From NCBI GenBank assembly GCA_040143965.1, contig JASJQH010006954.1:1-33008 (forward strand): a DNA stretch of 33,008 nt, in the 5' to 3' direction. This DNA is from Basidiobolus ranarum. Its lineage: Eukaryota. Under the pieces are notes generated by a model. That model searched no databases. It was not told where the DNA came from and saw nothing but the letters and a program-made list of their open reading frames with translations. Positions within the stretch are counted from its first letter, which is position 1, and each line of letters opens with the position of its first letter. The translations under genes were made by a program, and so were the position numbers. Shown one piece after another: positions 1 to 33,008 of this stretch.

Positions 1-78
1 TATACTTGACAGAATTATAGATATAAATTGTGTAAATAGATTTAACTGCAAAAAATCATTAGTATTTTAGGATTTGAC

Positions 79-117
79 CGTGGTATTCAATCGTGGTATT
101 CAATCGTGGTATTCAAT
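79..117. repeat. 13-bp tandem repeat (CGTGGTATTCAAT) x3
   Basis: Three exact head-to-tail copies at 79-91, 92-104 and 105-117. Confidence 0.95.
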
Positions 118-1339
118 CCGGCTGAGGGTTAGGTACTTGATCTTCATTGTCAAAGCTAACTCCATATCTAGATATAGCATCTAAATATAAATGAGTGATG
201 GACTGGCTTTTTGTTTGGAACTATGACACCTTATCATACAATATGCTTATGTGAGACTGCAGATTAGACTACGTCGTTATATAGAATTCTGATGGTAAGA
301 GAAATACATATTTTGTTACTATCTATTGAATGCTCACTTACTTCATCTGATTGGTGTAACTTTTGTTTCCGATGTTGGTTACTCTGGAAATTTATATATA
401 AGGTTCGGTGCATATGCTCTTAATGTTTAGTGCCTCCCCTTCTAACCATAATGACTGAGTGACGCTATCTTGTAAAACCTCATGTAGGAAAGATATTTTA
501 GTGGTTTCCTTTAGCGTACTGTGGTTGCCTTTTATAGCCCTCTATTTCCTCTCTCTACTCCTTGCTACGGACTTTATTTCTACTATTTTAGTGATGCTAA
601 TGCATGAGGTACGATCCAAATCGGAACTGATGTTATTTTCTCACCCCATACTGCTCTATTATCTGTCAAGTTTTAACTGTGCTCCCTAATGGTAAATGGT
701 TCAGGTTAATTGGGATCCTGATTGCTTGGATGTATAAGCGATTGAGCATAATGTGTATTTATCAACGCCTGCATTGTGGCTTTCTGTGTACTGCTACGAA
801 TGAGTCTATGCTAAGTAGGGATGCAAAACTTTAAATTTAATATCAATGCAATGCTATTATGGCGATACTGTTGACTGTTAAGAAGACCTTAGTATCCTTT
901 TGGATATTGAGTCAACTGAGACCACGCTAGCGGACTAACTTCACCTAGGTAGGCTGATATGTCACCAGTTACTTCCATTTAAGGTTATCTTAGGGTTAGG
1001 TTTGATGAAATTGAGTACTCTCAGATTTGCATATTTTGGACAATGTATGTGAAATATATGCTTTGGCCATTGACTTCATAGATTAGAATAAGTATATATA
1101 TAAATATAGTCCACATCCTTGCCTCTGTTGTTAACTCAATTAGTAGCAGGTACTATTGCTGTTCTTGAAGTCAAGTTTTTCAGCCAAGCTGTCGTGTGCA
1201 TGGTGATTTTTTCAATGCAATTATATTTGTAGCTGAACTGTTATTGTTGGAGTTGTTCTGATGACAGGATAATATTCCTTAAAGATTCAAGATTATGTCG
1301 AATGGTCTCTGTCTTGAGAAGGTAGACACCAATTTATTC

Positions 1340-1960
1340 AAATGTGTTACTAAAGAGTTTGGCACAATTATTCCCCACTACAAACAACCTTCAGACCAAG
1401 AAGATTAACTCTATATTTGGTGTAGATGCTACATGTAGTATGGATTTCAAGTAAGGATATCTATGAAACAGAGTTCCAGCCTAAGAAAGTACTGTACAAT
1501 ATGTAGATCTAGTATTTATCATGTTCTCATAAATTCCATTTATTTATACTTTGTGACAACTCGTAGTGGTTTTTATTAGCCCTCTTGTAAATTTGAAATA
1601 ATCATCACATTAGCACCTTATGAAAACTCTAGATAGCTTTATAATTGTTGAAGTTAGAGTTGGACAGAGTCTGTGTCATTCTGAACATATAGTTTGAGGA
1701 ATGGGTTGTTGAATGTGTTGAAGTATCTGGGAGCCTGTTGGAAGTGGTTTGGAGAATTAGAGAAATTGGTGGTATTCACTTGTTGATTTATTGAGTAGAA
1801 AGTTGACATTTATACTTTTGTCAAGATGTAAGCAAACTAACATGTGGAATATGCTTAGAAAGGTCTAAGAAACATGTGTGCAAAGTTTGGGGCTTCTAGC
1901 ACAAGCTTGAAAAATCTCTATATCTGAGAACATCTAAGTTGGTGTCAATATTCCAAGTAA
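1340..1960 (-). mobile_element. Degenerate LTR-like / retroelement remnant
   Basis: AT-rich, nearly CpG-free, no ORF. The reverse complement of 1771-1820 aligns by eye with 32231-32285, and that of ~1563-1590 with ~32393-32425, both upstream of the copia gag. Boundaries approximate. Confidence 0.4.
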
Positions 1961-2906
1961 ATTCCTCTTAAGAACAGTGGGTGATACCTTAGTTCAATAT
2001 GGAATAACAAAATACTAAGCTATATATGATTATATAGATGTTAAGTCTATGCTTATTTCAAAAAAAGATATACTAATAGTTATCTATTATTTTAATTCAG
2101 TCTTATACACCTGTAATACCCTGGAATCAGGAAAGATGTAGTAGTAATTGGAGTAAGTTTAGGATAAACTCAGAGTCTTGATTTTAATCTTCTATCAAGC
2201 AGTGTTTGCTCTTGAGTATCATAATTTTTTGCTAATTACTGTCCCACAATCCCTTTATCATGCAGTGCTGCACTTTCAGTAACTATGCATGCCTCTTGTC
2301 TAGATATGTATTTATGAAACAACCAATACCATTCAACCACATTATATCATATATGTATTCAGATCCAGAGTATTCAAATTTCAACAACTAATTGGCCCCT
2401 TGGTCCCAAGATCAAAGCACCTGGTCAATGTCGCTAAACTCAACCAATGAAACTTACAAAGTAGCTCAGGTCAGTTAAATAACATTTCAGTGTGCGAGAC
2501 AATGTGTAAAGATAGGAAAGAATCCCGAGATCAGCATAATTTATCACTTGATCACAAATGATCGGCTCATCAATAATCAAGTTTGGGAAAAGTAAGGTAT
2601 ATCTCCATTTAATATGGGTTCCAAACAATGTATAAATAGCAGTGGATACCAAAAAAGATGGATATTTTAGTTGGCGTTGTTAAGACCAATAAACTTTATA
2701 GCTAAGCTGCATAGATTTAGTTCAAATGAAACTATCAAATCCCTTATTATAGATAGATCCGAAATAATCACTAAAATCACATTATTCTATATAAGGGGAT
2801 GTTGATATTCGTTACCGTTATATTCGTATAACTTTGAGTACTAAATTTAGAATTTTCTGAAGCCATTCTCATTCACTTTTAACAAGAACTTCCTTGAGTA
2901 ATTATC

Positions 2907-3413
2907 ATGATGACAACAGAGGAGCCGGTAAGTCTAGAAGCGTTTCTCTCAAATTTGTGGTCAAATAATATGCTAAACATGAGTTTTTTAGTTGCTTAAG
3001 CTGCTAACCAAGGAACTAGAATCCATTTGGATACAACTAAAGGAAGCTAGCGTTTACCAAAAAGTCACTAAAATTCGATTGAACTCTTTCGTACAATACA
3101 TTAACTTCCATGTGGTTATATTTAGGATTTCTTACATCAACGAGAGAAGGAAATCTTCTCGGTGCTGAAAGAACTTCAATTGACACAATTAAGAGAGGAA
3201 ACTAAGCGAGAAGAGATACGAGTAAAAGAGGAAGAAGTAACTAAACGAGAAGAAATTCGGATAAAAGAGGAAGAAATAACCAAGCGAGAAGAGACACGAA
3301 CTAAAGAGCAAGAAGCAACCAAGCGAGAAGAAACTCGGATAAAAGAGGAAGAACTAACAAAACGAAAGACTGAAGAGCAAATAACGGCGCGCAGCAAAAT
3401 GATGGATTTCTAA
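2907..3413 (+). CDS. Small hypothetical protein with E/K/R-rich 13-aa helical repeats (probably 3 exons: 2907-2927, 3001-~3051/3063, 3126-3413)
   Basis: ATG 2907, GTAAGT donor 2928, acceptor at 3000. Exon 3 from 3126 (after TTTAG) is in frame with ORF 3162-3413. The second donor is uncertain. Confidence 0.55.
3197..3366 (+). repeat. 39-bp coding tandem repeat (~4.3 copies; KEEE.TKREE.R.)
   Basis: Translation: EETKREEIRV/KEEEVTKREEIRI/KEEEITKREETRT/KEQEATKREETRI/KEEELTKRK. Confidence 0.9.
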
Positions 3414-5454
3414 TCGCAACACGCAACCCTAATGATTTCTAAATTTGCTTTTCTCTTGGAAAATCCCTTCCCAGCTATGAATGCACCTTTGATCCTTATT
3501 TAGTTCCATTTGTATTGTTTAGTATTTTTATCGCTCCAGTATACGTTCTATCACTATAAAAATCCCACAATTATTGTTAGTACATTCTGGAAGATACACA
3601 AGCAAGATTAACCACTATTCAATCAAATGTTCAACATACTAGATTATGGTGATCTTGGGTAGTATCAAAAAAGAGTAGTCAATATAGCTCAGTTGGTTAG
3701 TTGGGTTAACTAGTGATAGCTGATATGATCACGTGTCAGTAGCTTGAATTATTTTATGGTTAGAGGAGTTTGTACCTACCCATTGTGTTCTATGGCTGGC
3801 CTCCGAAATTTTTATATTATCTTTAGTGTACTTGTGATGTTTTCATGTTTCCCTCACAAACATCAGAGCAGACTGCCTTCAGAGTGCATATTTTGTTCTA
3901 TCGGTGAGCATTCGGCCACTCGTATAGTTTATCAAGTAAGTGTTCCAAGTATCCTCGATACCCCTTCTCTGACTTGACCAAAATTTTGGATAGGATGAAG
4001 ACGTGATTGCCTTTCACGATATAAAACCTGCTGCCAATACTCACTTGCTAGTTGTCCCGACTAGACATATAGGTAACTTATGATAAATCCCATCATATAG
4101 ATAGACATGACTGACTTGTATTTATAGGGACGGTTAAATCACTTCGAAAAGAGGATTATGAGTTGGGTAACTATAAGAGAGATAACGTTCGATCTACGAC
4201 ATGATATTTTCTAATTTGTATCATTATGTAGTTCAAAAAATGAAAGTAGTTGGACAACGATTGCTTCGTGAGCAAGGATATTCGGAAGACAACATAAGGT
4301 GAGTAAAACTGAGGGATTTTTCATTTTTATTTTTATTTAAAGGACTAAATTTTAGACTCGGGTTTCATATTCCTCCGTTTAACTCCATTGACCACTTGCA
4401 TCTCCATTGTTTGGGTTTACCTTTTCGAAATTGGTGGATTGGTGGAAAATATTCACGAAATACACCTTTGTGGTTTAATTCGATTGACACGATATTGGAG
4501 AAATTGAAGTAACTTTATTAGACCTTTGAAGACATGATGAAACCGAATTTTAGATTAAAACACTGTAGACTTTAGACGTATTACCATCGTTAGTAATGGA
4601 ATCATAAGCATCGTAGTCCTGTACTCTACATCTGGCATGGTTAAGTTAATATATAGTACTGGGCTTAGGCTTGAGCTCACATACATTACATACCATTACT
4701 TTCAATACCGTGAGCAAATCTACCTGGCAATAAAGAGCAGCCTGTCTCTAACGAACGTTGATTCAGATTGACAAAATGTAAAGCAGTAAAAGGTAGATCC
4801 AAGTTGTCGACTTGTAATGAGCCAGCCAAAAGTACACATTGGTTGAATACACTCCAAATCTTACTATATATAACGCACCAACTCTATTAGCACTCAATTT
4901 GTACATCACCAGTACGTGTTACCTATGTCTTCCACACAGGATTATGGAAGGTCTCATGACCGTACGATCACATCAGTGAGATGTTTCTACATCAACCCTA
5001 TCTAGGTAATCTACCTGGAATCCATCTGGGCAATATTACTAGCATGTTTGGTATTTGCTAGGGTTTGTGGTTGATAAGGAAATCAATATAATCCGAAAAT
5101 CCGTTTTGAAATGATGCGGGAGTTGTGGGTGCGAGAATCTTCTTTGTGTAAGGGAAATTTGTTGAGAAATGTGCTCACCATATATGCTCATGATTTATAT
5201 AGATAATTAGCGATAATTTGATGTTCCACACTGCTTAAAATCAATCGGAATCCGTGGTATTTGACCTTTTATATCCAATAATGCGTGAGAGTATATGTCA
5301 GCAAGAAGTGCCAAAACAGGGAGTATTAGGAATTCTTGAATCCATCCATCCAAATTCACATACTGGGTTACGAGTCGGGAGATTCTATAAATACGACGTA
5401 GCTCGTGAGTGAAACTTCAGTACCACTCTTCCATTTAGTTCCTGCTCAGTAAAT

Positions 5455-6881
5455 ATGGTCAACGCTAGTCAATTCTATTACACCTCTAAAGTTAACAACC
5501 GTAAGGTTGCCAAAAACCTTGGTGTTGACGCTGGTGTTATCTACCTCAAAGGCCATGTTAACACTGTGAAGTTTGACAGTGATACTGTAAGTCTCTGATT
5601 ATCTTCTAGCCCAACCTTTTTATCAAGTAAGCTGAACTTTTATCACTTTTACAGGAATTGCCTTTCGACCAAGATCCATACTTTTTCTACATGACTGGCG
5701 TGGAGCAACCTGGATACGAGTTCCTCTATGATATCGAGAGCGATAAAGCTGTTCTTTTCGCCCCCAGAATCCCCGAGGACGATATTGTCTGGATTGGTTC
5801 ACCCGAAACCAACGAACAACTAAAAGAAAGATATGATGTCGATGAGGTTAAATATACCGATGATTTGACTGTTTTCCTGAAGGAACTTTCCCCCAAGAGT
5901 GTCTACGTCTTAAATGGTACTGATGCTTCACATTTGGCTGAATTCCAAGCCAGTGTTGAGGAAACCAAGCTTGAAGAGGCCCTTAAAGAAGCCCGTATGT
6001 TCAAGTCTGAATTTGAGCTTGAAGTTATGAGAATTTCCAACAAGATTTCCAGTGATGCTCATATCGCTCTTATGAAGAAGATCAAGCCTGGTATGAATGA
6101 ACGTGAACTTCAAGCCTTGTTTGAATATGAATGCAATCGTCATGGTTCTATGCGTCAAGCTTACCTTCCCATCATGGCATATAGCAACAATGCTGCCACA
6201 TTGCATTATGGTCGTAATAACTGTGAAATGCCCGATGGATCTCACTTATTCTTGGTAGATGCTGGTGGTGAATACCATAGATATGCCTCCGACATTACTC
6301 GTACTTACCCTGTTGGTGGTAAATACACTGATGATGCTAAAACCATCTATAGCATTGTTTTAGACATGCAAAAGCAAGTTTTGGATGCGTTGAAGCCCGG
6401 AGTTAAGTGGGAGGATATGCATCGTCTTGCCAGCCGTATTGCCTGTGAAGGTCTTAAGAAGTGCGGTATTCTTAAAGGAGATGTGGATGAGATGATCGCT
6501 AAATTCGTTCCTGCTGCATTCTATCCTCATGGACTTGGACATTCCATTGGTATTGATACCCATGATGTTGGTGGCTATCCTAAGGGAGTAGAGAAAATCA
6601 ACGAACCAGGTATCCGTTACTTGCGTATGCGTCGTGATTTGAAGCCTGGCATGGTTGTCACCGTGGAGCCTGGAGTATACTTCTGCGATGCTATCATTGA
6701 ACCCTTCCTGAAGAACCCCGAGACTGCCAAATACTTTGATATTCCTACCCTTGACAGATTCCGCAAGGTTGGTGGAGTTCGTATTGAGGATAATGTTGTC
6801 ATTAAGGAAGATTCCATTGAGAACCTTACCACTGTTCCTAAAGAAATTGATGAAATCGAAGCCATCATGGCCTCTGCTTAA
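5455..6881 (+). CDS. Xaa-Pro dipeptidase (prolidase) / aminopeptidase P, peptidase M24B; join(5455..5586,5655..6881), 452 aa
   Basis: M24B motifs: DAGGEYHRYASDITRT, HGLGHSIGIDTHD, TVEPGVYF, GGVRIEDNV. N-terminal QDPYFFYMTG. GTAAGT..ACAG intron 5587-5654 restores an in-frame ATG at 5455. Confidence 0.95.
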
Positions 6882-7124
6882 ATACCAATATTTGCATCCC
6901 ATTTCAATTTTCCTAAATCATTTGAATGTAAATAAATCTTCGAAATATGCAACTTTAATCCATCGTTTGTGAGTCTTAACCCTGGAGCTATGGATACCAA
7001 TCCCCGCATATTCCCAAACCACAAGAGTTAGAATAGTTCCGGAATGAATCAATCGTACTGAGTATGCAGAGGTAGAACAGAGCCTAGCCCAGTTACTTCT
7101 GGATAATTTGAAATTGGAATACAT

Positions 7125-7143
7125 GTAAACAAATGAAACGCGT
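7125..7143 (+). promoter_or_regulatory. Candidate forkhead site (GTAAACA 7125-7131) next to an MCB element (ACGCGT 7138-7143) upstream of histone H4
   Basis: Exact consensus matches ~250 bp upstream of the H4 ATG. A TCGCGT near-match at 7259-7264 and TATATAAA at ~7276. Function inferred. Confidence 0.35.
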
Positions 7144-7381
7144 GAAAGCAATCTCTGTACAAGGGATCCCCTGAGACTTATTGGATTTGAGAAATCGATA
7201 TTGGGGAGCATAATGATGAATATGATGTGTTGATAGATTAGAAAGACACCACTTAATCTCGCGTGATTGATTCTTATATAAATGTGTGGGTTACCAAGCG
7301 ATCCTGATTAGAACTCTATCTCTCCCCTCTTTATTTCGATTTATACTGTCCCCACCCCTTCCCCTCTCATCAATCAATTAA

Positions 7382-7699
<318 letters not shown>

Positions 7700-8076
7700 G
7701 AAACCATTCTTCCTTTATGGAATTGATTCTCATATCACTACTATCAATGGTTGTTTCTGTATATACTAAGTATCGATTACCCACTTGCGTGCGTAATGAA
7801 ACACTTCTCTGATCATCAAATGAATGCTATTCTTTTTATGTGTTGAATTTTCAATAAAATATTGCCGCTGCGGTATCATCCACTATTAATATCATATTCA
7901 TGAACCGGAATCACGTAAAGCTCTAAGGTTTCTTATTCTTCCATATGTGAAATTAAGTCACATTTTGTATAGATTTGAAGTTTCACCGTATGTGATGGAC
8001 ATAAAGCACTTTATTGTTAGGGGTAAGTTGAATTTTGTAGGATTAGATCTCTAGAGGGGAATCCCATATATCATCA

Positions 8077-8525
8077 CTAATTTTGCTCATTAAATCCACT
8101 TTCGAATTCATCATCAATAGCGAAGATACCCGAGGATGGATCAATTTCGAAGTCATCTACTGGTGGTTGTGGAGAAATAATCTCTCTATCTTCGTCAGAG
8201 TCGGTAAAGTGAGTAGTTTCTTGGTGGAATGGTTCAGTTAGTTCGTCTCCTTCATCGTCTACAACCACCTCTGATAATAAATGTTGAAAATCCTCTTGTT
8301 CTGGTTGAATAACGGAGTTAACTCGTCGAAGTGGGTAAGTTCCACTTGGTACTAAACGAATGCTACGTCTATAGCAAATATAAAGTCCTAAAGCGACCAA
8401 TATCGTGATTAAAATGGACTGTAAGAAGAGAAGATAGTGAGCTGATGGGTTCTATTTAACAGAAGTGAATAGTAGTCACTTACCAAGATGAACACTGAAG
8501 TCCAAGAAGTTTCCGAACCTTTCAT
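8077..8525 (-). CDS. Hypothetical single-pass membrane protein with acidic tail; exons 8525-8484 and 8418-8077, 127 aa
   Basis: MKGSETSWTSVFIL|SILITILVALGLYICYRR: a GTAAGT..ACAG intron joins in frame. Hydrophobic N-terminal segment, then RR, then an acidic tail. Confidence 0.7.
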
Positions 8526-9279
8526 ATTTCAAGAGACAAATAAATATATGTGAAGCAATTTTTTTAGTTACTTCCAGACTTGGGTATATTTCTTAAACCC
8601 AAGGAAATTCTTCGAATTAGGTAATCTTGGTGGTGGAAATAACTTCTACAGAGGAGTTCGAAAAGAAGGAATTTGGTGGAGGTTTATACTTTGAAAGTAT
8701 AATGGTACTTGTTTATCGATAGTCTTTTATGGTCTTGACTTAGAGTTGAATATATCTTTCGCTATTTCCAAGACTTCAATCTTTTTACGGTGGTAACACT
8801 ATAATCAATCTCCCCTTCCATAACCTCTTCTGTACTCCCCTTAATATTGGTAAATGATGGGCAAATGACCCTGACGTCAACTCAACATATCCCTTAATCC
8901 CTCCAGACCCTCGATATTTAAATGGTTTAAACATGGTTGAAATTGTATGGCAATAATGTAAATCCCGAATAATATTTATGGAATATTTGTAGATTTGAGA
9001 ATAACCAGCCACCAACAAGATAGGATAATAGAAGGATCATTCGAAACGGTCATAGCAATGAGTAACAGAAATGGGAACTGAAGCCCAAACCCAAATGAAA
9101 TTTCGGGATATTTTGAGTGTACGAAACTTCGTATTAAATATTTCAAACCACTAATTCACTTTATAAATTCGAGTAATTTCTAGGAAATCTCTATCAATTG
9201 TCTTGCTAATTCAATTGTATCTCACATCCCACATCCTATCTCATTTACTAAATCTTCTTTTAGTCTTGGCTCTATAATT

Positions 9280-9945
9280 ATGCATTCCACTGGTGTTCTT
9301 CTGTGTTTATTTTGGGTGTCCATAACCTTGGCTGCACCGGTAGCGAACAGATATGATACCGATGTTCAATTAGGAACTGGCGGTGGGAGTTATGGGGCTT
9401 CAAAGAATACATGGAATGACCAAGAGAGGACTTATGTGTATGGCGGAGGAGATGAAGATGGTGACGGGGATGAGGATGGGGATGGGGATAGTAATGATAC
9501 GGGTGCTAATGAAGATTATGATCACGGTTTCGAGGATGGAAAAAGGGCAGCCTACAAAGAAGGATATGCCGATGGAAAAGATAAAGGCCACTGGAAAGGA
9601 TTTAAAGAGGGCTCTAATCAAGGTCAACGCGAAGGTCATAAAAGTGGAAAAGTTGAAGGAGCTCAAAGGGGCTTAGATGATGGCTATTGGGAAGGTTTTG
9701 ATAATGGAGAGCAGGATGGTGAAGCTAACGGGGAAAAGCGAGGCTATGATGATGGTCATGGGATTGGCAAGAAGTATGGCTACGATCGCGGTTTTAAACT
9801 AGGTCTTGCTGCAGCTTTAGCTGAACAAGGTTCCGGAAACTACAAAACTCTGGAACAAAAGTTTGGTTCCATAGATGGCTTATCTGAAGATAATGATCAC
9901 CCCAACTATCGTGGCGAGGGAATGGGTGGTAATTCCAAATATTGA
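9280..9945 (+). CDS. Secreted Gly/Asp-rich protein with a long GxxxG (i+4 glycine) repeat
   Basis: Signal-peptide-like MHSTGVLLCLFWVSITLAAP, an acidic GDEDGD segment, then 21 consecutive xxxG units. Intronless 221-aa ORF. Confidence 0.8.
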   Translation: MHSTGVLLCLFWVSITLAAPVANRYDTDVQLGTGGGSYGASKNTWNDQERTYVYGGGDEDGDGDEDGDGDSNDTGANEDYDHGFEDGKRAAYKEGYADGKDKGHWKGFKEGSNQGQREGHKSGKVEGAQRGLDDGYWEGFDNGEQDGEANGEKRGYDDGHGIGKKYGYDRGFKLGLAAALAEQGSGNYKTLEQKFGSIDGLSEDNDHPNYRGEGMGGNSKY

Positions 9946-10356
9946 GACTGCTTCAGTGGTGAGAGATTCTCGTCCAACCCTTGTAAATCTTTGAAAGCTC
10001 AATTCTAGGAATCAAATCGGAAAATACTACCGACAAGCACTGCATGTATTCCTGTTTTAATATAGAGTTTGAATAAATATTGCTTTGAAATGAGTGCAGT
10101 CACATTGTTGGCGATTATAAATATTCACAAGCGCATCAGCCACTTCCATGAAACCCACACGTGATTCCTATTCCAGTATACTAGCCCATTCGTCAGCCTT
10201 GCAAACTAGGAATTTTATTGGTTTACAAGATTCATCTAGTTTTTTTTCAAAATATCGGAGAAAATGAGTAGTAAAGAAAACTTTTTGACTCGTCTCTGCT
10301 CCGTGCTAACTCAACCAAAAGTTTCTCGACGGGTTTAAACTACAAAAGCAGCTGTT

Positions 10357-12358
10357 ATGGTAAGTCTACAAGCACAAACCAAAATATCTCTGCACTCTAT
10401 AGATATATCCATATTTTCTCTTGAAATTCTTATTTTACTTATGAGTACCTCTCTATTCTTTGCTCGAAAGTTCCCTTTTTTAACCACTTCTTTTATAAAA
10501 TAAAGTATCATCCCGAAGATTCTCCTAGCAGTGTCGATCTCGCGGCTGCTTATGAACATGAAGCTTTAGCACTCGAGCAAGAGGCTTCGGAACAGCATAT
10601 GATCTCTGGCTATGATGAACATGGGGGAATTGCTGTACAACACCATGTTCTTGGACAATCCCCTGAGACGTCAGATCATTCAGAACTATCTCAACTGCAT
10701 CCAGATGAAGTTACTCATGGAATACTACATTCACATATCAAGCATGAAGTTGATGAAATTTCTGTAAGTTAACTCCAATACTATATGTAAGGAGAGTTCA
10801 GAACACTAAAAAACCAACCATACATACGTACTGTCGATAGATGGATCCCGACGATTTCTCTACCATGAATCCTTCCATTTTAGCCAACTTGGATAATAAT
10901 TTACAAACCCTCGCTGGTTTAGTAAGTTTACCTCCACCTGAAAACCATTTATCCTCAATTCACAATCAATCCGCTACGGCTATGATGTTAACTTCCACTA
11001 TTCCTTGTAAAAGGAAAGATCGTGAACGTTGCGCTTGGACTCCTGAAGAAGACCATTTACTTAGATTGGCTGTTCAACTTTATGGTGATAAGACAGAAAA
11101 ATGGGCCAAAATCGCTGCTTGTGTGCCTGGTCGTACCAACAAAAATTGTCGGAAAAGGTGGTTTCATTCTTTGGATCCAAGCTTACGTAAAGGTGCATGG
11201 ACACCTGAAGAAGATGAACTCCTTAGACAAGGTGTGGAACGGTATCAAGGACAGTGGAGCAAAATTGCTGAAGCTATCCCGGGACGCACCGATGATCAAT
11301 GTGCCAAACGTTGGAGAGAAAGCTTAGACCCCTCTATTGATAGAGCAGAATGGTCTCACGAAGAAGACGGACTTTTACTTGAAAAATATGAAGAATTAGG
11401 AAGTCAATGGCAAAAGATCTCCCAGTTCTTCCCTGGGCGTCCTGGTCTACATTGTCGCAATCGGTGGAGAAAAATTCAAAGAAGTATGAATCAGAAGAGT
11501 CGTGAGAAAGAAAAGCTCACTCAAGCGTTAATGGCACCAGTTGAAAGCAAACTAACCCAAGAGATTCTCAATTCATCGGAATCCATGGTTAATGCCGAAT
11601 TTATTGCCATGTCGCATCCTGACAACATGCTACATCAGGCTGAGTTTCAACTAGGCGAGCATGAGGGGAAGGCTTATGGTTGTGGAGTAGACAACTGTAT
11701 AGCCAGTTTCATAGATTCAAGTGGACTCTTTTATCACATGAAAGTGTCTCATCCTCGAATAGATTCATCGCTACGACCATATAGATGTGGTCTGCTTGGC
11801 TGTAACAAAAAATACAAGAATATTAATGGTTTGACGTATCACATCAAGCATGCCAAAAACACTTCTGGCCATGGTAATTCCAATCTTCATGGTGGATTAG
11901 ATCCAATTGAGAAGCCCTATAAATGTCCGCACGAAGGTTGTGACAAAAGCTATCGTAACCCTAATGGGTTGCAGTATCATCAGACTCACGCCCACGGACC
12001 TGGAGAAGAGGAGATGCAGAAAGCATTCATTTGTTCTGTCGAGGGATGCCATAAGAGCTATATGAATCCCAATGGACTTGCTTATCATTTTCGGCATGGA
12101 CATCCGGAGGTGATTATCGATATCAATCTCGATATCAATCAATTGGTTTCTTTTATGATCAGTAATTGAATGGCTTAATTGATTTGCTTAATTATGTAGC
12201 TTCTTGACTCTAGTTACTATCTAGTTTCTGATGATACGCGTTTGACATCCGAGCATACAATCCACCATGAAACACTCACAGAGCCACTTGAACCCCATCA
12301 TCATGAATTACTCCGTGGACACGAGCTAACTGAAGATCAATTATCACCGCTACGTTAG
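10357..12358 (+). CDS. Transcription factor with three Myb repeats plus four C2H2 zinc fingers; exons ~10357-10359, 10506-10763, 10841-~12145, 12200-12358
   Basis: Three Myb/SANT repeats (WTPEED..W..IA..PGRT..C..RW) and four CxxxxC..H..H fingers, three with Y[K/R/M]NxNGLxYH. ATG|GTAAGT at 10357-10360 and GTAAGT at 10764 give in-frame upstream exons. The last donor (12110 or 12146) is uncertain. Confidence 0.9.
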
Positions 12359-12669
12359 AAGCGACCATTTACAGCCTTTGTGCAGCCAGCTATTTATTTC
12401 ACATCATTCCGCGCCGCGCCGCTCCCCTCTACACCACACCAATTTTGTAAAGTTACGTAAAAAGCAATCTAGAATTTCCCCAAAGCAATAGCTACTTTTG
12501 TAATAAAATATTAATTGATTTCTTTGTGGTTTATTTATGAATTGATGAACATAATTAGTACACGCCCAACCAGTATCCCTTTCTTCCTTCACTCACCTCT
12601 GCTTTGGATCTGTTCATACTTGTTCGCTTCTTCGTGTATAAAAGTTTCTTCCATATATTTGAAGAGAAT

Positions 12670-14989
12670 TCATTGAGTACGTTCCAATTTCTTGTAGATC
12701 TCGGTGATCCTTTGAAGGGTGTTTTCGATGGAATAGCAATTGAGTAGATGTTCCTACATAAAGGAGATGATGAGGATGATATTGGAATAGAAGTCATGAG
12801 AGTATATGTTGAACCTGGTTAGCATTTTCCATCGGTTTGTCATTGTCTACATCAATGGGAGTGGAGTATCAAAATGCCAGTTAGCAATATTCATTGTAAA
12901 GGAGGTTCTTGGAGTAGGGGAGATACCTGAGGACTCTGCTATGAATTGTTGAACTTCTATGGCTAAAGGGTCAAGGTATTTATTCCTAATGTATTGAATA
13001 TTGCTCTCACTACGAACACCGGTCTTTATGAAAGTAAATCAAACCAAGAGATTGCGAGTTAATTTTTTTATGATACCAAGTAATGGTTAGAGCGAAGTCA
13101 AAAAAATACCTGATTTTCTTCATCTCGGATCAATAAGTAGAGATAGAAGTTTCCACCATAAACGATATGATGAAGAGATTCTTGAAATGTACCTTCATGC
13201 TCTACTATACGTGAGAGTATCATAGGAAGGAATTGATGAAACAACGCTGGACTGTTGAATAGAAGGGCCTTGGACGCAGAAATTCGATTAATCTTTGCGA
13301 TCAAGTAAGAGTTCAATTAACTTGGGATTCTACCTTACCCGAGCAAAAATCTTGCTCTACGCTTTCTTTCAATAGGTTTATGGCCGCTGATTTCATGGTA
13401 TCAAAGGGGCAATTGGAAAGTAGCTCGGTAAGTATGATTGCTCTCAGATCGCTTGTCATGGTGAAAAGATGCTTGGAGAGGATTCGGTAGGCCAAGAAAC
13501 GAGCCCTTGCATCAGGTGAGAGTGAGGCAAATGATGCGATGATCTAAAGCAGAAAGAATACCAAACGTTACAATGGTGTCTACAAGATAGAATACAACCA
13601 CTATTCTACCTGGGTGACCTGCATGATGCTGCTATGAAAGATTGGGAAGATGTCATCCAAAAGATCGCACGAAATAGCCTCGGATTTAGTGTTGGCCACC
13701 AGATGAAATAGAATCATTAGTCCTTTATCATAAAGAGCTTGGTATTTTTCTTCTGGGCTTTGTATACAAAGAGTAAGCTAAAAGCGTAGTAAATGATGCC
13801 AAATAACTTTACTCACCTGGATAGGAGAAGAACCCCGTACTCTATTAAGTATTTGTAAGTCTGGTCTGGAGCCATATTGAAGGCAATCGATGGGAATGAA
13901 GGAGATTTTTCGAACATTGGGTTATTTTGAATACCGAAAAAGCTTGCAAACAATATGGCAATTCCTTTCTTGGAGAGTATGAGAGGTGGTTCGTCATTAT
14001 CTGATGAGACTTCTTAAAAGTGGATTAGGGTGAGTTTGGTCATAGTATTTAGGATCAGAGAATGTAATACTACCTTCCGTTTCAGTAGTATTCATACTGT
14101 CAACCAATAAAGACTCGAGAGAAAGCTGTATTTTGTTCACCAAATTCTAATGAAGTAATGAAAGATATAGAGTGAATGGAGTTATGAAGAAATTCGATAA
14201 TTGAGATCAAGTGTACCAAAATACGTAGTAACCTCAGTCTAGAGTTTTCGTCAACCTCCACGGAAGGTGGGTCATAAGTGTAATATTTGGGAGCGTTGTT
14301 CATATGATATTGAAGTGCGAAATAGAATGGTGTTGGTCCCAGATATTTCTCCGATATTTGTAGTAAAATATACACAAGAAGATAATGAAGTCGACTGGTT
14401 TCTTCCTTAGAGGTCTGACATAATTCAAGATTCTAATATAACATCGTTTACTCCAAGTTTAAAATGATACCTCTTATTTGCAGTTTTAAATTACCGAAGA
14501 ATTGTCTGGTAGTCTACTTGACAATGAGTCTATAAAAGTAAGAAGTAGATCCACGATTTTTCTAGCTTGATCTGCAGAAGGATCTTGAGTGTCTATACAA
14601 TAAAGTTATTCTTTATAAAAGAAGAGTTACTAACGGATAAAAGTGACGAATTGTACACATACCCTCGTTTAACAACGACCAAGAAACAAAGTCAAGACTC
14701 TTTAGTAGCGATGGTAGAGCTGATGCCACGAATTGGGATAACTTTTTCGTCTTTATGTTGTATATAGCTTAAAAGATGAAAAGGTCGGCTCAGCTTAAAA
14801 TCAATACGTATGAGAGTTTTTGGTAATTTAACTACCTTCAATTATTGTATTAGCAAGATTTAAATAGTCTTTGATAAATTCTTCCCTTTTGTCATTGGTA
14901 TCTATAATCTCTTCCCAGTCGAAAGAACTCAATTCTTGAAGAGTAAAGATATATGTCTCACGTGGGCTCAACGTTTCTTCTGAGCTCAT
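12670..14989 (-). CDS. YAP1-binding (Ybp1)/ALF4/glomulin family protein, multi-exon
   Basis: Spliced C-terminal blocks SPDARARFLAYRIL..ELLSNCPFDTMKSAAINLLKE..NFYLYLLIRDEENQ|TGVRS..YLDPL..IENTLQRITEIY match the family pattern from memory. Start MSSEETLSPRE at 14989, stop TGA at 12672-12670. Confidence 0.75.
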
Positions 14990-15142
14990 CTCTGCAAAAG
15001 AATACTTGTTATCAGTCTATGCTATACGAGGAGTATAATACTAAAGTTCGGAATTCAACTAGTTTCATTAATTCATGCTTATGATTTAATATTTATTAAA
15101 TCAAATTTTGAATTGATTCCTTCTCTTCTATCAATGGACAAT

Positions 15143-16858
15143 CTAGTAGCCTACTAATTTACCCAGAGTGGGTGGTGGAGGGGGGAGCCTTTCAACACCA
15201 ACCTCAAATACAGCAGCCATGCCCATGATAGCATGTGGCGTGGCGCGGCATTGGAAAAGCCATACTCCTGGATTGTTAGCAACAAAACGGAAGACTCTCC
15301 AACCACAGGGAGAATGTGGCTCATTATGTACTCCTTGACTTTCCGCAGTTGGATACAATGTGATGATATCACGAGGGAAAGGTGGGTTATAGAGTCTGGG
15401 AGGTCTTCCAGGGTAGGCTCCCTTGCCACCGCCAAGATCGAACAATTTGTGTCCATGAAGATAGAAAGGATGCACGTCACAACGACCGTTTGGATCAGCG
15501 GTCAATTGAAGAACAACCTGAATTACCTCACCAAGTTGAATTGGATAGGTACCACGTCTTGGGTCATAACCATCTGCTGGTACTTGTGAATAGTCAATTT
15601 TACGAGACATTTGACCAGTATACAGATCATTAAGAAGTGGAGTTCTTGGATGTTCGTAGGTCACGTTGTTGATCACCATCTTAGTAGCAACTCCGACCAA
15701 ACCGCTACCCTGACCAAGCAATACTACAGTTGGAGTCATGATGAATTCGCGGTCATATTTGTATGGGAACTCAGGGACTGCTTCAGTTCGGTATGGCAAT
15801 TTGACGAATTTGTCAGTCTCCCACAGGAACTGTTGGGGAGGGACTGTTGGAAGCGACATCTGGTTGGGGGTTTCTTTAGTGTTAGGTTTTCCAGCCTCTT
15901 TATATTGCAAGATGGCTACACCATCAGCCTGATCAGCTGGGGCTTTCCATTCATAACCTGGTTCAGATTTCATGTAGTAAGTTCCGGGTCTTTGATTGGC
16001 ATGTACAAGAACTGAAAAACGTTGACCAGCATTCACTTCGATATGATCCGTTTGGAAAGGCTTCACGTACGAGCCATCTACTTCAATGACCGTCATTTTG
16101 TGACCACCGATCTTGAACCGGAAGAATGCTGCCATAGCTGATCCATAGATACGGAAGCGATAGGTCTTGCCACTCTCTACGGTAGTAACATCATGCTCGC
16201 AAGAAGTGCAAACTTTGTCCTCCTTTGATGCGCATTTGGTCTTGACAAGGTTCTTGCCGTTGATCAAAAGTGATTGAGGAGAGAAGATCCAACGGAAATT
16301 GGGCGACACTAAACCGGTAGTGATATCATCATCATCCTTATGGAAGAAGTCACTAAGAAGGATGTTTCGCTCTTCCTCATATTTGTAGATTCGAGGGCCC
16401 AGGTTGTCATCGACGACAAGCGCACCGAAGGCAGTCATACCATGAATACCAGTAGAAGCATGATAGAAGTAGGTACCGACTTGGTCACCTACATTTATCT
16501 CATAGCGATACATGGTTCCAGGAAGGATAGGCCATTGTGTCAAGCGAGGGACACCGTCAGAGAAGGGTGTGCCCTTATTGAGCATGCCATGGAAATGCAT
16601 AGAGACTACATCAGTGTCCATTTGATTGAGAACATTCACAACAAGAGTATCGCCAGGGTGAACACGAATCTCTGGGCCTGGGAGCTGATTGTTTATTAGC
16701 ACGACAAGTCTGCTGAAACAGTCAGGGGAGCGCTGATCCTGGGTGACGGTGAGGTTATATTCGACCACACCGGCATTGACCGTTAAAATCAAAGCTAGCA
16801 AGAAGCATAAGAAAGCTCCTGATCTTAATGATCGTTGCGGTGAGGTGAACTTTACCAT
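15143..16858 (-). CDS. Secreted three-domain multicopper-oxidase-like protein (laccase/ascorbate-oxidase family) with degenerate T2/T3 copper ligands, intronless 571 aa
   Basis: Signal peptide and family motifs INNQLPGPEI, HFHG, DGVPRLTQWPI, GTYFYH, LLINGK, GKTYRFRI, GQRFSVL, HPFYLHGH, ANNPGVWLFQCRATPHAIMGM. Confidence 0.92.
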   Translation of the reverse strand: MVKFTSPQRSLRSGAFLCFLLALILTVNAGVVEYNLTVTQDQRSPDCFSRLVVLINNQLPGPEIRVHPGDTLVVNVLNQMDTDVVSMHFHGMLNKGTPFSDGVPRLTQWPILPGTMYRYEINVGDQVGTYFYHASTGIHGMTAFGALVVDDNLGPRIYKYEEERNILLSDFFHKDDDDITTGLVSPNFRWIFSPQSLLINGKNLVKTKCASKEDKVCTSCEHDVTTVESGKTYRFRIYGSAMAAFFRFKIGGHKMTVIEVDGSYVKPFQTDHIEVNAGQRFSVLVHANQRPGTYYMKSEPGYEWKAPADQADGVAILQYKEAGKPNTKETPNQMSLPTVPPQQFLWETDKFVKLPYRTEAVPEFPYKYDREFIMTPTVVLLGQGSGLVGVATKMVINNVTYEHPRTPLLNDLYTGQMSRKIDYSQVPADGYDPRRGTYPIQLGEVIQVVLQLTADPNGRCDVHPFYLHGHKLFDLGGGKGAYPGRPPRLYNPPFPRDIITLYPTAESQGVHNEPHSPCGWRVFRFVANNPGVWLFQCRATPHAIMGMAAVFEVGVERLPPPPPTLGKLVGY

Positions 16859-17189
16859 CGTTGCGACAATACTACTATCATGGCTGAAAGTGTCATTTTA
16901 TAAGAGTTCGCTCCTGAAGATTCACTCACCCTTGGCTTCAAAGATGAAACAATTATGCAAAGTCATAGAAACGCAAGAAACGGTTTCCAAACCCCGTATG
17001 CAAACCACCCAATGGGAGTACATCCTTTTATTGACCAGATATAATGAGATCGAGTGAGGCAAATTCGCCTAATCAACGTATCCCAATCACGTTGCATCCA
17101 AGTCTTATGATGCATACATTCACACACTCACACACATACGCATAAATTCGAATATCTGTGCCATTAAAGAGTTGTTAGATTTATTAACA

Positions 17190-18270
17190 CTAAGTGGTGT
17201 GGAAGTACCACGGAATTACATGGAGGCTGAGATTAAAGCCAAACAGAGAGAGAACAAATAAAGAAATCAAGATAGGTAGCGGGTAGAGAAATATCTCGGT
17301 GTGCGCAAGAAAAGGAAGAGCTAGATGATATAGGCAGGTAAGTAATGCATAACACGGCCACATCCAAGAAAATGATCAATCATTACCTTTGTAGCCTAGA
17401 AATGTCAAATAATTGTAGTACGAAAACGCCACTAAATACATGAGATTTCCGATGAAGAGGGATATCCACGAGTCGGTGCTGAGGATCGAAAGGAAAAAGA
17501 ACTGCAAAACATACAGAATAAGAAATATAGGCAAGAATGAATTACAATGGATATCAAAGGCGTAGCTCCATTCGATCGATTGATCTACTGCGTATATAGA
17601 TTGGTGCTTAAGAAATCGATTTGCAAACAGCCTAATGACGATCAGTTAGTTTGGCTACAAAGATATGTGGATATGTAAATAACCAACCGGCATAGAATGG
17701 ATACACAAAGTCCTGCAAGGATGAAATCTACGCATACCATACGAAGAATCAATATGAAGACTGCGGTGAAACTTCGTCCATAACTTATTCCATAAGCAAC
17801 CCCAGAGACTAAAGAAACGATAAGTAGACGTATTCAGTCTGTAAAAATCGCCGAACCCTAACTTACCAGATAAGAAACCTGCAAGCAATATGATAAAGGC
17901 TGGGTCTTGGCGAGCCCACCTATTGGTAGTTTCTATGTTTATGATTGTGAGTTGGAGAAGCAACAACGAAATCCATTAAACCGCGTAGACTTACGTTTAT
18001 GCTGATAAATGCTACGATAGCTAAAGATAATGATATATTAACTTGAGAGGAATTGAAAATCGAAGCTAAAGATTTCACTCACACTCTTTGTGGACTAATG
18101 CAAAGATAAATCATTTGACGTAATGCAGAAGAAAAATCCATTTCCTTAAAATTGAAAACTCTATCCAACATTCGACTTGACTGCTTTCTTTGACTAAAGG
18201 TTTGAACTGGAATCTGCTTCCGATTCCTACCGTTTACAGAAGAAGTATTTGCACGGTGAGTTGGTAGCAT
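17190..18270 (-). CDS. GMH1: UNC-50 / Gmh1 family Golgi membrane protein, multi-exon
   Basis: Spliced translation contains MDFSSALRQMIYLCISPQRV|YRSIYQHK|..TNRWARQDPAF and IEWSYAFDIHCNSFLP, both UNC-50 signatures. Stop TAG at 17192-17190. Confidence 0.9.
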
Positions 18271-19029
18271 TATATAAAAGCTGCTCTATTTCGAAAATAA
18301 GCGTGGCTAAATATATCGCAATTTATGTGTAAAAAGTAACTTTTAATAATAGAAGCAGCAAGTCAATAGAGCTTGTTGGATACACTGTTACACTTTAGGT
18401 CCTCAGCCCCAGTAAGGGAGCAATAAAAATAAATCTTATGGTTGGTAGGTTTAATTTGACGTCACAGTTATATTAACCTGGAGATAAGAGTTTTTGTGTT
18501 CCAAGTGAATTAACATCAAGAAGAGTAAGATTGCCAATCAAGTTCTTGGTTTTTGAAACGCTAAATACGTTGTGGGTTGATATTAGCATACATACACACA
18601 CTAAGCATATATACACAACATTAAACAAGTAATGCATCAGAAGCAGAAATGAGCATTTTGAAGATGCATCGTGTGGATCCTTCGTATGAATCTAAAACTG
18701 AACAATGTCTATCAAAACATAAGCGCAAACTGAATGAAAACAAACATCAACAAATGACTAGGTATAAGGTGGGTGAGTGATGTGGGTGAGTAATGAATCT
18801 TCGGACAATTCAAATTCATTGTTCATCAATGTGCAAGATAACCTCCGTCAATATATTCATCAAAGAGAATAGGGCCCACCGTTTATCTTAAATAACACTC
18901 ATCACTCACTTTTGTACCTAGTGGTTGACGCTTCTCCCTTTTGCAATCCCCTTCAATTGGCTTTTTTATTAACAATTTAATCGCCAGCGTTAAGCCACCG
19001 CCTTTCTTTTCCGCACCCATTCAGTAGAT

Positions 19030-19867
19030 ATGCAACATCAAGATAAGACACTACCCGTACCCTCGCTCATCAGTGTTGAAAAACCGATGGGGGCGGGTAA
19101 CTTTATCTCCATTACCAACGGTATAGAGACTGCCTCATCTCCTTTAGATTATCAAAAGATTCTAGCGAACAAAGAAATGATTCAAGATACGCTTGTTGGA
19201 TCACTGATAGGAGTTTCAGCGACTCTAGTAATCGCCGTTGGGGTGTTGATCTATTTAATCATTTGGATTCATAAACGCAAACAAAGCCACTCCAAGCAGG
19301 TCTCTATGTCTCTTCTGTATACCAATTTTGATATTCTGTAATAACTTCTTGCTTTGACTTTAGAGATATGAAAATGGCACCAGATTTTCATATGATATCT
19401 CTCCGTCGAATAGAGATTCCGTCATCCCGGATGACTTTCTGCCGGGACAAATGAACACCTTGGCTTCTCCTACGACTGAGCTTCCGCAGCCTTTACCGCC
19501 ATCTCAGAATAAAGAGAAGACAGTTCGGACCAGTTCATTGATGTATAAAAATCCCTATCACCTTCAACGCTTAGGCGACCAAATTCCTACAACAGAGCCA
19601 ATCGCTACTCCCAGGACTTTCACTCGGACTACCTCTTGGATAATGAGTAGGCTTTCAGCTACGAATATTTCCCATGTGGTTGCTGCTCCTAGACGACCAA
19701 GACCGGAGCCTATTGATACCCAGACGTACACCCATAGTGAAAACAACATAACCACCCCAATTACCATGTACCATTCTCCACTTCCACCGTGGACAAAGCC
19801 TCGGCCAAACAGTATACTTATTACCCATGTCATCGATGAAGTACAAGCAGCGAATACAGGAAAGTAG
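19030..19867 (+). CDS. Hypothetical single-pass membrane protein with Pro/Thr/Ser-rich tail; join(19030..19299,19364..19867)
   Basis: TM segment LVGSLIGVSATLVIAVGVLIYLIIWI followed by HKRK. A 64-nt GT..TAG intron joins ORF 19030 in frame to ORF 19451. Confidence 0.7.
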
Positions 19868-20207
19868 ACCTTAATCACTCTCTTACCGCCAGAGCATGAA
19901 ATTTACAATCCTGAAGTCATACCACCTTCCATATATAGAGGGTTTTAACCGTAGACATACCCAAGCTTATCTTATTGACAAAGGATCATCCTTGCACAGT
20001 CAGAGTACTTGTAAAATAAATATAACCATCTCACTTTATAATACAGATCGTACAGATCAAGAATATGGTAGACAAAATTTATTGCTCAAATAGTAAATGA
20101 TACAAGGGTGTAAAACTGAAAAACAAACTAGCATTATACACAAAAAAGTGGAAGATATATTGCGCGCAACATATGATGTAATATACATGAACAACTATCA
20201 GCCAGAA

Positions 20208-23200
20208 TTAATTCTTTCGCGTTCTTGACCGAGTTTGACGTACTGAAATCTTAGTAGTCGTAGAGTCTTTGGAGCGGGTTTCAGGCTTGGAGGTTTCGGA
20301 TGCCTTTGCTCGCTTACGTGTGACAGGCTTGGCGGTATCCTCTTCTTCCGCCTCAGCCTTGCGCTTACTTACTTTAGTATTCCTTGTGCGCTTGGAGGTA
20401 ATTTCATCAGATTGTACATCTTCATGTTTAGCCTTAGTTGAGACCTTTGACCGGGTTTTGGTAGGCTTGGCATCTTTAGATTTCTCTTCTACAGGTTCAT
20501 CCTCATCCGAGGCATCGGAACGCTCGCTTTTCTTGGGGCTAGAGTTACTATCCTCCTGCTTAGAGTCCTTTTTAGTACTCTTACTAGCCTTAGTACGTTT
20601 TGACACGCGTTTAGGTTGAGAGGGCTCTTCAACAGTTTCTTTACTTTTACGTGTGCTGCGCTTAACAGGCTTTTCCTCCTTTTCGTTTTCATCCTCAGCT
20701 GTACTGGAAGATTTGTTTTCCTCAGCCTTTGTTTTTTCCAAGAGTGTTTCATCCTCAGATGCAGGCTTCGTAGAGCGCGTGGAGCGAGTCTTTTTTACAA
20801 CAGTTTTAGCGGCGCGAACAGGTCGATTGGCACGACGTGTGGTAATCTTTGGCTTTTCATCAGATTCTTCATCGGTTTGATCATTCTCGGGCTCATCAGT
20901 GGAAGCTACCTCACGTTTGCTACGCGCTTTAGATTTTTTCTCCGTTTCAATTTCTACCACTTCCTTAGTACTTGATTCTTTTTGATCAAGCTGAGATGCA
21001 CTCTTTGATGAAGCTGAGCGTTTCCCACGACGTGCTGTGGGTTTGACCTCGGATTTGCTATCAAGAGCCAACTGCTCAACTTCCCTCGTACGAGTACGCT
21101 TACGGCTTGTCTTGACTTTGGGTGGCTTATCCTCATCGACGCTCTCTTCATCTGATTTTGAACTGTTGTGGTCATTCGTAGTAACGTTTTTAATTGTTTG
21201 GGGAGATTCAGGTTTGATATCAGCCTTTCTACTCTTTTTCGGCTTGTGATTAATGATTGGTGATTCTGAAATGGGCTCAGTATCAGATTCATTCCTTTTC
21301 TCTTTCTCATCCTCTTGAGTCTTTTTGGCTCTCTTTGATCGCGACTTGAGATTTGGGACATCTTCTTGGTCATCTTCCTCCAATGTTCGTTTAGTACGAC
21401 GAGTAGGTGCTTTGGTTTTGACGCGGGTTTCTTTAGCTGTGTCTACCTCTAAACTTTCTTCAGCATCACTTGCCTGACTTTGCTTTGCATTAGCCTTCTT
21501 CGTTCGACGAGAGGCCTTATGCACTCCAGCGGTTTCTGATTTCTCCACAGAACTTGTATCCACATTCTCTTGCTCAGGTTCAGGAGCCTGATTGTTCATC
21601 TCAGAAGGATCTACTTCCTCCTGCTCAGACTGCTCAACTACAAGCACAGATTCTTTTTGCGCTCTTTGACTGGTAGAACGAGGACGAACGGGAGTGTCAA
21701 TTTCTTGGGCTGACGATTCTTTATTAGTAGCTCTAGCTGTTGATCTAGTTGAGCGAGTACGAGCGGATGTTCGGACTTTGCCTGTTTCTTGATTCTCCGA
21801 TCGAGTGGTTCGCTTGCTAGATCTGGTAGCTCGGCTCTCTACTACAGCTTCAACCTCAGATTCCGAATCCTGGTTAGATTGACTGGCTTTACCTGCGGAT
21901 CTTGTAGATCTGGCTTTGGTTGGTTTTGCATTAGAAGTTGGCTTCACAGGTGAGGGATTGCGAATTTCAGGAGTGTTATCAACTTCCTTGGAATTACGTT
22001 TTGGTGTTTCGATTTCAACACTGGATAATATACCAACTGAACTAGAGCGGTTTCTATTAACAACACTTTCTACTTGTCCATCGTTGCTGGATTCCTTCGC
22101 ATCCTCTTCATGTAGATCCTTACTGTTGACAGCCTCAGTAGCTGATTTAGTCAAGTCGACCTCATCTTCATTTTGAGTATCGTCATCACTGTTAGAATTC
22201 TCATTATCGATGAGGTTCTTTGTCGGTTCCACAATGGACTCGCTTTGGTGAGGTACAGTTTCATTTTCGTCCATAGTTTCATCACTATCACTGATTGACG
22301 CTTCAATAGAGTCGTGCTTTTGGGTGTCTTCCTTAGAGTCACTGACCAATTCCTCGGCCTCAACATCCTCGTGGTTTTCCTCAGTAAGGGTCAGATCTTT
22401 CTGCTCAATATCGTCATCTTTTTCAACGACCACATTAGTCATATTATTTTGAAGGACAGACCCCTTGGTGTCTTCGTTTTCATTCTGATCCTCTTCAACA
22501 AAATCGACCTGGCTAACCTCATTCTCAGAAGCGTCTTTATCAACCTCATCGTCAGAGTTGGCCATCTCTTCATCTTCGTCCTTCTCATCTTCAACGAGCT
22601 CGATCAGGTTAATGTCTTCTTTTGGAGTACTCTCATTAACTTCATCATCCTCCTCGGCAACAAGATTGGCCTGATTGACTTCAGCTTCGTCGTCTTGAGA
22701 AGCGTCTTCGTCAACTTCGTCATCAGAATTGGCTACCTTTGTAGCTTCTTCATCTTCGTCCTTATCATCTTCAACAAGCTCGGCCAGATTAACGTCTTCT
22801 TCTGGAGCACTCTCATTAACTTCATCATCCTCCTCGGCAACAAGATTGACCTGATTGATTTCAGTTTCGTCGTCTTGAGAAGCGTCTTCGTCAACTTCAT
22901 CATCAGAATTGGCTACCTTTACAGCTTCTTCATTTTCTTCTTTCTCATCTTCAACGAGTTCGGTCAGATTAACGTCTTCTTTTGGAGCACTCTCATCATC
23001 GCTCTCCTCCGCAACGAGATTGACCTGATTAATTTCAGCTTCATCGTCCTGAGGAGCGTCTTCATCAACCTCATCGTCAGAGTTAGCTAACTCCGCGGCT
23101 TCCTCAATTTCGTCTTTTTCGTCTTCAACAAGCTCGGTCTGACTAACGTTAAACTCATCATTCATTGGAGTGTCTTCGTCATCTTCACTGTTTTCCGCAA

Positions 23201-26200
23201 CAGCATCAACTTCGTTAATTTCAGTTTCATCGTTCTGAGGAACGTCTTTATCAACCTCATTGTCGGAGTTAACTATTTCCTGAGGTTCTTCATGTTCGTC
23301 CTTCTCACCTTCGATGAGCTCGTCATCCATTGGAGTGTCTTCATCAACTTCTTCACTTTTCTCGGTGATGAGGTCAATCTGAATATGATCTTTTTCCTCG
23401 TCTAGAGAAGCTTCTTCATTGATCTCTGTCTCATCTTCAGTGTTAACTACTTCTTCGGCTTCTTTTTCGCCCTTCGCCTCTTCAACAAGCTCAGTCTGAC
23501 TAACTCCAAGTTCGCCATCGTTTGAAGTGTCTTCAGCAGCCTCAGTGTTTTCCTCTTCAATGACATTGATCTCATTAGTTTCGATTTCTTTGTCCTGAGG
23601 AGCGTCTTGATCAACTTCGGCATCAGCGTTGACTTCTTCAATTTCCTCGTTCTGCTCTTCTTCGATTAACTCAGCGGGAACAACTTCACATTCGTCATCT
23701 TTAGAAGCGTGCTCTTCAACCTCATTATCGGAGTGAATTGCCTCTTCTTCATACTGGTGAGCGACACTCTCAGCACTCTCTTGTGTAACGGATTCCCCTT
23801 GTTGGATATCACTTTCGATGCTCTCCTCCGGCTTTTGCTCGACTTGTTCAACTTCATCATTGACGGAATCTTCTATTTCATGCTCATCCTCATCAACTGA
23901 ATCCTTATAGATATCTTGATCATTATCTCCAGCATTCAAAGAATCTTCATGTTCGGAAGTTTCGTTATCATTGATAGAATTCATAACTGGAATCACCTCT
24001 TCCGAAACAATTACCTCCGATGTGATCATATCTGCTTGAAGTAAATTCAAATCAACCGAATTACTAATAGTAGTGGTTTCATGAGATTCTGATAAAACCA
24101 TGGATTCTTCTAACTCGGAAAGATCTTCATCGGTTGGGGTATGTATGACGTTCTTGGAGGCAGAAAGAGGGAGATCTTTGGATTTTGAGGGAGTATCAAA
24201 GGTGGTCGAATGGGTGGAGTTGTGAATGGGAGTACGAATCGATTTGGATACAAGTGGGGACTCGGGGGAATTATTCTCATGTACTGGGGTAGATAGTTTG
24301 GGAGTGGCAAGAAGATCGGCTATAGCTGTACCTTCAATGAAACTCTCAGTATCCATATCCATGACTCTACTCTTGTCAGATTCAAGAACATTTTCTACTG
24401 AATGTTTATCCAGTGAATCTGGCATCGTTACTTGTTCATTAATAGAATCGGGTGTATAAAATTCTTCGTGATGAGATCTGGGTGATGGTGTTGCTAAAAG
24501 ATTGGCAATAGCTTCACCTTGACGAATACTTTCACAAGAATAAGCGGAAGAATTGATGGATTTACGACTAATGGGCGTAGTATCTTGCGGTAATGTATGG
24601 GTTGGTGAATCAACGGACATAGGTGAGGAAGGATTGGAGAAATCCTTTATCGAAGGAGTAGCGAAAAGGTCAGCAATATATTGCCCTTGCTTCACACTCT
24701 CGGATGGACCTGTCGGTGTAGACATGGTTTGTGGGGGAGTTGAAGGTATGTTATGCTCTGAGGTCGATGGTGATGTTAAATGATTATCGCTTGCATCATT
24801 ATCTTGAGCATCGTCAGCAATGTACGAATCAGATTCCTCTTTTTGAATAAATACAGGTGTAGTGACCTCACAGTTGGATAGATCTTCAGTTTGTGGATCA
24901 AGATTTTTCGTGATACAGGGACTGCGGGTAGGGGTGGCGGTGATAGGGGTAGACGAAGTAAAAACGTTAAGGTTGGATTCGACAGTCAAAGTATCATTAG
25001 CAGCAGAATCATCTTCATCCATAGGAGTATCGAATGACTCGGAAGCCCCTACTCCTTGAGAAATCGAAGGTTCTGACAGCTCAACTACTTCTTTCTCAGG
25101 TGTGAGCAAATCTGAAGTGCTCTCGTCATTAGCGGTGAGTACATTGTCGGTCTGGCCAACTGCTGAAGGTCTCAATGCTTCACTTTCTACCGAGGAATCC
25201 ATGGTTTCTGTATCAAAGTCGTGGATTTTATCGGATGAATTCATATGATTCTCAGCCTCAGCTGACTCAGCAATACCGTTTTGGTCGTCAAACTCTATGT
25301 TAGACTCTTCCTTCGAACTCTGTGAAGGACATGAACTACTCGATAAGCTAGCGACCTCTTCCGTCTCCACTGCAGCAGTGTTCAATAGACTCTTGGCTAG
25401 CTCCATTGAGTCAGTGAGCCCATCATTAGAGTCCAGGGTAATAGGGCTATCCTCCTTGGCGCGAAATTGCTTCAGAACATTCTTCAGCAATGAAGAAGAT
25501 GGAGTAGTGGGCCTAGAAGTGGTGAAATCCTTTTGAGGAGTCTTCTGAGCGGAAGCAATATTTCTGCCCTTCTTCAATGGTGAATTCGGAGGAAGTGATT
25601 TGTCAAAAATCTCTGGACTTAAATTAGGTCCAAATGTCACGTGTCTAACTGATGTGACACTACTTGGCTCTGGAGATATCTCGAGTGCATCTCTTAGTCT
25701 ACTTTGGCCTAATCCAGGTGTCTCTGATTGAGTTTTCCTTCCACGTTTCAGTGGAGAGTTTGGTGGAAGAGTTCGGTCATATATCTCTGGGCTTAGATCG
25801 GGACCAAAGGTGACCTTACGACGAGGATTCTCTTCCGTGGTGTCGCTGTGGTCGAGAACCACGGGATTGACTTCCAAAGAATCGGTGACAGGCTCAACGG
25901 CCAAGAGACTAGCATGATCTATTAAGGACGATCTTCGTCGGGAAGTACGACGACTGGGAGAGCGAGGTTGCATAAGTGATGTAGTATCCAACAACTTTCT
26001 CTTTTTGGGACTAGTGCTGTTAAAGAGGAACAATGATTTTGGTAATTTGGGAGATTTTGCAAGTTCGGCTGTCGGATTGGTACTGAAAGATTCGAGGTTT
26101 TGTTTGAAGTCTTCATGCTCACCACTATGATGAGTTAAACCTTGATCATTCTTCATTTCTTCTGTAGATTCAGTTCCGTTGTTAACAACTGACGGAATGG

Positions 26201-26954
26201 TCTCTGTACCATGATTTTTGTGAGCTTGCATAAGAATATTGCTTGATGTACTCAATTTGTCACTAATAGTGTCCAGTTGGGTTTCACACTTGGCAATTGC
26301 TTCTTCAGTCTTGGTCTGAATGCTACCTATACTGTCGTGTTGCTTTACATTGGAACCAGCGTCCGAATTCGTCTCTTCCATAATCTTGGTTCTCTTGTGA
26401 GTGTGTCCATCATCCTTGGATTCCGGCTTTGAACGGTGAATTCCAAATAGTGGTTTGGCCACTTTCTTGGATGGTTCGGTATATGGGGCCCTTGTGTGAC
26501 CTTTGACCTGATTAGTCAAAGGAGTAGCAGTGAGGTTAAATGATCTAGTGGTTGACTTGGATAATGGAGTGCTTGAAGTAGCAGTAGATTTACTAATGGG
26601 ACGGATAGGTTTAGACGGATCGGAGGCAACTTTATTCGCATTAGAGGAAGTGTATTCAAAGCGAAAAGTTCGGTCGTGAATTGTAATGATGTCTAGATTT
26701 TTCAGAGCTCTTCGGTCCTGCTCACCGAGCTTTTCTCCATTTATCAGAGTTCCATTCTTGCTAAAATTTATAAGGGTAGCCTGACCCTCTTTTTCGAAGG
26801 AAATTTTACAATGATTGTCGGCGATTTGAGGTAAATATATACGCACATCACAAGTGAGTTGCTTTCCAATGAGGAATTCCTTTTTGTTGATTGGAAACGT
26901 TTTAAAGTCACCCCCAACTCTACGAGTTACTATGAAGCTTCCATAATATCCCAT
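20208..26954 (-). CDS. Ki-67-like protein: N-terminal FHA domain, two PP1-binding (RVxF-type) modules, long disordered acidic then basic regions; 2248 aa, intronless CDS
   Basis: FHA-like N-terminus (FLIGKQLTCDVRIYLPQIADNHCKI..NGTLING..DIITIHDRTFRFEY). RRKVTFGPDLSPEIYDRTLPPNSPLKRG and RHVTFGPNLSPEIFDKSLPPNSPLKKG resemble the Ki-67/Repo-Man module RRVSFGGHLRPELFDENLPPNTPLKRG. Confidence 0.88.
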   Translation of the reverse strand: MGYYGSFIVTRRVGGDFKTFPINKKEFLIGKQLTCDVRIYLPQIADNHCKISFEKEGQATLINFSKNGTLINGEKLGEQDRRALKNLDIITIHDRTFRFEYTSSNANKVASDPSKPIRPISKSTATSSTPLSKSTTRSFNLTATPLTNQVKGHTRAPYTEPSKKVAKPLFGIHRSKPESKDDGHTHKRTKIMEETNSDAGSNVKQHDSIGSIQTKTEEAIAKCETQLDTISDKLSTSSNILMQAHKNHGTETIPSVVNNGTESTEEMKNDQGLTHHSGEHEDFKQNLESFSTNPTAELAKSPKLPKSLFLFNSTSPKKRKLLDTTSLMQPRSPSRRTSRRRSSLIDHASLLAVEPVTDSLEVNPVVLDHSDTTEENPRRKVTFGPDLSPEIYDRTLPPNSPLKRGRKTQSETPGLGQSRLRDALEISPEPSSVTSVRHVTFGPNLSPEIFDKSLPPNSPLKKGRNIASAQKTPQKDFTTSRPTTPSSSLLKNVLKQFRAKEDSPITLDSNDGLTDSMELAKSLLNTAAVETEEVASLSSSSCPSQSSKEESNIEFDDQNGIAESAEAENHMNSSDKIHDFDTETMDSSVESEALRPSAVGQTDNVLTANDESTSDLLTPEKEVVELSEPSISQGVGASESFDTPMDEDDSAANDTLTVESNLNVFTSSTPITATPTRSPCITKNLDPQTEDLSNCEVTTPVFIQKEESDSYIADDAQDNDASDNHLTSPSTSEHNIPSTPPQTMSTPTGPSESVKQGQYIADLFATPSIKDFSNPSSPMSVDSPTHTLPQDTTPISRKSINSSAYSCESIRQGEAIANLLATPSPRSHHEEFYTPDSINEQVTMPDSLDKHSVENVLESDKSRVMDMDTESFIEGTAIADLLATPKLSTPVHENNSPESPLVSKSIRTPIHNSTHSTTFDTPSKSKDLPLSASKNVIHTPTDEDLSELEESMVLSESHETTTISNSVDLNLLQADMITSEVIVSEEVIPVMNSINDNETSEHEDSLNAGDNDQDIYKDSVDEDEHEIEDSVNDEVEQVEQKPEESIESDIQQGESVTQESAESVAHQYEEEAIHSDNEVEEHASKDDECEVVPAELIEEEQNEEIEEVNADAEVDQDAPQDKEIETNEINVIEEENTEAAEDTSNDGELGVSQTELVEEAKGEKEAEEVVNTEDETEINEEASLDEEKDHIQIDLITEKSEEVDEDTPMDDELIEGEKDEHEEPQEIVNSDNEVDKDVPQNDETEINEVDAVAENSEDDEDTPMNDEFNVSQTELVEDEKDEIEEAAELANSDDEVDEDAPQDDEAEINQVNLVAEESDDESAPKEDVNLTELVEDEKEENEEAVKVANSDDEVDEDASQDDETEINQVNLVAEEDDEVNESAPEEDVNLAELVEDDKDEDEEATKVANSDDEVDEDASQDDEAEVNQANLVAEEDDEVNESTPKEDINLIELVEDEKDEDEEMANSDDEVDKDASENEVSQVDFVEEDQNENEDTKGSVLQNNMTNVVVEKDDDIEQKDLTLTEENHEDVEAEELVSDSKEDTQKHDSIEASISDSDETMDENETVPHQSESIVEPTKNLIDNENSNSDDDTQNEDEVDLTKSATEAVNSKDLHEEDAKESSNDGQVESVVNRNRSSSVGILSSVEIETPKRNSKEVDNTPEIRNPSPVKPTSNAKPTKARSTRSAGKASQSNQDSESEVEAVVESRATRSSKRTTRSENQETGKVRTSARTRSTRSTARATNKESSAQEIDTPVRPRSTSQRAQKESVLVVEQSEQEEVDPSEMNNQAPEPEQENVDTSSVEKSETAGVHKASRRTKKANAKQSQASDAEESLEVDTAKETRVKTKAPTRRTKRTLEEDDQEDVPNLKSRSKRAKKTQEDEKEKRNESDTEPISESPIINHKPKKSRKADIKPESPQTIKNVTTNDHNSSKSDEESVDEDKPPKVKTSRKRTRTREVEQLALDSKSEVKPTARRGKRSASSKSASQLDQKESSTKEVVEIETEKKSKARSKREVASTDEPENDQTDEESDEKPKITTRRANRPVRAAKTVVKKTRSTRSTKPASEDETLLEKTKAEENKSSSTAEDENEKEEKPVKRSTRKSKETVEEPSQPKRVSKRTKASKSTKKDSKQEDSNSSPKKSERSDASDEDEPVEEKSKDAKPTKTRSKVSTKAKHEDVQSDEITSKRTRNTKVSKRKAEAEEEDTAKPVTRKRAKASETSKPETRSKDSTTTKISVRQTRSRTRKN
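22540..23640 (-). repeat. ~180-bp (~60-aa) acidic coding tandem repeat inside the Ki-67-like gene, ~6 copies of decreasing identity
   Basis: 22681-22740 and 22861-22920 are nearly identical (180-nt offset). Unit NSDDEVDEDASQDDE.E.NQ.NLVAEE...E.VNL.ELVEDEK.E.EE. Confidence 0.9.
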
Positions 26955-27228
26955 ATTTCAAGTATGTATTGAAGAACCAAAGCTTGGATAAAGGGATAAC
27001 TAAAGAGTGAGAAGTGAAACGTAAGTATATTGTAGGTGAATTGATACTGTAGCCATATAGCATACCTGAAAACGAAGTGTGCTATGAAAAGAAAGGTTAG
27101 TATGGGTTAGTCGAAGGTGTTCACTCTCTATTATTCTGTGACAATTCTTCGATGTAGATAAGACTAGCGGATGGAGATGTAAAGTGTCTCACTACCAACT
27201 TCTACTAGTTATATTTATTAACTGAAGT

Positions 27229-27309
27229 GTAAACATCCTTTTGGAGTAAACAAATCAACCTTATTGTCATTGGATTTAGTCAGTCCTTGTTGTTGGCTAT
27301 CCAGCCAAT
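27229..27309. promoter_or_regulatory. Candidate promoter of the Ki-67-like gene: two forkhead sites (GTAAACA 27229-27235, 27246-27252) and two CCAAT boxes (27269-27273 minus, 27305-27309 plus)
   Basis: Exact motif matches clustered in 80 bp, ~280-350 bp upstream of ATG 26954. An AT-rich TATA-like stretch lies at 27211-27220. Confidence 0.45.
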
Positions 27310-27610
27310 CATATGTATCTCCAGTACAAAAGATCATTTATTCTCCTAATTTCAATGTTGCGTTGAATAAAAATATCAAAACATTGCCACACCATCATTT
27401 TTTAATAAAAATTACTTCTCGGTTATTTTACTCGACTCAATGATAAATATATGTGGAATATACTTTGCTGTATAAATTAAACCATGATTTTTGTTATTAT
27501 ACATGTTACAGGGTGAGGGCGAAGGATGAGAGATCTAATGGGGGCGGGGGGAGAACGCCAACAAAATATCCAATGCCATATATTCTGACGTAGTGCATCA
27601 TATGACCGGC

Positions 27611-28740
27611 TCAGCTTGAGTTGATTTCTTCCCAGAGATCCATTTGTTCAAAATAATCGATCACAATACTGATCAACATATTTAATGACGCTACCTGGCT
27701 GATTGAGGGATTATTCTTTGAAAGGAAAGGATTAGCGTTCGTTTGTACGTGTAAGGTTCCATTTGCCACTTACTAGTTTGGAACGTATAGAACCCCATTG
27801 ACGACATAACTCTCGAAGGGTAGAGATACTATCAGATGTGAGCAATTTATCAACACGAAGAAGTAGAGCGAACAACCATTGTGCCTTAAAGAATTGATTA
27901 GTATCTATATGAAGGTTAGTGGTGATCAAACAGTGAGCGCATACTTGAGTTCTAGTTATTGATTCCTCGTCCAGCCAGTCAGTATGGTATTCTAACAGAG
28001 CAAGCGTAGTTCTCTTATATTAACTTTGGTTAGTTTGTATTGAAGAATACTCCATAGTTTATCGCTCAAAGTTACCTGATCCATTTTCAAAACAACCGAT
28101 GAATATGGAAGCAACGGAGAAGCGGGAGATAAGTCATTTTTGTCCTCATTGCTGGTAGAATCGCCATAAAGAAGACCAAGCCAAGCTGTCTCATCTTTAT
28201 AGTTGGGTAATCCGTCTTTGAGCTTCGAAGGGAGTTTCCGACTCGAAACCTTTCTTTCTTGTTCGATAATCTAGAGTGAGGGTGAAAATGATATAAATAT
28301 CAATTTTGTTTACCATATATGCGCTATAATAAAACAGTATACCTTACGTAGCTTGACAAAGCGCTGTTTAAAGACTTGTCGCCATTCTGCTGTAGGTACT
28401 CGATCTTTCATTTCTTGATTGAGGTTTTCAGCTTCTCTTGGTGTTTTTGGAATGGCAGAGGTTGTGCTGGCAGGTGGTTTTGATTTGGCTATAAACACAC
28501 TTGGGTGTTGGTTTGCCTCCATACTTGAAGGTAAGGTGTAAATTAAGAGAAAATGTAATCTTTGTATTTGAATTGCTTAAATCATGTGCCTTACCGAACC
28601 ATTCTTAAATATTCTTCTCCAGTAGTTGGAGGTCCATCAAGATCACCGTAGGACGTGGCTACTGGTAGGGCGGAACGTAAGTTCCAATCCTCTTCTTCAT
28701 TTTCTTTAACATATAATTTGGATTTGGAATTCGCCACCAT
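27611..28740 (-). CDS. GEMIN2: Gemin2 / SIP1 (Brr1/Yip1) SMN-complex protein, 6 exons
   Basis: Spliced translation: GPPTTGEEYLRMVR|MEANQHPSVFIA..EWRQVFKQRFVKLR..AQWLFALLLRVDKLLTSDSISTLRELCR..SLNMLISIVIDYFEQMDL. All five introns are GT-AG and keep the frame. Confidence 0.92.
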
Positions 28741-29641
28741 CTAAGAATAATCTATCTAAAGTGACCGCGTGAGAAGACTTGATGTACAAGTATTGCAAAA
28801 TGCATTATCGTTATTCTTTCCTAACAGATAGAAAATGGAGATTTATTCTGGAATAATTCTATCCTAAATGATTGTCAATATTGAGGGTTGATTAGCTGGA
28901 GTGGCTCAAACACAATTTGTAGACTGCACTAGTTGGTGCATCATCCAGACAATCCAGATGCAGAGTACTTCGAATCACAAGTAATATGCTTCAAGTACCT
29001 AGGGGATCTATTTGGTTTTATGTGCTGCTAACTCAAGACATTGTTGTTAATTTGCAATTAGAATATTGCGGAAGCGATCGGGATAGTTACTAGCAGATAA
29101 CAACAAGTAGATAGGGTTATTCCAGAATATTACTAACTATGGCTCATTCTGACTAATGTTCTCTCTTATCGGAGCTTCAATGGTTAGTGTGTTACTTGAT
29201 AGGCATCGATGAAACAATCTACCTCCACTTTGTTAGCAAAAGAGATTCACGGTGCGAATAGTGTGGGCAATATGAGCAATGTAGGGGAAGAGATGGTGAC
29301 AGGATAGGTGAATGAGTGGATAGGCGGATAGGTGGATAGGAACACAATTTCATATAGAACCCAAAACCCCCCTCGATAGCTGTTGGGTGAATAAAAACCG
29401 TAATAATCCAGAATCCAGACCTGTTTCTTACCTCGGATTCTCCTTTTTTACACTCATCCCCTTCCATTCTTATAAATTCTACTCACCTCCCTCATATTTC
29501 CCGGACTGTTCCAATTTTAATTGTGTATTTCTCACTCTTGTGGCGTTCACTTCTTTTAAACCTGCGTCGATTGATATCTAGATACATCATAGTAGCTCTC
29601 TCATAGTCTAGCACGCTCTCCCACTTCTTGTCTTTTCGCCA

Positions 29642-31363
29642 ATGAACATTTCCATTCTTCCGGCGCGTGTGCGTATTCTTAGTTTTCCTATCCACTCTCG
29701 ACCCTTATGGACTCATGCCATTGTTAAAAACACCTTCTTTCCTTCAAGGTTAATTTACTTTCAACTAAATCACTATGACAATCATATTCTAGAAGACTTT
29801 GGTCAAATCTATTAGCTTCTTCCTAATTGTTGAAATTCAGTATAATTATATGCACGTGTTAACTATTTTCCTCTTTTTTATAACTCTTCTCCATACTTGT
29901 TCGCGGAAACTTAATTTTATCACGGCATACCAATTTTCTACTACTCAAATCTCTCGCATAGTAGACGCGATAGCTTTTTCAGTTACACCGAAAACTTGTC
30001 AGAAATATCTATCATTGCGGATGTGCGATCTATTGAAAAGGATTTCTTACAATCTCCTGCTTTAAAATCTACTCCCAACATAAAGATCTGTGACGATATA
30101 TTTCGAGTACTCGAGATTGATAATGCTTATGGACTGGGTAAGTTTACATTGAAACAAAACCAACACCACCAGAAACTAAACGATTCTTCGGGTTTTCTTG
30201 GTTAGAACTCAATTCCAAACGCATCAACGATCTTACAGGCCCCCTCGCCCGCGCTGGAATTAGTATCTTTTATTTGTCTACATATCAAACCGACTATTTC
30301 CTGGTAAACCTAATTAGATTGAATTGTTCACCAGTTGAATTATTTTAGTCTTCTTTCCCTTAACTCTCTTGTTTTTTGTAGATCAAAGAAAAACGCATTC
30401 CATTTGCTATAAAAACATTGCAAGCGTGTGGGTTTGACTTTATTGATCTGGACGCAGTAGAACTTACCACACCACCCGAATCTCCTTCTCCTATTGAGAT
30501 TCCTGCTGGAAACTTTAACTTGGAGCAGCCACCTACAAGCCTCAAGTCGGTGGAGAACCTTGGTAACGGAGACACTCTTGAACACGATATCATTGTTCAA
30601 GTGCGTCGTCAGTGTGCCAAAATTGTTACAAAGCACAAGTTGCGATTAGTCGGCTTAGATAAGGAATACCGGGATAATTGGGCCATGAAACTCATCCGGA
30701 TTCTACTCTATCCGGAGCTTGACGAAGACTTCAGGTAAACTTAGGGTTACAAGACTCAGACAGAATCAATTCAATTCAATTCAATTGAAATACTAATGCT
30801 AATGCTAATTATTCTTAATGCAATTTGTAGAAGTTCCAAATCTAGATTCGTTTCTTTTACTGCCACTGAGGACGGGATCTCACTAATTGTTGAAGAAAGT
30901 GTCTTGGCACAGTTCGAACATTACATGATCAATATGAGTTTAACTAGACGTCCGATGAGATTAATCCAGATTGATCTTTCTATTTTTGGTGAGGGTTCGT
31001 TCATAAATAACCTATCGTTTCAGACATACAAACTAACCGTGATTTGTCTTGATAGTGTGCGACCGCTATGGTATCGTTCACTCGATGTCAAGCCCCCTCA
31101 GTGATGCTGGAATCAATCTTATCTATCTCAGCACCACCCAATGTGCAAATGTTCTGGTAAGTAGCAAGATCCACCCGTCTATTCTCCCTAACCACCCCCC
31201 TAACCACCCCCCTAACCACCGTCATTAATCAATAACCTAGGTTGAGGAAGATCACCTCCCAATTGCCCAACAAATCTTGGAGGCACTGGATACACCGCCA
31301 GTGACTCCAGCTACTGATCAGGAAATGACCAGATTCCGGTTTGAATCCCATTTAGTTGCATAG
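29642..31363 (+). CDS. CASTOR/GATS-like tandem ACT-domain protein, multi-exon
   Basis: MNISILPARVRILSF..WTHAIVK..FFSYTEN..PLARAGISIFYLSTYQTDYFL|IKE..RFVSFTATEDGISLIVEE..DRYGIVHSMSSPLSDAGINLIYLST..NVL|VEED parallels CASTOR1 along its length. Stop TAG at 31361-31363. Confidence 0.88.
31186..31220 (+). repeat. 12-bp tandem repeat (CTAACCACCCCC) ~3 copies in the last intron of the CASTOR-like gene
   Basis: Sequence ccctaaccacccccctaaccacccccctaaccacc. Confidence 0.85.
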
Positions 31364-32129
31364 AATGAATGAATCCAAGTATAATATGCAAACGTTATCT
31401 GTCTAACACAGTTCCCAACCAATATTGCTTTCGTCAATGTCGCTCACAATTATCGCTTAGAAAATCCCAACCATTTTTCTTTTACTAGTCTCTCTTCTCA
31501 GCTGAGTTTGAAGATATGTGTACATAATCATATTTCTCTGTTTATTCTTCACCTGATTTAGTTCAGTAATATTAAGTTATATTCGTTCTCTTCCCTACTT
31601 CTCCCCCTTTCCTCTCCTTGAATATCTTTCTTACTCATTTGCACTTGAATACAATAAACTCTAGGTGTCAAGAAGCAATATATATCGTAAATTGATATAT
31701 ATATATTCCTAATATATATTATTAATATTATTTTCCAAGTAGTAGTATATATAATGGCTGAAGTTTATTACATTTGCTATCATTCCTCTCTGTACCGTAT
31801 CAATCTATAAATTGCAACAAAGTAAATTTTTAATTAGTAATCAAATTTCATCTGGCTTCACAGGTGTCTTTTCCATAGACCAAGCAGATGGCTTGATCCC
31901 AGACATTCTCCACCACATCCACTTGACTAACAAATTACCTGTCAAAAAATGTGCATACTTTTGAAGTTTATTGTCTTCATCATATTTGTTATCTTTATCT
32001 TTATACACCTAACTAGTTCATATATCACATATAACTTAGTTCACATTATTTAGTCAAATATCACTTTGGTGAGAATCAGAAACATATATCTTATATATAT
32101 GTAAATAACATGAGAATTAGCAATACTGT

Positions 32130-32430
32130 ATTGGAAATTTCAAACTTGTCCAAATTGCCACAAATATAGCTCATTTTACTTCCCCAGATGTTCTGAGCAC
32201 AATCCCAGTGTTAGTTTTCTGTATTTCCACCAAAATGTATAAATGCTCTATTTCTGGACAATAAATAATTATCTAACAAGTTAATCACAACTCCACTTTT
32301 TCAAGGTTCCTCCAAACAGCCCATATTTTCCTAGTACATACACAAACTCCCACAAGAATAGTGAATTCATTCACACCATGATAAATGATCTATAACCAAA
32401 GGGGCTAATCAAGGAATGCCACTCCTCTTG
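32130..32430 (+). mobile_element. Degenerate LTR-like remnant related to 1340-1960
   Basis: CpG-free. Short blocks are similar to the reverse complement of 1563-1820. Lies upstream of the copia gag. Boundaries approximate. Confidence 0.35.
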
Positions 32431-32534
32431 GGCCTCCACTATCACAATAAGGAACTAGACAAGGACTGGAAACAACAACAAGAGGCTAGAAAGCAGGAGA
32501 GTACTTGGGTGTAGACCACAAGGCAAAACAAAAC

Positions 32535-32661
32535 TGTTGGATAATTAATCTTTATTCAACATCATAGTTAACTTAAGTTATGATACATATATCAGAAACA
32601 GAAAGCAACATATTTATAGCCCCTATATTCTAAATATGGATATCTCTATATCTATACAACA
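32535..32661 (-). mobile_element. Candidate short (127-bp) LTR
   Basis: Bounded by TGTTG...CAACA inverted termini. Read on the minus strand it contains TATAAATA followed by AATAAA. No target-site duplication seen. Confidence 0.35.
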
Positions 32662-32832
32662 AGTATGTCTTATTATCCCCACTTATCTATTATATCTTAT
32701 GACACAAACTCCTGAATATCTCAAACAATTGATTTACTTTTCTACTATATTAGTCACCATATACTCATAAGAATAAAGTAACTAAAACACACTATCATAA
32801 GTTGCTTCTAATACACAAAGTCTACCCCTATT

Positions 32833-33008
32833 ATGTCAAGATCCTCCAACTTGGTAGCAGCAAGTGAATTAGAGTCTTCTTCCCAAAAGGAGATTCCCAA
32901 TATTCCAACATTCAATGGGGAAGATTTCCATGAATGGAAATTCAAGATACAACTTGTGCTTGAAGGGAAACATGTCTGGGAAGTAGTTCAACCAGATGAA
33001 GAAGAAGA
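32833..33008 (+). mobile_element. Ty1/copia LTR retrotransposon gag N-terminus (runs off the window)
   Basis: MSRSSNLVAASELESSSQKEIPNIPTFNGEDFHEWKFKIQLVLEGKHVWEVVQPDEEE fits the copia gag N-terminal pattern F(D/N)GxxYxxWxxxMxxxLxxxxLWxxV. Confidence 0.75.

Follow-up and report, generated by a model that had tools for sequence, protein, structure and literature searches.

A Ki-67-type FHA domain and tandem PP1-docking modules in a probable native member of the Ki-67/bridgin family from Basidiobolus

Vertebrate Ki-67 is a large, disordered and highly basic protein with an FHA domain, a PP1-binding RVxF motif and KiR-SLiM, FKELF-type repeats, CDK S/T-P sites and a C-terminal LR domain. It locates to the nucleolar rim and the periphery of mitotic chromosomes, and its FHA domain binds NIFK (available text of PMC8354752 and bioRxiv 10.64898/2026.06.18.733134). 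The KiR-SLiM motif consists of RVxF, phi-phi and FDxxLP(P/A)N(T/S)PL(R/K)(R/K)Gx(T/S)P (Kumar 2016, PMC5005033). The sole fungal member studied experimentally is bridgin (Bgi1) of Cryptococcus neoformans, located at kinetochores and described in the available text of PMC7794384 (Sridhar 2021) as having an N-terminal FHA domain, an unstructured acidic repeat region (pI 4.65) and a basic C-terminus (pI 11.2), with 13 copies of a bridgin consensus repeat motif. Its authors regard Ki67 as the metazoan homolog of bridgin. The basic domain of bridgin binds chromatin and can be substituted by the basic region of human Ki-67, so that charge, not sequence, is what matters; the PP1 site is given as a short, 'unconventional putative' motif, and the role of the protein is linked to the loss of CCAN linkers in Basidiomycota (same text). 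Ki-67 relatives in fungi have already been published in the bridgin paper and the 2026 preprint. The two literatures on the family are not cross-linked, and the words 'bridgin' and 'kinetochore' are absent from the available text of the preprint.

The window (the whole stretch of DNA analysed, 33,008 nt) encodes, on its minus strand, a protein that is read here as a native fungal member of this family and most likely a chromatin-tethered PP1 scaffold under mitotic-kinase control (probability about 0.65, judged from sequence). The coding sequence is one uninterrupted ORF by the ORF listing and its translation, and carries the following features.

20208..26954, minus strand: the entire single-exon coding sequence of 2248 codons and a stop codon (ORF); the B. 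ranarum ortholog (entry P0002) has identical first and last residues.
26625..26954, minus strand: N-terminal FHA domain of Ki-67 type, aa 1-110 (Pfam FHA; Ki-67 FHA structures; FHA tree).
25989..26012, minus strand: SPKKRKLL, aa 315-322, a basic cluster resembling a classical NLS, of presumed function, with a full CDK-consensus S-P-x-K in front, conserved in the B. ranarum ortholog (sequence).
25731..25820, minus strand: PP1-binding module 1, aa 379-408, with RVxF-type KVTF, phi-phi EI and KiR-SLiM at 11 of 14 specified positions (PP1_bind; aligns to the CDCA2 5ioh/5inb and Ki-67 5j28 peptides).
25557..25646, minus strand: PP1-binding module 2, aa 437-466, with HVTF, EI and KiR-SLiM at 12 of 14 positions, a tandem duplicate of module 1 (PP1_bind).
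24075..25454, minus strand: S/T-rich acidic region, aa 501-960, predicted from composition to be disordered, pI 4.1, 24 S/T-P sites, no Pfam family.
24291..24689, minus strand: three copies of a short motif with the core [DN]-L-[FL]-A-T-P, aa 762, 818 and 880 (regular expression), resembling the Ki-67 repeat core, a link without statistical support.
22404..23750, minus strand: array of eight hyper-acidic tandem repeats of ~60 aa, aa 1069-1517 (TRF; jackhmmer).
20211..22157, minus strand: K/R/S/T-rich tail of mixed charge, aa 1600-2248, with several K-K/R-x-K/R clusters (composition; no Pfam family).
20211..20240, minus strand: T-R-S...R/K motif at the extreme C-terminus, last 10 aa, shared by part of the family.

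The FHA domain matches the Pfam family at aa 28-92 (45.7 bits, cut-off 20.7), and its best solved relative in a PDB search is the FHA domain of Ki-67 (2aff/1r21, E 1e-15), followed by those of Dun1 (5e-6) and CHFR (5e-5). A careful tree unites it in one clade (support 97/93) with the FHA domains of 14 vertebrate Ki-67 proteins, 5 other animals, 1 choanoflagellate and 12 other fungi, leaving 10 outgroup FHAs outside. The clade includes the Kwoniella domain, which represents the bridgin lineage and which shares a sub-cluster with this protein in a quick tree (support 92). The quick tree also put the Coemansia domain within the vertebrates, a placement that the careful tree does not repeat. The canonical residues G-R-S-H-N-N read G-K-A-H-N-N here, so that, unlike in Ki-67, two of the six are substituted: Lys31 for an Arg found in 140 of 149 rows of the family alignment, and Ala45 for a Ser found in 134 of 149. 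These changes may weaken or abolish the binding of phosphothreonine.

Downstream of the FHA domain, the whole protein scores 74.7 bits against Pfam PP1_bind (PF15276, cut-off 27) over two stretches, each of which passes alone (aa 365-433, 45.9 bits; aa 432-500, 54.1 bits). The duplication is also present in the B. ranarum ortholog. Copy 2 has the whole KiR-SLiM core up to the Gly, copy 1 has Tyr for Phe, and the final two positions, (T/S)P, are missing from both. With 11-12 of the 14 specified positions of the vertebrate consensus, against 8-10 in other fungi, it ranks as the most vertebrate-like of the fungal motifs compared. As in RepoMan (T394), the 'x' of RVxF is Thr in both modules, and the S-P sites in LSPE and NSPL, equivalent to RepoMan S400 and T412, are retained; the best PDB match of the PP1 module is RepoMan/CDCA2 (5ioh, E 6e-7). 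RepoMan is described without an FHA domain, and the presence of one here therefore places the protein on the Ki-67 side of the Ki-67/RepoMan family. A shark protein labelled CDCA2 by one source carries an FHA domain. Two full KiR-type modules set the protein apart from Ki-67, which has one, and from bridgin with its short unconventional motif; the tandem arrangement makes it possible to test whether one scaffold carries two PP1 molecules.

The remainder, aa 501-2248, contains no Pfam family. There are 47 S/T-P sites in the whole protein (12 with the full CDK consensus), 34 of them within aa 301-939. These are followed by a hyper-acidic block at aa 961-1560 (242 D+E versus 24 K+R), and the pI over aa 501-1560 is 4.05-4.1. 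The composition of the body suggests that it is disordered. TRF identifies a 180-nt unit repeated 3.3 times (22567-23149, 86% matches), and each of the eight protein units at aa 1069-1517 is recovered by jackhmmer with E <= 1e-13. The array, a young and lineage-specific expansion, is missing from the B. ranarum ortholog and makes the window protein ~820 aa longer. Owing to the eight acidic repeats the whole protein has a net charge of -249 (pI 4.48), unlike the strongly basic Ki-67. The ortholog stands at +26, some 275 units apart, so that charge-based models do not obviously hold across even one genus; two close orthologs so far apart provide a naturally occurring test for charge-based models of Ki-67 function.

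The tail, presumed to be a non-specific DNA/chromatin-binding region, is mildly basic overall (pI 9.1; 150 K+R versus 138 D+E), with a pI of 9.9 in the last 300 aa. Its identity to the tail of the B. ranarum ortholog is 30%. Unlike the Leu/Arg-rich LR domain of Ki-67, which was not detected, it is rich in K/R/S/T: LR dipeptides occur just twice in the 2248 aa (aa 420 and 594) and not at all in the tail. A T-R-S...R/K motif within the last 25 aa is seen in 12 of 83 long family members (2.7-2.9 expected); its presence in two mammalian-type sequences is a further likeness to Ki-67.

Searches for Ki-67 repeats were negative. Pfam KI67R (PF08065) gave no match at E <= 1 with the whole protein or at E <= 0.1 with sub-fragments; a profile of vertebrate Ki-67 repeats scored -1.9 bits (shuffle maximum 3.2), and a non-vertebrate profile -4.1 bits, a score reached by 94 of 300 shuffles. 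The [DN]-L-[FL]-A-T-P expression, which was chosen post hoc, finds its three copies against a shuffle expectation of 0.01 per protein, but with both profile tests negative the homology of this motif to the Ki-67 repeat is unsupported. In chytrid homologs the Ki-67 repeat core can be clearly recognised.

Several structural proposals of the preliminary description are upheld by these results: an FHA domain of Ki-67 type, a PP1 module resembling that of Ki-67/CDCA2 (now also aligned to solved PP1-bound peptides), real internal repeats, and a K/R-rich C-terminus ending in RQTRSRTRKN. Others needed amendment. The PP1 module placed at aa ~378 is present, but it is not single; the S/TP-rich body has the sites, though not uniformly spread. 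The domain order attributed to Ki-67 is right as to the FHA domain and PP1 module, whereas the repeats and LR domain were not detected and the protein is acidic, not basic. Similarity to vertebrate Ki-67 is confined to the FHA domain and PP1 modules (19-21% query coverage), and the broader likeness lies in the layout: an N-terminal FHA domain of the same subfamily with the PP1 module downstream, a very long, probably disordered body with many S/T-P sites, internal tandem repeats in a single exon and a positively charged C-terminal region. Bridgin, also fungal, has the same order of FHA domain, PP1 dock, acidic unstructured repeat region (with a pI somewhat above that seen here) and basic C-terminus. 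The features used to screen for bridgins were found at aa 1-110 (FHA), in the acidic centre with its eight repeats, and in the basic last 300 aa. Compared with bridgin, the window protein is ~950 aa longer and has a less basic tail (pI 9.1-9.9 versus 11.2).

The first 558 aa are 56% identical to those of the ortholog P0002 (80% in the FHA domain), which also has both PP1 modules and ends in the same C-terminal residues. In GenBank it already bears the name "antigen identified by monoclonal antibody Ki-67", in line with an earlier guess that automated annotations exist, and its look-alikes in the protein atlas are Ki-67 clusters (score 0.93). Word-based homolog searches returned vertebrates and B. 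ranarum alone, and the other fungal relatives surfaced only in an exhaustive HMMER scan, which yielded 730 relatives in all. The FHA+PP1_bind combination is found in chytrids, Endogonales, Bifiguratus, Mortierellomycota and Kickxellales, and is shared with the GenBank Ki-67 entries of B. ranarum, Coemansia, Mortierella, Podila and Lunasporangiospora; unlike the protein described here, the non-Basidiobolus fungal entries have one PP1 module and a KiR-SLiM of 8-10/14. A Pfam check found both domains in 16 of 17 named relatives, including 10 of the 11 fungal ones (chytrids to Mortierellomycota), with Kwoniella lacking PP1_bind. Family members are thus found in animals, one choanoflagellate and several fungal phyla, which makes an origin before the animal-fungal split reasonable, as the preliminary description had proposed. 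The link it drew to open mitosis does not hold as a specific one, the same architecture being present in those 10 of 11 fungal relatives. The present sequence is one more well-preserved representative of a family known to extend into fungi.

In the scaffold reading preferred here, the basic tail would bind DNA or chromatin non-specifically, and the two docking modules would bring in catalytic subunits of PP1, perhaps two to each molecule. Phosphorylation in early mitosis would turn PP1 docking off, and docking would be turned on again at mitotic exit. Candidate switch sites are the Thr in each RVxF, of Aurora type in Ki-67/RepoMan, together with the pair of S-P sites in each module, which are of CDK type in RepoMan. 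The FHA domain would give a protein-protein contact that decides the position of the scaffold on chromatin, its phosphothreonine pocket perhaps weakened.

That the gene is foreign, either vertebrate contamination or a transfer from an amphibian or reptile host to a gut fungus, is very improbable and largely refuted. Such an origin would fit the intronless gene, the unusually vertebrate-like KiR-SLiM and an FHA identity to vertebrates (40-48%) at least equal to that to other fungi (36-39%), and a tree joining Basidiobolus with all vertebrates was not rejected (p-AU 0.196), although fungal monophyly was not rejected either (p-AU 0.108) and the alignment of 113 columns is too short for deep placement. 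A position nested in the tetrapods was rejected (p-AU 0.0019), with the proviso that the constraint joining the tetrapods may inflate the likelihood cost. In the unconstrained careful tree, both the vertebrate group (92/94) and the animal cluster (83/81) leave this domain out. The contig is also fungal, which answers the question of its origin raised earlier: the neighbouring genes are Basidiobolus-like, with 81% identity to Basidiobolus meristosporus in one case, and one neighbour is likewise a single long exon. Codon use marks the gene as native (GC3 0.37; neighbours 0.31-0.43). The existence of a B. ranarum ortholog and of homologs in many other fungi, and the restriction of vertebrate Ki-67 similarity to the FHA domain and PP1 modules, point the same way.

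A true functional Ki-67, coating mitotic chromosomes as a perichromosomal surfactant or brush and organising material of the nucleolus, in a fungus with a nuclear envelope that breaks into fragments during mitosis, is an unlikely reading. It would suit the Ki-67-type FHA domain with the KiR-SLiM, which lies nearer the vertebrate consensus than in other fungi, and the layout of tail plus long disordered brush. The cell biology is also favourable, since Basidiobolus nuclei are described as very large and their nucleolus as large, and mitosis as taking place within 'nuclear and cytoplasmic membrane fragments' (available text of PMC6492006), and many small chromosomes and a nucleolus-derived spindle have been reported (Robinow, abstract); with such nuclei and an open-like mitosis, Basidiobolus could serve to tell whether the family originally coated chromosomes, as Ki-67 does, or linked kinetochores, as bridgin does. 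Against it stand the undetected Ki-67 repeats (PF08065 and two profiles) and LR domain, a charge (pI 4.5) opposite in sign to that of Ki-67 and not kept in the ortholog, the kinetochore location of bridgin in the published description (PMC7794384), and an architecture so widespread in fungal lineages that it is not tied to the mitotic style of Basidiobolus. A linker recruited to the outer kinetochore, with the FHA domain and acidic region binding the KMN network and the tail binding centromeric DNA, is similarly unlikely. The layout agrees with the description of bridgin, the only fungal member characterised by experiment according to the available text (PMC7794384), and the Kwoniella domain falls in the same FHA clade and quick-tree sub-cluster. 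However, the two full PP1 modules contrast with the 'unconventional putative' site of bridgin and with Kwoniella, which has no PP1_bind, and the role of bridgin is tied to a CCAN-linker loss in Basidiomycota (available text of PMC7794384). More speculative, and quite improbable, is a chromosome-coating surfactant with two PP1 per chain and a brush of -249 here but near neutral in the ortholog, with the [DN]-L-[FL]-A-T-P units as a degenerate ancestral Ki-67 repeat core; if true, the coat function of Ki-67 would be ancestral to animals and fungi and would work with a brush of either charge.

The gene upstream lies on the same strand and terminates ~650 bp from the Ki-67-like gene. The cell-cycle promoter element ACGCGT is absent from the 650 bp that precede the gene and occurs three times in the window (1.84 expected). 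No tRNAs were found in the window. Antisense and out-of-frame ORFs within the gene (e.g., 22299-23090 on the plus strand and 20954-21373 on the minus strand) are regarded as by-products of its repetitive codon composition.

The minus-strand ORF at 20208–26954 runs for 2248 codons without interruption; some 650 bp upstream, another gene ends on that strand as well. P0002, an annotated ortholog from B. ranarum ('antigen identified by monoclonal antibody Ki-67'), opens with the same residues as the product, which supports both the chosen start codon and the placing of the FHA domain at the N-terminus. That domain (aa 28–92) scores 45.7 bits with Pfam (cut-off 20.7), and PP1_bind (PF15276) scores 74.7 bits (cut-off 27) over two stretches which, taken singly, give 45.9 bits (aa 365–433) and 54.1 bits (aa 432–500). 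Against all PDB sequences, the top matches of aa 1–520 are the Ki-67 FHA structures 2aff and 1r21 (E ~1e-15), and the next FHA families are Dun1 (5e-6), CHFR (5e-5) and Rad53 (3e-3). The PP1 region aligns with peptides co-crystallised with PP1, from CDCA2/RepoMan (5ioh, 6e-7; 5inb, 1e-6) and Ki-67 (5j28, 4e-6). By profile score and by alignment with the solved peptides, the module matches that of Ki-67/CDCA2, as the preliminary description had proposed. The remainder (aa 501–2248), searched in three pieces, matched no Pfam family at E ≤ 0.1. The protein is composed as follows:

aa 1–110, FHA, pI 9.4
aa 111–370, linker, pI 9.3, with an SPKKRKLL cluster at 315–322
aa 371–500, both PP1 modules, pI 10.3
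aa 501–960, S/T-rich acidic region, pI 4.1, 24 S/T-P sites
aa 961–1560, D/E block, 242 D+E against 24 K+R
aa 1561–2248, K/R/S/T-rich tail, 150 K+R against 138 D+E, pI 9.1 (last 300 aa, pI 9.9)

The 'S/TP-rich body' described earlier is therefore an incomplete description, as aa 961–1560 is a D/E block. There are 47 S/T-P sites in all, 12 of them with the full CDK consensus, and only two LR dipeptides, both outside the tail. Within the D/E block are eight tandem units of ~60 aa (aa 1069–1517, E ≤ 1e-13 each), the three youngest forming a 180-nt array of 3.3 copies with 86% matches (TRF). Published accounts give Ki-67 a highly basic character or a net positive charge (Haider et al. 2026, bioRxiv 10.64898/2026.06.18.733134; PMC8354752), whereas the window's protein is acidic overall (pI 4.48, net charge −249), a clear departure. 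P0002 has a net charge of +26, and the gap of ~275 units is due to the young eight-unit acidic array (window 22404–23750).

Kumar et al. (2016, PMC5005033) define the PP1 module as RVxF, phi-phi and the KiR-SLiM, FDxxLP(P/A)N(T/S)PL(R/K)(R/K)Gx(T/S)P. Copy 1, from aa 379, reads KVTF and EI and fits the KiR-SLiM at 11 of its 14 specified positions, Phe being replaced by Tyr; copy 2, from aa 437, reads HVTF and EI and fits at 12 of 14. The final (T/S)P is missing from both. In each copy Thr occupies the 'x' position of RVxF, equivalent to RepoMan T394, an Aurora B site at which a phosphomimetic cuts binding ~25–30-fold (PMC5005033). This Thr and S-P sites matching RepoMan S400 and T412 are kept in both copies, and may be used as regulatory sites in the fungus.

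A word-based search retrieved 46 proteins (P0002, 42 from vertebrates and three others), and a 'shorter' one five bird fragments. P0002 (1430 aa) is the ortholog: its first 558 aa are 56% identical, both PP1 modules are present, ~820 aa of the middle are missing, and its tail is 30% identical with the same ending. An exhaustive HMMER scan with aa 1–520 found 730 relatives at E ≤ 1e-3, 103 of them at E ≤ 1e-10. The 30 that were named include three chytrids (Gorgonomyces, Chytriomyces, Borealophlyctis), Endogonales (Jimgerdemannia), Bifiguratus, Kickxellales (Coemansia), Mortierellomycota (Mortierella, Podila, Lunasporangiospora) and, from the bridgin lineage in Tremellales, Kwoniella; outside fungi they include a choanoflagellate, a sponge, a tunicate, arthropods, a snail and vertebrates. 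Several fungal entries already bear the Ki-67 name. FHA and PP1_bind both pass the Pfam cut-offs in 16 of the 17 named relatives scanned (in Kwoniella FHA alone does), only B. ranarum has two PP1_bind stretches, and none matches KI67R. A regex scan of 154 listed proteins likewise found two PP1 modules only in the window's protein and P0002.

FHA domains were compared in two trees, a quick one of 149 sequences and a careful one of 46 (LG+C20), and both pair the window's FHA with that of B. ranarum (99; 100/99). The careful tree unites all Ki-67-type FHAs, that of Kwoniella included, in one clade (97/93) separate from 10 outgroup FHAs. Vertebrates form one clade (92/94) inside an animal cluster (83/81), and the Basidiobolus pair falls outside it among unresolved fungal lineages; fungi were not recovered as one clade. 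AU tests rejected neither fungal monophyly (p 0.108) nor vertebrates plus Basidiobolus (p 0.196). Coemansia fell inside vertebrates in the quick tree, a placement not reproduced in the careful one. Nesting among tetrapods, as host-to-fungus transfer would have it, was rejected (p 0.0019), though forcing the tetrapods together may account for part of the likelihood cost.

The neighbouring genes bear on the origin of the contig:

5631–6881, aminopeptidase P (M24)
9184–9945, Yae1-domain protein
10841–12169, three-repeat Myb protein with C2H2 fingers
15143–16897, multicopper oxidase
19030–19867, plus strand, two small ORFs (103 and 138 aa) just downstream of the target gene

The oxidase has its best match in Basidiobolus meristosporus (81% identity), followed by matches to Basidiobolus paralogs, Endogonales, chytrids and Mucorales; the aminopeptidase P, Yae1 and Myb/C2H2 genes are of eukaryotic housekeeping type, and the target resembles its neighbours in GC3 and in its choice of synonymous codons. 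These results assign the window to a Basidiobolus-type fungus, one distinct from both sequenced species. In Basidiobolus the oxidase family has several copies, with at least four B. meristosporus and at least three B. ranarum paralogs among the matches. The first small ORF has a hydrophobic stretch, and a Pfam scan of one of the two found no family.

The gene is real and was correctly recognised as a Ki-67 relative. The wider proposal, that a Ki-67-type system may predate the animal–fungal split and persist in early-diverging fungi, is right but was preceded by published work. Bridgin (Bgi1) of Cryptococcus neoformans combines an FHA domain and a putative PP1 dock with an acidic unstructured domain that carries 13 repeats and with a C-terminal basic domain, the last replaceable by the human Ki67 basic region; its authors report homologs across Basidiomycota, in Pneumocystidales and Taphrinales, and also in non-fungi, and name Ki67 as the metazoan homolog (Sridhar et al. 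2021, PMC7794384). Haider et al. (2026) report Ki-67-like proteins in Malassezia, Mycoemilia (Kickxellales) and Paramicrosporidium, among others, and two PP1 motifs in some species. A literature search for Basidiobolus together with Ki-67 gave only an unrelated clinical match; supplements of published work may already list early-diverging fungal homologs. The window's protein adds a member to a family that had been described, and automatically annotated, in fungi before; specific to its lineage are the duplicated PP1 modules, the acidic repeat expansion and altered FHA residues.

The last concern the conserved FHA residues GRSHNN, said to contact phosphothreonine (Haider et al. 2026, with general FHA knowledge). 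Of the 149 aligned FHAs, 140 have Arg, 134 Ser and 141 His in the respective columns; the six positions read G-K-A-H-N-N in the window's protein and G-K-S-Q-N-N in B. ranarum, changes that may weaken phosphopeptide binding.

The best-supported reading is that of a chromatin-tethered PP1 scaffold under mitotic kinase regulation. The FHA and KiR modules are its conserved parts, the latter duplicated with their regulatory sites kept, and a basic tail may suffice for chromatin binding, by analogy with the bridgin/Ki-67 domain swap. Sequence by itself cannot decide the site of action. A perichromosomal site, as for Ki-67, stays alive for Basidiobolus, where mitosis occurs inside nuclear and cytoplasmic membrane fragments and the nuclei and nucleolus are large (Adl et al. 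2019, PMC6492006); it is not to be assumed, however, since the FHA plus PP1_bind family is broad across fungi and bridgin acts at the outer kinetochore, where it is recruited (PMC7794384).

A vertebrate repeat profile (55 windows around the repeat core, from 80 vertebrate-type proteins) scored 18.3, 16.9, 9.1, 8.3 and 7.8 bits on the Borealophlyctis homolog, the best score being reached by none of 300 block-shuffles (maximum 4.5), and 7.4–8.8 bits on Gorgonomyces, tunicate and snail (shuffle maxima 2.9–4.6). A reciprocal profile of 23 non-vertebrate units scored 9.6–9.7 bits on bat Ki-67 repeats (0/300 shuffles). A Ki-67-repeat-like core therefore occurs outside vertebrates, chytrids included; it may be unreported, since the preprint describes the disordered part as lacking sequence conservation. 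The window's protein scored with neither profile. P0155 (Borealophlyctis nickersoniae) has eight tandem ~20-aa units at aa 696–845 with the core G-V-R-E-[LM]-x-K-T-P, matching the repeat core of vertebrate Ki-67, though Pfam KI67R does not detect these units; a resemblance was also recorded for homologs P0157, P0066 and P0130. Three units in P0180 (Kwoniella newhampshirensis, bridgin lineage; aa 835–882), [TA]-G-[LIV]-[RK]-x-[ML]-[LF], resemble the core with weak support (0.2–1.3 bits; 4/300 shuffles equally high), and might correspond to the bridgin 13-copy consensus motif.

Of 83 long family members, 12 carry a T-R-[ST]...[RK] motif within their final 25 residues, against 2.7–2.9 expected (at most 7 in 500 shuffles); several of the 12 are closely related to one another. 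Among them are mammalian-type, Kickxellales, chytrid and Kwoniella proteins and the window's protein (window 20211–20240). The motif may be a conserved terminal element of tails that cannot otherwise be aligned.

Two relatives differ in domain content. P0126 (from the shark Callorhinchus milii, 1256 aa), labelled cell division cycle-associated protein 2 by one source, has an N-terminal FHA domain and PP1_bind (65.8 bits). RepoMan is probably the product of a Ki-67 duplication (PMC8354752); P0126 fits this and suggests that FHA was lost later in the RepoMan paralog. P0169 (Barroeca monosierra, a choanoflagellate; 1189 aa) combines FHA and PP1_bind with three SAP DNA-binding domains (Pfam, 103 bits), a folded counterpart of the basic tail at the family's putative chromatin-binding end.
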